DNA of 64,000 nt. Origin: an uncultured Gammaproteobacteria bacterium (GTDB lineage Bacteria; Pseudomonadota; Gammaproteobacteria; GCA-002705445; GCA-002716945). The stretch is taken from NCBI GenBank assembly GCA_902628335.1, contig CACOMO010000001.1:173313-237312 (forward strand), given 5' to 3'. Positions within the stretch are counted from its first letter, which is position 1; the number at the start of each line of letters is the position of its first letter. Both the position numbers and the translations under genes were made by a program. Shown piece after piece: positions 1 to 64,000 of the stretch. The notes under the pieces are model-generated. The model did not search any database, was not told the origin of the DNA, and saw nothing but the letters and a program-made list of their open reading frames with translations.

Positions 1-1
1 G

Positions 2-571
2 ATGATGAATGACAAATTCACGAATATTGCTCTAAAGATTTTTTCATTAGGCTATTCAATACCTGGTGTTGTTATTGCAGTTGGTATTATTATTTTTGTC
101 ACATCAATTGATAATATTCAAGCTTTTCTATTTGATGAACCCTTTTACTTCTTCAGTGGCTCCCTTGTAGCACTTTTCATTGCGTATTTAGTTAGATTTT
201 CGACTCTGTCTCTTAATGCTACAGAGGCAGGTTTAAGTAAGATTAAAAAAAATATTGATTTAACTATTAATACTTTCCAGTTAAATCCTATTTTAGCTCT
301 TAGCAGAGTACACATTCCTATGATGAAAACAACAATCGTCACATCTTTGATATTAGTATTTGTGGATATTATCAAAGAACTACCAGCTACTTTAATTCTC
401 AGACCATTCAATTTTGATACACTTGCAATAAACGTTTATGAATTAGCGTTGTCAGAACAATTAATGTTTATTGCATCTCCTTCACTAATGTTAATCATTA
501 TTGGCCTAATTCCTGTTATAATACTTATTAACAACACAATTATAGATAAAAATGAGAAGCTCGAAACTTGA
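2..571 (+). CDS. ABC transporter permease, C-terminal part (gene begins upstream of window); iron(III)/FbpB-like by context
   Basis: ORF open at window edge. Hydrophobic multi-helix sequence with an EAA-like loop (NATEAGLSKIKKNIDL). Overlaps the downstream ABC ATPase gene by 20 nt. Confidence 0.6.
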   Translation: MMNDKFTNIALKIFSLGYSIPGVVIAVGIIIFVTSIDNIQAFLFDEPFYFFSGSLVALFIAYLVRFSTLSLNATEAGLSKIKKNIDLTINTFQLNPILALSRVHIPMMKTTIVTSLILVFVDIIKELPATLILRPFNFDTLAINVYELALSEQLMFIASPSLMLIIIGLIPVIILINNTIIDKNEKLET

Positions 572-1595
572 AATAAAAAGTATTTCTTACTCAATTAACA
601 ATAATCTAATTTTAGATAACCTTGATCTTGACATTTTGCCGGAGGAAATCATTTCAATTATTGGCCCCAGCGCATCTGGGAAGAGTTCACTTTTAAGAGT
701 AATTGCAGGCTTTGATCAAATTAACTCAGGTCGTATTATCCTTAATGAGAAAATAGTAGATGATGGTAGTTTATTCATTAAACCATATAAAAGAAATGTT
801 GGAATCATTTTTCAGGACTTAGCATTATTCCCACATTTGACCTGTGCAGAGAATATTCTATTTGGTTTATCAAAAAATGATATCTCTGAAAAGAATACAC
901 GACTTAAAAAATTATCTAATCTTTTAGACATAAAAAATATTCTCGAAAAATTCCCCCACGAAATATCCGGGGGACAACAGCAAAGAATCGCAATAGCAAG
1001 AGCATTAGCACCGAAACCTGAACTACTTCTCTTTGATGAACCATTTAGTGCGTTGGACGAGGAATTAAAAGACCTATTGATCGCTGATGTGAAAGCTCTT
1101 CTAAAAACTGAAAAGATTACATCTGTATTTGTTACACATAATATCAAAGAGGCCTTTCAGTTATCTGACAAAATAGCTTACTTGTCAGATAGAAGGATTA
1201 TACAAAATGATACTCCATATAACATTTACCATAAACCTATCTCTAGGGAAATTGCTCATTTCTGTGGCAGTGGCTGTTTTGTTCGAGGAACAGTTATCGA
1301 TTCTAACCATGTTGCTACTCCACTAGGAAAACTATCTGGGGATACTGTTCCATATAAAGTTAATGATGACGTTGATGTTATGGTAAGACCTGATGATGTA
1401 ATTCATGATAATAACTCTTCTGAATCAGCGCGTGTGGTAGAGAAAAAATTTTTTGGGTCAGATTTTTTATATAAATTAGAGTTGAAGGATGGACAGAATA
1501 TTCTGTGCTTAACTCCTAGTCATCATGATCACTCTATTAATGAAGTAATAGGCATAAGAGTAGAAATAGATCATCTTGTCTTGTTTAGTGTCTAA
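552..1595 (+). CDS. ABC transporter ATP-binding protein (FbpC/PotA-like, with C-terminal TOBE-like extension)
   Basis: Walker A GPSASGKSS, ABC signature ISGGQQQRIAIARAL, Walker B LLLFDEPFSALD. ATG start at 552. Confidence 0.85.
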   Translation: MRSSKLEIKSISYSINNNLILDNLDLDILPEEIISIIGPSASGKSSLLRVIAGFDQINSGRIILNEKIVDDGSLFIKPYKRNVGIIFQDLALFPHLTCAENILFGLSKNDISEKNTRLKKLSNLLDIKNILEKFPHEISGGQQQRIAIARALAPKPELLLFDEPFSALDEELKDLLIADVKALLKTEKITSVFVTHNIKEAFQLSDKIAYLSDRRIIQNDTPYNIYHKPISREIAHFCGSGCFVRGTVIDSNHVATPLGKLSGDTVPYKVNDDVDVMVRPDDVIHDNNSSESARVVEKKFFGSDFLYKLELKDGQNILCLTPSHHDHSINEVIGIRVEIDHLVLFSV

Positions 1596-3241
1596 TCAAT
1601 TTCACGAAGCTTTCTCCGTAAAATCTTCCCGACATTATTTTTGGGTATTTCGCTTATAAAAAAAACTTTTTTAGGCTGCTTATAGATAGTGAGGCCCTTT
1701 CTACAATACTCTAATATATCACTCTCAGAAATTTTTTCATTATCCCTTACTACGTATAGAATGATACTTTCACCTCTATTGATGTCTGGTTTTCCAACCA
1801 CGCCACACTCAATTATTCCTTGATAGCTTGATACGTAATCTTCAATTTCATTTGGGTAAACATTGAAACCTGACGAGAGAATCATGTCTTTTTTTCTATC
1901 TACAATATAAAGATAGCCACGTTGATCGATCTTAGCTATATCCCCGGTTTTAAAAAACCCATCACTACTGAAAGAATCTTTTGTCTCACTATCTTTATTC
2001 CAGTACTCCTTCATTACTTGAGGGCCTTTAATACAAAGTTCGCCAGATTCTCCTATGGGAAGTTCTATATCATCTTCATCTCTAATTGATATCTCTGTTG
2101 ATGGAAGAGGAAGCCCAATTGATCCATTAAAACTACTCTTGACTGGATTAACAGTAACAATAGGCGAGGTTTCAGTTAAGCCATAACCCTGTGTTATATC
2201 ACAGCCTGTTATTGTTTTCCATTTTTTAGCAGTCGATTTTAAAACAGCCATACCTCCACCAACGGAAAATTTCAATGATTTGAATTCAATATTTCTGAAT
2301 TTTGAACTTGTTAGTAACAAATTAAATAAAGTATTTACAGCTGTGATAACTGTAAATTTATGTTTTGATAAAGTTTTTACAAAAGTTTTAAGATCACGCG
2401 GATTGGCTATAAGTATATTTTTTGACCCGATCTTGTAAAAAAATAGTAGGTTCACCGTAAGAGAAAAAATGTGATATAACGGAAGAGCAGTTATTATGAT
2501 CTCTTTACCCTCTGATAATATATTATCAACCCATAATTGAAGTTGTGACATGTTTGAAACTAGATTGTGATGTGTTAAAACCGCAGCTTTTGATTTTCCG
2601 GTAGTACCACCTGTATATTGCAGTAATGCGATATCATTTTTAGATATTGAGATGTTAGGATATTTACCAGTGGATCTAATTACATCTTTGAATAAAATAT
2701 AATTTTTTTTATTTATAGTCCTCTTAGTTTTGAAGAAAAGTACAGATCTTACAATTATCCTCATAGGGAGGTTTAATAAATCAAATGGCTGACTAACTAT
2801 AACACGCTTTATATTGGTCTCAGCGAGTATCGGCTCAAGTTGATCTAAAAATTTATCCAAAATCACAATAGTTTCAGCCCCACAATCACTAAGCTGGCTT
2901 TTAATTTCTCTCGATTTGAATAATGGATTAACGTTAATAACGATTGCACCGATATTAAGAGAACCAAAGAATGTTACAGGATATGTTAATAAGTTAGGTA
3001 GCATCACTGCGACCTTATCCCCTTTTCTGATCCCAAGATCATTATAAAGGTAAGATGAAAATTTATCTGCCAACAATGCCGTCTCTTTGAAACTGAGATT
3101 AGAATTTAGATTATTGAATGCAACCAAGTCTGAATATTTCTTAGATGCATTTTTAAATATGTCAGGAATAGAGTTAAATTCAGAATCTGAAAATTCGCTT
3201 GGTACATGATCTGGATAACTATCTAGCCAAATTTTTTTCAT
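1592..3241 (-). CDS. fadD: Long-chain fatty acid--CoA ligase (AMP-binding enzyme)
   Basis: AMP-binding motifs LQYTGGTTGKSKAAVLTH, GYGLTETSP, FKTGDIA; 549 aa; ATG start. Confidence 0.85.
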   Translation of the reverse strand: MKKIWLDSYPDHVPSEFSDSEFNSIPDIFKNASKKYSDLVAFNNLNSNLSFKETALLADKFSSYLYNDLGIRKGDKVAVMLPNLLTYPVTFFGSLNIGAIVINVNPLFKSREIKSQLSDCGAETIVILDKFLDQLEPILAETNIKRVIVSQPFDLLNLPMRIIVRSVLFFKTKRTINKKNYILFKDVIRSTGKYPNISISKNDIALLQYTGGTTGKSKAAVLTHHNLVSNMSQLQLWVDNILSEGKEIIITALPLYHIFSLTVNLLFFYKIGSKNILIANPRDLKTFVKTLSKHKFTVITAVNTLFNLLLTSSKFRNIEFKSLKFSVGGGMAVLKSTAKKWKTITGCDITQGYGLTETSPIVTVNPVKSSFNGSIGLPLPSTEISIRDEDDIELPIGESGELCIKGPQVMKEYWNKDSETKDSFSSDGFFKTGDIAKIDQRGYLYIVDRKKDMILSSGFNVYPNEIEDYVSSYQGIIECGVVGKPDINRGESIILYVVRDNEKISESDILEYCRKGLTIYKQPKKVFFISEIPKNNVGKILRRKLREID

Positions 3242-3298
3242 ACATTATTGTAACATCTAAAACTTACTATTATGTTTTCTTAATCATATGAATACTTA

Positions 3299-3337
3299 TA
3301 AAAAAAGCTCTCGATAAACGAGAGCTTTTAATTTTTT
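3299..3337 (-). terminator. Intrinsic terminator downstream of groEL (symmetrical, flanked by A-run and T-run)
   Basis: 8-bp stem AGCTCTCG (3306-3313) / CGAGAGCT (3319-3326) with a 5-nt loop. A7 run at 3300-3306 gives a U-tract on the minus strand, about 30 nt after the groEL stop. Confidence 0.75.
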
Positions 3338-3356
3338 GGAAATAATCGTCAGTGAG

Positions 3357-5030
<1,674 letters not shown>

Positions 5031-5039
5031 CTAGATAAA

Positions 5040-5327
5040 TTAATTTATTATTGCTGTGATGTCGTCTTCTCTCATAACGAGTAGTTCTTCTCCATCTACG
5101 TTTACTTCTGTTCCTGAATATTTACCAAATAATATCATATCACCCACTTTAACATCGAGAGGTCGGACTTCACCGCTCTCAAGAATTTTTCCTTTACCTA
5201 TAGCAAGAACTTCGCCTTTTATGGGTTTCTCTGTTGCTGAATCAGGAATCACGATACCGCCAGGAGATGTTTTCTCCTCTTCCATTCTTCTAACAATAAC
5301 ACGGTCGTGTAAAGGTCTTATATTCAT
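5040..5327 (-). CDS. groES: Co-chaperonin GroES
   Basis: [14 protein letters not shown]... typical GroES; 95 aa; 21 nt upstream of groEL. Confidence 0.97.
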
Positions 5328-5383
5328 AGTCTGTCCTCTAGTTTCAGTTATTTACGAGCCCCCAGTGCTCTAATAGCTGTAGT

Positions 5384-5410
5384 ATATGGGTGTTTTAGGA
5401 TATTTCAAGC
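5384..5410 (-). promoter_or_regulatory. sigma32 (heat-shock) type promoter for groES-groEL
   Basis: Minus strand reads CTTGAAA-N12-CCCATATA, against the consensus CTTGAA-N13-15-CCCCATnT. It lies about 57 nt upstream of the groES ATG. Confidence 0.6.
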
Positions 5411-5426
5411 CCAAACCAAGAGTTTC

Positions 5427-5852
5427 TTAATCATCGCTTTTCTTGTGCTCGACGTCAATTATAGTCTTTTTAGAGTCTCCTGACGAGTAGTTATATCTAT
5501 TTTTGAACATATACGAAATTAACAAGGTTTGAATTGATCTGAATAACAAAAAAACACCAAGGATATCTGTCAATAGACCAGGTAAAATAAGCAGAATTGC
5601 ACTTATAAGATTAAAAACACCGTTTAGAATCTCATGATCTGGTCGAAACCCTTCAAGTATTTTTACCTGCAAATTTCTTATATTATTGAATGTCCCTATT
5701 TTGAGTAAATAAACACCAAAAAATGCAGTTACCAATGTTAATAGTATTGTCATGAAGGACCCAAGAATTGCTCCAATTTCTATAAATAAGTATATTTCGA
5801 TTATTGGAAGAAAAATTATTGCTAGAATTAGTTTATTGTTACTAAACATCAC
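5427..5852 (-). CDS. fxsA: FxsA family inner-membrane protein
   Basis: N-terminal FLPIIEIYLFIEIGAILG pattern typical of FxsA, with TM helices. The first codon is GTG (5852); the ATG at 5849 is an equally likely start. Confidence 0.7.
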   Translation of the reverse strand: MMFSNNKLILAIIFLPIIEIYLFIEIGAILGSFMTILLTLVTAFFGVYLLKIGTFNNIRNLQVKILEGFRPDHEILNGVFNLISAILLILPGLLTDILGVFLLFRSIQTLLISYMFKNRYNYSSGDSKKTIIDVEHKKSDD

Positions 5853-5931
5853 TCTACTTTATCACTTTATAATGACCAGTGTGAAGCATCATAAACGTTT
5901 TATTATGATAAAAATGTCATATAATTAGAGG

Positions 5932-7704
5932 ATGTTTGATATGAGTAAAATATTATGTTTCGTTCTATTTCTGTCACAAACAGCGAGCTACGCATCGTCA
6001 TCGATACCTTCGAATGAAACAGAATTCCTATCTCCAGATGACGCTTTTGAAGTCAGTCTGAGTTATCCGTCAAATAATCAACTTATTGTGACATGGGATA
6101 TCGAAAAGGATTATTATCTTTATGTTGGTATGATTAATTTTTCTCTTGTTGACGCAAAGAAAAATAATATTCTCAAAGTGGAACTTCCTCAGGGCAAGAA
6201 AAAAACTGATGAGTTTTTTGGTGAAGTTGATATTTATAAAGGGAGAGTCTCTGCTTATGTTTTCTTTGAAAACCCGATAAACTCACTCAAGCTTCAAGTT
6301 ATGTATCAAGGTTGTGCAGAGGCAGGCTTATGTTATCCTCCCATAAAAAAAATATTTGCCCTTGACTCAACAACAAGTCACACGGGCTCCTTTTTAAAAA
6401 CATCCTCAAGTGCTGACCAAATAACTATAAGTAAACAATTATATGACAAATCAATACTAGTTAATATTATACTTTTTTTTGTAGGAGGGTTGCTGTTAGC
6501 TTTCACGCCCTGCGTATTTCCAATGATACCAATTTTAACAGGCTTAATTGTTGGTCAAGGCTCAAATGTGAATCCAAAGCAGGCTTTTATGTTATCTCTA
6601 ACATACGTAGTTTCTATGGCGATTGCATATTCTATTCTCGGAATAATTGTCGCTTTATCTGGAGCTAATATACAGGCAACCCTTCAAAGCCCAACAGTAA
6701 TCTATACATTTTCAACTCTATTTGTAATCCTTGCATTAGGTATGTTAGGAATATTCTCAATAGAAATGCCAAGTAAAATAAAAAATTTTTTAATTATAAA
6801 ATCAAATAAAGTTGAGTCAGGCAATTATCTTGGTGTGGGAATTATGGGGCTTTTATCTGCACTAATTGTGGGACCATGTGTGACTGCTCCGTTAATAGGT
6901 GCACTTTTATACATTGCATCATCAGGCGACGTGATACTGGGTGGCTTTGCTCTTTTTGCTATGGGATTAGGAATGGGAACTCCTCTTCTTGTGCTTGGCA
7001 CTTCTGCCTCTAAACTGATGAAAAAAGTAGGTAAATACTTACCTCTCATAAATAAGTTATTTGGTATTTTATTTTTAGCAGTAGCAGTTTGGTTGCTTGA
7101 GCGAGTAACATCCATAGAAGTATCAGCACTCGCATGGTCTTTGCTCGCATTAATAAGTTTAATTATTTTACTATACTCAAAAGATGTTGTTATGAATAAA
7201 TATCTGAGAGTACTTACTGCTCTGGCTCTATCATCTTATATGATTTTGCAAGTTGTAGGCATCAATAAAAATAGTTACTTCTACCCTGTTTTTAGTTTTG
7301 TCCAAGTTGAGCAGAATGTTCAATTTAAAACTATATTTGAATCTGAAAGACTATTCGAGGAGATCAAAAGTTCAGAAAAATATACGATGGTAGATCTGTA
7401 TGCAGATTGGTGCATTGCTTGTAAAGAATTGGAAAAATATACATTTACAGATTCAAATGTAAGTGCAATTCTGGAAACTCTCAATCTTGTAAAATTTGAT
7501 ATTACTGAGACGAGCGAAGGCAGTAATAAATTCTTAAAAGATTTTAAACTTTTTGGCCCACCAGTTATAATGTTCTTCGATAGTGATGGCAACGAATTAG
7601 TTCAGTCGAGAATAATTGGCTTTGTGGACTCAGAGCAGTTCATTGCAAAATATAATCTGATACATAAAAGTCTTTCTGAAGTAAATAACAATAAAAGCTT
7701 GTAA
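5932..7704 (+). CDS. dsbD: Thiol:disulfide interchange protein DsbD
   Basis: Signal peptide; N-terminal domain Cys pair (CAEAGLCYPP); membrane core with CVFPMIP and GPCVTAP; C-terminal thioredoxin WCIACK. Confidence 0.88.
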   Translation: MFDMSKILCFVLFLSQTASYASSSIPSNETEFLSPDDAFEVSLSYPSNNQLIVTWDIEKDYYLYVGMINFSLVDAKKNNILKVELPQGKKKTDEFFGEVDIYKGRVSAYVFFENPINSLKLQVMYQGCAEAGLCYPPIKKIFALDSTTSHTGSFLKTSSSADQITISKQLYDKSILVNIILFFVGGLLLAFTPCVFPMIPILTGLIVGQGSNVNPKQAFMLSLTYVVSMAIAYSILGIIVALSGANIQATLQSPTVIYTFSTLFVILALGMLGIFSIEMPSKIKNFLIIKSNKVESGNYLGVGIMGLLSALIVGPCVTAPLIGALLYIASSGDVILGGFALFAMGLGMGTPLLVLGTSASKLMKKVGKYLPLINKLFGILFLAVAVWLLERVTSIEVSALAWSLLALISLIILLYSKDVVMNKYLRVLTALALSSYMILQVVGINKNSYFYPVFSFVQVEQNVQFKTIFESERLFEEIKSSEKYTMVDLYADWCIACKELEKYTFTDSNVSAILETLNLVKFDITETSEGSNKFLKDFKLFGPPVIMFFDSDGNELVQSRIIGFVDSEQFIAKYNLIHKSLSEVNNNKSL

Positions 7705-7756
7705 ATTCACTTAAAATCGTTTAATTTCATCTAAATAGAATTACCGTAAAAAAAAA

Positions 7757-8200
7757 GTGTCAAAAATATTGTTATTAAATGGTCCTAATCTAAACCTCTT
7801 AGGTACTCGCGAACCGGAGATTTACGGAACGACAACTTTAGATGAGATTGAAAAAAAATTGTCGTCGAGTGCAGCTGATGCAGGACATGAGTTTTCTTCC
7901 AAACAGACTAATGCTGAACATGAAATGATAGATCTTATTCAGAATGCGAAAATAAGTAATGTTGATGTGATAATAATAAATCCAGGTCCGTTGACACACA
8001 CCAGTATAGCACTAAGAGATACGTTCTTAAGTACAGGGATACCTTTTGTTGAAGTGCATATTTCTAATATTTTTCAGAGAGAGGAATTTAGGAAGAGTTC
8101 ATATCTCAGTGATATAAGTATTGGTTGTATTATTGGCTGTGGAATTGATGGATATGGTTTAGCCATGAGAAAAGTAAAAAATTATCTGAGAGACAAATAA
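7757..8200 (+). CDS. aroQ: Type II 3-dehydroquinate dehydratase
   Basis: [21 protein letters not shown] and [15 protein letters not shown] motifs. GTG start. Stop overlaps the accB ATG (TAATG). Confidence 0.93.
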
Positions 8201-8664
8201 TGGATTTAAGAAAAATAAAAAAACTCATGGAGCTTCTTGAGGAATCTGGTATTTCTGAAATAGAGGTTAAAGAAGGAGAAGAGTCTATAAAACTAACTAA
8301 GCCTGGATCACATATACAGGTGCCACAACAAGTAATCTCAACCCCTTCAACTACTGCAGTGGAGGGTGTAAACAAAGAACAAGATATAGATAAGAAAGAT
8401 GACGGTCAAAAAATAAAAGACGAGATAGATGGTGATGTGATAACCTCACCAATGGTTGGAACATTTTACAGAGCTGCGTCACCAGATTCAAAGCCATTTG
8501 TTGAGAAGGGACAAAAAGTTAAAAAAGGTGATACTCTGTGTATTCTAGAGGCCATGAAAATGATGAATCAAGTAAACGCGGAGACTGGGGGGACAATTAT
8601 CGATATTATGGTTGATGACGCTGAACCCGTAGAGTTTGGACAACCGCTCTTTGTAATAAAATGA
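8200..8664 (+). CDS. accB: Biotin carboxyl carrier protein of acetyl-CoA carboxylase
   Basis: Biotinylation motif EAMKMMN; C-terminal lipoyl/biotinyl domain; precedes accC with an ATGA overlap. Confidence 0.95.
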
Positions 8665-10007
8665 TACAAAAGATTCTAATAGCTAATAGAGGCGAGATTG
8701 CTCTTCGAATACTAAGAGCTTGCAGAAAATTAGGTATAAAGACTGTTGCTGTGCATTCGACAGTTGATAGACAGTTACCACACGTTAAAATGGCAGATGA
8801 ATCTGTTTGTATAGGTAAAGCTGATCCAAGTAAGAGTTATCTTAATATACCATCAATAATCAGCGCGGCAGAATTAACAAATGCAGATGCAATACATCCT
8901 GGATATGGTTTTTTATCAGAATCAGCAACATTCGCTGAAATTGTTGAGTCTAATCAATTTATATTCATTGGACCTCCAAGCAGTGTCCTTAAAAAAATGG
9001 GTGATAAAATTAAAGCTAAAAAAGCTATGAAAGATTTTGGTGTGCCATGTATTCCTGGTTATGATGGTATTCTCCCAGATGACTTAAAATCAAATATTAA
9101 AGAAGCTAAGAAAATTGGATTTCCCATAATGTTGAAAGCTATCCATGGTGGTGGTGGACGAGGAATGATGATTGTCCAATCTGAAGATGAATTCGCTGAT
9201 GCAATGAAGATTACAAAAACAGAGGCTGAAAATTCATTTGGAAACGGGGACCTATATTTCGAAAAATTTTTCGATAAACCTAGGCATATAGAGATTCAAG
9301 TCATGTGTGATAATTATGGTAATGCTATTCATCTGGGTGAGCGTGACTGCTCACTTCAAAGAAGAAACCAGAAAGTAATCGAAGAGACAACCGCAATCAA
9401 TATAGCTCGTGATAAAATTAGTGATATTGGTAAAATTTGTACAGACGCATGTAAACAGCTCGGATATAGAGGAGCTGGGACTTTTGAATTCCTCTACCAA
9501 GATGGTCAATTTAGTTTTATTGAAATGAATACAAGAATACAAGTTGAACATCCTGTGACTGAATTACTTACAGGTATAGATCTCATAAGTGAACAAATTA
9601 GAGTAGCATCAGGTGAAAAACTTAACCTTACCCAAAAAGATGTGGAATTTAAAGGACATGCTATAGAGTGTCGTATTAATGCAGAAGACCCGAATACTTT
9701 CATGCCATCTCCCGGATTAATAAAAGTATTTCATCCGCCCGGTGGACCTGGTATCAGAACAGATTCGCATATTTATAGTGGCTACACAGTCCCACCAAAT
9801 TACGATTCAATGATAGCAAAGATTATTGCATATGGTGAAGACAGATCCTCAGCGATAAAGAAAATGCTTTTCGCTTTAGATGAAACTGTTATAGAAGGGA
9901 TAAAGACGAATATAAAATTACATAAAAGATTACTTAAAAGTGATTTTTTTACAACAGGTGATTTTACAATCAATACCCTGAATGCTTTTATAAAAGACGC
10001 TAAATGA
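8661..10007 (+). CDS. accC: Acetyl-CoA carboxylase biotin carboxylase subunit
   Basis: [14 protein letters not shown]..., ATP-grasp [22 protein letters not shown]; 448 aa. Confidence 0.96.
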
Positions 10008-10023
10008 TTAGCTTGTTTCGTAT

Positions 10024-10374
10024 TTAAAATATAGTAGCACCAAATATTTTTATTTCGTCTTCTTCAATACCAAGAACTAATCTACCTAAAAAATCTCCCC
10101 TAACAGTTTTACTTCTCTGTTTGTATAAGACAGTTACAAAATTATTTCGGCGTAAACATCCAAGATTAGTATACTCAGGTGATAAACTTGTAAGCATTTC
10201 ATTCCTTGACCATTGCTTACCGATCTCTACTTCATTGGAAGCTAACATCATTTCTTTCGAAAAATTTCTAGTGAAGGCATTGTAATCCTTCTTATTTGAA
10301 CTTTTGATGAGTTCATTCCAAAAAGGATTAGCAATCTCAATAATCTCCTTATCAGATTTTTTAATTAATTCCAT
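10024..10374 (-). CDS. Hypothetical protein, last gene of the apr operon (116 aa, soluble, no recognised motif)
   Basis: ATG 5 nt after the aprA stop on the same strand. No TM segment and no Cys cluster. Weak impression of an NTF2/SnoaL-like small alpha+beta protein only. Confidence 0.55.
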   Translation of the reverse strand: MELIKKSDKEIIEIANPFWNELIKSSNKKDYNAFTRNFSKEMMLASNEVEIGKQWSRNEMLTSLSPEYTNLGCLRRNNFVTVLYKQRSKTVRGDFLGRLVLGIEEDEIKIFGATIF

Positions 10375-10379
10375 TGAAT

Positions 10380-12242
10380 TTATGAAGCTTCAGATTCGTC
10401 TGTTTCTTCATCAATCAAATGGTATAAAGGAGCCTTTTCCATTTCAAATTTGCCTGTTTTAGGATCTCTTCTTGATACCGTCAAGCAATGCCAATTTTCA
10501 TCATCAAGTTTGAGAAAGTCACCTCTATAATAGTAACCAGGCCAACGAGTTTCCTCTCTAAATAGAGTGTGTTCTGTCACACATTGTGAAACTAGCGCTC
10601 TATGTTTTACTTCCCATGCCCGCATCAGCTGATGATAGTCTTCAGCGCCAATGTGCTCTAAATCCTCTTGAAGAATTCCCAAATCCTTTAAGGCTTTTTT
10701 GAGAGTATTACCGTTAGTCATATAATTAGTACCAATACCACCAACATAATCATCCATTATTTTCTGGAGCCTTTGTAATGCTTGTATTGGGAGTAGATAA
10801 CTGGGTGAAACTGTCCCAGCAGTAATTTCGTTTCTGCCAACTTTATAGTTTTCGAGAGGTTTGAAAATTTCATTTTTAAAATCGTCAATTTGCTTCTCTG
10901 TAACAGTTATCCCTTCAGCTTTTCCATCATTGATATATTGAACCGCAGACTTCGCACATATCCTACCCTCTGTAAAGGATCCAGATGAAAATATATGAGG
11001 CGTGCCACCTGCTGCATCGCCTGCACCAAATAAACCATCAACAGTCATCATTCTGTTGTAACCCCAGAAATATTCTGGAGGTGAAAGGTCTTCTGGTCCA
11101 CTCACCCATGCGCCTGAACATGTTGCATGAGAACCCATAACGTATGGCTCAGAAGTTGTAAGTTCTGGATTTTGATATTTAGGATCTATGTCTTGTGATG
11201 CCCAAACAACGGCTTGACCAACAGTCATACCTAAGAAGTTCTCCCAACCAATGACCTCAAGATGAGGGTCCTGGAAAGCTTCCATTGTTACCATATGAAT
11301 AGGTCCACCGCCAGCTGCAGTTTCTTGAATAAAGGCGTGATTCCTCAAACATGTTGGTCTAGGTACGTGGTCGATGTACTCACCAACAATTGCTTTAGTA
11401 TTGTCATACCATTTTTCTTCGTAATTTTCACCAGCTGCATTTTGAGTATAGGTTTTTAAATGGAGGAAATACGCTCCAACAGGACCGTAACCGTCCTTGA
11501 ACCTTGTGAGTACAATTCTATTTTCCATTTGTGTCATTTTGGCACCAACAGCAATTGGTAAAGCATAGGCTGACCCGTTGCTCCATGGGGCATACCATGT
11601 TCTTCCCATACCCTCACCAACAGCACGTGGTTTAAATAAATGAGAAGCTCCGCCAGCACAACATATCACGGTTTTAGATCTAAATACGTGATAATCACCT
11701 GTTCGCATATTAAAGCCAACGGCTCCTCCGATTCTATTATCTTGTGTTTCATCCATCAAAAGATGTGTGATCATTACTCTGTTGTATATTTTATCTGCAG
11801 ATTTTTTTGCTGCTTCCGCCACTATAGGCTTGTAGCTCTCGCCATGAATCATAATCTGCCACTTTCCCTCACGTTGGTAACGGCCAGTTTTTTCATTTCT
11901 CATTAGAGGAAGACCCCATTCTTCGAACATATGAACTGCAGAATCTACATGGCGTGCCGCATCATATGCCAGGTCTTCTCGAACCATTCCCATTAAATCA
12001 TTTCTAGCATATCTTACAAAATCCTCAGGTTGATTCTCATCCCAGCGCATCCCCATATAACAGTTTATCGCGTAAAGCCCTTGTGCCACAGCTCCACTCC
12101 TGTCAATATTTGCTTTCTCGGCACAAATGATTTTCATGTCACGACCCCAGTATCTTGATTCGAAAGTGGCACCAGTTCCAGCCATACCTCCACCAACAAC
12201 TAAAATATCGCAATCTTCATAAATAGTTTTTGTCTTCGCCAT
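10380..12242 (-). CDS. aprA: Adenylylsulfate (APS) reductase alpha subunit, FAD flavoprotein
   Basis: N-terminal FAD fold DILVVGGGMAGTGA. 620 aa with the AprA-typical length and sequence. Immediately follows aprB (TAATG overlap). Confidence 0.93.
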   Translation of the reverse strand: MAKTKTIYEDCDILVVGGGMAGTGATFESRYWGRDMKIICAEKANIDRSGAVAQGLYAINCYMGMRWDENQPEDFVRYARNDLMGMVREDLAYDAARHVDSAVHMFEEWGLPLMRNEKTGRYQREGKWQIMIHGESYKPIVAEAAKKSADKIYNRVMITHLLMDETQDNRIGGAVGFNMRTGDYHVFRSKTVICCAGGASHLFKPRAVGEGMGRTWYAPWSNGSAYALPIAVGAKMTQMENRIVLTRFKDGYGPVGAYFLHLKTYTQNAAGENYEEKWYDNTKAIVGEYIDHVPRPTCLRNHAFIQETAAGGGPIHMVTMEAFQDPHLEVIGWENFLGMTVGQAVVWASQDIDPKYQNPELTTSEPYVMGSHATCSGAWVSGPEDLSPPEYFWGYNRMMTVDGLFGAGDAAGGTPHIFSSGSFTEGRICAKSAVQYINDGKAEGITVTEKQIDDFKNEIFKPLENYKVGRNEITAGTVSPSYLLPIQALQRLQKIMDDYVGGIGTNYMTNGNTLKKALKDLGILQEDLEHIGAEDYHQLMRAWEVKHRALVSQCVTEHTLFREETRWPGYYYRGDFLKLDDENWHCLTVSRRDPKTGKFEMEKAPLYHLIDEETDESEAS

Positions 12243-12718
12243 TAGTAATACACTCCTTGTTTAAGTTTTCCAACTTTAGCCATCTCTGGTAAAATGCCAT
12301 CTTCTCTCTTAAGATATTTAGGCTCGTTGTATAGCAATTGTGAATTAAAATCGTCTTTAGTTGGTTTATTTTTTTCTGCAAGCTTAGGTATGTATTTACC
12401 CCACGGTTGAGTTGTAATTGGGGAGACGAAATTCTTGATGGTTCCATTCCTAAACTTGATTTTCCAAGAAATGGTCCCTTTCTCCTCCTCTCGAAGGACT
12501 CTAACTTTATGTCCCATGGGCGCAAAATCTGCATAACCTCTTACGTCAATCGCATTTTGAGGACATGCCTTCACACATGAGTAGCACTCCCAGCAAAAAT
12601 TAGGTTCAATGTTAACTGCTCTTCTGATTAATTTATCGATGTGCATAATATCTGATGGACAAATATCTACACAGTGTCCACATCCATCACATCTTGTCAT
12701 ATATACATAAGTTGACAT
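12242..12718 (-). CDS. aprB: Adenylylsulfate reductase beta subunit (2x[4Fe-4S])
   Basis: Two ferredoxin motifs, CDGCGHCVDICP and CWECYSCVKACP, plus the AprB-type C-terminal tail; 158 aa. Confidence 0.93.
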   Translation of the reverse strand: MSTYVYMTRCDGCGHCVDICPSDIMHIDKLIRRAVNIEPNFCWECYSCVKACPQNAIDVRGYADFAPMGHKVRVLREEEKGTISWKIKFRNGTIKNFVSPITTQPWGKYIPKLAEKNKPTKDDFNSQLLYNEPKYLKREDGILPEMAKVGKLKQGVYY

Positions 12719-12729
12719 TTTATCTCTCC

Positions 12730-13521
12730 TTAATAATTTTGTGGCTCTGAGCGTTTAATTCCCAAGCCATATTGTTTAGGTTTGTCTGCCGGTTCAGGCA
12801 GAAAATCTCTTGAGCCATCTGCCTCAGCTAGATGTTTTTGTATTGCTGCACCAGGTTTGTAAAACATGTGAGCGAATTTCGACCAGTACACTCCACCAAA
12901 TAATACTACGTTCGATAGAATGAATAAGAACAGGAATAATGAAGATAGTCCTGCAGAACCGATTGATTGGAAAAAGGACCACAATAACCCAAAAGTAGAT
13001 GTCGCCACTAATGCTAAAACAAAAAGATCTGCCATAACAACTCGATTCCATGGATTACCCTCTGATCTGACATCAACTCTCAGAAAGAACCAAAACCAAT
13101 ACCCACCAAGACAAGTCATTAATGCGCCAATATGCCATAAAACAGGATATAAAATCGGAGTTGCAGACGAAGTTGGATAACTAAAAATCATTATGACTGA
13201 CGTAACCCAAAAAATTATTGTCCCATACATTCCAAGTAAGTGCGCTACTCTTCTTTTAAACCCACAGAACTCTGCAGACGTAGCCACATCATTCGCAAGA
13301 GTTTTTGCAATTATGGCAACTTTCTCACCAGCTGGTACATGACGTGTAGCAGATTTTTTAAGTTTTTTTGAATTTTCAAAAAAGTACTTTGCGTTTTTTT
13401 TGTGAATCATGTCTAGTACAGTTCCCCCAACAGTAAGGGCGACCATTACAAGAACAAAGACTTGCATAGCAATGGGCGATATAAAACTAGAAAGTTCTAC
13501 GAATGGATTTATTGAAAACAT
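12730..13521 (-). CDS. aprM: APS reductase membrane anchor AprM (multi-helix integral membrane protein)
   Basis: 263 aa with about 5 hydrophobic helices. Sits between sat and aprB exactly as in sat-aprMBA loci of sulfur oxidisers. SD GGGAG lies upstream of the ATG. Confidence 0.7.
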   Translation of the reverse strand: MFSINPFVELSSFISPIAMQVFVLVMVALTVGGTVLDMIHKKNAKYFFENSKKLKKSATRHVPAGEKVAIIAKTLANDVATSAEFCGFKRRVAHLLGMYGTIIFWVTSVIMIFSYPTSSATPILYPVLWHIGALMTCLGGYWFWFFLRVDVRSEGNPWNRVVMADLFVLALVATSTFGLLWSFFQSIGSAGLSSLFLFLFILSNVVLFGGVYWSKFAHMFYKPGAAIQKHLAEADGSRDFLPEPADKPKQYGLGIKRSEPQNY

Positions 13522-13693
13522 ACAATCTCTCTCCCTATAGTATTAATTCCCTCTCTATGTCAGAAAACGGGAATTCCTGGTCCTAAAATACTACAATCCA
13601 TTGTATGGTAATTAGATTCCTTTCACTCATAAGATTATAGAATAAATTAACTGTATTAGGAATTAATTATTCACAAAAAACTGCAAAAACTTG

Positions 13694-14890
13694 CTATTTG
13701 GAACGATAATAACTCTTGAGAATATCAGCTACTTCTTTCCTAGCAAATTCTGGAGGTAAGTCTTCGTTATTTGACAGCATTTCCCTAACTTTTGTGCCGG
13801 AAAGGAGAACGAAATCGTCTTTAGTATGATCGCTTACATCTCTCATCATGACCACTTTATCTAATTTTTTAGAATAAGCGGTATGATCAGCCGCAAAGAT
13901 TTGTATTTTTAGCGACTCTTCTACAATACTTTTCTGAAATATTTCCTGAGCTGCAAAGGGGTCGTAATAGTCACCTACTCCAGCATGATCTCTTCCCACA
14001 ATTAAATGAGAGCATCCACAATTTTGTCTAAAAGTTGCGTGAAGTAGAGCTTCTCTGGGTCCTGCATACATCATGTCAAAACCAAAACCTGATATTAATG
14101 CTGTATTGGGTTGAAAATATAAATCCACCATTTTTCTTATTGCTGCATCTCTAACATCGCCGGGTATATCTCCTTCCTTAAGCTTTCCGAGAGTCATGTG
14201 TATCAAAACTCCATCTGCATTAAGAGATTCCAAAGCCATTTTACAGAGTTCCTCGTGAGCTCTGTGCATCGGATTCCTTGTTTGAAACGCTACTACTTTA
14301 CGCCATTTTAATGAGTCAAGCTTATTTCTGATCCCCATAGCAGTGTCAAACGTATTTGGGAATTCTTCAGGAAAGTAACTATAGTTTAATACTTTGATTG
14401 GGCCTGCAATTAATGTAGATCCTTGATTTATAAAATTCTTAACACCAGGGTGATTAGAATCTTTAGTCCCAAAAACATTCTCTAATATAACCTCTAACTC
14501 ATGAGCAGATAAAGTGTCAACAGAGGTTATAGTCTGAATTGCGATTGGGCGTTCATCAGAGTAATTTGGATCTAAAAGTACCAACTCTTCGCCTTTGCTA
14601 AATTCTGTAGATTTCAAGGTTGATAAATTAATAATTGGAACTGGCCAAAAAAGTCCCTCTTTAGTTTGCATTTGTAATGCTACATTCAAAGCGTCTTCTT
14701 TATCCATAAAGCCATCCAAAGGAGTAAAATAACCTGCTCCTAACATCACAACATTGGCCGCAGCAGATGAATTCAGCTTTTGACGCTTAGAAAGCGAAGC
14801 TGCCTCGATAATTTCCCTTAATCTCTCTTTATCGCTAATTATTAGGGGTTTAAGTTCTTTTGAACCATGTGGCTCTATCAAATTTGTCAT
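13694..14890 (-). CDS. sat: Sulfate adenylyltransferase (ATP sulfurylase)
   Basis: Motifs VAFQTRNPMHRAHEEL and LIVGRDHAGVG. Start trimmed from the ORF-track 14938 to the ATG at 14890 (MTNLIEPHG...), which matches the usual Sat N-terminus. Confidence 0.92.
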   Translation of the reverse strand: MTNLIEPHGSKELKPLIISDKERLREIIEAASLSKRQKLNSSAAANVVMLGAGYFTPLDGFMDKEDALNVALQMQTKEGLFWPVPIINLSTLKSTEFSKGEELVLLDPNYSDERPIAIQTITSVDTLSAHELEVILENVFGTKDSNHPGVKNFINQGSTLIAGPIKVLNYSYFPEEFPNTFDTAMGIRNKLDSLKWRKVVAFQTRNPMHRAHEELCKMALESLNADGVLIHMTLGKLKEGDIPGDVRDAAIRKMVDLYFQPNTALISGFGFDMMYAGPREALLHATFRQNCGCSHLIVGRDHAGVGDYYDPFAAQEIFQKSIVEESLKIQIFAADHTAYSKKLDKVVMMRDVSDHTKDDFVLLSGTKVREMLSNNEDLPPEFARKEVADILKSYYRSK

Positions 14891-15071
14891 AAAAAATCCA
14901 TAAATTTTTGTTAATATAGCAATTGATGATAGCGACAAGTAATAATATAATCAACGTTGCTGAAAAATCAAAGTAAGTTTTATATTACTAAAATTGTGGT
15001 ATTTTTTACAAGTGATTTTGTTAGTATTTGAAGATTAAAAAAATTGTAAAACGTTATAATAATTAGATAGT

Positions 15072-16991
15072 ATGGAAGAAATTTTAGAAATAAGGGATGG
15101 GTGTAAGACACCATCACAATTACTTAAAAGTAAAGCCTTCGCTCAGTATCTCGAAATTTACAAACGAGAATTCATCAAAGAGCTCAAAAAAAGAGAGGAT
15201 AAAGATCTCAAAGAAGAGGTGCTGCACAAGATACACTATATCGAAAACATAGATCCTAAAGTATTTGTATCTATCTTGGAGGGAGAAACTCCTTTCTCTG
15301 GAGATGAATTGAGAGATTACAAAGATAGTGTTCAATTCCTCGATGGTGCATTTCATCATTACAGGACAAAATCATACACTCGGTTGGTACGACTACACAA
15401 TGAAATCATAGATAATTCACTTAATGCTGAAGAAATTAAAGACAAAGTTTCTGCTAAGGCAGATAAGCTATCTGATCTGATATTGGAAACTCGAAGAATA
15501 CTACTTGTCAAAGTTGGTCTTGGCGCGGGGGTCAGAAGAACCCAAGGTCTAGAGTGTCATCCAAATGTTGCAGTTGGTGAGGTTTCAGGACATTTCGTAA
15601 AATTACCATCAGAGTACTCGAATCTAAATCAAGTGCCTGTGACCACAGCTGCAGACATGAGGACAGGAGTCTACTACACGACTCATGCAAATAAACGTGC
15701 TTTCCCTTTCTTTGCTCTTGATCATAACCCAATAAAAAATGATCTGTTCAATCCAGATGAATATGTAGCAATTCCTTTTGAGATAGGTGCATGGAACATT
15801 CTATGTTACATACATAAAACCCGTGGATATATAGAGATCGAGCCAGGTTTGTTAAACTTATTTCCATTTTCAAAAGTAGAGAACATTACAACTAAACAAC
15901 CAGATGGAATATTCGTATTAGGGTGCCCAAATTCAGATATGAAAGACTTAGGATATTATCATGACGAAGAGAATGACATTTTAGTCGGTTTAATACCTGG
16001 ACTCGATGAATGTCAATATTTTGGGTACGGTAAAAAACCAATGTTAACACTTCATAATGTATTGTGTATTCTCAAGGGAGATTTGCCTCTTCACTGTGGA
16101 GCAACGAGATATGTAGTTAGGTTTGATGAGAAAACTGGTGACCCATATATTTTTGACTCCTTAATCAAAGCAGATGATATGGGACGAGCAATATTAGAAA
16201 AAAATGGTAGCGATGAAGAAGTGCCCTATTTTTACGGAACAGAAACTGGCGCATTTGCCTGTCTAGATGGTTTCAGCGAATATGCAAAAATGCAAATGGA
16301 AGGAAGAGAAATTGGATATAACAAACACTCTGGAACGAATGCTCGTCAAATTGTCCCTGTGACTGAGTATTCTGAAATCTCTACAGGTTCAGAATTAGAT
16401 ATACTCTTATACCTAAATAACTACGATATCATTCCAAAAGGTGAGAGTTGTATGAAAGCAGATATGAAACCAGATGATGCTTTAGAACATTTCAGAAGCG
16501 GTGCAAGAGTTGCAGCTGGTAGTACACAAACACATCGAGGAGAAGTTGAAATTAGCTACTGGGCAAACCCATTCCCTTTACTGAAAGATAAAGAATGGAA
16601 AGTCTTGCCAGAGCACACAGATATATGTGAGAAGTTTGAAAAAATAGAAAAGAGATTTTTTGATAATTTCAAAAAAAGAGTCAAATCAGGAAAAATGAAA
16701 ATAGGTGTTGCTCATAGCATGTTGATGGCTGGTGTTTACAAAGAAAGCACTGACGATGTTTTAACTAAAGGTGGTTTTACCGAAAGAGATCTTGTTGAAC
16801 ATCATGGTCCTGAGCGCGCGGCACATGACATGATTGATCTGATTAAACAAACAGCAATCGAAAAAAGAAAAAGGCTTGGGGGTAATACTAAAGAAGTAGA
16901 TGTTACCATTGCTACTATCGGTGATAGTAGAACAGGGAAATCTGAAATGGCGGAAAAGATGGAAGGTGTTCTGAGCATGAGTTTAATTTAA
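15072..16991 (+). CDS. Uncharacterised PEPCK/HprK-superfamily protein (639 aa) with C-terminal P-loop
   Basis: aa 317-345 FGYGKKPMLTLHNVLCILKGDLPLHCGAT resembles the ATP-PEPCK active-site segment. aa 609-627 VDVTIATIGDSRTGKSEMA resembles the HprK/P Walker A. The rest is unrecognised. Divergent from sat. Confidence 0.6.
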   Translation: MEEILEIRDGCKTPSQLLKSKAFAQYLEIYKREFIKELKKREDKDLKEEVLHKIHYIENIDPKVFVSILEGETPFSGDELRDYKDSVQFLDGAFHHYRTKSYTRLVRLHNEIIDNSLNAEEIKDKVSAKADKLSDLILETRRILLVKVGLGAGVRRTQGLECHPNVAVGEVSGHFVKLPSEYSNLNQVPVTTAADMRTGVYYTTHANKRAFPFFALDHNPIKNDLFNPDEYVAIPFEIGAWNILCYIHKTRGYIEIEPGLLNLFPFSKVENITTKQPDGIFVLGCPNSDMKDLGYYHDEENDILVGLIPGLDECQYFGYGKKPMLTLHNVLCILKGDLPLHCGATRYVVRFDEKTGDPYIFDSLIKADDMGRAILEKNGSDEEVPYFYGTETGAFACLDGFSEYAKMQMEGREIGYNKHSGTNARQIVPVTEYSEISTGSELDILLYLNNYDIIPKGESCMKADMKPDDALEHFRSGARVAAGSTQTHRGEVEISYWANPFPLLKDKEWKVLPEHTDICEKFEKIEKRFFDNFKKRVKSGKMKIGVAHSMLMAGVYKESTDDVLTKGGFTERDLVEHHGPERAAHDMIDLIKQTAIEKRKRLGGNTKEVDVTIATIGDSRTGKSEMAEKMEGVLSMSLI

Positions 16992-17019
16992 CTTACTTAG
17001 AACATCATAAGAGTATTCC

Positions 17020-17047
17020 TTGACATATCAGATAAAATACATATCAT
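17020..17047 (+). promoter_or_regulatory. Putative sigma70 promoter of trxA
   Basis: TTGACA (17020-17025), 16-nt spacer, TATCAT (17042-17047). AGAGGA Shine-Dalgarno precedes the GTG start at 17114. Confidence 0.45.
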
Positions 17048-17113
17048 ATATATATTCAGTTTAATATCTAAATTCTAATCTTTTTTATTACATTTTTTAA
17101 AGAGGACACATAA

Positions 17114-17434
17114 GTGAGTACAGTGCAAAATGTTACGGATGCTAGTTTTGAAACAGACGTTCTCAAATCTGAAGTTCCTGTGTTAATAGATTTTTGGGCG
17201 GAATGGTGTGGACCATGTAAAATACTTGGGCCTGTGATTGATGAAGTTTCAGGTGGCTATGATAATGTTAAATTCATGAAACTTAACATAGATGAAAATC
17301 CCCAGACTGCACCAAAATATGGGATAAGAGGCATACCGACCCTAATGATCTTTAAAAATGGAGAACTCGTAGCGACAAATGTTGGAGTGCTTACAAAGAG
17401 TGAACTAGAAAAATTTATTAATGACAACATTTAA
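17114..17434 (+). CDS. trxA: Thioredoxin
   Basis: Active site WAEWCGPCK; 106 aa; GTG start with a good SD; upstream of rho as in many Proteobacteria. Confidence 0.95.
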   Translation: MSTVQNVTDASFETDVLKSEVPVLIDFWAEWCGPCKILGPVIDEVSGGYDNVKFMKLNIDENPQTAPKYGIRGIPTLMIFKNGELVATNVGVLTKSELEKFINDNI

Positions 17435-17488
17435 GAGGGAAACTTTTCTATCTTATTATTCAATCAAAAAATCAAGCAATAAAGAAAT

Positions 17489-18745
17489 ATGAATCTTACT
17501 GAACTTAAAGACAAACCTATCAAAGAATTGGTTGAAATGGCTGAGAAAATGGGTGCAGAGAATGTCGGCCGTCTCAGAAAACAAGATATAATATTTTCTA
17601 TCCTGAAAAATCACTCATCAAGCGGAGAAGATATATCAGGCGGTGGTGTTCTTGAAATTTTACAAGACGGATTTGGTTTTCTGAGAAACTCAAGTAGCTC
17701 TTATCTCGCAGGACCTGATGATATTTATGTATCACCGAGTCAAATTAGAAAATTTTCTCTTAGAACTGGTGATACGGTTGAAGGCAAAATTAGACCACCT
17801 AAAGAGGGTGAGAGGTACTTTGCATTACTTAAAGTTGATAATGTCAATTTTGATTCTACCGAAAATGCAAGACACAAAATTCTTTTCGAGAACTTAACTC
17901 CTTTACATGCGAATAAAAGATTGAGATTAGAAGTCGGAAATGGTAGCAGAGAAGATATATCAGGAAGATTAGTTGATATAGCTGCTCCGATTGGAAAAGG
18001 ACAGAGAGGACTAATTATATCTCCACCAAAAGCAGGTAAAACTATAATGTTACAACAGATCGCACAAAGCCTTACGACTAATAACCCAGAATCAATTCTT
18101 ATAGTCTTGCTGATAGATGAGAGACCAGAGGAAGTTACTGAAATGTCAAGGATGGTTAAAGGCGAAGTTGTCGCAAGCACATTCGATGAACCCGCTAACA
18201 GACACGTTCAAGTTGCAGAAATGGTAATAGAAAAAGCGAAGAGGCTAGTTGAGCACAAAAAAGATGTAATCATTTTACTAGACTCAATAACAAGATTAGC
18301 GCGCGCATACAACACCATAGCTCCATCCTCCGGTAAAGTTTTATCAGGTGGTGTAGATGCGAACTCATTAACCAAACCAAAAAGATTTTTCGGAGGAGCA
18401 AGAAATATCGAAGAAGGGGGGAGTTTAACCATTCTTGCAACTGCTTTAATAGATACAGGCTCAAAAATGGATGAAGTCATTTATGAAGAGTTTAAAGGTA
18501 CAGGAAATATGGAAGTACATCTTGATAGGAGAATTGCCGAAAAAAGGATTTATCCTGCCATAAACATCAATAGATCAGGGACAAGGAGAGAGGAGCTTCT
18601 TACTACTCCTGATGAATTGCAAAAAATTTGGATTTTAAGAAAAGTACTCCACTCTATGGACGAACTTGATGCGATGGAATTTATGCTTAATAAATTGCAA
18701 GCTACTAAGACAAATTCAGAATTCTTCGAATCAATGAAGAAATAA
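17489..18745 (+). CDS. rho: Transcription termination factor Rho
   Basis: N-terminal MNLTELK...ELVEMAE, CSD-like RNA-binding region, Walker A PPKAGKT; 418 aa. Confidence 0.97.
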
Positions 18746-20080
18746 TTATCCTCCTATATCCTCTCTAAAAAATGTTAAATTGTTGTCCTCATGCTTGAAC
18801 TCCTTATCTATAAAAGTTCTAATTTTTTTCACATTCACATAAGCTAAGTCAATACATTTTTGTCTATCTAATCCAAAAGTATTGACTGTCAGAATTCTTC
18901 CACCTGTTGATTTAATCCTACCATCCTCTATTACAGTACCAGCGTGAAAGATCTTTAAGTTTTCACTTTCATTTACCTCTGATAGATCAACGTAAAAATC
19001 TTTTTTATAAGAATTTGGGTAGCCATTAGCTGCAAGCACTATCGTGCATGAATAATGTTTTTTTTCATTGATATAATCTAGATTATAGTCGCGACTGCCT
19101 TCGTGGTTATTCTCAAGGATTAAGTTTAGAAAATCGATTTTCATATTTTCAAGGTAGATCATTAAATTTTGAGTCTCTGGATCTCCCATTCTACAATTAT
19201 ATTCCAATAATTTAATATTATTATCAGCATCAATCATGAGACCTAGATATAAAAATCCTAGGTAACGCATGTTCGTATCTTTAAGCTGCTCATTTATATT
19301 AAGAATTGTTTTTGTAAGTATTTTCTCTATCTCAATGTGAAGTTTGAATATAATATTTTTGTGTTCGTCTAGTATAGGATGAATAACTGCTCCCATTCCG
19401 CCAGTATTAGGACCACTATTATACTCATCACGTGATTTATAATCCTTTGTCCATGGTAAAGATATTTCAAAAGTAGGACCACTAAAATTGCAGATATACA
19501 TAGCAGATAATTCTTGACCGACTAGGAAGTCTTCTATAACTAATTTTTCAGAGTGATTTGAGTTGAATACTTTTTCAATTGCTTTTCTGGCTTCTAAATC
19601 ATCATTGCAAATCGTTACACCTTTACCAGCTGCTAAACCATCCGCTTTAATGACTGTGGGATAGTTAATTTCACTAAGATGATTCAGAGCAGCCTCTGGA
19701 TCACAGAATTCTTTATAGTTTGCGGTCATTATTTTATTCTTAGTCATAAAGTTCTTAGAAAAAACTTTTGACCCTTCTAATTCTGCAAATTCTTTCGAAG
19801 GTCCAAAGATTTTTAAATCTAAATTTCTAAAATCATTGACTATACCATCGACTAGGGGTGCCTCAGGTCCAACTATTGTTAAGTTAATTTGATTAGATTT
19901 AACAAAATCTATAATTTCTTTATGATTATTTAAATTAATGTCAACATTGGTGACATTTTTCTCTAATGATGTACCTGCATTTCCAGGACAAACAAATACC
20001 TCAGTGACATCATTTGATTTTGACAGTTTCCATGCAATCGCATGCTCTCTTCCTCCTTGTCCAAGTACAAGTATTTTCAT
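18746..20080 (-). CDS. purD: Phosphoribosylamine--glycine ligase
   Basis: MKILVLGQGGREHAIAWKL start. The ORF-track 5' extension to 20176 overlaps purH and was trimmed to the ATG at 20080. Confidence 0.9.
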   Translation of the reverse strand: MKILVLGQGGREHAIAWKLSKSNDVTEVFVCPGNAGTSLEKNVTNVDINLNNHKEIIDFVKSNQINLTIVGPEAPLVDGIVNDFRNLDLKIFGPSKEFAELEGSKVFSKNFMTKNKIMTANYKEFCDPEAALNHLSEINYPTVIKADGLAAGKGVTICNDDLEARKAIEKVFNSNHSEKLVIEDFLVGQELSAMYICNFSGPTFEISLPWTKDYKSRDEYNSGPNTGGMGAVIHPILDEHKNIIFKLHIEIEKILTKTILNINEQLKDTNMRYLGFLYLGLMIDADNNIKLLEYNCRMGDPETQNLMIYLENMKIDFLNLILENNHEGSRDYNLDYINEKKHYSCTIVLAANGYPNSYKKDFYVDLSEVNESENLKIFHAGTVIEDGRIKSTGGRILTVNTFGLDRQKCIDLAYVNVKKIRTFIDKEFKHEDNNLTFFREDIGG

Positions 20081-20084
20081 ATTA

Positions 20085-21641
20085 TTAATGTTTAAAAACT
20101 CTCGTGCCACTAAAGACCATGGATATTTTATGTTTGTCAGCGACAGCAATGATGTCTTTGTCTTTAAGAGATCCACCAGGTTGAATTATGCTTGTTACAC
20201 CTATTTTATGAGCGAGATCCACATTATCTCTAAAAGGGAAAAATGCCTCAGATGCCATCACAGAACCTTTTAAGTTTATTTTGAAGTTTTTTGCTTTTTC
20301 TTTTGCGATCTTCGTTGAGTCGATTCGACTCATTTGACCAGCACCAATCGCGAGAGTTTTTTTATTTTTAACAAACACTATAGCGTTAGATTTTACATAT
20401 CTTGCAACTTTAAATGCAAAAATTAAATCCTCATACTGACCTATAGTTGGTTTTTTCTTAGTAACTCTCTTTAAATCTTTCATGCTAATATTTTTATTAT
20501 CCGAAGTCTGAATTAAGATTTTGTTCTTAAGTGATTTAATCTCAAAAGATTTTACTCTCTTTTTAATATTTTTGATAACTATCAATCTCACATTAGGCTT
20601 CTTTTTTAATTGCTCTAAACAAGTTTTATCGACACCAGGAGTTACTATAACTTCTACAAATTGCTTTTTGATGATTTTTGTCAACAGCTCTGTATTCAAT
20701 CTTCTGTTAATGGCTATTATTCCACCAAATGATGAGATTGGATCACATCTAAAACTTTTTTGATATGCTGAAACTATAGAAGAACACTCTGCTACTCCAC
20801 ATGGATTGGCATGTTTTACTATTACGCAAGCGGGTTCAAGAAATTGTTGAACACACGAATAGGCGCAATCTACGTCCACAAGATTATTATATGAGAGCTC
20901 TTTGCCTGATAATTGTGAAAAATTAAAATCATCTAATTTTGGCGATAAAATTTGATAGAGTGCTGCATCTTGATGGGGGTTCTCTCCATATCTAAGAGAA
21001 GATTCCTTCTTAAGCTCAATGGATGAGAATGAGTCATATAAAATAGATTCATCTCCACTATCCCTATCAAGGAATTTATTTATTACTCTGTCGTAATTAG
21101 AGGTATGATCAAAGACCTTTGCGGCTAATTTTTTTCTCATTTGAAAAGTCGTGTTACCTGTCTTTTTAATCTGATCCAATACAGCAGTATAATCATGAGG
21201 ATCGACAACCGTGGTCACTCGATGGTGATTTTTTGCCGCTGCTCTCAACATAGCAGGTCCACCAATATCAATGTTTTCTATAGCATTATCAAAAGTACAT
21301 TTAGGATCAGAGACAATATTAAAAAATGGATAGAGATTAACAATCACAATATCTATTAGTTTGTAATTATCTTTCAAATTAACGAGATCGCTCTGTTTTC
21401 TTGCCAAGATACCAGCATGTATTCTGGGATGTAATGTTTTTACTCTTCCACCAAGAATTTCCTCAAAGTTGGTGAATTTAGATATTGTAATTATCTCTAT
21501 TCCATGTTTTTGTAGATATTTAGAAGTTCCACCTGTTGAAATAATTTCATAATTAAGATTAATCAAGCTATTTGCGATTTTTTCAATGTCAGTTTTATCA
21601 GAGACGCTTATAAGAGCAATTTTTTTCTCTCTAGCAGACAT
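20085..21641 (-). CDS. purH: Bifunctional AICAR transformylase / IMP cyclohydrolase
   Basis: ALISVSDKT, GGTSKYL, and a C-terminal ...SGTRVFKH-type ending. The ATG at 21641 is preferred over the TTG at 21647. Confidence 0.94.
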   Translation of the reverse strand: MSAREKKIALISVSDKTDIEKIANSLINLNYEIISTGGTSKYLQKHGIEIITISKFTNFEEILGGRVKTLHPRIHAGILARKQSDLVNLKDNYKLIDIVIVNLYPFFNIVSDPKCTFDNAIENIDIGGPAMLRAAAKNHHRVTTVVDPHDYTAVLDQIKKTGNTTFQMRKKLAAKVFDHTSNYDRVINKFLDRDSGDESILYDSFSSIELKKESSLRYGENPHQDAALYQILSPKLDDFNFSQLSGKELSYNNLVDVDCAYSCVQQFLEPACVIVKHANPCGVAECSSIVSAYQKSFRCDPISSFGGIIAINRRLNTELLTKIIKKQFVEVIVTPGVDKTCLEQLKKKPNVRLIVIKNIKKRVKSFEIKSLKNKILIQTSDNKNISMKDLKRVTKKKPTIGQYEDLIFAFKVARYVKSNAIVFVKNKKTLAIGAGQMSRIDSTKIAKEKAKNFKINLKGSVMASEAFFPFRDNVDLAHKIGVTSIIQPGGSLKDKDIIAVADKHKISMVFSGTRVFKH

Positions 21642-21643
21642 TA

Positions 21644-21898
21644 TCAAGTGCTAATTCCGTATTCTTTGATTCTTTTGATCAAGGTACCCCTGTTGATGCC
21701 AAGATAATCTGCAGTTTTAGTAACATTTCCGTTTAGGTGATCTAAAACAGCTGAGATTAGAGATTTTTCTACCTCGGATATAAAAAGATTGTGTAAATTA
21801 TTTACTCCTTGACCATTCATCTTATCAATATAAGCAATTGTCTCATTTTTAATGATTTTACTTATCGACGAGTTAACGTTTTTAAGCGATTTTTTCAT
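21644..21898 (-). CDS. fis: Fis family DNA-binding protein
   Basis: C-terminal HTH GNVTKTADYLGINRGTLIKRIKEYGI parallels E. coli Fis. Lies directly upstream of purH. The ATG at 21898 is preferred; a TTG at 21928 is possible. Confidence 0.75.
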   Translation of the reverse strand: MKKSLKNVNSSISKIIKNETIAYIDKMNGQGVNNLHNLFISEVEKSLISAVLDHLNGNVTKTADYLGINRGTLIKRIKEYGIST

Positions 21899-22120
21899 TT
21901 TTAAAAAACTAGCCCCCAAGATATTCAATCATATCGTCGTTTAAAATTAATAAATGGTCTAGATATAGTACAATTTAAATAAGAAACTATAAAGTGATAA
22001 TTATCTTTTTCTTTAGTAAATATCTATGTACTCAATTAGTATGAATTAAATGAAACAGGATGATTATTACATAATCAATGTTAGAATAATTATAATTATC
22101 AGTATGAATTTTATATTACA

Positions 22121-23059
22121 ATGACAAAAATATCTAAATGTGTAATATTTGGCGGAACAGGATTTATCGGATCAAATTTTGCCCAAAAATTATCGCCGCA
22201 CGCTTCAGAAATAATTGTTATTACCAGAGATATTGAGAGTAATAAATCGCTTAAAATGATTCCCAATCTAAAATTACTGCCTATAAGTATTAGTGACTCT
22301 AAATCTATCAGAGACATACTCAAAGATGCAGAAATAGTAGTAAATACTGTTGGTATTTTAAACGAATCTGATCAAATGAATACTTTCGAAAATATTCATT
22401 TCAAGTTCGTACAGCGACTTTCACAAGAAATTAAGACAAATAAGGTAAAACGATTTCTGCATATAAGCTCACTGAATGCAAAAAAAGATACAATGAGTGA
22501 TTATCTTCATACCAAAGGCAAAGCAGAGGACTTTATACTCAATGAAATGAATACTTATTGTAATTCTACAATATTTAGACCATCAATTGTATTTGGAGAG
22601 GAAGACTCTTTCTTCAATAAATTTGCAACTCTTCTAAAATTTATTCCTATTTTTCCACTCGCGTGCCCTTCATCGAAATTTCAACCCATCTACGTCGGAG
22701 ATTTAACTGACTACATGATTAACTGTATATCTAATCCTGAAACCTATAATAAGAAAATCGATACAGTCGGACCCAAAACCTATACATTTAGTGAACTAAT
22801 CAAACTCACAATTAAGACCATGGGCATCAAAAGGATAATAATTCCGCTTAATGATTTTCTCTCAAGAATACAAGCACATGTCTTTCAAAACTTACCTGGG
22901 AAATTATTTACCATAGATAATTATTACTCACTAAAGATTGATAGTGTCAGTGAAAATGGTTATGTGGGCAAGACAACAATAGAAAACAAATTACCAAATT
23001 ATCTGAATATAAAAGATAAATCAGAAGAACTGAGAAAGAAAGCTGGGAGAAGAAAATGA
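22121..23059 (+). CDS. NAD(P)-binding epimerase/dehydratase-fold protein, complex I NDUFA9-like family
   Basis: Rossmann motif FGGTGFIGS, ...[17 protein letters not shown]..., [10 protein letters not shown], typical of the bacterial NDUFA9-like family. Confidence 0.7.
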
Positions 23060-24138
23060 AAATTTATCTCGTGGGTGGTGCAGTTAGAGATAAATTACTT
23101 GGTTTAGAGCCCAAGGAGAGAGACTGGGTAGTTGTAGGTAGCACTCCACAAGAGATGAAAAAAAATGGTTTCAAGCAAGTGGGTAAAGATTTTCCTGTTT
23201 TCATACATCCCAATTCAGGAGAGGAATACGCTTTGGCACGAACAGAGAGGAAGTCTGGTCACGGCTACACAGGTTTTGAGTTTAATGTCGATTCAAATGT
23301 TTCTCTAGAAGAAGATTTAGAGAGAAGAGACTTAACAATAAATGCAATTGCAGAAGATGAAGCTGGTAACCTAATCGACCCATACCAAGGACAAAAAGAT
23401 ATAAAGAATAAAAAACTCAGACATGTCTCAGTTGCTTTCTCTGAGGACCCTCTCAGAGTGCTCAGATTAGCGAGATTTCAAGTAAAATTTCCTGAATTCA
23501 CTATTGCACCTGAAACAATAAATATGGTCCGAGAAATAGTGGATTCTGGAGAGCTAAAATATTTAACAGGCGAGAGAATTTGGCTTGAGATGTATAAATC
23601 AGATAATATCGGTTCCTTTTATGATCAGTTAGTAAAACTGGGGCTGATTGACAAGATTAAAGGCTTTCACCTCACACTCGAACTCTTGCCTTACAGAAAA
23701 GACGTGCTCAATGGTTGTCAGTCACTAAAAAAAATTCATCAAATTTCATATTTTATTTATAGACTCACACGTAGTGAGGATGATTTTTGCGATGAACTAA
23801 AAATTCCCAATGAATATAGAGACCTTGCGAGAATGTTAAGACAGTGTGAAGTCGAGATAAAAGAGTATATCCCTAAAAAGGATCAATATGATAAATTACT
23901 TGATCTTATAAATAAACTTGATGTCCGTAAAACAGAAAGACTGAAAGATTTTTTTGAGTGTGTGGATATAAGTGATGATAAGAAAATATTTTTCGAATCT
24001 TTGATAGACAAAATTAGAAACTTTAGGCTTGATGAGGAGCAGCAGAAAAAATCTAAGGACGAAATCATCAAATTAATCAAAAATACCCACAAGGAAATCG
24101 CTCAGAATCATATCACGAACTATTTAGATTCCCAATAA
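23056..24138 (+). CDS. cca: tRNA nucleotidyltransferase (CCA-adding enzyme), short form without HD domain
   Basis: [49 protein letters not shown]. 360 aa with no HD dipeptide anywhere. Confidence 0.88.
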
Positions 24139-24891
24139 GACAAATCCTAAAATTATTCTATAAACAATATAGGGTGTAAACGATATTCTATTAATAGTCG
24201 TGATGAATAAGTGTATTGTAATATAAGATACTAAAAATGAAATTAATACTCCTATAAGATGATCTGTGAGTATATTATAATTTTTTAGTTCATATAGTTG
24301 AAAAGACTGATATGTAGTTGCCATAAAGATAGCTGGTATTGATAGTATAAAAGCAATTCTTATAGAATCCTCTCTACTGAAGTTAGCCAAAAGTGCTGCT
24401 GTAATTACGATACCTGATCTTGATACACCTGGGATAATAGCTAATGTCTGCATAAAACCAATAAAAATTATTATGTATATACCTATTGATTTTAAATTTC
24501 TATACTGATCTTTTTTTCTCATATCAGAGAAATATAAAAGAACTGCAAAAATAATCGTTATGTAAGCAATTGAATTAATTGACCTAAAGTGTATCGACAC
24601 AAAGTCCATAAATATCAAAGCTACTATTGGTAGAGGTATAGATCCGATGATAATTAGTTTGATATAACTCTTACCCTCATCTGTGAATGATAGTGCTTGG
24701 TTTAATTCTCTTCTGTAATAAATTAAGATCGCTAACAAAGATCCAGCATGTAAAGCTATATCAAAACCTAAGCCTTGATCATCCATCTCCATTAACTTAG
24801 ACATGAGAATTATATGTGACTGACTAGATATCGGTAAAAATTCAGTGATACCCTGGACAATAGCAAGAAGTATGATTTGAAAGATTTCCAC
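24124..24891 (-). CDS. uppP: Undecaprenyl-diphosphate phosphatase
   Basis: N-terminal [13 protein letters not shown] motif and multi-TM profile. GTG start directly abutting the stop of the upstream methyltransferase gene. Confidence 0.9.
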
Positions 24892-26013
24892 TTAAAGAAT
24901 ATCCTTCCTGTTATAATTTCTAGATGCTAATAAAGCATTTGAATAATTTTTAGTAACTATTAATGCCTTGAAAATATCCCCCATTGCATTAGGTAAGACC
25001 AAGTTTTTCAGTTTATTTATTTCAATTAACTTGTCATCATCGCTAAATGCTCTCTCTTCAAATAAATCCAGTATACCTAAATTAATTAAAAACTTGGATT
25101 GTTCCAAATAACCAGATACTTCAAACTTTAATTTTTTGAATAATGCTGATAGATGAGAAAAATTTACAAATGAAGAAATATCTTGTAAACCAATATTTAT
25201 AAAGGGGTTAAAATTTGCATGGTGATTATGAATACAAACTAGAGTGCCAGTTTTTCGATCAGGCAAAAAATATTCTTTCATGTTATATCCATAATCAACT
25301 ATAAATACAGCTCCAATATTTAGAATTTTGTTGATATTTTGCACCCAAGTTTCATAGTTTAAATTTATCTCACTCTCATAGTCATCATAGTTTGATAATA
25401 CATCGTAAAATTCCAAATTTTTAAAAATATCTCTAAGTTTGTTTGTTTTGTCTTCCCATCTAATTTTAATATCATCTTCATAGTCTACAAAAAGTTGAAA
25501 AAATCTCTCATTGTGTACTTTAAATCTCTCAGTAGGTAATACATCAAAAAATTCATTACAAATAATGAGTCCATTTATACTCGAGACCTCGTCACAATTA
25601 ACCCATTCCACAATTCGACTTAATTGAGGTGTTTTTTTCATGATATTCACTTTCTGTAACTCAATCAATTTTTCTGAAGCTTCAATAATATAGAATTTAC
25701 TTGGAAGAGCTTTTTTGCTAGAGAGATGTTCTATGATAGATATTGCTAAACTTCCGTCTCCTGCACCGATTTCCAGGATTACTGGTTCTGAAATAGAATC
25801 ACGTATATTGATGAACTCATTTGCAATGGAGGCTCCAAAGAGACTTGATGTTATAGGCGAAGTTATGAAATCACCTTTTTTACCAAAAATATCTCTAGAG
25901 CTATAATAACCGTAGTAGTCATGAAAAAGCAGAATATCCATGTATTCTGAAAAAGATATAATTCCATTTTTAGAAATTCTCTCTGATATAACTAATTCTA
26001 TTTCAGATTTCAT
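24892..26013 (-). CDS. SAM-dependent methyltransferase, MidA/NDUFAF7 (DUF185) family
   Basis: GDFITSPITSSLFG and EIGAGDGSL motifs characteristic of the MidA family; 373 aa. Confidence 0.75.
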   Translation of the reverse strand: MKSEIELVISERISKNGIISFSEYMDILLFHDYYGYYSSRDIFGKKGDFITSPITSSLFGASIANEFINIRDSISEPVILEIGAGDGSLAISIIEHLSSKKALPSKFYIIEASEKLIELQKVNIMKKTPQLSRIVEWVNCDEVSSINGLIICNEFFDVLPTERFKVHNERFFQLFVDYEDDIKIRWEDKTNKLRDIFKNLEFYDVLSNYDDYESEINLNYETWVQNINKILNIGAVFIVDYGYNMKEYFLPDRKTGTLVCIHNHHANFNPFINIGLQDISSFVNFSHLSALFKKLKFEVSGYLEQSKFLINLGILDLFEERAFSDDDKLIEINKLKNLVLPNAMGDIFKALIVTKNYSNALLASRNYNRKDIL

Positions 26014-26061
26014 GATGTTATGTTCTAATATAGTTTAGATTTATAAATTAAGCTATCAATT

Positions 26062-26805
26062 ATGACAAAGAGATTAAAAACTGTACTTATAACAGGAGGT
26101 GTAAAGCGTATTGGTCTCTCTATTGCCAGGATTCTTCATAGGAATAATTATAATATTATCATCACTTACAACAAATCGTCGAAACAAGCAAAAGAGATCC
26201 TCAAAGAACTTAATGATGAATCAAGGGACTCGTGTAAGATTATCAAAGTAGACTTCTCAAAGATATCAAATTTTTCTAAGTTCTCTTCTAATGCGCTTAG
26301 ATGTTTTGGTAGATTGGATGTCCTAATCAATAATGCATCTCGTTTTTATCCAACTAAAATTAATCAAGTAAATCAAAAATCTTGGATTGACCTAATAGAT
26401 ACCAATCTAAAATCACCTCTAATGCTATCTAAAGGATTTCATTCTGAATTAAAAAAAAGAAAGGGTAATATTGTAAACATTATTGATATTCACATAGATC
26501 CGCCTCTAAAGGATCATATTATTTACAATATAAGTAAAGCAGGTCTTCTTGCACTCACTAAAACACTAGCAAAAGATCTGGCTCCTCAAGTACGAGTAAA
26601 TGGTGTGTCTCCAGGAGCTATTATGTGGCCGGAGGCAGATGAGAATAAAGTGAAGAAAAAGAGGGACATTCTCTCTAGAATCGCACTAAAACGTGTGGGA
26701 GATCCAAATGATATTGCCAGAGCTGTACTTTTCTTAATCAAAGATGGTAATTACATCACTGGTCAAAACATAAATGTAGACGGCGGAAGAAAGCTTAATA
26801 TGTAA
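26062..26805 (+). CDS. Short-chain dehydrogenase/reductase, pteridine reductase-like
   Basis: TGGVKRIG cofactor motif and catalytic YNISK (YxxxK). Located next to folK-folB. The pteridine substrate is inferred from context. Confidence 0.6.
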   Translation: MTKRLKTVLITGGVKRIGLSIARILHRNNYNIIITYNKSSKQAKEILKELNDESRDSCKIIKVDFSKISNFSKFSSNALRCFGRLDVLINNASRFYPTKINQVNQKSWIDLIDTNLKSPLMLSKGFHSELKKRKGNIVNIIDIHIDPPLKDHIIYNISKAGLLALTKTLAKDLAPQVRVNGVSPGAIMWPEADENKVKKKRDILSRIALKRVGDPNDIARAVLFLIKDGNYITGQNINVDGGRKLNM

Positions 26806-26811
26806 TGCAAC

Positions 26812-27240
26812 TCAAAAATATATCGGTAAATGCACAAGTAATGATAACAAGGCCGTGACAGGCAATCTAATTGAGTAAATAAAAAATGCTGGTCGTAACT
26901 TCTGAAGGTAAATAATATAATCAAGACAGAGTTGAGTGAATAGAAAGATAATTAAGATACTTGATACCAACCTATATTCGATACCATTTAAAACAGCTAA
27001 AATTATCAAAAATGATAATAAGCTCGGAATGGCTCCATAAATTGTCAATAAAATAGAACCATCATTAGTAATTTTCCAATTTATTGCACCCACAAAGGTA
27101 AAAATAATCAATGTATACAAAATCATAAAATCTAAAATCATAGATACCTTTGTATCTTCCAGAAAAAACAAATCGATTATTGCATAAAGTGGGGGCACTA
27201 ATCCTAAATATGCTATAACTGCCTGAAAGATTAAATTCAT
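26812..27240 (-). CDS. Small integral membrane protein (about 4 TM; tentatively DUF3429-like)
   Basis: 142 aa, almost entirely hydrophobic. Its ATG shares one base with the folK stop (TAATG), so it is the third gene of the folB-folK transcript. Confidence 0.5.
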   Translation of the reverse strand: MNLIFQAVIAYLGLVPPLYAIIDLFFLEDTKVSMILDFMILYTLIIFTFVGAINWKITNDGSILLTIYGAIPSLLSFLIILAVLNGIEYRLVSSILIIFLFTQLCLDYIIYLQKLRPAFFIYSIRLPVTALLSLLVHLPIYF

Positions 27241-27728
27241 TATATTTTTATGTTAACAGTATTTATTATTAATTCTTTAATATCATATGTATTAAGTATC
27301 TCTTGATGGGTGAGTTTTTCTTTTGGATGAATGAAGTTAGGAGCTATATCAACTAGTGGACGAAGCACGAAGTCATAACGAGTAATTTCGTCTCTAGGAA
27401 CCGTAATATTATCAACCTCTATTATCATACTATCATAATACAAAATATCGATATCGAGTGTTCGTGAACTAAATTTTGTCTCTCCATGTGTTCTACCATG
27501 ATCCATTTCAATCTTGTTTAAATTTAGTTTTAATTCTTGCAATTTCTCACTAGTCTCAAATTTACAGACTAGATTATAAAAATTTGGTCCAGAAAAGCCC
27601 ATAGATGATGTTTCATAAATTGGTGACATTGAAAAGTTGTCATAATTTTCCCTAAGTCTGATGATGCAAGAAGTGATGTTTTTCTCCCTATCTACATTAC
27701 TACCAACTCCGATAAAGATCTGACTCAT
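27240..27728 (-). CDS. folK: 2-amino-4-hydroxy-6-hydroxymethyldihydropteridine diphosphokinase
   Basis: IGVGSN..., RTLDIDIL, and PRDEI..R.FVL.PL motifs; 162 aa; ATGA overlap with folB. Confidence 0.9.
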   Translation of the reverse strand: MSQIFIGVGSNVDREKNITSCIIRLRENYDNFSMSPIYETSSMGFSGPNFYNLVCKFETSEKLQELKLNLNKIEMDHGRTHGETKFSSRTLDIDILYYDSMIIEVDNITVPRDEITRYDFVLRPLVDIAPNFIHPKEKLTHQEILNTYDIKELIINTVNIKI

Positions 27729-28075
27729 TTGTGTCTCTCTATCATTACACCTACCTCTTTAGAGCCAGTAACTGCGCCTGGTTTACTGAATCTAGCCTTG
27801 ACATGCTTGACTGGGAATTCCTCTAATATAATCCTCACAGATTCTTCGGCTAAAGCTTCGACTAATTGGAATTCACTACCACCGATAAAAGATTTTAAAC
27901 GCTTTGATACTGCTTTGTAGTCAACTGTATTATCAATGTTGTCAGAACTAGAGGCACTTAAGATATCCGTCCCAAGCTCTAAGTCTATACAAATAATCTG
28001 TTTTATTTTTCTCTCCCAATCATATATACCAATGACAGTCTCTATACACAGCTCCTTTATAAACACTATATCCAT
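27725..28075 (-). CDS. folB: Dihydroneopterin aldolase
   Basis: MDIVFIKEL...VIGIYDWER and DYKAVSKR patterns; 116 aa; upstream of folK. Confidence 0.88.
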   Translation of the reverse strand: MDIVFIKELCIETVIGIYDWERKIKQIICIDLELGTDILSASSSDNIDNTVDYKAVSKRLKSFIGGSEFQLVEALAEESVRIILEEFPVKHVKARFSKPGAVTGSKEVGVMIERHK

Positions 28076-28154
28076 TATATTTCCTTGCTAATTTATATAT
28101 TCATATTGTATATGATTACTATTCTGATATCATTAACGAGTTTGGAGATATAAA

Positions 28155-28379
28155 GTGTCAAAGATTTGTCAAATAACAAAAAAAAGAGTGATGAGCGGAA
28201 ACAATGTTTCCCATGCAAAAAACCGTAGGAAGCGCACATTTGAGCCTAATCTTCATAATCACAGATTATGGTCTGATGAGATGAAAAAATGGGTATCACT
28301 CAAATTATCAAAAAAAGGGTTAAGGATAATTGATAAGATTGGTCTCGATAATGCCCTGAAAAAGTATGACCTGAGATAA
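28155..28379 (+). CDS. rpmB: 50S ribosomal protein L28
   Basis: [28 protein letters not shown]; GTG start preceded by GGAGA. Confidence 0.95.
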
Positions 28380-28383
28380 AGAT

Positions 28384-28539
28384 ATGAGAGAAAAAATCAA
28401 ATTAGTTTCTTCTGCCGGTACAGGACATTTTTATACAACAACAAAAAATAAAAAAACTATGCCTGATAAGTTTGAAATCAAGAAATTTGACCCAAAAATT
28501 AAGAAGTACGTTATTTATAAAGAATCAAAGATTAAGTAA
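28384..28539 (+). CDS. rpmG: 50S ribosomal protein L33
   Basis: Hand-translated, since it falls below the ORF-track cutoff: [51 protein letters not shown] (51 aa). Starts 4 nt after rpmB. Confidence 0.93.
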
Positions 28540-29721
28540 TTAAACTACTTTATAGCCTTTAAGACTATTCGAAAACACTTTTAAAGAATCAATACCTTTG
28601 CTACTAGCTTCTTCACACCACTCATTTAGTATACGTATAAAGTTTTCATGCTTGATGTTTCTACTATACAAAATGTCATATAGTTTATTTTTCAGATCAT
28701 AGACTGTCTCGAGAGTAGTGCACTCTTTAAAAATTAACTTGAGTCTATCTATATCATTATCAGATATTCTATTAGGTTGTCTTGAAAGAGTATCAGTAGA
28801 CATCTTTAGCATCCTCTTAATATCATACTTCGCATTTTTAATTTCAACTTTTAAAATAGGCTTTAACACCTCAGAAGTGTAGTTAGTGATAACGGTTAGT
28901 TTCGATTTAAGTAAATCATAGCCAACTTTCGAATCTAAATCTAAATTACTGCTACCTACAATAGTTTTCACAGCAAGTCTTTTCACTTTTACTTGACCAA
29001 AGAATGAAAATATTTTTATATACATCCAGCCTATGTCAAATTCCCAAGGCTTGAGTGAAAATTTTGCGGCAGTTGGAAATGCATGGTGATTATTGTGGAG
29101 TTCTTCACCACCGATGATAATTCCGACAGGTCCTAAGTTTGTTGAATCGTCACTTGTGTTGAAATTACGATAACCCCAATAGTGTCCTGCTCCATTAATA
29201 CCGCCTGCAGCGAAAATTGGTGTCCACATCATTTGAATAGACCAGATTATTATCCCTACCACACCAAATAAAAGAATGTTAAGAATGAATAATAATAAAA
29301 TTCCCAAATTATTCTTACCTGTATAAACGTGCTGCTCTATCCAGTCATTTGGACAATTTTGAGAGTATTTTTGGATAGTCTCGCTGTTACCCTTCTCCTC
29401 ATGGTATAAATCAGCACCTCTCAAAAGCACATGTCCTATGCCATAGTGTGCTGGGCTATGAGGGTCATCTGCGGTTTCTACCTTTGCATGGTGTTTTCTG
29501 TGTATGGCGACCCAATCAGCAGTTCTCATAGATGTTGTTAGCCATAACCAAAATCGGAAAAAATGAGCCAGAATAGGCTTAATTTCAATTGCTGAATGGC
29601 ATATGCCGCGATGTAAATAGAGTGTAATTGCTACTATTGTTATATGAGTGACAATAAGGGTGTAAATTACATATTCCACCCATGTAAATTGTATTAGTCC
29701 GTTTGTAATTAAATCCATCAT
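28540..29721 (-). CDS. Membrane fatty-acid (acyl-CoA/acyl-lipid delta-9-type) desaturase, DesA-like
   Basis: Three histidine boxes (HRGICH, HRKHH, HNNHH) and N-terminal TM helices. At 393 aa it has a C-terminal extension like gammaproteobacterial DesA. Confidence 0.85.
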   Translation of the reverse strand: MMDLITNGLIQFTWVEYVIYTLIVTHITIVAITLYLHRGICHSAIEIKPILAHFFRFWLWLTTSMRTADWVAIHRKHHAKVETADDPHSPAHYGIGHVLLRGADLYHEEKGNSETIQKYSQNCPNDWIEQHVYTGKNNLGILLLFILNILLFGVVGIIIWSIQMMWTPIFAAGGINGAGHYWGYRNFNTSDDSTNLGPVGIIIGGEELHNNHHAFPTAAKFSLKPWEFDIGWMYIKIFSFFGQVKVKRLAVKTIVGSSNLDLDSKVGYDLLKSKLTVITNYTSEVLKPILKVEIKNAKYDIKRMLKMSTDTLSRQPNRISDNDIDRLKLIFKECTTLETVYDLKNKLYDILYSRNIKHENFIRILNEWCEEASSKGIDSLKVFSNSLKGYKVV

Positions 29722-29780
29722 TTTTGTTATAATTCAAGTCTAAATAATATGATAAATTCCAATATATGTCTAACTAAATT

Positions 29781-30584
29781 ATGCCAGAACTACCCGAAGT
29801 AGAGACGATCTGTAATGCTATAAAGCACAACATAGATTCTCCAAAAATAGATGAATTTCAAATAATTAATAACAAGTTGAGGTGGAAGATTAACAAAAAT
29901 ATTCCATCAAAGGTAAACGGACAAACTATTAAAAAAATTTACAGAAGAGCAAAGTACATAGTCTTTGAATTTCATAATGGATCGCTCATTATACACCTAG
30001 GAATGACTGGCAAATTTCGCAAAATACAAGGTACATATACATCAATCAAACATGATCATTTTTTAATAAAGATGGCTGATGATAATATATTTGTTTATAA
30101 CGATGTTAGAAAATTTGGTTCAATTCATTGGGCTTCTGATATAAGTGACCATTTTTTAATGAAAAATATTGGTGTTGAACCACTAACAGATGATTTTAAT
30201 AACCTTTATCTAAAAAATAAAACTACCAAGAGTAGAATGAAAATCAAGAATTTAATAATGGATCAAAAAATTATTGCTGGTGTTGGAAATATTTATGCAT
30301 CAGAAGCATTGTTTCTATCAAAAATAAGGCCTACCAAGATTGCGTATAGATTATCTAAATCAATGTGTGAACATCTAGTGAGGTCTATCAAGACAGTTCT
30401 TAAAAAAGCAGTTAAATATGGTGGTACAAGTATTAAAGACTATAAGACATTGGATGGTAACTCAGGATACTTCACACAAAAGTTATTAGTTTATGGATTA
30501 GATAAGTGTAGATGTGGAGAAAAAATAAGAAATGTCAAGATAAGTGGTCGATCGTCTTTTTATTGTCCGAAATGTCAAAAATAA
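29781..30584 (+). CDS. mutM: Formamidopyrimidine-DNA glycosylase
   Basis: N-terminal MPELPEVE and a C-terminal zinc finger CRCGEKI...FYCPKCQ. Confidence 0.95.
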   Translation: MPELPEVETICNAIKHNIDSPKIDEFQIINNKLRWKINKNIPSKVNGQTIKKIYRRAKYIVFEFHNGSLIIHLGMTGKFRKIQGTYTSIKHDHFLIKMADDNIFVYNDVRKFGSIHWASDISDHFLMKNIGVEPLTDDFNNLYLKNKTTKSRMKIKNLIMDQKIIAGVGNIYASEALFLSKIRPTKIAYRLSKSMCEHLVRSIKTVLKKAVKYGGTSIKDYKTLDGNSGYFTQKLLVYGLDKCRCGEKIRNVKISGRSSFYCPKCQK

Positions 30585-31067
30585 TCATTCTAAATATTTT
30601 TCTTTTAGTAACAACGATACTTTAGAGTGGACATATTTACTGGTGTCACCGTTGTGCCTAGCAATGTCTTTTACAATACTTGAAGATAAGAAACTATACT
30701 CTTCAGCTGGACTCATAAAAACACTTTCGATCGATGGTTCCATTGACCTATTGATACTTGCAAGTTGAACTTCATATTCAAAATCAGAAATTGCCCTTAA
30801 TCCTCTTAAGATTACTGTAGCAGAATGATCCCTTGCAAAATCAACAACCAATTTATCAAGTGTCATAACATCGATTGCTTTAATAGCTTTAGTGACCTCA
30901 TTTGCTAAATCAATTCTTTCTTGTAATGAAAAAAGGGTCTGTTTTTGAGGATTCTCAGCAACTGCAACGATTATACGATCGAAAATTTTGAGGCCTCTTT
31001 TCATTAAATCAAAGTGACCGTTAGTTATGGGATCAAATGTTCCGGGATATACTGCAATTTTAGTCAT
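30585..31067 (-). CDS. coaD: Phosphopantetheine adenylyltransferase
   Basis: AVYPGTFDPITNGHFDL motif; 160 aa; follows rsmD with a TAATG overlap. Confidence 0.95.
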   Translation of the reverse strand: MTKIAVYPGTFDPITNGHFDLMKRGLKIFDRIIVAVAENPQKQTLFSLQERIDLANEVTKAIKAIDVMTLDKLVVDFARDHSATVILRGLRAISDFEYEVQLASINRSMEPSIESVFMSPAEEYSFLSSSIVKDIARHNGDTSKYVHSKVSLLLKEKYLE

Positions 31068-31636
31068 TAGCTCCTCTTTTGAGCGATTGTATAACTTACA
31101 TCACCAATACTCAAATCTTTAATTACATCATACTTCGCATTAATATATTCATAGACAGATTGATCCTTATTTTTCTTATCTTGCTCAAAATATATATACT
31201 TATTATTCTTGATAAAATTTCCCTGAAAGAGCGCATTCAGCACGTTACTCAAACAACTATTCTTGTACGGGGGATCAATAAAGATTAATTGATAATCGAT
31301 CTGTTGCTCTCTTTGTAAAAAATTAAAAACTTCACAATTAAAAAGTACAAAGTTTTCAATATTCAATTTTTTACATTCAGATAAATATTTCTCACATATC
31401 TTTTTATTACTCTCAACTAAATGAGAGACTCTAGCGCCTCTTGAAATGGATTCAAGAGTTAAAATTCCACTCCCAGAGAATAGATCTAAAGTGTTAAAAC
31501 TATCATCTAGTTGACATACATTGAAAATGACTTCGCGAATATATGATTTTGTTGGCCTTAGATCTTTATGTTGCAAGTAATCTATTTTTCTCGATCGTAA
31601 ATAACCGGAAGTAATTTTTAAACTATTAGGTCTCAT
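31067..31636 (-). CDS. rsmD: 16S rRNA (guanine966-N2)-methyltransferase
   Basis: DLFSGSGILTLESISRGA SAM motif and the IFIDPPY motif; conserved rsmD-coaD pairing. Confidence 0.88.
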   Translation of the reverse strand: MRPNSLKITSGYLRSRKIDYLQHKDLRPTKSYIREVIFNVCQLDDSFNTLDLFSGSGILTLESISRGARVSHLVESNKKICEKYLSECKKLNIENFVLFNCEVFNFLQREQQIDYQLIFIDPPYKNSCLSNVLNALFQGNFIKNNKYIYFEQDKKNKDQSVYEYINAKYDVIKDLSIGDVSYTIAQKRS

Positions 31637-32919
31637 CGTCCACCAAGCGTAAGTGTTAAAGACTTTTCGAATTTTATTTTATTCGATATTGCCTTTTTTA
31701 TGCTCTTTAAATTTACATTCTGTATCCCAGTAATATATTTCTTGTAGTAATCATCTTGAAGATCATAATTATTGATACTAGACAATATTTGAAGCGTATT
31801 AATGTTAGTATCCATTCTTGTAAGAACATTTCTTATAAGGCTTTTCTTACTAGAGGTAACCTCTTCTTGCGTAGCATTAAAATTTTTAAATTTGTCTAAT
31901 TCAATAGATATTATCTGTAGAGCTTGACTTACATTTCTATTGTCTGTCTGAAGGTTGATTTTAAGAATACCAAAGTCGTTATACATTGATAAATAACTGT
32001 ATATAGAGTATGCAAAACCCCTTTTCTCTCTAATCTCCCTCATTAGACGAGAGCCGAACCCACTTCCGCCAAATATATGATTCGCCACGAGGATATTATA
32101 AAAATCTTCATCCTCTCTCTTGATAGCAGGAATGTAAATATTTATGTGCGTTTGACTACTATCAAAAAATATTTTCTTAGTATTTTTTCTGAGTTGATTA
32201 TATTTTATAGGTGAGTCACTTTTTTGAGGCACGCGTCTCATGTTAGCGAACATATTAGATATTAAGATAGCAGATGTGTTTTCACTGATATCTCCTACAA
32301 TACTTATTGAAATTTTACTTTTTAAAATAAGTTGAATTAACGTTTGTCTAATTATATCTGTATCAAGGCTTTCAATAGTTCTAGCATACCCTATCGTTGG
32401 GTGACTCATGCCGCTTCCACTAAAAAAAATTTCGTCAGCTTTTCTTTGAGCAAGACGTCCAGGATCCAAGTCTCTCCTATTTATAATGTTTAAAATTCTT
32501 ACTTTGTTTTCATTTATTAATTCTTGTGATATCCCATTTAATGAGAGCATTTCGTTAATTTTCTTAGAGATCAAACCAATATTATCTGAGGTCGAGACGA
32601 ATCTCAGGGATATATCAGACCTCTCTTTGTTCACAGAAGAGTTATACTGAGCTCCTATCTCTTCAAAATAATTAATTACTTTTTTGCTATTCAAAAGTTG
32701 CTGATGAAGAAGGTTGACGCTAAAACTCAAAATTCCCTCATTTTCTCCATCACTTTTACTCCCTCTATCAAAGGTTATCTTCAAATCAATTATAGGTAGA
32801 TCCCTGTTCTCAATTAAAAGATAGTCTTTGTTAGATTTAATCTTAATTATCTTGGGGAAAGCATCTACATAACTTGTAGATAGCATCAAAGCAATAGTAG
32901 TAATGAGTAAAAACCTCAT
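31633..32919 (-). CDS. M16-family (pitrilysin/insulinase-like) protein, non-catalytic partner
   Basis: Signal peptide and M16 fold-length (428 aa). The HxxEH position reads VNLLH, so the zinc ligands are lost. ATGA-coupled to the upstream M16 gene. Confidence 0.75.
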   Translation of the reverse strand: MRFLLITTIALMLSTSYVDAFPKIIKIKSNKDYLLIENRDLPIIDLKITFDRGSKSDGENEGILSFSVNLLHQQLLNSKKVINYFEEIGAQYNSSVNKERSDISLRFVSTSDNIGLISKKINEMLSLNGISQELINENKVRILNIINRRDLDPGRLAQRKADEIFFSGSGMSHPTIGYARTIESLDTDIIRQTLIQLILKSKISISIVGDISENTSAILISNMFANMRRVPQKSDSPIKYNQLRKNTKKIFFDSSQTHINIYIPAIKREDEDFYNILVANHIFGGSGFGSRLMREIREKRGFAYSIYSYLSMYNDFGILKINLQTDNRNVSQALQIISIELDKFKNFNATQEEVTSSKKSLIRNVLTRMDTNINTLQILSSINNYDLQDDYYKKYITGIQNVNLKSIKKAISNKIKFEKSLTLTLGGR

Positions 32920-34262
32920 TCTGGCTCCACTAATGATATTTGTACTTTATTATTTATGATGTATTTTTGTGCTACTTCTCTAATGTCCTGCTCTGTTACT
33001 GAATTAACGTTGTTGACATATTCATCCAGGAGATTCCACGAAAGATTTTTAGACTCTAATTGCCCCACACTCATAGTCTGAGTAAAAATTGAATCAAATT
33101 TGTATATATTACTTGCTATAAGTCTAGCTTTCGTATTACGTAACTCTTTATCTTGCAGGCCCTCATTATATAGAATAATGAATTCATCTATAATTGATTG
33201 TTTCAGAACCTCTAATGTTACATCCCGTCTTGGAACACCGCCTATTGAGATTATACTTTTCTTCCTTGAGAAAAGATCATAAGAAATAAATGTATTTATT
33301 GCTATTTTTTTATCAATGATATTTGATGTAAACCTTGATGAAAAGCTACCATCCATGATCTCTAGGAGTAACTCTAATGCATATGCGTCTTTTGTAGATA
33401 GATCAGCAAATTTTGGTTTCACAAATGAAAGTATTAAAATTGGATTAGGTAGTTTTTCTCTCAAAAGCATTTGATCAAATGAAGTTTTAATTATTTTACT
33501 GGATACCCTATCAAATTCCATTTCTGGGTTTTGAATGCTTCCAAAATATAAATTAATGTCATTTTTTACTGCTTCTGTTTCAAAGTTTCCAGAAATTATA
33601 ATAGTCGCATTGGATGGTTTGTAATATTTTTTGTACCAATCTTCTAAGTCGCTCAGAGTGATATTATTTAAGTCGTCCATAGTTCCAATGATAGGAATAC
33701 CATAGTCAGTCATACCTAAAATGTGTAATCCTATTTTTTCAAATATTATTGAGATAGGTTGATCTTCTGTTCTCAGGCGCCTTTCCTCTTTTACTACCTC
33801 TCGCTCACTGATTAAATCATCATTTGTAAGATTCAAATTTATCATTCTGTCCGCTTCATATTCTAAACACATAGAGAGAAACTCTTTGCTGACTTTTTGA
33901 TAATAGCCAGTGAAATCCCTCCCTGTGAAAGCATTCTCAGTTCCACCTATCTTTTTAACTGCCGATGAAAATTCTCCGGCACTAAATTTTTCTGTTCCTT
34001 TAAACATCATATGTTCAAGAAGATGTGATATGCCTGTAATGCCCTCATTTTCATAACTTGATCCAACTCTATACCAAATGCTAGAAACGACATTATCACT
34101 TCTATTATCTTCGATTAAAATAACATCCAAACCATTATCGAGTGAAAATTCTTCTATTCTGTCTGAAAAGTTTATTTTACTTATCTTGTCCGATTCTTCA
34201 GCAGCTAGATTGAACGAACATGTCATAAATATTACTATAATTGTTTTAGTCAATTTATTCAC
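32916..34262 (-). CDS. M16-family zinc metallopeptidase (catalytic subunit)
   Basis: Inverted zinc motif HLLEH within GISHLLEHMMFKGT. A signal peptide is obtained only with the GTG start at 34262. Confidence 0.82.
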   Translation of the reverse strand: MNKLTKTIIVIFMTCSFNLAAEESDKISKINFSDRIEEFSLDNGLDVILIEDNRSDNVVSSIWYRVGSSYENEGITGISHLLEHMMFKGTEKFSAGEFSSAVKKIGGTENAFTGRDFTGYYQKVSKEFLSMCLEYEADRMINLNLTNDDLISEREVVKEERRLRTEDQPISIIFEKIGLHILGMTDYGIPIIGTMDDLNNITLSDLEDWYKKYYKPSNATIIISGNFETEAVKNDINLYFGSIQNPEMEFDRVSSKIIKTSFDQMLLREKLPNPILILSFVKPKFADLSTKDAYALELLLEIMDGSFSSRFTSNIIDKKIAINTFISYDLFSRKKSIISIGGVPRRDVTLEVLKQSIIDEFIILYNEGLQDKELRNTKARLIASNIYKFDSIFTQTMSVGQLESKNLSWNLLDEYVNNVNSVTEQDIREVAQKYIINNKVQISLVEPE

Positions 34263-34367
34263 AAGATGATTATATATGAAACTGCCGATATCTGTTAGAT
34301 GGTATTTTTCCCTGAATTTTAATGATATAAAACACTATCTTTAATAAGGTAAATGAGCTAAATAACC

Positions 34368-34395
34368 TTGAAAGGAGCGAAAATGTTACTATAAT
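34368..34395 (+). promoter_or_regulatory. Putative sigma70 promoter of rpoH
   Basis: TTGAAA (34368-34373), 16-nt spacer, TATAAT (34390-34395). AGGAG SD at 34404-34408 precedes the ATG at 34415. Confidence 0.55.
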
Positions 34396-34414
34396 AACCA
34401 TGTAGGAGATTTAT

Positions 34415-35272
34415 ATGACTACAAAAGTTATGAAAAATTTGCCGGTAGAACTAACATCTAGCTTGGATACTACAGATGCTCTAGAGTTGTATCTTTCTGA
34501 GCTCCGAAAAACACCTTTGCTATCAAAAGAAGAGGAACTAGAGTTATTTAATAAATTGAATAACTCGGATGATATTGATGCAGCAAAGAAGCTTGTAATG
34601 GCACATTTGAGATTCGTAGTGCATGTCGCAAAAACATATAAAGGATATGGTTTACCACTTCTTGACATTATCCAAGAGGGCAATGTTGGACTAATGAAAG
34701 CCGTAAAAAGATTTGATGCATCAAAGAATGTTAGATTACTGTCATTTGCAATATATTGGATTAGAGCTGAAATACATGAATTTATTCTCAAAAATTGGAG
34801 GATAGTTAAAGTAGCTACTACAAAAGCTCAAAGGAAATTATTTTTCAAATTACGTAGTAAAAAAACTAGCACTACATGGTTAACGGAAGCAGAAAAAAAC
34901 AATATAGCGAATGAGCTAAATGTTAAATCAGAAGCAGTGACAACAATGGAATCACGTCTAACAGGCTCTGATGTATCATTTGACCCGATAACAGACGAGG
35001 ACGTATCACCGTCCGAATATCTTACCGATAATACAGATCCTCTCCTTAAGCTAGAATATGAGCAAGATGGCAAAAGAGAATCTAATAAACTCAGCAACGC
35101 ACTTAGCAAGTTAGACAGCCGTAGTATGGATATTATTAAATCTAGATACTTATCAGATAACAAGATGACTCTAGACCAACTAGCTACTAAATATGATGTC
35201 TCGATTGAGAGAATAAGACAAATTGAAAATAAGTCGCTACAATTGTTAAAAGATAATCTACTCTTTGCCTAA
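34415..35272 (+). CDS. rpoH: RNA polymerase sigma-32 (heat-shock sigma factor)
   Basis: RpoH box QRKLFFKLR, region 2 IQEGNVGLMKAVKRFD, region 4 HTH; 285 aa. Confidence 0.95.
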   Translation: MTTKVMKNLPVELTSSLDTTDALELYLSELRKTPLLSKEEELELFNKLNNSDDIDAAKKLVMAHLRFVVHVAKTYKGYGLPLLDIIQEGNVGLMKAVKRFDASKNVRLLSFAIYWIRAEIHEFILKNWRIVKVATTKAQRKLFFKLRSKKTSTTWLTEAEKNNIANELNVKSEAVTTMESRLTGSDVSFDPITDEDVSPSEYLTDNTDPLLKLEYEQDGKRESNKLSNALSKLDSRSMDIIKSRYLSDNKMTLDQLATKYDVSIERIRQIENKSLQLLKDNLLFA

Positions 35273-35285
35273 TTCTACTACCTCA

Positions 35286-36191
35286 TTATATACTCAAGAA
35301 CCAGTAGTGATCGAGTAGAAGTGTACCAAATAAAATAGATAGATATGAAATAGAATATTTAAATAATTCTATTGCCCGTTTATCACTTTTTAAAACCATG
35401 AGTAAATAAGAGTCAATAACGAACTTAATTCCAAAGGTAAATGATCCTATTAGATATATTAAACCCGAGAAACCTAATAGGTAAGGGAAGAGTGTTATAC
35501 AAAAAAGCAAAATAGAATAAAGGAAAATATGTAGACGTGCAAAATCTTTACCATGCGTTATAGGTAACATTGGAACGTCTGCCTTAAGGTATTCATCATA
35601 TTTATAAACTGCTAGTGCCCAAAAATGTGGGGGTGTCCAAAGAAAAATTATTAAAAATAAAACTAGTGGAAAAGCTTCTACTTGATTAGTAACTGATGTC
35701 CAGCCTAGTAATGGTGGCATAGCACCAGCGATTCCTCCAATGACAATATTTTGTGAGTTCAAATTTTTTAAATATACAGAGTAAATCAACGAATAAATAA
35801 TAATAGAGATAAAAGTTAAAATTGTAGTTAACAAATTTATAAAAATATACAAGATAAACAAAGATGACGTCGATAAGAAGAGTGCAAATATAATGGCATG
35901 AGAGGCTTTAATATTGCCTTGAACTAGAGGCCTAGACTTAGTTCTATCCATGATAGAGTCTATTTTCTGATCAATCACCTGATTTATGATGGCTGCAGCA
36001 GAAGCTGCAAGTCCTATGCCTAAACTAGCAAAAAAAATAACCTCAAGATCAAGTGAATTATCATGAGCTAGTAACATTCCTACTATTGCAGTGAACATAA
36101 TCAAAAGATTGACTCTTGGCTTAGTAAGAAGGATGAATTCTCTTATGATAGTGAGAATTCTGTATGTGCTCGATATGTTCGTTTGTTGCAT
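35286..36191 (-). CDS. cyoE: Protoheme IX farnesyltransferase (heme O synthase)
   Basis: UbiA-family motifs (NQVIDQKIDSIMDRTKSRPL) and a multi-TM profile; follows the heme A synthase gene. Confidence 0.92.
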   Translation of the reverse strand: MQQTNISSTYRILTIIREFILLTKPRVNLLIMFTAIVGMLLAHDNSLDLEVIFFASLGIGLAASAAAIINQVIDQKIDSIMDRTKSRPLVQGNIKASHAIIFALFLSTSSLFILYIFINLLTTILTFISIIIYSLIYSVYLKNLNSQNIVIGGIAGAMPPLLGWTSVTNQVEAFPLVLFLIIFLWTPPHFWALAVYKYDEYLKADVPMLPITHGKDFARLHIFLYSILLFCITLFPYLLGFSGLIYLIGSFTFGIKFVIDSYLLMVLKSDKRAIELFKYSISYLSILFGTLLLDHYWFLSI

Positions 36192-36193
36192 AA

Positions 36194-37201
36194 CTATCCT
36201 TTAATGTTCTGAACTTTATGTGTTGTATAAAACAGTAATATTAGCATACTCATGAGAAGTATACAGGCATTTACTGTGTGAAGAACAGCTACATTTAAAG
36301 GCAAGCTATAAATAACATTTGAAATGCCAAGATATATTTGAAATGAAAAAAATATCAGTACTAAATATCCAATCTTCTTAATTTGTTGAGAATTTTGCAT
36401 AAAAAATATATAGATAAATAATCCAAAAAAAAGGACAGACAATAATAAAGCCCCTACCCTGTGAGTAAAGTGCACTGCTAATTTGGCGTAGTACTCCATA
36501 TGATTGACTTCATAATTTACATTAGGCAAACCAAAAACAGTAAAACCCTCGTCAAAATTCATATTATCTGGCCACCATTGTTCTGTGCACTTTGGAAAAT
36601 CTGGGCAAGCTAGTGAAGCATAATTAGTGCTTGTCCAACCACCAAGAATAATCTGTATAACTAGTGCGACGATACATAGTTTGATGAAAGCATTAAATTT
36701 AGATGATGAAGTGTCTGAGATAGTCCCTATTCTTAGACCATTCCAAAGGAGTAAACATGCAGTTGACATGCCAAGTATCAGATGTGTGGTTACTATTGTT
36801 GGTTTTACCAGTTCAGTCACTGTAAGCATTCCCATTAATGATTGAACAATAATGAGCACACTTAGAGAAATCGGTAGAAAAATACTAACGTGTTTAGCAT
36901 ATTTATACGTTAAAAAAGATATCAAAAATACATATAAACCCAAAATACCTGCAAGATACCTATGGAACATCTCTCTCCATGCTTTCCCAACATCGATAGT
37001 TGCGTCGGGATAAAATTCTTTTGCACGAGCTATTTTTTCATCCGTATCTGGTGTACCCAATATACCGTAACAACCAGGCCAGTCTGGACACCCTAACCCA
37101 GCATCCGTGAGTCTAACCCATGCGCCAGCAGAAATAACAAGGAGTGTAAAAAATGCTCCGATGTAGCTTAGTTTTTTTATTAAATCAATTCTCATTATCA
37201 T
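36194..37201 (-). CDS. ctaA: Heme A synthase (Cox15/CtaA)
   Basis: 8-TM protein with conserved His residues and GLGCPDWPGC / CPDFPKC Cys pairs; sits within the cox assembly cluster. Confidence 0.88.
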   Translation of the reverse strand: MIMRIDLIKKLSYIGAFFTLLVISAGAWVRLTDAGLGCPDWPGCYGILGTPDTDEKIARAKEFYPDATIDVGKAWREMFHRYLAGILGLYVFLISFLTYKYAKHVSIFLPISLSVLIIVQSLMGMLTVTELVKPTIVTTHLILGMSTACLLLWNGLRIGTISDTSSSKFNAFIKLCIVALVIQIILGGWTSTNYASLACPDFPKCTEQWWPDNMNFDEGFTVFGLPNVNYEVNHMEYYAKLAVHFTHRVGALLLSVLFFGLFIYIFFMQNSQQIKKIGYLVLIFFSFQIYLGISNVIYSLPLNVAVLHTVNACILLMSMLILLFYTTHKVQNIKG

Positions 37202-37776
37202 CCAATCTTTGATAATTTTAAAAGTTTCTTAATATCTTTTAGTAATTTCTTTCCCTCGAAATCCTGATCGTAGCCTAGTATAACATTACCTAGAGGATCT
37301 GTTAGTAAAAGAACGTGCCTGTTTGTAATTTTATTTATTTCATCTATAAAAGTAGAGGAATTATTTTTTACAATAATTGATTTAGGGTATTTGGCAACTA
37401 CCTCTTCAATTTCAGAATCAGATATAGATTTACTTAATACTATGACTCTTTGGAGTCTATTCATGTCTTTTCCTAGTGCAATATTTACTTGCCTAATAAG
37501 ATATATTTCTTCCTCGCATTTCTGTGAACAATTCTCCGACATACGGTAAATTAAGCCCCATTTATTAAGGTGTTGATTTACAATAAAGTTCTCTCCACTG
37601 TAGTCATTAAGACTTGTCTGTGACAGGTTCACAATTGGGTTTATAAAAGATCCATAATTTGAAGTTTGAAGTTCTCCACCAGCATGATAGTCTTTTGACA
37701 AGTAATATGAAATTACAAATGGGATAGTAAAAATAAATACAATAAGTATAAATTTGATTCTACCGCTATACATCAC
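37198..37776 (-). CDS. Cytochrome-oxidase-cluster membrane-anchored protein, degenerate Sco/thioredoxin-like (CxxxC)
   Basis: One N-terminal TM helix. CSQKC is followed by ...RVIVLS, in the position where Sco proteins have CPDxCP...SvDP. Located between surf1 and ctaA. Confidence 0.5.
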   Translation of the reverse strand: MMYSGRIKFILIVFIFTIPFVISYYLSKDYHAGGELQTSNYGSFINPIVNLSQTSLNDYSGENFIVNQHLNKWGLIYRMSENCSQKCEEEIYLIRQVNIALGKDMNRLQRVIVLSKSISDSEIEEVVAKYPKSIIVKNNSSTFIDEINKITNRHVLLLTDPLGNVILGYDQDFEGKKLLKDIKKLLKLSKIG

Positions 37777-38464
37777 TGCTCCTATTAAACAAAACTATGA
37801 TAAGTATAAAACCGATAATTGAAAATATAAACCATTGGCCTGCATACATATAGTGCTTCAATTTATCGTTTTGTTGATGAATTTCCCTTATTTGAAGAGA
37901 ATTAATTTGTGAAACACTCATAACAATAGAAAAAGGCAGAATTTCCCTACCTAGTGCATCAGATATCTCTGTAATATTTACAGATTGTATTAATCTAGGC
38001 CAGTTAGTATCAAGAGCATCATTGCCGAGAAGGAAAGTTTCCTTATAAACATATGTGTATCCCTCAACCTCTATGTTTGGAGTGGAAATATCTATATCCG
38101 GCAGTGATAGCCTATTATTTCCATCTACCCAACCCCTGTTAACAAGCACCACTTTTTCACCTACTAACATTGGCGTAATAACATCATAACCAGCTCTTCT
38201 TTTGAAAACTTTGTTATCAAGAAGAAATTGATTATCAGACAACAACACTCCACTGACTTTTATTTTAGTAAAATCATTGTAATAACCAGCCAATTCATCT
38301 ATGACTTGAGCCTCAGAGGATATGTTTTTTTGATATGACTTGTAAATAGCATCCTTTTCATTACCTCGCTCTATTTGCCAACTAGCTAGATACAAACAGA
38401 TAATCACTAGAAAAGCTAATGATATTAAGCCAATAAACCTCATGATTGTTTTTTTATTACTCAT
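37766..38464 (-). CDS. SURF1 family cytochrome oxidase assembly protein
   Basis: N-terminal TM plus LASWQIERGNEK (the WQxxR signature), a C-terminal TM, and cox-cluster context. Confidence 0.85.
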   Translation of the reverse strand: MSNKKTIMRFIGLISLAFLVIICLYLASWQIERGNEKDAIYKSYQKNISSEAQVIDELAGYYNDFTKIKVSGVLLSDNQFLLDNKVFKRRAGYDVITPMLVGEKVVLVNRGWVDGNNRLSLPDIDISTPNIEVEGYTYVYKETFLLGNDALDTNWPRLIQSVNITEISDALGREILPFSIVMSVSQINSLQIREIHQQNDKLKHYMYAGQWFIFSIIGFILIIVLFNRSSDV

Positions 38465-38488
38465 ACATGTGTTAAGTTATCCATTGAG

Positions 38489-38701
38489 ATGAAATATATA
38501 ATATTAATTTTGTTAGCGCTAATTGTTTATAATCTTTTAATGGGATTTTTCTATATTATTAAAGACAGGAAACCATCAAGTCGAGGATTTCACTCACTGA
38601 AAACAAGGATAATACTCTCCTTATTGCTTTTTTTTATGTTAGTGATAGGGTTTTATTTTGACTTGATACAACCACATAACACTGTGTATCACAGCCAGTA
38701 G
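38489..38701 (+). CDS. Twin-transmembrane small protein (DUF2909-like) of cox clusters
   Basis: 70 aa with two TM helices, in the conserved position between coxC and surf1. The 3' end overlaps the coxC 3' end by 13 nt. Confidence 0.6.
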   Translation: MKYIILILLALIVYNLLMGFFYIIKDRKPSSRGFHSLKTRIILSLLLFFMLVIGFYFDLIQPHNTVYHSQ

Positions 38702-39552
38702 ACAAAAACGAAAAGACCTAACCAAACGACGTCAACAAAATGCCAATACCATGCAACAGCCTCAAATCCGAAATGATTATCCCCAGCAAAATGACCCTTT
38801 AAGCATCGGAAGAATATAACGGTTAACATTATTGCGCCTAACGTGACATGAAAACCATGAAAACCAGTTAGCATATAAAAAGTAGAGCCATATATTCCTG
38901 ACGTCATTTTTAGATTGAGATCATTATATGCAACCATATACTCATAAGCTTGGAAACCCACGAATATGAAACCTAGTGCAATAGTTAAAAACAAACCGAC
39001 TAGAAGCTTACGTCTATCTTGCTCTTTTAAACCATGATGTGCATATGTAACAGTTAATCCACTTGTCAACAAAAGTAATGTATTTAGTGCCGGAATACCG
39101 CCTGCGCCCATTACTACAAAATCTCCACCAGAATTAGTTGGACCATTTGATGGCCAAACGTTCTCAAATTGAGGCCATAAGACTATATTTGTAGTGATCT
39201 TATAACCATCACCACCAAGCCATGGGAGTGATAACTCTCGAGCGTAATATAACGCACCAAAGAAAGCTGCAAAAAACATGACTTCAGAAAAGATAAACCA
39301 AACCATACCCCAGCGAAATGATATATCCACTTGGTCATTGTAAATTCCACCTTCGCTCTCTGTGACTACCTCAGAAAACCATACATATGCCATGGCAAAT
39401 ATTAACACCATACCAATAAGCATTATTGTCATTCCCGAAGCCGAACCATTCATGTAATTGGCTGCGCCAATAAACATTATGACAATCGCAACGGTTGTTA
39501 AAAAAGGTAGCTTGGTTTCATGAGGGACGTAATAACTATTTTGTCCAGACAT
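38689..39552 (-). CDS. coxC: Cytochrome c oxidase subunit III
   Basis: Typical Cox3 sequence (HGFHVTLG, WYWHFVDVVWL); 287 aa. Confidence 0.95.
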   Translation of the reverse strand: MSGQNSYYVPHETKLPFLTTVAIVIMFIGAANYMNGSASGMTIMLIGMVLIFAMAYVWFSEVVTESEGGIYNDQVDISFRWGMVWFIFSEVMFFAAFFGALYYARELSLPWLGGDGYKITTNIVLWPQFENVWPSNGPTNSGGDFVVMGAGGIPALNTLLLLTSGLTVTYAHHGLKEQDRRKLLVGLFLTIALGFIFVGFQAYEYMVAYNDLNLKMTSGIYGSTFYMLTGFHGFHVTLGAIMLTVIFFRCLKGHFAGDNHFGFEAVAWYWHFVDVVWLGLFVFVYWL

Positions 39553-39555
39553 AAA

Positions 39556-40083
39556 CTATTTTACTCCTAACTGGTCAGTTGTATTAAACATCGTGTAGGA
39601 AAGGATAAGAGTTTTCGTATCACTTGATAATTTATCGTCAATTATAAATTGAAGCGGTAATTCTTTTGTTTCTAGACCATTAATTTCCTGCTGTGTAAAA
39701 CAGAAGCACTCTATTTTCTTAAAGTACTCGGCTTCTGCGCCAGGAACAACGCTCGGACTTGCTGTAACCTGTTTTAGCGAGTTAGACTGGTTCGTTAAAA
39801 TATATGATGTTGTATAGACTTTACCAACTTCTACAACCATTTCTCTCTCTAGTGGTTCAAAATCAAACGGCCCAGCTCCAGCAACTGTAGATGTGAATTT
39901 AATAGTGACAAAACGGTTTGTAGGTTTTTCATCTAAATTAACAATTCTCTCTTGATTAGTTTTGCCATTGAGGCCCGTAATTTCACAAAAGATATCGTAA
40001 AGTGGCACAAGCATGTATGAGAAAAAGAACATAAACACGACTATGAACGACACAGTAATATATGTTTTTTTATAATTACTCAT
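39556..40083 (-). CDS. ctaG: Cytochrome c oxidase assembly protein Cox11/CtaG
   Basis: FCEITGLNG and copper-binding CFCF motifs; N-terminal TM anchor. Confidence 0.92.
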   Translation of the reverse strand: MSNYKKTYITVSFIVVFMFFFSYMLVPLYDIFCEITGLNGKTNQERIVNLDEKPTNRFVTIKFTSTVAGAGPFDFEPLEREMVVEVGKVYTTSYILTNQSNSLKQVTASPSVVPGAEAEYFKKIECFCFTQQEINGLETKELPLQFIIDDKLSSDTKTLILSYTMFNTTDQLGVK

Positions 40084-41660
40084 TACTCTACTCTTGGTGC
40101 TTTCTCAAAAGAATGGTAAGGAGGTGGAGATGATAAAGTCCACTCAAGTCCCTCTGCGCCATCCCATACCTTATCTTCTGCTGTTACGTCTTTCTTGAGT
40201 GTATTGTATAAAATATAAACAAATAGTAATTGAGATAAACCAAATCCAAAAGCTCCAACTGATGCTATAGCATTAAAATCAGCAAATTGAACTGGATAGT
40301 CAGGTATTCTCCTTGGCATTCCAGCTAAACCTACAAAATGCATCGGGAAAAAAGTAACATTAACAAAAACGGTTGTAAGCCAGAAATGTAATTTACCTAG
40401 TGACTCACTGTACATTTTTCCAGTCCATTTAGGTAACCAATAGTAAACAGCTGCTATTATTGCAAATACAGCTCCTGGGACTAAAACATAATGAAAATGC
40501 GCTACAACAAAATATGTATCATGATATTGAAAATCTGCTGGTGTCATCGCAAGCATTAAGCCTGAAAAACCACCTATTGTAAAAAGTATTATAAATGCAA
40601 GGGCAAAAAGCATTGGTGTTTCAAAAGTCATTGACCCTCTCCACATGGTGGCTACCCAATTAAACACTTTCACGCCAGTAGGTACCGCAATAAGCATAGT
40701 TGTTAACATAAAGAATATCTCACCAGCTAAAGGCATTCCTACAGTAAACATATGATGTGCCCAAACTATGAATGACAACAAAGCTATAGATGCGGTTGCA
40801 TATACCATAGAATCATACCCAAATAATTTCTTTCTGGAAAAGGCAGGTATTATAGTTGACACAATACCAAAAGCTGGAAGGATTAAAATATAAACTTCTG
40901 GGTGACCAAAAAACCAAAATATGTGTTGGAACATAACTGGGTCTCCACCACCTGATGCCGTAAAGAAACTTGTTCCAAAAAATCTATCAGTTAGAAGCAT
41001 TGTAATTGCACCCGCGAGCACTGGCATTGCAGCAATTAGTAGGAATGCTGTTATTAACCAAGTCCATATAAAGATTGGCATTTTCATCAATGTCATCCCT
41101 GGAGCTCTCATGTTTAGAATAGTTGCAATAACGTTTATAGCACCTAATATTGATGAGATCCCTAACAAGTGAATAGACAAGATCACAAATGGCATGGAGT
41201 TACCGCCTTGTAGAGAAAGGGGTGGATACAAGGTCCAACCAGCTGCTGGGCCTCCACTATCGAAAAAAAGAGTGCTAAGTAGCATTGTGAATGCGAAAGG
41301 TAATATCCAGAAACTCCAATTATTTAATCTAGGTAGCGCCATATCAGGTGCACCTATCATTATAGGTATCTGCCAGTTTGCTAAACCAACAAAAGCCGGC
41401 ATCACGGCACCGAAAATCATAATGAGCGCATGCATAGTAGTCATTTGGTTAAAGAAACCTGGTATAACTAATTGCAAACCTGGTTCAAATAATTCAGCTC
41501 TAATTATTAGCGCCATAAACCCGCCGATGAAGAACATCAGCAAACTAAACCAAAGATAAAGACTCCCAATATCTTTATGATTTGTTGTTGTTATCCATCT
41601 CATCAAACCAGACGGGGCATGATGATGATCTTCGTGTATATCTTGAACGTTAGTGCTCAT
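40083..41660 (-). CDS. coxA: Cytochrome c oxidase subunit I (aa3-type)
   Basis: Canonical heme-copper oxidase subunit I ([22 protein letters not shown]); 525 aa. Confidence 0.98.
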
Positions 41661-41661
41661 T

Positions 41662-42468
41662 TTATCTTCCTATGTTTTGTGATTCAGCTACTCTATTATC
41701 TTTCCTCAAAGATACCCATTTGTCATATTCCAGTTTAGGGACTGCTCTTACTACTATTGGCATGAACCCATGGTCCTTTCCACACAGTTCAGCACACGCT
41801 CCTCTGTAGACTCCAGGTTCTTTAATATTAATCCACATCTCATTAACGTATCCTGGTATTGCATCTTTTTTGCCACCAAGCTCTGGAACCCACCATGCAT
41901 GTATGACGTCACTTGCTGTTAGTAGAAGCCTTACTTTTGTGTCTGTTGGAAGAACTACCTCATTATCTACATTACGCAAATAGTGTTCCACATCGTTTAC
42001 GTCTTTACCTGAATTTAGTCTTCGTGCATTGTTACTCTTATTGTCTATTTTACTAAAGAAATTCACTCCGTCTTCTAAATACTCGTACTCCCACATCCAT
42101 TGATATCCAGTAACTTTCAGAGTTATACCAGCATCACTGGTATCTTCCATCATGATGAGTGCTTTAGTTGCAGGGATTGCACAGACAACTAATATTAAAA
42201 AAGGAATTACAGTCCAGACAATCTCTACTCTTGTGCTCTCATGAAATTTAGCTGGCTGATAACCTACGGATTTTCGATGGTAGATAATTGAATACACCAT
42301 AACTCCGAAAACTAGAATACCAATTACCACTGTTATCCAAAACATTAGCATATGTATATCGTATGCAATCTCGCTGGTAGGTGTCACGCCTCTTGGCATA
42401 TTTACTTCCCAATCAGCTAATATTTGCGTTGGTAATATCAGTGCTAGTAAATAAATAATTTTTTTCAT
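41662..42468 (-). CDS. coxB: Cytochrome c oxidase subunit II
   Basis: CuA site [12 protein letters not shown], two N-terminal TM helices after a signal peptide. There is no fused cytochrome c domain (268 aa). Confidence 0.95.
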
Positions 42469-42540
42469 AATCGTCCATTATTAAATGAATTTTATGATAT
42501 CACAATATTAGAATTTATAGAATTTCTTATTGAAAAAACT

Positions 42541-43374
42541 TTATTTTATCTTCTTAATTGGAATAACATCCTCATTAATTTTGGGGTTCAATGGTGTTTT
42601 TTTCCATGCAAAGCCATAAAGTACCTCATAAGTTACAGGGTAATTAGTATTCTTATTCATTTTGTAACTATCTCGAGCGGTTCTGTAATTGTTTTTTGAA
42701 AGTTTTTTGTCAGAGACTTTTTCAACAGTATTTGCTCCTATTTTTTTAAGGGACTTTAAAACATCAGAGAAACTCTTATATTCAACAATAATTTTCTCAT
42801 TATCAACAACTGGGTCTGAAAAACCTATTTTTAAAAGTGCATCGCCATAATGGTGCATATCAATAAAGCGATTTACTCTTTCAGAAGAATCCACCTTGTT
42901 TAATGCAGCCCTTAATTCAAAAAGTGTGTCTGGTCCTATTGATGAAAATAAGAAACAACCATTGTTTTTTAATAATTGATGGGTTTTTAAAAAAGTCCCA
43001 TATAGGTCTGTAGCCCAGTGAAAAGTAAGGCTGGATATGATTAGGTCAAAACATGATTCCTTTATAGGTATATTTTCAATGTCTGCACATACTGGACTAG
43101 TATGATTAACTTTTGATCTACAAATTCTCAGCATTTTCTCGGAGAAATCAAGGGAAATAATCTTTGCATCGGGATAAAGCGCTGATATTTTCTGTGTTAA
43201 AAAACCTGTACCACAACCAAGATCTAATATTAAATTTGGTTGTATTTTGATTGCAGATAGTCTGTCAAAAACACGATCAGCAACTTCTTTCTGAATTATG
43301 CCATAACTATCATAAGTATTTGCTCTTCTATTAAAAGATTCTCTTATGCGTTTTTTATAATTATCCATTTTCAA
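42541..43374 (-). CDS. bioC: Malonyl-[acp] O-methyltransferase
   Basis: IRESFNRRANTYDSYGIIQKEVA and LDLGCGTGFLT motifs; ATGA-coupled to the upstream bioH-like gene. Confidence 0.75.
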   Translation of the reverse strand: MKMDNYKKRIRESFNRRANTYDSYGIIQKEVADRVFDRLSAIKIQPNLILDLGCGTGFLTQKISALYPDAKIISLDFSEKMLRICRSKVNHTSPVCADIENIPIKESCFDLIISSLTFHWATDLYGTFLKTHQLLKNNGCFLFSSIGPDTLFELRAALNKVDSSERVNRFIDMHHYGDALLKIGFSDPVVDNEKIIVEYKSFSDVLKSLKKIGANTVEKVSDKKLSKNNYRTARDSYKMNKNTNYPVTYEVLYGFAWKKTPLNPKINEDVIPIKKIK

Positions 43375-44087
43375 CCCTCAATAAATCTGATTATCTCTGT
43401 TTTAATTTCATTATGGAATGATAAAAAAGGATAATGAGCCATACCTTTTACTATCCTATGTTCAATATTACTATATTTATTTTCCTTGTTGCTAAGCGGT
43501 GGAAAAAAACTATCATGCTCACCTTGGATGATAAGAGTGTCAATTTTGAGCGAATTCTTTTTACTTAATGATGCTCTCAATTCTTTGATATTTTCTAGAC
43601 TTTGAATCAGGTCCTCACTATCAATGTTCAAGTATTTTCTTTTTAAGCCCAACAACCTCTTAAAGTCTTTCTTATGCGTAACAGAGTCTTTACAGCATTT
43701 ATATATAAACTTTTTTATAGTGTCATCCTTATTTTCAGTCAAGTTTGCAATAAGGCTGTCTATTTCTTTATCATTAATTTCATTATAGCTAGAGGGGAAA
43801 CATGAATTAATCAGAATTAATTTTGAGATTCTCGTATTTTCAAGTGCAAATCTCACACACATCATTCCACCGAATGAATAGCCTATTAGTATATTTTTCC
43901 ATGATTCATCCTTTAAGTAGTTCTCTATATTTAATTCACTTGAGATCATTTTTTCCCTATTGCGCATGTGTTTTGTTAAGTTTGGAGATTTAACACAAAA
44001 ACTGTTTTCTAAATCTGTCTTTAAATCTCTCCAAATGAAGGAATCAAAAAGCCATCCATGTAGAAGAACTAGATTAATTTTTTTCAT
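43371..44087 (-). CDS. bioH: Pimeloyl-[acp] methyl ester esterase (alpha/beta hydrolase)
   Basis: LVLLHGW N-terminus, nucleophile elbow GYSFGG, C-terminal His (GMAHYPF); paired with bioC. Confidence 0.65.
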   Translation of the reverse strand: MKKINLVLLHGWLFDSFIWRDLKTDLENSFCVKSPNLTKHMRNREKMISSELNIENYLKDESWKNILIGYSFGGMMCVRFALENTRISKLILINSCFPSSYNEINDKEIDSLIANLTENKDDTIKKFIYKCCKDSVTHKKDFKRLLGLKRKYLNIDSEDLIQSLENIKELRASLSKKNSLKIDTLIIQGEHDSFFPPLSNKENKYSNIEHRIVKGMAHYPFLSFHNEIKTEIIRFIEG

Positions 44088-44139
44088 TTATTACCTACAA
44101 ATTTCTACTGTAAATTAGTATTATAAATTATTACTACTA

Positions 44140-44724
44140 ATGATAATTATACCTACAGAAAATCAACTATTATTGATATTTGTACTTTATATAGTTGGGT
44201 CAATCCCATTTTCTATCATATTTGCGCGCTTGTTTAATTTATCTGACCCAAGAACATTTGGCTCCAAGAACCCTGGTGCAACTAATATGCTACGGACCGG
44301 GAACAAACTCGCTGCTATTCTTACTCTCATAGGTGACATAGCTAAAGGGTTTTTGCCTATATTTCTACTCAAAAAAACAGAATTAATGGTGGATGAAATA
44401 TACTTGCTAGCATTTTTTATTTATTTAGGGCATATATTTTCAGTTTTCATGAGATTAAAAGGTGGCAAAGCAGTAGCAACTTCAATAGGTGTAGTGCTAG
44501 GTATCGATTATCTGATTGCGATACTTTTAATATTAACATGGATAATTGTTTATCTTATTTCTAGAATCTCTGGTCTCTCCGCAATTACGGCATTTGTGCT
44601 GTTACCAAGCTTTTTTTACTTTTTTTCAAACTACGATCATCTTGCGTCAATCAGCATTTTTAATACGCTTCTTATCTTAATTACTCATAGGAGCAACATT
44701 GTCGGCTTATTATCAAAAAACTGA
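44140..44724 (+). CDS. plsY: Glycerol-3-phosphate acyltransferase PlsY
   Basis: GSIPFS..., FGSKNPGATN and HR.N motifs; multi-TM; 194 aa. Confidence 0.92.
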   Translation: MIIIPTENQLLLIFVLYIVGSIPFSIIFARLFNLSDPRTFGSKNPGATNMLRTGNKLAAILTLIGDIAKGFLPIFLLKKTELMVDEIYLLAFFIYLGHIFSVFMRLKGGKAVATSIGVVLGIDYLIAILLILTWIIVYLISRISGLSAITAFVLLPSFFYFFSNYDHLASISIFNTLLILITHRSNIVGLLSKN

Positions 44725-45705
44725 TGATGTAGGGATAGGTTGAATTTTTAAACTATTCATTTTTGTCTCATTTGATTTCAAATAACCTAAATAAGCTATC
44801 ATTGCACCATTATCTGTACTAAATTCTAAATTTGGGAAAAATACGTCAATATTCTGGGACTCTTTTTCAAATCTCTCTCTTAAACGCATATTTGCACTCA
44901 CACCACCTGAAACTGCAATTCTAGGAATATCAAATATTTTTGCTGCAGAAATAGATTTATGGATGAGAACGTCAATTATAGATTCCTGAAAATCAAATGA
45001 GATCTCGGAAATAATTTGATCGTTTAATCTTGTTCTCTCTATTTCTCTTATTACATGAGTTTTGAGTCCACTAAAACTAAAATTTAAATCATTTGAGTTT
45101 ATCATTGGTCTTGGAAATTTGTATTTTGAGTTGATGGTCCTTTTTGCAGCTATTGAGATTTCTGGGCCACCAGGGTATTTTAAACCCATTTTCCTCGCAA
45201 CTTTGTCAAATACTTCACCTGCTGAATCATCAAGTGATTTACCAATAATTTCATATGAGTTGTGTTTATCAATTTTAGAAATAAGCGTATGTCCACCAGA
45301 TACGAGAAGAGAGATAAAAGGTGGCTCAAGAGTTTTTTCAGAAATCATAGCAGAAAAAATATGTGCCTCGAGATGATCAATTTCAACTGATCGAATATTG
45401 TTCACCCAAGCAAGAGTTTTTGCAAAAGCTGCTCCAGTCAGAAGTGGTCCAAGTAGGCCAGGGCCATTAGTGAATGCAATAAGACCAATTTTATCAAGTG
45501 ATAATTTTTGTTTATTAAGAAGACTATCTAGCAGAGGTACAAGTTTTTTTACATGGTCTCTAGATGCTAATTCAGGGACTACGCCACCATATTTATTATG
45601 TATTTTAGTTTGGGAACTGAGAACATTTGCCAGTAAACCTTCACCAGTTTTATAAAGTGCCATTCCAGTCTCATCACATGAAGATTCAATTCCAAGTATG
45701 ATCAA
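44713..45705 (-). CDS. tsaD: tRNA N6-adenosine threonylcarbamoyltransferase TsaD
   Basis: ILGIESSCDETG and VSGGHT motifs. TTG start preceded by GGAGG at an ideal spacing. Confidence 0.93.
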   Translation of the reverse strand: MIILGIESSCDETGMALYKTGEGLLANVLSSQTKIHNKYGGVVPELASRDHVKKLVPLLDSLLNKQKLSLDKIGLIAFTNGPGLLGPLLTGAAFAKTLAWVNNIRSVEIDHLEAHIFSAMISEKTLEPPFISLLVSGGHTLISKIDKHNSYEIIGKSLDDSAGEVFDKVARKMGLKYPGGPEISIAAKRTINSKYKFPRPMINSNDLNFSFSGLKTHVIREIERTRLNDQIISEISFDFQESIIDVLIHKSISAAKIFDIPRIAVSGGVSANMRLRERFEKESQNIDVFFPNLEFSTDNGAMIAYLGYLKSNETKMNSLKIQPIPTSSVF

Positions 45706-45793
45706 TATTTTCCTCCATATTCCCTTATATTTAGTTGCTTTATTATTATAATCAAGTAATATTACGCCATTATAAACTATTTTGTGAGTATTT

Positions 45794-46018
45794 ATGCCAA
45801 GTGTTCAAGTTAGAGAGAATGAACCATTTGAGATAGCTCTTAGAAGATTCAAAAGAGGCTGCGAGAAAGCAGGTATTTTGACAGAAACTAGACGAAGAGA
45901 ATTCTACGAAAAACCTACCGCTGTTAGAAAGAGAAAAATAGCTGCTGCTATCAAACGATACAAGAGGAAAGTTAGCATGTCAGCAATAAGAAAAAAGCCA
46001 CCATATAAAAAGTATTAA
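45794..46018 (+). CDS. rpsU: 30S ribosomal protein S21
   Basis: [21 protein letters not shown]... canonical S21; 74 aa. Confidence 0.96.
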
Positions 46019-46035
46019 AACCTGATCTTCGAAAG

Positions 46036-46476
46036 ATGAAAGACGTCATAGAAAGAGACATTATAAAATTAATGAAGTCCGGGGAAAAACGAAAAGTTGA
46101 AATAGTCAGATTTATTTTATCTCACCTAAAGAATGAAGAAAAAGAAAAAAAAAGAGATTTATCAGCAGGTGAGACTATTCAAATACTGAAAAGACTACTC
46201 AAAAGAAATCAAGAATCATACGATCAATTTAACAAAGCTGGTAGAGACGATTTAGCATCAAAAGAAAAAGAAGAGATGGAAGTGATACAAGATTATTTAC
46301 CAGAAGAATTATCAGAAGAAGAAGTAATCGAAATTGTTAAGGAAACTATATCATCAAGTGGGGCATCGTCTATTAAAGAAATGGGTAAAGTCATAGGTTT
46401 GGTTAAGAAAAAACATGGTAATGATGTTGATATGTCGATTGTGAGTAAACACGTCAAATTACTACTTAATCAATAA
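46036..46476 (+). CDS. GatB/YqeY domain-containing protein
   Basis: Typical YqeY sequence (I..D...AMK.....L..LR.....K) with a C-terminal GKVIGLVKKK...D...V; follows rpsU. Confidence 0.8.
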   Translation: MKDVIERDIIKLMKSGEKRKVEIVRFILSHLKNEEKEKKRDLSAGETIQILKRLLKRNQESYDQFNKAGRDDLASKEKEEMEVIQDYLPEELSEEEVIEIVKETISSSGASSIKEMGKVIGLVKKKHGNDVDMSIVSKHVKLLLNQ

Positions 46477-46489
46477 TTATATTTAGCTG

Positions 46490-47074
46490 TTATTTGTAAT
46501 TAGTTTTCGTGTTTTTTAAAGCATCTATTAGTCGATTTCTATCTGTAACATTCTCAGGCTTGAAATAGTGTTTTAGCGTTGTCCACTTTAGAAAATCAAT
46601 TTCATCTAAAAGAGAGACTTTCCTGCTGTCTAGTTTGTTGTGTATATAATCACTTCTAGTTTTAAGAGTCCATGTCACAAGTGGGTTCTGGACACCATAA
46701 CTTGTTTGATTATAATCCGAGGGTATATAGCAATGACCATGCTCAATCTTATACTCTCTGAGTTTTTCAAACATAGAGTGCCAATAACCATCACTCTTCT
46801 CCTCCTCGTCATCCGTTACAAAAACATAATTTTGAAGGAAAGTAAGAAGTTTCTTTGTAGGTCTTGGCCAATTATAAATTCCTCTATCAATCCAACTAGA
46901 TGTTTTAAGTACATTAGTATTTTTAGCAAGGAAATCGTACAGGTCATCCATAGGTACGCGATAAGTTACAGATTCATGTGAAAATTGAACTAATGTATCC
47001 GTATTGATCAATTCCTTAAAAACCGTTAGTCTCGATGTTTTCTTGATAGTCTTCATAAACTGATGGTATACCAT
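46490..47074 (-). CDS. Hypothetical protein with a helicase-associated (HA) domain
   Basis: aa 95-165 WHSMFEKLREYKIEHGHCYIPSDY......LVTWTLKTRSDYIHNKLDSRKVSLLDEIDFLW fits the HA-domain pattern (W..mf.eL..f...hGh..vP...LG.Wv..QR......l...r...L...gF.W). The N-terminal 90 aa are unknown. Confidence 0.55.
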   Translation of the reverse strand: MVYHQFMKTIKKTSRLTVFKELINTDTLVQFSHESVTYRVPMDDLYDFLAKNTNVLKTSSWIDRGIYNWPRPTKKLLTFLQNYVFVTDDEEEKSDGYWHSMFEKLREYKIEHGHCYIPSDYNQTSYGVQNPLVTWTLKTRSDYIHNKLDSRKVSLLDEIDFLKWTTLKHYFKPENVTDRNRLIDALKNTKTNYK

Positions 47075-47150
47075 ATATTGGATATAGTCAATATATGGTA
47101 TATTGTAAATGTTAAAAAAATACTTCTTTGATCTACTAAATCATGTATAA

Positions 47151-49636
<2,486 letters not shown>

Positions 49637-49650
<14 letters not shown>

Positions 49651-50149
49651 TATATATCTTGTTGGTCTAATGGGTTCAGGCAAGACATCTATAGGGAAAA
49701 TACTTGCAAAGAGGATGAGTATGGACTTTATAGATCTAGATGATGAAATTATTAAAGATGAAAAGTGTAGCATATCTGAAATTTTTGACAGATTTGGTGA
49801 AAAAAAATTTCGTGATTTAGAAAATAAGAAACTTATTAGTACTTTGGGAGTCCATAATTGTGTTGTATCGACAGGCGGGGGAATTGTTATGGATAAAGAT
49901 AATGTCAAAATTATGACAGAAAATGGATTTATTGTTCACCTCGATATTGATTTAGAGACGCAACTTTTGAGAATCAAAAATAAAAAAAATAGACCTCTTT
50001 TGAGAAATGTAGGTAATGAGAGAAAAGTGCTTTCTGAAATGAGAAAAGAGAGAGATCACATTTATAAGAAAATTGCTATTGCATCAGTAGATACATCTAA
50101 TAGAAAGAGAAATGATATCGTAAGTGAAGTGGTTAATATCGTACAATGA
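49637..50149 (+). CDS. aroK: Shikimate kinase
   Basis: P-loop GLMGSGKTSIGK, and the ISTGGG motif as VSTGGGIV; 170 aa. Confidence 0.93.
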
Positions 50150-51225
50150 AAAAAATATTTTTAACAACTCGCAATAATAAAGTTCCTATTCTGATAGGTA
50201 ATGATATCATTACGTCAAAGTTATTATCAACGCACATTAAATCTAAAAATGTTATTATTATAACTAATGAAACAATTGGGAAAATTTATTTAAAAAAAAT
50301 AAAAAATTGTTTCAAGAGATACAACACCCAAGTATTAGAAATAAAAGATGGAGAGAAATATAAAAATATTTCAATATTTACAAAAATTCATGATCACCTT
50401 ATTAGAAATAGATTCGATAGAGATCTTACAATAGTTGCACTAGGAGGAGGTGTCATTGGTGACCTTGTAGGTTTTGTTGCCAGCACGTTTATGAGAGGGG
50501 TCAAACTCATTCATTTGCCAACTACATTGCTAGCACAAGTTGATTCATCAATAGGTGGTAAAACCGCCGTTAATCATCCTAATGGTAAAAATCTAATTGG
50601 GACTTTTTATCAACCTGATAGCATAATTATTGATACAAAATTTTTGCAGACACTTCCTGAAGAGGAGTATACATCAGGATTAGCTGAAGTAGTAAAATAT
50701 GGTCTAATAAGTAAGCCTAGCTTGCTTGTTTGGATGAATAAAAACTCAAAGAAAATTCTCTCTAAAAATAAAGATTGTTTGAGCTATATTGTATCCATTT
50801 CAGCAAAAGAAAAAGTAAGATTTGTATCACAAGATGAGCGTGAATCGAATGTTAGGGCATTTCTTAATTATGGCCACACTCTAGGTCATGCAATTGAAGC
50901 AGCAATGAACTATCGCAATATACTTCATGGGCAAGCAATAAGCATCGGTATGCTCTTTGCATCAATGCTCTCAGTAGAGAAAAACATGTTAGATATAAAT
51001 GATTTTAATTTAATTGAAGATACACTTGAGAAACTAAATTTACCGACAGAAATACCAAAAAGGATTAAGACTAGAGATATTGTTAAGCATATAAAATTTG
51101 ACAAGAAAAAACAGAACAATCGTAATCGTTTTGTTTTGTTAAATAAACTTGGGAAATGTGTAATCAATGATAAATTAACGGACAATTTTCTTGGTAATAT
51201 GATCGAGCATTATAGGTCTCAGTAA
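50146..51225 (+). CDS. aroB: 3-dehydroquinate synthase
   Basis: ALGGGVIGDLVGFVAS, PTTLLAQVDSSIGGKT, and NYGHTLGHAIE motifs. Confidence 0.94.
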   Translation: MKKIFLTTRNNKVPILIGNDIITSKLLSTHIKSKNVIIITNETIGKIYLKKIKNCFKRYNTQVLEIKDGEKYKNISIFTKIHDHLIRNRFDRDLTIVALGGGVIGDLVGFVASTFMRGVKLIHLPTTLLAQVDSSIGGKTAVNHPNGKNLIGTFYQPDSIIIDTKFLQTLPEEEYTSGLAEVVKYGLISKPSLLVWMNKNSKKILSKNKDCLSYIVSISAKEKVRFVSQDERESNVRAFLNYGHTLGHAIEAAMNYRNILHGQAISIGMLFASMLSVEKNMLDINDFNLIEDTLEKLNLPTEIPKRIKTRDIVKHIKFDKKKQNNRNRFVLLNKLGKCVINDKLTDNFLGNMIEHYRSQ

Positions 51226-51265
51226 ATGTTTCTGGATTCTAATATTATGTTATTATCAGTACGGA

Positions 51266-54200
51266 ATGAATATGAATAAAACACAAAAAAATAAAGGTCT
51301 TTATCAACCAAGTTTCGAGAGAGATAATTGTGGATTTGGTCTCATTACTCAGATGGATGATAAACCCTCACATTGGATTATTGACACAAGTATTAATGCA
51401 TTATCGAGATTAATGCACAGAGGAGCTGTATCTGATGATGGCAAATCAAGTGATGGATGTGGTCTTCTAATAAAAAAACCAGATGAATTCCTAAGATCAA
51501 TCGCGGAAGAGAATAACATAGAGCTTGGAACGAATTATGCATTTGGAGTTGTCTTTTTCGGAAGAGACCGAGGTAAACAGAAAAGAGCAAAAGAAACTCT
51601 TTTATTTCAACTAAAAAAACAAGGTCTGATCGTCAATGGTTGGAGAAAAGTCCCAATTAATACAGAAGTTTGTGGTGAGGCAGCACTGAATAATATTCCT
51701 GATATTCAACACATTATAGTATCTGCTCCTGATGAAACTATAGGAGCTGATTTTGAAAAAAAATTATTTATAGCAAGAATACAAACGGAGAAAATTTTAT
51801 CAGACGATAAAGATTTTTATATACCTAGTATGTCATCAAGGGTCATATCATATAAAGGCTTGATAATGTCGCAGAACATTAGAGAATTCTATCCGGACTT
51901 GAAAGACTCTAGGTTAAAAACATCGTTATGTGTTTTCCATCAGAGATTTTCAACAAATACTTTACCACAATGGAAGCTAGCTCAACCTTTCAGATTTCTA
52001 GCTCATAATGGTGAGATTAATACTATTCAAGGTAATCGTAATTGGTATCTAGCCAGGAGGAATAAACTAGAAATAGAGTGTCTTCCTGAACTTAATGAGT
52101 TGCATCCTATGATTTCAGACTCGGACTCAGACTCATTTACTCTCGATAATATGTTAGAGCTTCTTTTAATGGGAGACATGGGTATTTTCCGAGCAATGAG
52201 AACCCTGATCCCACCTGCATGGCAAAATGACATTAATATAGACAGTGATCTAAAAGCATGTTTTGAGTACCACTCAATGCATATGGAGCCATGGGATGGT
52301 CCAGCAGGAATCGTTCTCACGGATGGGAGATATGCAGCGTGTGTATTGGACAGAAACGGCCTAAGGCCAGCCCGATACGTAATCACTAAAGACGGACATG
52401 TCACACTTGCATCCGAAATAGGTGTATATGATTACTCGGATGACGAGGTTATCAATAAAGGAAGATTATCACCAGGCGAGATGATTGCCATAGATACTCA
52501 TAAGGGTGAGGTACTTTTATCGGATCAAATAAATCATATTCTTAAAGATAGACATCCTTATCAATCTTGGTTAAAAAAATATTCCAGGAAAGTACCAATT
52601 TATGAGTCGAATAAAGAAAATCCACTTTGCTGGAAAAGTGATTTACTTCAAACTTACAAAAAAACATTTGGTGTTTCATTTGAGGAAGAAAAAGAGATAA
52701 TTGCGCCTTTGGCTGATGTCGGTCAGGAAGCTACTGGATCCATGGGTGATGATACCCCAATGCCAGTTATGTCACACCAGAATAGATCAATTTATGATTA
52801 TTTTAGACAGCAATTTGCCCAAGTAACCAATCCTGCAATAGACTCATTAAGAGAATCTAGTGTCATGTCTCTAGAAGTATGTATAGGTGAAGAAAGAAAT
52901 ATTTTTGAGGAATCACCTAAACACGCAGATAGGTTGATTTTAAATTCTCCCATACTTGACAGACAAACATTCGAAGCGATTGTCAACAATGATTTAAAAG
53001 ATTACTCATGTAATAGAATAGACCTTAATTATGATTATACAATTGATTTAGAGGAAGCCATAAATACGATATCGGATAGAGCAGTAAGGAGTGTTAAAAA
53101 AGGTAATAATTTGATAGTCCTATCAGATAAACAAATCAATAAAGGTAAACTTGTTATACCTGCGCCGATGGCGCTTGGTGCAGTTCATCATAAACTCATT
53201 ACTGAGGGCCTAAGATGTGATGCAAACATAATTGTTGAGAGTGGATCTGCCAGAAATCCTCATCATTTTGCAGTGTTAATAGGATATGGTGCGACAGCTG
53301 TTTATCCTTATCTTGCTTTTGAGATAATTAGGGAGCTAGCAGAGCGTAAAGCTAATCCAAAAAGCATTTATGGTGATTGTATATCCAACTATATAAAAGG
53401 GATTAATAAAGGTTTATTAAAAATAATGTCTAAGATGGGTATCTCATGTATACCTAGTTACCGAGGTGCACAACTTTTTGAACTTGTTGGTTTAGATAAT
53501 AATGTTGTGGATATGTGCTTTAAAGGTACCATCAGTCGGATTGCCGGTACAGATTACGAGGACATACAAAAAGATTTAATGGAAAATAGAGAATCTGCAT
53601 GGAACCTATCGGAAAAAATTAAAACAGGTGGTTTACTTAAATATGTTCATGGTGATGAATATCATGATTACAACCCAGAAGTAGTAAAATTATTACAGGC
53701 ATGCGTTAGCTCGGGAGAATATGCAGATTATGAAAAATATGCATCCCTAATTAATGATAGGAAACCGAGTTTTATACGAGACTTATTAAGTATAAACAAA
53801 AAAAAGACGAAATCAAAAAAAATTAACGAAGTCGAGCCTGTCAGTGAAATTGTAAAAAGGTTTGACACTGCAGGAATGTCATTAGGTGCACTATCTCCAG
53901 AAGCGCATGAAGCACTTGCTATTGCTATGAATACTCTTGGAGGACGATCAAACTCAGGAGAGGGCGGTGAAGATATTAATAGATATAATACTAATAAGTC
54001 CTCCAAAATTAAACAGGTTGCCTCTGGCAGATTCGGAGTCACTCCTCACTATCTAGTGAATGCCGAAGTTATTCAAATTAAAATTGCTCAAGGCGCAAAA
54101 CCGGGTGAAGGTGGTCAACTGCCAGGCCACAAAGTAAATGACATGATTGCAGAATTAAGATTCTCTGTTCCGGGTGTTACACTTATATCACCACCACCCC

Positions 54201-55729
54201 ATCATGATATTTATTCGATTGAGGACTTAGCGCAGTTGATCTTCGATCTAAAACAAGTTAACAATAAAGCACTTATATCCGTGAAGCTTGTCTCACAAGC
54301 AGGTGTAGGGACAATAGCGGCTGGTGTCACAAAAGCATACGCAGATCTTATAACCATATCTGGATATGATGGTGGAACAGGAGCAAGTCCACTAACATCG
54401 GTAAAATACGCAGGTAGCCCTTGGGAGTTAGGTATTGCTGAAACTCATCAAACGCTTATGATGAATAATCTAAGACATAAGGTTAGGCTTCAAACTGACG
54501 GAGGTTTAAAAACAGGGCTTGATGTTGTTAAAGGGGCAATACTTGGAGCAGAGAGTTTTGGTTTTGGCACTTCAGTTATGGTAGCCCTAGGCTGCAAGTA
54601 TTTACGTATATGTCATCTAAATAATTGTGCGACAGGAGTAGCGACCCAAAATAAAATATTAAGAATGAAGCACTTCAGTGGTAGCCCTGAAAGAGTTGTC
54701 AATTATTTAAATTTTGTAGCTCAAGATGTTAGAGAAATACTTGCCAAACTTGGATACTCTAGATTAGAAGACATCATAGGAAGAACAGAACTATTAGAGC
54801 AAACTGATGGTACGTCAGTTCGCCATGGTAAAATGAATTTAGATAAACTAGTATATAAAGTTAACAGTAAATCAACTCCTTTTTGTTCAACAAAAAATAA
54901 TGAACCATTTGATGATGCAGAGTTATCGAAGCAAATACTTGAAGATGCTATGCCATATATAAAATCTAAAAAGCGTAAAACTCTCAATTATGAAATTAAA
55001 AATTATAACAGAAGCGTTGGGGCTTCACTATCTGGTGAAATAGCAAAAATCTATGGTAACTATGGTTTAAAAAATAGTCCAATCACCTTACGTCTTAATG
55101 GAACAGCTGGCCAAAGTTTAGGGGCATGGAATGCAGATGGCTTACATATTAGACTAACAGGAGATGCGAATGACTATGTAGGTAAGGGTATGGCTGGAGG
55201 TGAGATATCTATATCCACGCCAGAGAAACTTGCAGATAATGCAGATAAAATGGTGATAATTGGTAATACATGTCTATATGGAGCCACTGGTGGACAATTA
55301 TTTGCAAACGGTATAGCTGGCGAGCGATTTGCTGTAAGAAATTCCGGTTGTGCATCTGTAGTTGAAGGAACAGGTCATCATGCATGCGAATATATGACTG
55401 GTGGAACAGTTGTAGTATTGGGAGAAACAGGAAGTAACTTTGGAGCAGGTATGACTGGTGGTCTTGCATTTATTTATGATAAGGAAAAACAATTTAATAA
55501 AAATGCTAACACTCAATCGATAGACTATAATGCTCTTAACAAAAAAAGTTTAAGTAAACATAAAGAATATCTAAGGTCGTTGCTTGAAAAACATTGTAAA
55601 TTAACGAATAGCATCAAATGTAAGAAAATTCTAGATAGTTTTGAAACAGAAGCAAAGCATTTCATTGTTGCTAAACCGATCTCCTCTAACTTTGATGAAC
55701 TTTTATCTCAGATAACCTCAGCTGCTTAA
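51266..55729 (+). CDS. gltB: Glutamate synthase large subunit
   Basis: Ntn amidotransferase with Cys after a short propeptide (ERDNCGFGL), an FMN/Fe-S central domain, and a C-terminal GXGXG beta-helix; 1487 aa. Confidence 0.97.
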   Translation: MNMNKTQKNKGLYQPSFERDNCGFGLITQMDDKPSHWIIDTSINALSRLMHRGAVSDDGKSSDGCGLLIKKPDEFLRSIAEENNIELGTNYAFGVVFFGRDRGKQKRAKETLLFQLKKQGLIVNGWRKVPINTEVCGEAALNNIPDIQHIIVSAPDETIGADFEKKLFIARIQTEKILSDDKDFYIPSMSSRVISYKGLIMSQNIREFYPDLKDSRLKTSLCVFHQRFSTNTLPQWKLAQPFRFLAHNGEINTIQGNRNWYLARRNKLEIECLPELNELHPMISDSDSDSFTLDNMLELLLMGDMGIFRAMRTLIPPAWQNDINIDSDLKACFEYHSMHMEPWDGPAGIVLTDGRYAACVLDRNGLRPARYVITKDGHVTLASEIGVYDYSDDEVINKGRLSPGEMIAIDTHKGEVLLSDQINHILKDRHPYQSWLKKYSRKVPIYESNKENPLCWKSDLLQTYKKTFGVSFEEEKEIIAPLADVGQEATGSMGDDTPMPVMSHQNRSIYDYFRQQFAQVTNPAIDSLRESSVMSLEVCIGEERNIFEESPKHADRLILNSPILDRQTFEAIVNNDLKDYSCNRIDLNYDYTIDLEEAINTISDRAVRSVKKGNNLIVLSDKQINKGKLVIPAPMALGAVHHKLITEGLRCDANIIVESGSARNPHHFAVLIGYGATAVYPYLAFEIIRELAERKANPKSIYGDCISNYIKGINKGLLKIMSKMGISCIPSYRGAQLFELVGLDNNVVDMCFKGTISRIAGTDYEDIQKDLMENRESAWNLSEKIKTGGLLKYVHGDEYHDYNPEVVKLLQACVSSGEYADYEKYASLINDRKPSFIRDLLSINKKKTKSKKINEVEPVSEIVKRFDTAGMSLGALSPEAHEALAIAMNTLGGRSNSGEGGEDINRYNTNKSSKIKQVASGRFGVTPHYLVNAEVIQIKIAQGAKPGEGGQLPGHKVNDMIAELRFSVPGVTLISPPPHHDIYSIEDLAQLIFDLKQVNNKALISVKLVSQAGVGTIAAGVTKAYADLITISGYDGGTGASPLTSVKYAGSPWELGIAETHQTLMMNNLRHKVRLQTDGGLKTGLDVVKGAILGAESFGFGTSVMVALGCKYLRICHLNNCATGVATQNKILRMKHFSGSPERVVNYLNFVAQDVREILAKLGYSRLEDIIGRTELLEQTDGTSVRHGKMNLDKLVYKVNSKSTPFCSTKNNEPFDDAELSKQILEDAMPYIKSKKRKTLNYEIKNYNRSVGASLSGEIAKIYGNYGLKNSPITLRLNGTAGQSLGAWNADGLHIRLTGDANDYVGKGMAGGEISISTPEKLADNADKMVIIGNTCLYGATGGQLFANGIAGERFAVRNSGCASVVEGTGHHACEYMTGGTVVVLGETGSNFGAGMTGGLAFIYDKEKQFNKNANTQSIDYNALNKKSLSKHKEYLRSLLEKHCKLTNSIKCKKILDSFETEAKHFIVAKPISSNFDELLSQITSAA

Positions 55730-55730
55730 A

Positions 55731-57431
55731 ATGCCAAGTCTTGATAGAAAGTTTATTGATGATTTATTGTCAAGGATTGATATAGTCGAATTAATCAGCA
55801 ATGATGTGGAACTTAAAAAAGCTGGAACCAATTTTAAAGGCTTGTGCCCTTTTCACTCCGAAAATACTCCATCATTTAGTGTTTCACAAACTAAGCAGTT
55901 TTATCATTGCTTTGGATGCGGCGCATCAGGTGACGCTATAAAATATCTAAGGGAAGCACATGGGTTAACTTTTATTGATGCAATAGAAAAATTATCTTCT
56001 ATTGCGAACATTGAAATCCCCAAAACACTTAACAAAGAGAGTGCAGAGTTTAGTACCTTATTCAACATAAACGATCAAGTAAAAAATTATTTTAAACAAT
56101 GTCTTGAAAGAAATGATATGGCAAAACAATATCTTACTTCTAGAGGGTTAGATAAAAAAATGATCGACAAATTTGAGATTGGTTATGCGTCTGAATCTTG
56201 GGATAGCTTAAAGAATTTCCTAGAAAAAAATCAATGTATCAAAAACGGTTTAGAGCTTGGACTATTAATAAAATCTAATAACAAAATCTATGATCGTTTC
56301 AGGAATAGGATAATGTTTCCAATAAAAAATACAACTGGTAAAACAATAGCATTTGGTGGACGGACACTTGATAAAGAAGAAAAAGCTAAATATATTAATT
56401 CACCAGAATCTAAACTTTATTACAAGAGTTCTGAGATGTATGGTCTATTTGAATCAGCTAAAGAAATCAATAAATTAAATAAGGTCATAATTGTTGAGGG
56501 ATACACGGACGTAATTTCACTCCATAATAGTCATTTCCGTAATTCAGTAGCATCACTTGGGACAGCTTTCACAAAGCTTCACTTACAAAAACTTAAAAGG
56601 TATTCGAAGAATATAACATTTTGTTTTGATGGAGATGAAGCTGGTCATACAGCAGCATGGAAAGCGCTTCAAAATTGTCTAGAGGGTTATACTGATGATT
56701 TGAGAGTAGACTTTTGTTTCCTTGCTGACGGATTAGATCCTGATCAATTAGCAAGAAGTAACCCCGAAAAATTAAAGGACAGTCTTAATAATACAATGAA
56801 GTTATCGGAGTTTTTAGTTAGTAAAATTCGAGAACACTTGAATCTAGACAGCCCTGAAGATACATCTAGATTTGTGAATGAGATTATTCCTCATGTCAAA
56901 AAAATACCAAATGGTGTTTTCAAAAAATTAATGCTCGATAAGATTGAGAGAATTACAAGTCTTGACAAAAAATATTTTTATAATGAATCACATAGTAATC
57001 AAAAGAAAACTATGCAAGCTACTGATCTAGCAAAGTCTATAATTGCGCCTTCAGAAAGACTACTACTAAATATACTTTTTCACTACCCCTCTGGCATTGA
57101 TGACTACTATGAAGACATTAAGAAAATCTACAAAAATAAGTTTTTCTTAGATATGCTAGATTTAGCTAAGTCCTTCAAAACAAGCACGGGATATAATTTG
57201 AATAGATTTCTAGACGTTGACGAGAAAATGAAGGAAGAGTATTTGCGAGCGATTAGTTCGCATATAGTCGAGGATGATTATAACAAAGCAAAAAAAACTA
57301 TCAGTAGCATCATCTCACAAGAGCGAAGAAATATAAAAGAACTAGAATATCGAAATACACTCGCTAAGTACACTAATGGTGAAACGCTCTCAGATTCAGA
57401 AAAAGAGATAATCAAAAACTATAAAAAATAA
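55731..57431 (+). CDS. dnaG: DNA primase
   Basis: Zinc finger CPFHSENTPSFSVS...YHCFGCGASGD and TOPRIM EGYTDV...DGDEAG. The ATG is 1 nt after the gltB stop. Confidence 0.95.
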   Translation: MPSLDRKFIDDLLSRIDIVELISNDVELKKAGTNFKGLCPFHSENTPSFSVSQTKQFYHCFGCGASGDAIKYLREAHGLTFIDAIEKLSSIANIEIPKTLNKESAEFSTLFNINDQVKNYFKQCLERNDMAKQYLTSRGLDKKMIDKFEIGYASESWDSLKNFLEKNQCIKNGLELGLLIKSNNKIYDRFRNRIMFPIKNTTGKTIAFGGRTLDKEEKAKYINSPESKLYYKSSEMYGLFESAKEINKLNKVIIVEGYTDVISLHNSHFRNSVASLGTAFTKLHLQKLKRYSKNITFCFDGDEAGHTAAWKALQNCLEGYTDDLRVDFCFLADGLDPDQLARSNPEKLKDSLNNTMKLSEFLVSKIREHLNLDSPEDTSRFVNEIIPHVKKIPNGVFKKLMLDKIERITSLDKKYFYNESHSNQKKTMQATDLAKSIIAPSERLLLNILFHYPSGIDDYYEDIKKIYKNKFFLDMLDLAKSFKTSTGYNLNRFLDVDEKMKEEYLRAISSHIVEDDYNKAKKTISSIISQERRNIKELEYRNTLAKYTNGETLSDSEKEIIKNYKK

Positions 57432-57481
57432 ATTCGTCTTAAATATATATATTTTTTATGGTATATTTGGTCAACTACTAT

Positions 57482-58660
57482 ATGACAAAAAATTATCTAT
57501 TTACATCAGAGAGTGTCTCACCTGGCCACCCAGACAAATTATGCGACCAGTTATCTGACGCTGTCCTAGATTATGTCTTAAGTAAAGATAAAAAATCAAG
57601 AGTAGCATGTGAAGTACTAGCAAAAGGTAAAATAGATGAACCTGGATCGATTGTAGTTGCTGGTGAAATAACTACAGAAAATGAATTAGATTTTGATGAC
57701 AAATTAAGGTCAGTAATATGTGATATAGGATACAATTCAGATACTCTAGGGTTCAATGGACAAAAGTGTGAAATTAGAAAAATTATAAATAGGCAATCAC
57801 CTGATATCAAAATAGGTGTAGATAAAAATAATGAAGAAGATCAGGGTGCTGGTGATCAAGGTTTGATGTTTGGATATGCATCTGATGAAACCGATCTTCT
57901 TATGCCAGCTCCTATTTATTATTCTCATAGAATTGTAGAAAAGCAAACCGAGATTCTTAAATCTGGTACTGTTGACTGGATTAGACCTGATGCAAAAAGC
58001 CAAGTGACATTTCTTTATGAAAATGATGTTCCTATGCAAGTAGATACGATCGTACTCTCAATTCAACACTCGGAATCTATCACGTTAGATAAAATTCGAG
58101 ATTTCGCTAAAAAAGAGATTATTGATAAGGTTATACCAGCAAAGTTTATGAAAGATAACTGCAAGATACATATAAACCCAACAGGAAAATTTGTTGTTGG
58201 AGGTCCTTTAGGTGACTGTGGTTTAACGGGTAGAAAAATAATTGTAGACACTTATGGTGGAATGGCTAGGCATGGTGGTGGAGCCTTTTCTGGAAAAGAT
58301 CCATCAAAAGTAGATCGGTCAGCGGCGTATATGGCAAGATATGTTGCAAAAAATCTCGTTGCAGCTGAGTTAGCTAAAAGATGTGAAATTCAGATCTCAT
58401 ACGCTATTGGTGTTGAGAAACCAACATCAATATCAGTCAACACTTATGGGACAAGTAAGGTGAGCGACAAAAAAATATCCAGTATTATAAATGAGGTTTT
58501 TGATTTAACACCACATGGTATAATCAACTCTTTGAATCTGCTAGATGTGCAATATCAGCCTACAGCCGCTTTTGGTCACTTTGGAAGAGTAGGAGAGAAT
58601 TTCACATGGGAAGAGACTAATAAGGTTGATATAATAAAGCAATTGTCATTGAAAGGATAG
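57482..58660 (+). CDS. metK: S-adenosylmethionine synthase
   Basis: [19 protein letters not shown], and GGGAFSGKD motifs. Start trimmed to the ATG at 57482 ([10 protein letters not shown]). Confidence 0.96.
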
Positions 58661-58666
58661 AATATT

Positions 58667-59980
58667 ATGAAAACAGATAAAGTTAAAAAAATAGGTAATG
58701 ACTTTAAAGTCGCAGATATCTCGCTTGCTGAATTTGGTAGGAAGGAAATAAAAATAGCTGAAACTGAAATGCCAGGCCTTATGGCTATAAGACAGGAATA
58801 TAAAGGCCAGAAGCCACTAGATGGCGCTAACATTATAGGATGTCTCCACATGACTATCCAAACAGCTGTACTAATTGAGACACTAGTTGATTTAGGTGCA
58901 AGCGTGAGATGGTCATCATGCAATATCTTCTCAACACAAGATCATGCTGCAGCAGCTATTGCTGACCAAGATATCCCTGTTTTCGCTTGGAAGGGTGAAA
59001 CTGAGGAGGAGTATGAATGGTGTATAGAACAAACAGTTACTGGTAACGCTAATTGGAAGCCTAATATGCTTCTAGATGATGGTGGGGACCTTACAGCTAT
59101 AATGCATAATCAATACCCGGAACTCTTGGAAAATGTTGTAGGAGTATCTGAAGAGACAACCACTGGTGTTCATCGTTTATATGAAATGGAAAAAGATAGC
59201 TCTTTAAAAATCCCTGCAATGAATGTTAATGATTCGGTTACTAAGTCTAAATTTGATAACCTATATGGATGTCGAGAGTCATTAGTAGATGGAATCAAGA
59301 GAGCAACAGACACCATGATCGCTGGAAAACTTGCTATCGTCTGTGGTTACGGAGATGTAGGCAAAGGGTCTGCTGGATCACTAAGAGGGTTGGGTGCGAA
59401 CGTTTTAATTAGTGAAGTTGATCCAATCTGTGCACTACAAGCGTCAATGGAAGGATATAAAGTAGTAGACATAAATGATCATGTGCATGAAATTGATATT
59501 TTTGTCTCAGCTACAGGCAACCTCAATGTTATAAATCATGACCATATGCAAAAAATGAAAAATGGAGCTATCGTGTGTAACATCGGTCATTTTGATAATG
59601 AAATAGATGTGGCTAGCTTAAAAAAATACGAATGGGAAAATGTTAAACCACAAGTTGATCAAATAATATTTCCAGATGGCAAAAGGATTATTTTGCTAGC
59701 TGAAGGTAGACTGATTAATTTAGGTTGCGCGACTGGTCACCCTAGCTTTGTGATGTCATGTTCGTTTACTAACCAAGTAATGGCACAGATAGAACTTTGG
59801 AAAAATCATAAATCATATAAAAATAAGGTTTATGTTCTGCCCAAACATCTTGATGAGAAAGTTGCAAGACTTCATCTGGACAAATTAGGTGTTAAATTAA
59901 CTCAGTTGACAAAAGAACAAGCTGATTATATATCTGTTAAAATCGAAGGTCCTTATAAAAAAGATGACTATAGATACTAA
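58667..59980 (+). CDS. ahcY: Adenosylhomocysteinase
   Basis: [21 protein letters not shown] and a Rossmann GYGDVGKG; 437 aa; starts 6 nt after metK. Confidence 0.96.
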
Positions 59981-60002
59981 CTGTCCTCCAATAAGTTAGT
60001 TG

Positions 60003-61379
60003 ATGAAATTATCCATGAATAAGAAAGACTCTATTAGTTTAGTAAATAGAGATTTGGCATCTATTTGGCATCCGTGCACTCAGATGAAAGATCATGAACA
60101 CATTCCACTAATACCAATTAAAAAGGGCAAGGGTGTGTGGTTGTACGACTACGATAATCGGAAATACATAGATGCTATAAGTTCATGGTGGGTCAACTTG
60201 TTTGGCCACTCAAATGAATACATCAATAAAAAAATTAGTCAGCAGTTAGAGAGTTTAGAACATATTTTACTTGCTGGCTTCTCCCATGAACCTGCAATCT
60301 CGCTTGCAGAGAGATTAATTAAACTGTCTCCTAAAAAAATAAATAAATGTTTCTTTATTGATAATGGATCGTCTGCAATAGACGCATCAATGAAAATGAG
60401 TTATCACTATTGGAAGAATGTGGGATTTAAAGGTAAAAACAATTTTATAGCACTATCAAATAGCTACCATGGGGAAACACTAGGATCACTCTCTATAAGC
60501 AATATAGACTTGTATAAAAAAACTTATAATAAGATGCTAAAAAATACTATTATAGTTCCCTCTCCTGATAGTTTTAACAAGAAATCTGATGTTTCAGATA
60601 AAGAGCACAGTAAAAAAATGTTTGCATTTATGCAAAAGGAAATTGAGAGAAATCATAAGAAAATCTGTGCCGTGGTTATAGAGCCCCTCGTACAATGTGC
60701 TGGCTATATGAGGATGTATCATCCTATTTATCTTAAGCTCCTAAGGGAGGTATGTGATCGCTATAACGTACACCTTATAGCTGATGAGATAGCGGTTGGT
60801 TTTGGTAGAACTGGAAGTATGTTTGGATATGAACAAGCCAAAATAACGCCTGACATTATATGTCTATCAAAAGGTATTACCGGAGGATACATGGCACTTT
60901 CAACTATCCTCACTAAGGATAGCATCTATGACGCATTCTATGATGAATATACTAAACTTAATGCTTTTCTCCACTCACATAGTTATTCAGGTAATGCAAT
61001 TGCATGTGCTGCTGCTAATGCAACATTAGATCTATTTGAACGAACCGATGTCTTGGGCAAAAATCGCAGAAAAGCAGACTATATTTATAAGAATTTTAGT
61101 TCATTCAAAAGTCATCCTAATGTTGGTGATTTAAGACAAACTGGTATGATTACGGCGTTAGAATTAGTTAAAGACAAAAAAACAAAAAAACCGTACGACT
61201 GGAAAGAGAGAAGGGGGATAAGAGCATATAAGTATGGTCTTGAAAATAATGTCATATTGAGACCCTTAGGTAATGTAATCTATTTCATGCCTCCTTATGT
61301 AATAAATAAAAAAGAAATAGATCATGTATCTAACGTAATAGAAGGTGCCATTGAAGTTGCGACAAAACAAATTACATAG
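60003..61379 (+). CDS. bioA: Adenosylmethionine-8-amino-7-oxononanoate aminotransferase
   Basis: IWHPCTQM, DEIAVGFGRTG, and the PLP lysine in LSKGITGG. The start could be the ATG at 60003 or at 60015. Confidence 0.9.
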   Translation: MKLSMNKKDSISLVNRDLASIWHPCTQMKDHEHIPLIPIKKGKGVWLYDYDNRKYIDAISSWWVNLFGHSNEYINKKISQQLESLEHILLAGFSHEPAISLAERLIKLSPKKINKCFFIDNGSSAIDASMKMSYHYWKNVGFKGKNNFIALSNSYHGETLGSLSISNIDLYKKTYNKMLKNTIIVPSPDSFNKKSDVSDKEHSKKMFAFMQKEIERNHKKICAVVIEPLVQCAGYMRMYHPIYLKLLREVCDRYNVHLIADEIAVGFGRTGSMFGYEQAKITPDIICLSKGITGGYMALSTILTKDSIYDAFYDEYTKLNAFLHSHSYSGNAIACAAANATLDLFERTDVLGKNRRKADYIYKNFSSFKSHPNVGDLRQTGMITALELVKDKKTKKPYDWKERRGIRAYKYGLENNVILRPLGNVIYFMPPYVINKKEIDHVSNVIEGAIEVATKQIT

Positions 61380-62064
61380 AGTTTATTTTAATCAACGCTT
61401 ATCAGTAAACGATACAGTTAAACCCTCACATGAATATATAGTGAGATTAAAAAATGTTCTCAGATTAAAGGAATTATCTGAACTAATCTTGTTTAATGGT
61501 GATGGTAAGGAATATTTAGGAGTAGTAACATTCAAATCAAACAAATCTATTAAGATCAAAGAAGAATTAAGACATGAAAGTGTCAATAAGAAAAAAATTA
61601 TTCTTGCTCAATCTATTCCTAGCTATAAGTATATGGACTTTACGATTCAAAAATCTGTAGAGTTAGGTATTGATGAAATAATACCCATAGTTAGCGGAAG
61701 AAGTCATCCAGGCGATCATGAAAAAAAAATGGATCATTGGAAAAAGGTGATAATACATGCAGTGGAACAATCTGGAGGTCTCTATATTCCTAGACTATCT
61801 GAACCACTATCTTTTTATGATCTTGTTGAAATGAAAAAATATGAAAAACATGAGAAGATTTTACTTGACCCTTCTGGATCAAAATTGATTAGTACCAGTA
61901 GAAGTAACTTTCCAAAGATTGTCATCATTGGACCTGAAGGAGGTTTCTCTGATGATGAATTAGATGCAGCAAGAACATTTAGCTGGAATATTGTCAAATT
62001 AGGAGATAGGATATTAAGAACTGAGACGGCAGCAATTGTTGCTCAAGTGCTTTTAAGAGGTTGA
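61345..62064 (+). CDS. rsmE: 16S rRNA (uracil1498-N3)-methyltransferase
   Basis: HRVYF...H.....LRLK pattern and C-terminal IGPEGGFSDDEL...LGDRILRTETA. No in-frame ATG is available, so the start must be GTG 61345 or TTG 61351/61357, inside the bioA 3' end. Confidence 0.85.
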   Translation: MPLKLRQNKLHRVYFNQRLSVNDTVKPSHEYIVRLKNVLRLKELSELILFNGDGKEYLGVVTFKSNKSIKIKEELRHESVNKKKIILAQSIPSYKYMDFTIQKSVELGIDEIIPIVSGRSHPGDHEKKMDHWKKVIIHAVEQSGGLYIPRLSEPLSFYDLVEMKKYEKHEKILLDPSGSKLISTSRSNFPKIVIIGPEGGFSDDELDAARTFSWNIVKLGDRILRTETAAIVAQVLLRG

Positions 62065-62065
62065 A

Positions 62066-63322
62066 GTGAATAATATACAATCTATTGCTCAATATAGTAA
62101 GAAGTTTATAAACGAAGACCTTCACGATGTTATAATTTCAAAAAATCTAGAAATTGAAGCCTGGTTCAGAAAACAGTGGATCAAGTATCCTGCTCCATTC
62201 TATTCATCGATTGATCTAAGAAATTCTGGTTATAAAATTGCACCGGTCGATACGAATCTATTCCCCGCAGGTTTTAATAATCTTGATGAAAGTATGGAAT
62301 CTCTGTATGTTTCTGCTGTTCAACATACCCTTGAGAAACAATCAGCTGAACTAACTAAAATACTCATAGTAACTGAAAATCATACAAGAAATAAATATTA
62401 TAACAAAAGCCTTGATACGCTTAAGAGTTTCATTGAAAAGGCTGGATTTGAAGTTCAAAGTTGTATGTTAGGTGATAAATCTGATACTAGGGTTATTAAT
62501 AAGGAACTTTTTTTAAATAACCATGTCCTCTCCTATAAGGATTTTATCCCTGATATTGTTCTATTAAATAATGATTTATCTACCGGGGTACCAGACATTC
62601 TCAAAAATACAAAACAGCTTATTCTACCTGATCTGAAACTAGGTTGGACGAATAGATCAAAAACTGTCCATTTTAAATATTTCACTGATATTATTTATAA
62701 CTTCTCAAGAGTTTTTAATGTTGATCCATGGTTGTTAGAGCCGTTGTTTAGAAATTGTGGTGAGATTGATTTTAAGACTAAACAAGGAGAGGATTGTATT
62801 ATTTATCATGCAAAAAAATTGTTTGAATTAATAAAGATTAAGTATGAAAAATACGAGATAAATGAAAAACCATACATAATGATCAAGGCTGACTCGGGAA
62901 CGTACGGTATGGGAATAATGCAAGTCAATAGCATAGATGAAATAGTAAAAATTAACAGAAAACAAAGAACTAAGATGGCGAAAACTAAAGGTGGGAAGAA
63001 TCTTAAAAGTGTCATCTTACAAGAGGGTATATACTCTAATGAAAAACTTTCATCGCCAAGTGATGTTGTAGAGCCTGTTATTTATGCATTTGGTAGTAAC
63101 TTAGTAGGAGGATTCTACAGAGTCCATCAAGGTAAAGATAATTCACAAAATTTGAATTCACCAGGTATGACATTCAAACCCATACCATTTAATGATATTT
63201 GTATAAGTCCTGATCATAGCCAATCAATATATTCGGATAAAAATAAGTTCTATATTTATGGTGTGGTTGCTAGATTAGCTATATTAGCAGCTGCAAAAGA
63301 GCTTTATAACGTAGAGATATAA
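62066..63322 (+). CDS. gshA: Glutamate--cysteine ligase, short (Acidithiobacillus ferrooxidans-type) family
   Basis: 418 aa. PFYSSIDLRNSGYKIAPVDTNLFPAGFNNL resembles the non-enterobacterial GshA family found upstream of gshB. GTG start. The assignment rests on memory of the family plus gene context. Confidence 0.65.
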   Translation: MNNIQSIAQYSKKFINEDLHDVIISKNLEIEAWFRKQWIKYPAPFYSSIDLRNSGYKIAPVDTNLFPAGFNNLDESMESLYVSAVQHTLEKQSAELTKILIVTENHTRNKYYNKSLDTLKSFIEKAGFEVQSCMLGDKSDTRVINKELFLNNHVLSYKDFIPDIVLLNNDLSTGVPDILKNTKQLILPDLKLGWTNRSKTVHFKYFTDIIYNFSRVFNVDPWLLEPLFRNCGEIDFKTKQGEDCIIYHAKKLFELIKIKYEKYEINEKPYIMIKADSGTYGMGIMQVNSIDEIVKINRKQRTKMAKTKGGKNLKSVILQEGIYSNEKLSSPSDVVEPVIYAFGSNLVGGFYRVHQGKDNSQNLNSPGMTFKPIPFNDICISPDHSQSIYSDKNKFYIYGVVARLAILAAAKELYNVEI

Positions 63323-64000
63323 ATGCACAAGATAGCTGTTCTAATGGATCCTATCGAAAATATTGATCCGTCGAAAGATACGAGTATTTGTTTAATAGAG
63401 TGTATACAGAACTATGCAAAGATATTTTATATTTCTCCAAAAACAATATCTTACAAAAATAAATCTGTTGTTGCGTCAGTAGCTGAAATTTTCATAAATA
63501 AAAAAAAATCTAAGTTCTATAAGCTAACAAAATTCAAAGAGCAGAATTTGGATAAAATGGATGTAATACTATTCCGAAAAGATCCACCCGTTGATGCTGG
63601 ATATCTCAACATCGCGCATGTGCTTCAAAGATTGGAGAGTAATGGTACACTCGTAATGAATTCTCCCTCATCAATTATGATGATGAATGAAAAGATACTT
63701 GGAGATTGTTACTCTCCGACTCGCCTTCCATCTCTAATTACTAATAATTACACAAATATGAAAAAATTTATCAATAAATATAATGATGTTGTCATTAAAC
63801 CACTCAATATGATGGCTGGTAGATTGATACAAAAAATTAATTCTAAGGATAACAAATTAGAAAAGAAGTTATTACATACTCAAAATAACGACCAGGAAAA
63901 CTTCATTTTATTGCAAAAATATATCGATATTCATAAACATGGGGATATGAGGGTTATTATCTACAATGGCAAAGTGTACAGAAAAGGCTTGTTAAGATTT
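63323..64000 (+). CDS. gshB: Glutathione synthetase (N-terminal 226 aa; runs off window)
   Basis: Hand-translated: MHKIAVLMDPIENI..., DVILFRKDPPVD, NEKIL, VIKPLNMMAG, GDMRVIIYNG. These parallel E. coli GshB motifs. The frame stays open to the window end. Confidence 0.9.
   Translation, partial: MHKIAVLMDPIENIDPSKDTSICLIECIQNYAKIFYISPKTISYKNKSVVASVAEIFINKKKSKFYKLTKFKEQNLDKMDVILFRKDPPVDAGYLNIAHVLQRLESNGTLVMNSPSSIMMMNEKILGDCYSPTRLPSLITNNYTNMKKFINKYNDVVIKPLNMMAGRLIQKINSKDNKLEKKLLHTQNNDQENFILLQKYIDIHKHGDMRVIIYNGKVYRKGLLRF

Follow-up and report, generated by a model that had tools for sequence, protein, structure and literature searches.

The window, the whole stretch of 64,000 nucleotides that was analysed, contains a 639-aa reading frame that lies head-to-head with a sat-aprMBA gene set, and the features of this locus are as follows:

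10380..12242, minus strand: aprA
12242..12718, minus strand: aprB (APS-reductase_C and Fer4 domains)
12730..13521, minus strand: aprM-like membrane protein, 263 aa, with about five hydrophobic segments (AprM description in PMC3779200)
13694..14890, minus strand: sat, ATP sulfurylase, 398 aa (PUA_2 and ATP-sulfurylase domains), with its ATG at 14890
14891..15071, no strand: intergenic spacer of 181 nt from which sat and the 639-aa gene diverge
14923..14951, plus strand: candidate sigma-70-like promoter TTGATG-17-TATAAT, directed toward the 639-aa gene (consensus match)
14952-14959: palindrome CAACGTTG, directly after the sigma-70-like promoter
15072..16991, plus strand: coding sequence, with an ATG start, of the 639-aa PEPCK-fold protein of the permuted subfamily

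The arrangement reported in the initial annotation, a 639-aa gene paired with sat-aprMBA across 181 nt, agrees with these coordinates: the reading frame is real, and sat starts with the ATG at 14890, the 414-aa TTG reading frame from the ORF finder being an upstream extension, so that the shared spacer runs from 14891 to 15071. The exact protein sequence is present in public collections as P0411, and the gene is described in public sources as 'hypothetical', with no Pfam domain. A Pfam search with the 263-aa AprM-like protein gave no match. The order sat-aprM-aprB-aprA on one strand is identical to that of the Allochromatium vinosum operon (Alvin_1118-1121), which is a single transcription unit (PMC3779200); in contrast, the 639-aa gene of the window lies outside that unit and is divergent from it, and only one clade shows linkage between the two. 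The sat gene of the window was also considered as a xenologous copy, being 65-73% identical to its relatives compared with 85-97% for AprA, and this was rejected because Sat evolves fast throughout the clade.

Within the spacer, promoter-like sites on the minus strand overlap the -10 element of the plus-strand candidate, as judged by consensus match. The plus-strand promoter is kept in most loci of one marine gammaproteobacterial clade (clade A) and has diverged in locus L022 and the L027-L029 sub-group, and the promoter block of clade A was not found upstream of the orthologues of clades B or C. No riboswitch or other RNA element was detected upstream of the 639-aa gene or of a clostridial homologue.

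Parent family and kinship with PEPCK

The 639-aa protein belongs to a subfamily of roughly 400 clusters from bacteria that are widespread in the sea (Tara, GORG SAGs, Saanich Inlet); the subfamily is termed permuted here, after the placement of its Walker A motif. The parent of this subfamily is an uncharacterised and very large protein family with members of ~580 aa (the canonical family; >7,300 clusters), which is found in Clostridium, Fusobacterium, KSB1 and others, and whose members are labelled 'phosphoenolpyruvate carboxykinase' or 'putative P-loop kinase or ATPase distantly related to PEPCK'. The homology between the two is near full-length and takes in every core motif as well as the helical N-terminal region: alignment by hhalign of the permuted (A1) with the canonical (A2) set gave a probability of 100% (E=3.1e-64, 545 columns, aa 9-~600), and hmmsearch matched many canonical members with E-values from 1e-54 to 1e-15. 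A literature search on the ~580-aa PEPCK-like family found nothing relevant.

Searches with the single sequence against Pfam, NCBIfam and the PDB gave nothing beyond a sub-threshold match to Pfam PEPCK_ATP (10.8 bits, E=0.2, cut-off 26.5), which covers aa 314-357 only, and NCBIfam gave no match at all; the gene is hence not an ordinary full-length pckA. Sub-threshold matches to the PEPCK HMM recurred for several members of the family, always in the same region of the profile. Against PDB sequences, a profile of the orthologues alone found no match and the A2 profile reached PEPCK at no better than E=0.23 and HprK at 0.67. Every member of the canonical family that was tested stays below the curated HMM cut-offs, and the 'PEPCK' labels on that family are therefore unsupported as they stand.

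The kinship becomes clearer in direct comparison with E. coli PckA. Residues 207-236 of PckA align without gaps to aa 316-345 of the 639-aa protein (YFGYGKKPMLTLHNVLCILKGDLPLHCGAT). At 13/30 identities this segment scores 57 in BLOSUM62, which makes it the top ungapped 30-mer of the whole comparison and places it above all of 300 shuffles (mean 29.9, sd 4.7, maximum 51). The gap-free PckA-like segment noted earlier from the sequence is thus real, although the string that was quoted for it left out Y316 and so was not itself gap-free. By hhalign, a much longer region, aa 260-503, is aligned to PckA 148-411 (94% probability, E=1.3e-7), in which the following elements can be placed:

15111..15512, plus strand: N-terminal helical region, aa 14-147 (predicted secondary structure)
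15849..16580, plus strand: PEPCK-like catalytic core, aa 260-503 (hhalign to PckA 148-411)
16017..16103, plus strand: Y316-FGYG-K321-K322...H341-C-G-A344, equivalent to PckA Y207, K212, K213 and H232
16164..16187, plus strand: IKADDMGR, aa 365-372, equivalent to PckA 266-IGDDEHGW with the metal-binding D268/D269
16338..16358, plus strand: NARQIVP, aa 423-429, equivalent to PckA 331-NTRVSYP with the substrate-binding Arg333

Residues Y207, K212, K213, H232, D268, D269 and R333 of PckA accordingly align to Y316, K321, K322, H341, D368, D369 and R425. Across 68 sequences, Y316, K321 and D369 are invariant and K322, H341 and D368 are at least 90% conserved, so that the mapped metal and substrate residues, R425 included, are all either invariant or conserved to at least 90%. 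R209 in the motif NKRxF might, as a guess, be the equivalent of the OAA/PEP-binding R65, which like the adenine-binding region of R449/T455 lies beyond the range of PckA covered by hhalign (148-411). The initial annotation had recognised nothing in the N-terminal ~310 aa or in aa 380-600; of these, aa 380-510 carry the PEPCK motifs NTRxxYP, FLSG, AGTExG and FSACFG in diverged form. The N-terminal helical region also occurs in the clostridial (canonical) proteins, but PckA offers no counterpart at the sequence level, the hhalign alignment starting at aa 260.

An AlphaFold (AF2) model based on 19 close orthologues had a pLDDT of 62.5 and gave no Foldseek matches, and model quality was rescued by the addition of remote homologues, with a 68-sequence alignment yielding a pLDDT of 91 and a pTM of 0.90. 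All 46 Foldseek matches of the latter model in the PDB with E<=1e-3 are ATP- or GTP-PEPCKs, headed by E. coli PckA (6v2n, E=2.1e-12, probability 1.0, 544 columns, TM 0.34/0.41); the two-domain PEPCK fold is present in the model and the match spans both domains. Foldseek (down to E=2e-12) and hhalign thus both bear out the earlier assignment to the PEPCK structural superfamily. Global TM-scores to PEPCKs are low (0.34-0.44), as is identity (10-16%), and the substrate may for this reason differ from OAA/PEP. Taken side by side, at 13-16% identity, the 639-aa protein and PckA (PF01293, TIGR00224) have the two-domain fold, the mapped residues and the motifs FLSG, AGTExG and FSACFG in common, at near-identical spacing, but the 639-aa protein does not reach the curated HMM cut-offs, has an extra N-terminal helical region and lacks a P-loop where PckA carries its kinase-1a motif (248-GLSGTGKT-255), its Walker A being C-terminal instead.

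Position of the Walker A element

Two further features describe this difference:

16122..16145, plus strand: vacated Walker A site, FDEKTGDP, aa 351-358
16893..16973, plus strand: strand, Walker A G617-DSRTGKS-E625 and helix, which make up the relocated P-loop element (aa 608-634)

In the canonical family, a central NvviiGDSGAGKSEtlEA lies between the PxHG and DDMG motifs and the chain ends at a GPxxAA helix, whereas the subfamily of the window, at 21-28% identity, is without ~22 of these central residues and has gained ~38 C-terminal residues with GDSRTGKSE. The distance from PxH to DDM is accordingly 28 aa in the 639-aa protein and 51 aa in the canonical family; no Walker A is contained in the 27 aa from H341 to D368, and the sole GxxxxGK[ST] of the protein is found at aa 617-624, inside the C-terminal VDVTIATIGDSRTGKSEMA (aa 608-626). 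G617-E625 (GDSRTGKSE) is invariant in 19 orthologues of 59-96% identity. When the central element of the canonical proteins is turned into an HMM, it matches all 19 permuted proteins, only at their C-termini, with 11-22 bits against a shuffle maximum of 4.1. Among full-length matches that keep the other family motifs, Walker A is either central or C-terminal, never both and never neither, and there are no intermediates between the two forms. At the level of sequence, it is thus shown that the Walker A and its following helix were lost between the motifs of H232 and D268/D269 and that an equivalent was appended C-terminally. Such a shift of a P-loop from the middle of a protein to its very end is an unusual rearrangement, and the literature searched contained no description of P-loop permutation in PEPCK-like kinases. 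The order of nucleotide-binding motifs is also changed, with the three-dimensional site presumably kept, in YjeQ/RsgA and YlqF/RbgA, the circularly permuted P-loop GTPases; there the whole G domain is permuted, whereas here one strand-loop-helix has apparently been transposed and the remaining order is unchanged.

In the AF2 model, the C-terminal element forms a strand (aa 608-616) and a helix (aa 623-633) with a pLDDT of 86-95, and from this high pLDDT and the pairing of the strand we infer that the C-terminal P-loop docks at the ancestral site. The element would fold back, or reach over to a neighbouring subunit, and K623/S624 would supply the phosphate-binding Lys and Ser to an otherwise intact two-metal site of PEPCK type, made up of Y316, K321, K322, H341, D368, D369 and R425.

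The loss of the central Walker A could instead have been inactivating, in which case the protein would be a dead pseudoenzyme or scaffold and the C-terminal motif an unrelated nucleotide-binding tail. The vacant canonical P-loop position suits this reading, as does the best PDB match of the isolated C-terminal 37-mer, which is weak and goes to generic ABC-type P-loops (E=0.19). It is also in keeping with the small gain when the C-terminal segment is pasted back into the centre in silico, the PEPCK_ATP score rising by only ~3 bits, from 10.9 to 14.2; a scrambled insert gives no match, and in this respect the de-permuted chimera lends weak support to the relocation. However, permuted members down to 37% identity show little or no variation at the metal, substrate and P-loop residues, as expected from purifying selection on an active site, and the loss of the central element is perfectly correlated with the C-terminal gain. 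A dead protein is therefore regarded as highly improbable, and the invariance, or near invariance, of the P-loop and mapped catalytic residues makes it likely that the enzyme is active.

HprK/P and PEPCK form one structural superfamily, and HprK/P, of ~310 aa, has the Walker A signature GDSGxGKSE, followed by ...ADD. The canonical family has GDSG[AT]GKSE followed by ...DD, which we take to be near-identical to that signature, leading to the question whether the 639-aa protein is an HprK/P-like regulatory kinase/phosphorylase that acts on a protein with ATP or PPi as donor. Faint matches of a canonical relative (P0160) to Hpr_kinase_C and TIGR00679 (E 0.075-0.095) point in this direction, and downstream of the clade C genes lies a pair made up of a response regulator and a histidine kinase. 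In the 639-aa protein, however, no Hpr_kinase_C match was obtained from Pfam or NCBIfam (PF07475 / TIGR00679), and none of the 46 significant Foldseek matches, which cover both PEPCK domains, is an HprK/P structure. The equivalents of Y207 and R333 are conserved along with FLSG, AGTExG and FSACFG, and the architecture differs: at 639 aa the protein is twice the size of HprK/P, with PEPCK-type N- and C-terminal domains and a C-terminal P-loop. An HprK/P-like role is thus considered improbable. The C-terminal Walker A that had been read as HprK/P-like corresponds to the GDSGAGKSE element from the centre of the canonical proteins, in a new place; in isolation, its segment is closest to generic ABC-type P-loops.

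Gene neighbourhood and function

In clade A, the 639-aa gene is paired divergently with sat in 30/30 loci, which represent about 25 GTDB species and in which AprA is 82-98% and Sat 64-89% identical among loci; the junction between the two genes survives the relocation of a trx-rho block. Outside this clade, sat or apr was found within 10 kb in 0/61 loci of the orthologue clades B and C, and beside the distant permuted relatives in 0/3 with readable flanks, the contig of the fourth holding the gene alone. These distant members adjoin gap, alr or recJ, or sit on a contig without sulfur genes, and one, a single case, lies directly downstream of GAPDH. Across 81 loci of the canonical family, no neighbour occurs in more than 12, and the recurrences reflect close relatives. 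A literature search for a sat-adjacent PEPCK-like gene returned nothing relevant.

From the pairing with sat it had been proposed that the protein supplies PPi or adenylates to Sat and Apr. As an accessory phosphotransferase of the APS pathway, co-regulated with Sat, it would make or recycle these compounds, for example by PEP + Pi (+CO2) -> OAA + PPi, which would feed APS + PPi -> ATP + sulfate. PPi is bound by the P-loops of HprK/P, and some PEPCKs are PPi-dependent; the proposal draws further on the pairing in all clade A loci, kept across the trx-rho rearrangement, and on the conserved promoter block in most of them, with its overlapping -10 elements on both strands. The clade C orthologues come from lineages named Thiotrichales and Ca. 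Porisulfidus, names that suggest sulfur oxidation; the latter is the outgroup of SUP05 in PMC9123188. Against it stand the missing linkage in the 61 clade B and C loci and the distant permuted members, the abundance of the parent family in fermentative Clostridia and Fusobacteria, and the position of the gene, which is divergent from sat-aprMBA and outside the operon, whose A. vinosum counterpart is transcribed as one unit (PMC3779200); no residue-level feature favours PPi over NTP. Overall, a role in supplying the APS pathway is weakly founded and appears unlikely. It had been said that orthologues widespread in genomes lacking sat/apr and never linked to these genes would speak against the proposal, and the survey comes close to this but stops short of it, because the linkage exists in clade A. 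Conservation of the junction in 30/30 loci, surviving the trx-rho relocation, is more than trivial and hence leaves room for a functional link to sat.

The 61 orthologue loci, the distant permuted members and the canonical family, all without sat/apr linkage, indicate that the gene is not sulfur-specific. Its function is most likely that of a PEPCK-type small-molecule kinase. The fuller reading, to which we assign about an even chance, is a soluble PEPCK-fold phosphotransferase with a relocated P-loop that performs chemistry of the central-carbon type and is not dedicated to the APS pathway. The enzyme would be active and would transfer phosphate in a nucleotide-dependent manner, with a small carboxylate or enolate as its substrate; oxaloacetate/PEP-type chemistry, that is a central-carbon function, is the leading candidate. 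The divergent pairing with sat-aprMBA would then be clade-specific synteny, and sat and the 639-aa gene may be co-regulated via the overlapping divergent promoters.

Implications for the family and for sulfite oxidation

Both themes could be combined: a functional C-terminal Walker A would complete the PEPCK-type site of an enzyme co-regulated with Sat through the overlapping divergent promoters; from a high-energy carbon compound such as PEP this enzyme would produce PPi or ATP equivalents, and these would power APS + PPi -> ATP + sulfate. This combination is a long shot, yet if true it would represent the first case described of a P-loop element transposed within the PEPCK/HprK superfamily, and it would explain the source of Sat's PPi during sulfite oxidation in an abundant, low-GC marine gammaproteobacterial clade. 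The clade-specific nature of the sat linkage tempers the PPi-supply hypothesis for dissimilatory ATP sulfurylase. For the family, a 'hypothetical' gene can now be named, has an active-site model that can be tested, and is tied to a family of >7,000 clusters in Clostridia, Fusobacteria and others, in which the either/or placement of Walker A provides a natural experiment in moving an essential phosphate-binding element within a fold.

Family membership, fold and active site

The initial annotation had placed the 639-aa protein encoded at 15072-16991 (hereafter the target) in the phosphoenolpyruvate carboxykinase (PEPCK)/HPr kinase superfamily and apart from ordinary pckA orthologues. By itself, the target matches Pfam PEPCK_ATP below threshold (E=0.2; 10.8 bits, cut-off 26.5) and has no match in NCBIfam or PDB sequence searches. 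It differs widely from ordinary pckA orthologues. Public collections already contain the exact protein, and among its ~394 close homologues from marine metagenomes, MAGs and SAGs none carries a functional name (the few named by any source are 'hypothetical protein') and none a precomputed Pfam domain, except for one truncated match. An exhaustive profile search reached beyond these orthologues to a far more numerous group of 550-600-aa proteins matching target aa ~10-512. This canonical family (>7,300 clusters; Clostridium, Fusobacterium, KSB1, Bipolaricaulota and others) is labelled in some sources as 'phosphoenolpyruvate carboxykinase' or 'putative P-loop kinase or ATPase distantly related to phosphoenolpyruvate carboxykinase', and its members repeatedly give sub-threshold matches to PEPCK HMMs in the same region (Pfam E=8.6e-6, NCBIfam PRK09344.1-3 E~1e-6). 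The permuted subfamily, i.e. target-type proteins with a C-terminal Walker A, aligns with the canonical family over nearly the full length in profile-profile comparison (100% probability, E=3e-64).

An AlphaFold model built from close orthologues only was poor (pLDDT 62.5) and yielded no Foldseek matches; adding the remote family (68 aligned sequences in all) gave a model with pLDDT 91 and pTM 0.90, and 46/46 significant Foldseek matches in the PDB were PEPCKs, led by E. coli PckA (E=2e-12, ~540 columns, TM 0.34-0.44; GTP-PEPCKs ~1e-8). HprK/P is absent from these 46 matches, which argues against an HprK/P-like protein kinase and makes that reading very unlikely. Profile comparison by hhalign also matched the target to E. 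coli PckA (94% probability, E=1.3e-7), so that the PEPCK side of the proposed relationship is upheld by profile and structure alike.

The PckA-like 30-mer noted earlier (PckA 207-236, target 316-345; 13/30 identities, BLOSUM62 score 57) is the top ungapped 30-mer in the entire comparison (300 shuffles, 29.9 +/- 4.7, maximum 51). Its similarity to true E. coli PckA stands, but the string was not gap-free as written, as it omitted Y316, which the gap-free alignment needs. The residue map was drawn from hhalign plus the ungapped comparison.

Table. Corresponding positions in E. coli PckA and the target
Y207: Y316
K212 / K213: K321 / K322
H232: H341
D268 / D269: D368 / D369
R333: R425
FLSG: FRSG (from aa 474)
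AGTERG: AGSTQTHRG (from aa 482)
FSACFGA: SYWANPF (from aa 495)

Motif spacing is almost identical in the two proteins, and the mapped positions are invariant or at least 90% conserved among the 68 sequences; that the target is a pseudoenzyme is highly improbable. Foldseek, hhalign and the residue mapping together show that the target has the PEPCK fold with a PEPCK-type active site.

Position of the Walker A motif

In the canonical family the motifs run LPxHGA-(14 aa)-NvviiGDSGAGKSEtlEAfr-(10 aa)-iIFDDMG, that is strand, Walker A, helix and Asp-Asp strand, as they do in PckA and HprK/P. At the canonical Walker A site the target has LPLHCGATRYVVRFDEKTGDPYIFDSLIKADDMG, a stretch that lacks Walker A and is shorter by 22-23 residues, and its C-terminal end, VDVTIATIGDSRTGKSEMAEKMEGVL, lies ~38 residues past the canonical family's stop. 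The C-terminal Walker A recognized in the initial annotation holds up, GDSRTGKSE being invariant in 19 orthologues (59-96% identity). An HMM of the canonical central element matched 19/19 permuted proteins, solely at the C-terminus (11-22 bits; top score among 950 shuffled sequences, 4.1 bits). The pattern is strictly either/or, with a 51-aa spacing and central GDSGAGKS or a 28-aa spacing and C-terminal GDSR[TA]GKS, and, among full-length matches in which the remaining family motifs are kept, no protein had both P-loops or neither. Five or six deeper clusters at 50% identity (homologues P0121-P0126, 37-42% identity) likewise have the permuted form. HMM placement, the either/or pattern and these deeper clusters demonstrate, at the sequence level, that Walker A was relocated from the centre to the C-terminus in the permuted subfamily.

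The pLDDT 91 model shows a paired beta-strand at aa 608-616 and a helix at 623-633 (pLDDT 86-95). The C-terminal element would dock, in cis or in trans, at the ancestral site. When it was returned in silico to the central position, the Pfam PEPCK score rose only a little, from 10.9 to 14.2 bits; a scrambled insert as control gave no Pfam PEPCK match.

Two homologues are unusual. The permuted P0121 (ENA contig of 2.5 kb) has W at invariant G positions of the family (WDSRTWKSE, YFWYLKKP, EIWAFACLDD) and looks like the product of a UGA=Gly organism (genetic code 25, Gracilibacteria/Absconditabacteria-type) translated with table 4, in which case the permuted subfamily would reach candidate-phyla bacteria. 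P0238 (646 aa) joins an N-terminal canonical kinase-core fragment (Walker A GDTATGKS, aa 58) to a complete PurC/SAICAR synthetase domain (Pfam E=1e-25, NCBIfam E=1.5e-48) and may be a genuine fusion or a gene-calling error; the presence of purD and purH near the target is probably coincidence.

Linkage to sat-aprMBA and the shared spacer

The genes around the target are arranged as follows:
10024-10374, minus strand, 116-aa ORF directly after aprA
10380-12242, minus strand, aprA, upstream of the target
opposite strand to the target, upstream of it, aprB
opposite strand to the target, upstream of it, aprM-like gene (263 aa, ~5 hydrophobic segments by hydropathy)
13694-14890, minus strand, sat (PUA_2 and ATP-sulfurylase domains; ATG at 14890)
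14891-15071, divergent sat/target spacer, 181 nt, the common upstream region described initially
15072-16991, plus strand, target CDS, 639 aa

The 263-aa protein has no Pfam domain, and its features match AprM as published (PMC3779200). Downstream, the target's strand carries trxA and rho; purD and purH come next, on the other strand and in convergent orientation to rho.

Sat, AprM, AprB and AprA from the window were searched for in 91 orthologue loci. In clade A (at least 73% identical to the target; ~25 GTDB species of low-GC marine Gammaproteobacteria), sat-aprMBA is divergently adjacent in 30/30 loci. Two arrangements differ in the position of the trx-rho block, which lies downstream of the target (window, L007-L015, L020, L022, L024-L029) or beyond aprA, the 116-aa ORF and Metallophos_2 (L004-L006, L016, L019, L021, L023, L030-L032); the breakpoint falls exactly at the target 3' end, and the sat/target junction is intact in both. 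By contrast, sat/apr was found within 10 kb in no locus of clade B (66-71% identity; labelled Alphaproteobacteria or Rickettsiales) or clade C (55-58%; Thiotrichales, 'Piscirickettsiaceae', Ca. Porisulfidus, others), each with conserved neighbours different from those of clade A. Nor was it linked to three distant permuted members: one follows GAPDH, another alanine racemase, each with a convergent recJ downstream, and the contig of the third carries ribosomal and pilin genes. Across 81 loci of the canonical family no partner gene is conserved, and the family lacks an upstream riboswitch. The adjacency to sat thus stands for clade A, and the functional link to sat/apr rests on clade-specific synteny; this restriction counts against a Sat-coupled enzyme supplying PPi or adenylates to the APS pathway, as initially suggested, which is unlikely.

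The 66-71% identity between proteins from 'alpha'- and 'gamma'-labelled genomes suggests lateral transfer or mislabelled taxonomy. Within clade B (L003, L010, L034-L054), 14 loci have a ~150-aa ORF without Pfam match ~90 nt ahead of the orthologue, in the same orientation. The 116-aa ORF, also without Pfam match, was found in all clade A loci that extend far enough (55-82% identity) and may therefore be an unrecognised apr operon member; the next gene is Metallophos_2 in relatives and convergent accC in the window. Within clade A, Sat evolves much faster than AprA of the same operon (pairwise identity 64-89% vs 82-98%; window, loci L004-L038). Elsewhere in the window, a single 393-aa ORF (28540-29721, minus strand) matches both Pfam FA_desaturase (aa 13-219) and the Pfam DDE_Tnp_ISL3 transposase (aa 279-390), and is not a local artefact, because related genomes (L004-L006) have the same combination.

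Within the spacer, a TTGATG-17-TATAAT element pointing at the target is conserved in most of clade A (diverged in L022, L027-L029), and promoter-like sites on the minus strand overlap its -10, a predicted layout that would permit co-regulation of, or competition between, target and sat. Directly after the -10 hexamer (14946-14951) lies a perfect 8-bp palindrome, CAACGTTG (14952-14959), kept in most, but not all, clade A loci, which could be an operator.

Proposed role

We give about an even chance to the most likely reading, drawn from motifs and the model, that the target is an active, soluble, two-metal PEPCK-type phosphotransferase, with its phosphate-binding loop supplied from the C-terminus, acting on a small carboxylate or enolate in a general role in central carbon metabolism. 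Since Y207, R333 and the metal ligands are retained, OAA/PEP-like chemistry would be the leading candidate. The target is of greater interest to the study of protein evolution than to that of sulfur metabolism, unless the PPi hypothesis proves correct.

Follow-up and report, generated by a model that had tools for sequence, protein, structure and literature searches.

The 64-kb window, that is the whole stretch of DNA analysed (64,000 nucleotides), contains a forward-strand open reading frame (ORF; Table 1) of 639 residues and a TAA stop codon at 16989-16991 which is described here as a permuted protein of the PEP carboxykinase (PEPCK) superfamily. The range discussed in an earlier note on this DNA, 16137-16991, runs from residue 356 of this ORF to the stop. 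trxA starts with a GTG at 17114, 122 nt 3' of the stop, and no in-frame continuation is present past the ORF stop and up to trxA, in agreement with the earlier note. Across the 639 residues there is a single match to [AG]xxxxGK[ST], the terminal GDSRTGKS at residues 617-624 (K623), 15 residues before the stop. No Walker-A motif is present between H341 and D368/D369, which is the site used in PEPCK and HprK/P, and the motif scan thereby confirms the earlier claim that the canonical site is empty and that the sole copy is at the C-terminus. No rRNA or tRNA was found in the window, the source of which is assigned to an uncultured marine gammaproteobacterium of low GC content, with MAGs and SAGs as its best relatives.

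The ORF is divergent from the sat-aprM-aprB-aprA operon, with which it shares the intergenic region. This adjacency is kept in 23 of the 80 loci from related species, all of them in a close clade (74% identity or more); outside the close clade the gene stands alone in unrelated contexts, and the gene neighbourhoods gave no functional partner outside that one clade. As sat-aprMBA is kept only in the close clade, no link to APS or sulfate metabolism is claimed.

Table 1. Positions within the window of the ORF, its main structural and sequence elements and the neighbouring features.
Feature	Position	Strand	Basis
sat-aprM-aprB-aprA operon, divergent neighbour of the ORF	10380..14938	-	Pfam ATP-sulfurylase, APS-reductase_C, FAD_binding_2
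Promoter-like TTGATG-17-TATAAT, 10/12	14923..14951	+	Consensus match only; intergenic region divergent, shared with sat
ORF, permuted PEPCK-superfamily protein	15072..16991	+
N-terminal mainly helical region, aa 1-150	15072..15521	+	Model DSSP; covered by hhalign of core against canonical profile
YFGYGKK, aa 316-322	16017..16037	+	Invariant in family alignment; hhalign to PckA; spacing
Strand aa 338-351 (PLHCGATRYVVRFD) with H341	16083..16124	+	DSSP E338-351; H341 invariant in both families
Six-residue turn EKTGDP, aa 352-357	16125..16142	+	22-column gap in alignment; hhalign global alignment agrees
Strand and kinase-2-like motif, aa 358-371 (PYIFDSLIKADDMG)	16143..16184	+	DSSP E358-367, E370-377
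GTETGAF conserved active-site loop, aa 389-395	16236..16256	+	G389, E391, G393, A394, F395 invariant
N423-A-R425 (NAR, aa 423-425)	16338..16346	+	Invariant in both families; aligned by hhalign
Last helix common to canonical family, aa 572-601	16785..16874	+	DSSP H572-601; alignment
Linker, aa 602-607	16875..16892	+	DSSP coil between H572-601 and E608-616
Relocated P-loop strand EVDVTIATI, aa 608-616	16893..16919	+	DSSP, pLDDT ~90; aligns to canonical internal strand
Relocated Walker-A loop GDSRTGKSE, aa 617-625 (K623, S624)	16920..16946	+	Invariant in permuted clade
Relocated P-loop helix, aa 623-634	16938..16973	+	DSSP; hhalign of tail against canonical columns 354-376

Relationship to PEP carboxykinase

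PckA of E. coli K-12 (pck) was used as the reference for the ATP-dependent enzyme (Pfam PF01293; PDB 1AQ2, 2PXZ, 1J3B). Its motifs fall at Y207-GGEMKK, MHCSAN 231, GLSGTGKT 248, LIGDDEHGW 265 and ENTRVSYP 330, the order that the earlier note had quoted, so that in PckA the Walker-A lies between the strands bearing His232 and Asp268/269, whereas in the ORF it is at the C-terminus. The YFGYGKK motif corresponds to Y207-GGEM-K212-K213 of PckA (phosphoryl-transfer lysine, Mn ligand), H341 of LHCGAT (residues 340-345) to the Mn ligand H232, D368 and D369 of IKADDMG (residues 365-371) to D268 and D269, and N423-A-R425 to N331-T-R333 (substrate and gamma-phosphate arginine). The spacing from the tyrosine to the histidine is 25 residues both in PckA (Y207-H232) and in the ORF (Y316-H341), which supports the colinearity of the two sets of motifs. 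Y316, K321, K322, H341, D368, D369 and R425, and also M370, are invariant across the permuted proteins and a sister family with the canonical motif order that is described below, and the PEPCK catalytic residues are, as judged from these alignments, retained.

The by-eye alignment to PckA in the earlier note held for the most part. A profile of the canonical sister family aligned with residues 148-411 of E. coli PckA (hhalign probability 84.5%, E=7e-6), reproducing the YGGEMKK, P-loop and NTR correspondences, while the profile of the close, permuted family matched PckA directly only weakly (E=0.037). The pairing with MHCSAN and LIGDD was not reproduced. There hhalign sets LPIHG and DDMG of the family opposite LPLKG and WDDDG of PckA, and the equivalence of H341 with H232 and of D368/D369 with D268/D269 therefore rests on motif spacing and strand logic. 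By eye, the GTETGAF loop would be the counterpart of F-E-G-G-C-Y-A in PckA, although hhalign puts this stretch elsewhere. R209, in an N-K-R sequence, is invariant and is a candidate counterpart of R65 of PckA, the arginine that binds oxaloacetate/PEP, in a region, the N-terminal domain, that low-stringency hhalign aligns unreliably.

With the Pfam PEPCK_ATP model the ORF reached 10.8 bits (cut-off 26.5; E=0.2), far below threshold, NCBIfam gave no match to the ORF, and searching the PDB sequences with the ORF, the canonical profile or the tail alone returned chance or generic P-loop matches only. The AlphaFold2 model of the ORF (pLDDT 90.1, pTM 0.89) has the fold of PEPCK: in a Foldseek search of the PDB the top 50 matches were all PEPCK (best E=4.8e-12, probability 1.00, TM 0.34-0.44), and the model of a canonical sister protein likewise gave PEPCK matches only (E=3.9e-15, TM 0.41-0.51). 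In addition to the overall fold and the colinear motifs with matching spacing (Y-x-G-x-x-K-K, the His strand, DD and N-x-R), the ORF shares with ATP-PEPCK the AxxAGT / xFxAxFG lid region and a Walker-A of the G-x-S-x-T-G-K-[ST] type. It differs in the low TM-scores and in having some 150 additional, mostly helical residues at its N-terminal end (residues 1-150), a region which is common to the canonical family and for which no PEPCK counterpart was established. On these comparisons the ORF is an intact, conserved member of the PEPCK fold superfamily and an uncharacterised relative of PEPCK. Literature searches on the family, DUF4914 and relocated Walker-A motifs found nothing specific, and turned up no biochemical data on the permuted or the canonical proteins.

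HprK/P is in the same fold superfamily as PEPCK, and the earlier note had drawn a specific parallel with it. HprK/P (PF07475) is similar in having a P-loop of the G-D-S-G-x-G-K-S-E type, in its case with a hydrophobic strand ending in DD after it; the PEPCK-specific YxGxxKK and NxR, however, belong to the ORF, and the size and domain make-up differ. HprK chains in the PDB match about 20 residues of the P-loop only, with E of 0.1 or worse, the Hpr_kinase_C model did not match the ORF (the best match of a relative had E=0.14), and HprK was not retrieved from the PDB with the tail alone as query. With no match beyond the P-loop, membership of HprK/P was rejected, and what is left of the parallel is a generic P-loop resemblance.

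The P-loop unit in the permuted clade and its sister family

Database searches returned 394 and 252 proteins, and 189 species genomes encode a relative. Around 230 full-length homologues, 635-654 residues long, have the same architecture as the ORF, with the terminal GDSR[TA]GKSE invariant. They come from independent assemblies, single-cell genomes and isolates, examples being Thiohalomonas denitrificans and the Solemya pervernicosa symbiont. The joint conservation that the earlier note proposed to look for is seen both in 24 aligned homologues down to 58% identity, where neither the GDSRTGKSE at the end nor the gap at the internal site varies and the mean column identity is 75%, and in the wider set, where the two occur together in 227 of 236 permuted-type sequences. 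The nine sequences without the motif are fragments or frameshifted (seven) or read GKF instead of GKS (two, each from a single contig), and a natural full-length form lacking the tail was not found. The DS...(S)LI that the earlier note saw in both places is not conserved: homologues differ from one another in residues 361-364 and in their five final residues.

It could be argued that the ORF is a PEPCK-like sequence scrambled by misassembly, by a frameshift or by decay of the gene, and the earlier note had allowed for a rearranged or decaying gene. Apart from the unusual order of the motifs nothing points in this direction, and with the frame intact, the columns well conserved and the same architecture and length recurring in independent assemblies the chance that this is the explanation is negligible. 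In a neighbour-joining tree built on 508 shared columns, excluding the P-loop, one bipartition holds the permuted clade in 100/100 bootstraps, which indicates a single origin. The rewiring is a rare one that an entire clade of bacteria, marine and sulfur-oxidising, has conserved.

The sister family consists of proteins of about 575 residues, mostly from Clostridium, Fusobacterium and Anaerococcus, that have identity values of 28-37% and of 24-31% to the permuted proteins and are labelled in their sources either 'phosphoenolpyruvate carboxykinase' or 'putative P-loop kinase or ATPase distantly related to PEPCK'. Neither Pfam nor NCBIfam has a family model for the permuted or the canonical form. 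The sister proteins resemble the ORF in their stand-alone gene context, in their helical N-terminal part and in the active-site residues that are conserved, but have GDSGAGKSE internally, about 25 residues before DDMG, and are without the insertions present at residues 505-575 of the ORF. They also stop inside the last common helix, the GPxxAAxxLL helix (residues 565-580 in the canonical protein P0436), whereas the ORF has no internal unit, extends this helix to residue 601 and continues 45 residues past GPxxAAxxLL.

When the permuted proteins are aligned with 20 canonical sequences, a clean 22-residue gap lies opposite the canonical xNIVIIGDSGAGKSExLEAxR, and a C-terminal extension of about 45 residues is restricted to the permuted proteins. 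In this alignment the turn EKTGDP (residues 352-357) is the scar of the missing ancestral 22-residue unit of strand, P-loop and half-helix. The permuted core without its tail aligns along its whole length, N-terminal helical region and last common helix included, with the canonical profile over 535 columns (hhalign probability 100%, E=4e-102), and phmmer matches about 100 canonical representatives at E 1e-41 to 1e-12. The tail profile in turn matches the P-loop unit inside the canonical profile (columns 354-376) with a probability of 97.1%, E=5e-11 and 48% identity, and control comparisons of the tail profile with other P-loops were far weaker (Rho, E=0.027; PckA, E=0.0012). A chance motif was rejected on the strength of this match and of the invariance among homologues; by profile comparison the tail is homologous to the excised internal unit.

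Among about 500 sequences, none has both an internal and a terminal P-loop, so that the two exclude each other, with the internal-only arrangement in 119/119 clostridial sequences. No A-B-C-B intermediate carrying both P-loops was present among the sequences searched. Given this exclusivity, the homology of the tail and a sister family with the unit in the gap, the comparative evidence shows that the P-loop unit was relocated from the internal site to the C-terminus. It also strongly supports the idea, in line with the earlier note, that the P-loop at the end of the chain stands in for the one lost from the inside: the unit sits exactly in the gap in sister proteins that have no tail. Homologues with an internal P-loop, which the earlier note would have counted against its proposal, were found solely in the sister family, where they support relocation.

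Natural P-loop enzymes with a non-canonical order of motifs and the fold kept are known among the circularly permuted GTPases YlqF/RbgA, YqeH and RsgA (PMC2848588). These have a different fold and arise by rotation of the whole domain (G4-G5-G1-G2-G3), whereas in the ORF one strand/loop/helix unit is transposed. A circular permutation of the ORF was rejected, as a single unit of 23 residues has moved and the chain on both sides of the gap keeps the order seen in the canonical family; the change is a transposition from A-B-C to A-C-B and not a rotation.

Probable completion of the nucleotide site

In the AlphaFold2 model the tail is formed by a strand (residues 608-616), a loop and a helix (residues 623-634), with pLDDT values of 85-93. 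The model of P0436 has the equivalent strand (residues 362-368), loop and helix (residues 375-386) at the internal position and ends at the common helix; the relocated helix and its canonical equivalent are both of 12 residues.

In the preferred explanation an ancestral beta-strand/Walker-A/alpha-helix unit was removed from its place after the His-bearing strand and before the Asp-Asp strand and re-attached after the last helix, changing the segment order in a non-circular permutation. The C-terminal unit (residues 608-616, 617-625 and 623-634) would then fold back into the sheet and restore the phosphate-binding loop beside D368/D369, H341 and K321/K322, most likely those of the same chain. 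The enzyme would catalyse a PEPCK-like, metal-dependent phosphoryl transfer with a nucleotide as one partner and a small carboxylate or enolate as the other. For this explanation as a whole, a PEPCK-fold enzyme with a transposed P-loop unit that completes the nucleotide site in cis and supports PEPCK-like chemistry, we estimate a probability of about 0.7. Its parts differ in strength. The relocation with its conservation and single origin, the homology of the tail with the excised unit, the PEPCK fold and the retained catalytic residues are established. Completion of the nucleotide site by the tail is very probable, with the secondary structure, the confidence of the model and the homology all pointing to pairing in the vacated slot; that it does so in cis, and the chemistry and the class of substrate, we infer. 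APC-corrected mutual information between tail and core, calculated from 229 sequences (Neff ~52), was dominated by high-entropy columns and gave no interpretable contacts.

The His and DD strands are joined by only a six-residue turn, and direct pairing of the two, which is possible, would close the slot. Were they to form such a plain hairpin, the core would be closed and Walker-A-free or non-catalytic, and the terminal P-loop would be an independent regulatory element or a second phosphate-binding appendage. This seems improbable given that the internal loss and the homologous terminal gain coincide perfectly, and that the terminal motif, the gap and the other PEPCK-type catalytic residues are all invariant, a pattern at odds with an accessory motif or an enzyme that is dead. 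In the model, moreover, the tail appears as a strand of the sheet and not as a free peptide.

Alternatively, the tail of one subunit may be inserted in the vacated slot of its neighbour, giving a domain-swapped oligomer in which nucleotide binding depends on assembly. A unit at the extreme C-terminus behind a variable linker of at least six residues has the geometry typical of swapped elements, HprK/P, a relative in fold, is an obligate oligomer, and an AlphaFold run on the monomer cannot separate cis from trans. Against this, the monomer model is compact and confident, the tail included, and the linker, which differs in both sequence and length among the permuted homologues, varies without the unit ever being lost; there is no evidence of oligomerisation. 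Complementation in trans is therefore considered unlikely, although somewhat less so than an appendage, and completion of the site by the chain's own tail is preferred.

Significance of the relocation

Walker-A loops nearly always occupy a fixed position in the chain, and the recognition of nucleotide-binding enzymes makes use of rules based on motif order. In the present case a natural and conserved lineage, found in at least 189 species genomes and including abundant marine bacteria, has moved a strand/P-loop/helix unit some 260 residues downstream. Together, the sister family with the ancestral order and the permuted clade offer a matched pair for studying the modularity of P-loop beta-alpha elements, an issue that studies of ancestral P-loop fragments have brought up (for instance bioRxiv 10.1101/2020.07.15.204123). 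The same pair may serve for studying the evolution of non-circular permutations, and for asking if an element at the end of the chain, perhaps a swappable one, can complete a nucleotide site. Nucleotide binding could also be gated by the terminal Walker-A unit, working in cis or in trans like a detachable plug.

In Thioglobus symbionts of Bathymodiolus all known oxaloacetate-forming enzymes have been reported missing, from which a dependence on the host was inferred (PMC5270565, PMC5581435). It is conceivable, if on balance doubtful, that the permuted protein works as a cryptic PEP carboxykinase, or as a closely related C3/C4 carboxylating kinase, hidden from annotation by its topology and divergence, and that it supplies oxaloacetate in sulfur-oxidising gammaproteobacteria; the gating suggested above would be compatible with such a role. 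The comparisons define two large PEPCK-superfamily families, both with the PEPCK catalytic set and together of more than 6,000 members, that have so far escaped modelling, and if these do act on PEP and oxaloacetate, the metabolism reconstructed for sulfur-oxidising bacteria and for many clostridia would change.

Conservation of the terminal Walker-A motif

The earlier note had read the ORF as PEPCK-like, with the Walker-A loop missing internally and present only at the C-terminus, and this is confirmed by the homologue alignments and by the motif positions, which proved exact on re-reading of the sequence. The motif order quoted for PckA was likewise confirmed by translating E. coli K-12 pck.

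Features of the ORF and its surroundings (window coordinates in nucleotides; motif positions in residues of the ORF)
Feature	Position	Strand	Remarks
ORF, 639 aa	15072..16991	+	Single ORF containing the finding
sat-aprM-aprB-aprA operon	10380-14938	-	Divergent from the ORF; APS pathway of sulfite oxidation
YFGYGKK	aa 316-322
LHCGAT	H341
IKADDMG	D368/D369
GTETGAF	aa 389-395
NAR	aa 423-425
GDSRTGKS	aa 617-624		Walker-A; sole copy in the ORF; 15 residues before the stop
Sigma-70-like site (predicted)	17020-17047	+	TTGACA-16-TATCAT, near-consensus (11/12)

Neither Pfam nor NCBIfam assigns the protein to a family (PEPCK_ATP, E=0.2), and a sequence search of the PDB found no relative. Database matches number 394, the best 120 of which are 58-96% identical, with the complete ones 635-654 residues long, and a profile search of the deeper branches gave 252 further proteins, with named sources that include the gill symbiont of Solemya pervernicosa, Thiohalomonas denitrificans and Ca. 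Venteria ishoeyi; Ca. Thiopontia autotrophica is another named source. A relative is encoded in 189 species-representative genomes. Across 24 sequences of at least 58% identity neither the terminal GDSRTGKSE nor the gapped internal site (LPLHCGxTRY...PYI...KADDMGRA) varies, so that the two are conserved jointly. In 227 of the 236 permuted-type sequences examined the terminal P-loop is the only one; seven of the nine exceptions are fragments or frameshifted, and two are single-contig sequences with GKF for GKS. Such high conservation across homologues and species genomes rules out an artefact or decay of the gene. The two GKF sequences, the metagenomic proteins P0095 and P0097 (643 residues, 68% identity to the ORF), read GDSRTGKFE, with Phe at the Walker-A position whose Ser/Thr normally binds Mg2+; the change may be genuine, giving an inactive variant, or may come from sequencing error.

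Another permuted-type match from the representative search, P0122 (637 residues), has 35 Trp and only 15 Gly, with 25 of the Trp on conserved-Gly columns of the family and a tail reading, for example, VWDSRTWKSE. Its likely source is a Gracilibacteria or SR1-like organism with genetic code 25 (UGA=Gly), the sequence having been translated with a UGA=Trp table, in which case the permuted form would also exist beyond Gammaproteobacteria. About 20 relatives (loci L030-L050, 66-71% identity) are from SAGs and MAGs labelled Alphaproteobacteria or Rickettsiales and lack sat/apr neighbours; either the gene has spread horizontally or the bins are mislabelled.

Relationship to the canonical family and to PEPCK

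When 1.8 billion representatives were searched exhaustively with phmmer, about 100 proteins of 530-600 residues formed a second tier, 28-37% identical to the ORF; they carry an internal GDSGAGKSE about 25 residues ahead of xxIFDDMG and end at a GPxxAAxxLL helix, without a tail. This canonical family comprises more than 5,700 database proteins, mostly from Clostridium, Fusobacterium and Anaerococcus, labelled at source 'phosphoenolpyruvate carboxykinase' or 'putative P-loop kinase or ATPase distantly related to PEPCK'; neither Pfam nor NCBIfam has a curated model for it. The Arg that is invariant at P-loop position 4 of the permuted proteins is also present in at least one unpermuted relative: the canonical-type P0171 (551 residues) reads GDSRAGKS at its internal site.

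AlphaFold2 models of the ORF protein (129-sequence alignment; pLDDT 90.1, pTM 0.89) and of the canonical homologue P0436 (pLDDT 85.9, pTM 0.86) both retrieved only PEPCKs from the PDB with Foldseek, the best match being E. coli PckA for the former (E=4.8e-12; TM 0.34-0.44) and Thermus PEPCK for the latter (E=3.9e-15; TM 0.41-0.51). With hhalign the canonical profile aligns to residues 148-411 of E. coli PckA (probability 84.5%, E=7e-6), pairing YGGEMKK, the P-loop, NTR and the lid region. Y316, K321, K322, H341, D368/D369 and R425, which correspond to PckA Y207, K212, K213, H232, D268/D269 and R333, are invariant across the permuted and canonical proteins. Since hhalign puts both stretches a few residues off, the His and DD equivalences are based on motif spacing and strand logic; the Tyr-His spacing is 25 residues in both PckA and the ORF, and the AKLAGTE lid motif lies 56 residues from R333 in PckA, against 54 between the ORF counterparts. 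Opposite PckA S250, T252, K254 and T255 lie the tail residues S619, T621, K623 and S624. For PckA R65 the invariant R209 (in N-K-R) is a candidate counterpart, though low-stringency hhalign does not pair the N-terminal domains reliably. The ORF protein is a member of the PEPCK fold superfamily, and within it a permuted sister of the unnamed clostridial family; for PckA proper it does not reach the curated threshold and its Walker-A loop is out of position. Identity with HprK/P was rejected.

Transposition of the P-loop unit

In a joint alignment the permuted proteins show a clean 22-column gap where the canonical family has its P-loop with the preceding strand and the N-terminal half of the following helix, and they extend about 45 residues past the common last helix. 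Without its tail the permuted profile aligns end to end with the canonical one (535 columns, probability 100%, E=4e-102), and the missing unit, canonical columns 354-376, is precisely what the tail profile matches (probability 97.1%, E=5e-11, 48% identity); as controls, the P-loops of Rho and PckA gave E=0.027 and 0.0012. The canonical model runs from the His strand (346-357) through a strand (362-368), the P-loop and a 12-residue helix (375-386) to the DD strand (390-406), with helix 565-580 closing the chain. In the ORF model a 6-residue turn joins the His strand (338-351) to the DD strand (358-367 and 370-377), and helix 572-601 is followed by a 6-residue loop, a strand (608-616), the P-loop and a 12-residue helix (623-634). 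The tail strand is a sheet strand by DSSP in this predicted model, with pLDDT (85-93) no lower than that of the canonical internal unit (78-94). Given the secondary structure and pLDDT, the homology and the mutual exclusivity of the P-loops, the tail unit very likely fills the vacated position beside D368/D369, in cis or in trans, which supports the earlier proposal of a nucleotide site completed by the tail. A covariation analysis of tail and core yielded no interpretable contacts. The argument from a shared 'DS...SLI' junction falls, as these residues vary among homologues; the general picture, in which the chain ends at about the canonical entry into the DD strand, stands.

No sequence among those examined has both internal and terminal P-loops, and neighbour-joining on 508 common columns, with the P-loop unit left out, grouped the permuted proteins into a single bipartition in each of 100 bootstraps. 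For these two reasons the simplest history would be one transposition event, A-B-C to A-C-B, probably via a transient A-B-C-B duplication, of which no example was observed. In contrast to the cpGTPases, only one strand/loop/helix unit has moved, and circular permutation was therefore rejected. Neither the searchable literature nor Pfam, NCBIfam or the PDB yielded a description of such a transposition.

Genomic setting and possible function

In the divergent operon sat, aprB and aprA are Pfam-confirmed, while aprM has no Pfam match and is named from its position. On the 3' side of the ORF, past a 122-nt spacer, lie trxA and then rho; the sigma-70-like site in this spacer, just 5' of trxA, suggests that trxA-rho is transcribed separately from the ORF, and a search for a terminator-like hairpin 3' of the ORF found none. 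Scanning of the whole 64-kb window (GC content 29-39%) gave no Rfam family at gathering threshold and neither tRNA nor tmRNA. Among relatives it is a stand-alone gene whose neighbourhoods are unrelated, except for the pairing with sat-aprMBA in the close clade. This divergent adjacency persists at 23 of the 80 loci from related species genomes (L008-L029, L034), even where trxA-rho have moved, and is missing from all relatives below about 74% identity. A functional link to sat-aprMBA was not drawn, the pairing being confined to the close clade.

Since the complete PEPCK-type catalytic set is retained, the sequence argues for nucleotide- and metal-dependent phosphoryl transfer on a small carboxylate or enolate, and true PEPCK activity is plausible. 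The thiotrophic (Thioglobus) symbionts of Bathymodiolus are reported to be without all known oxaloacetate-forming enzymes (PMC5270565, PMC5581435), and a cryptic PEPCK in sulfur-oxidising gammaproteobacteria, if true, would bear on these missing enzymes.
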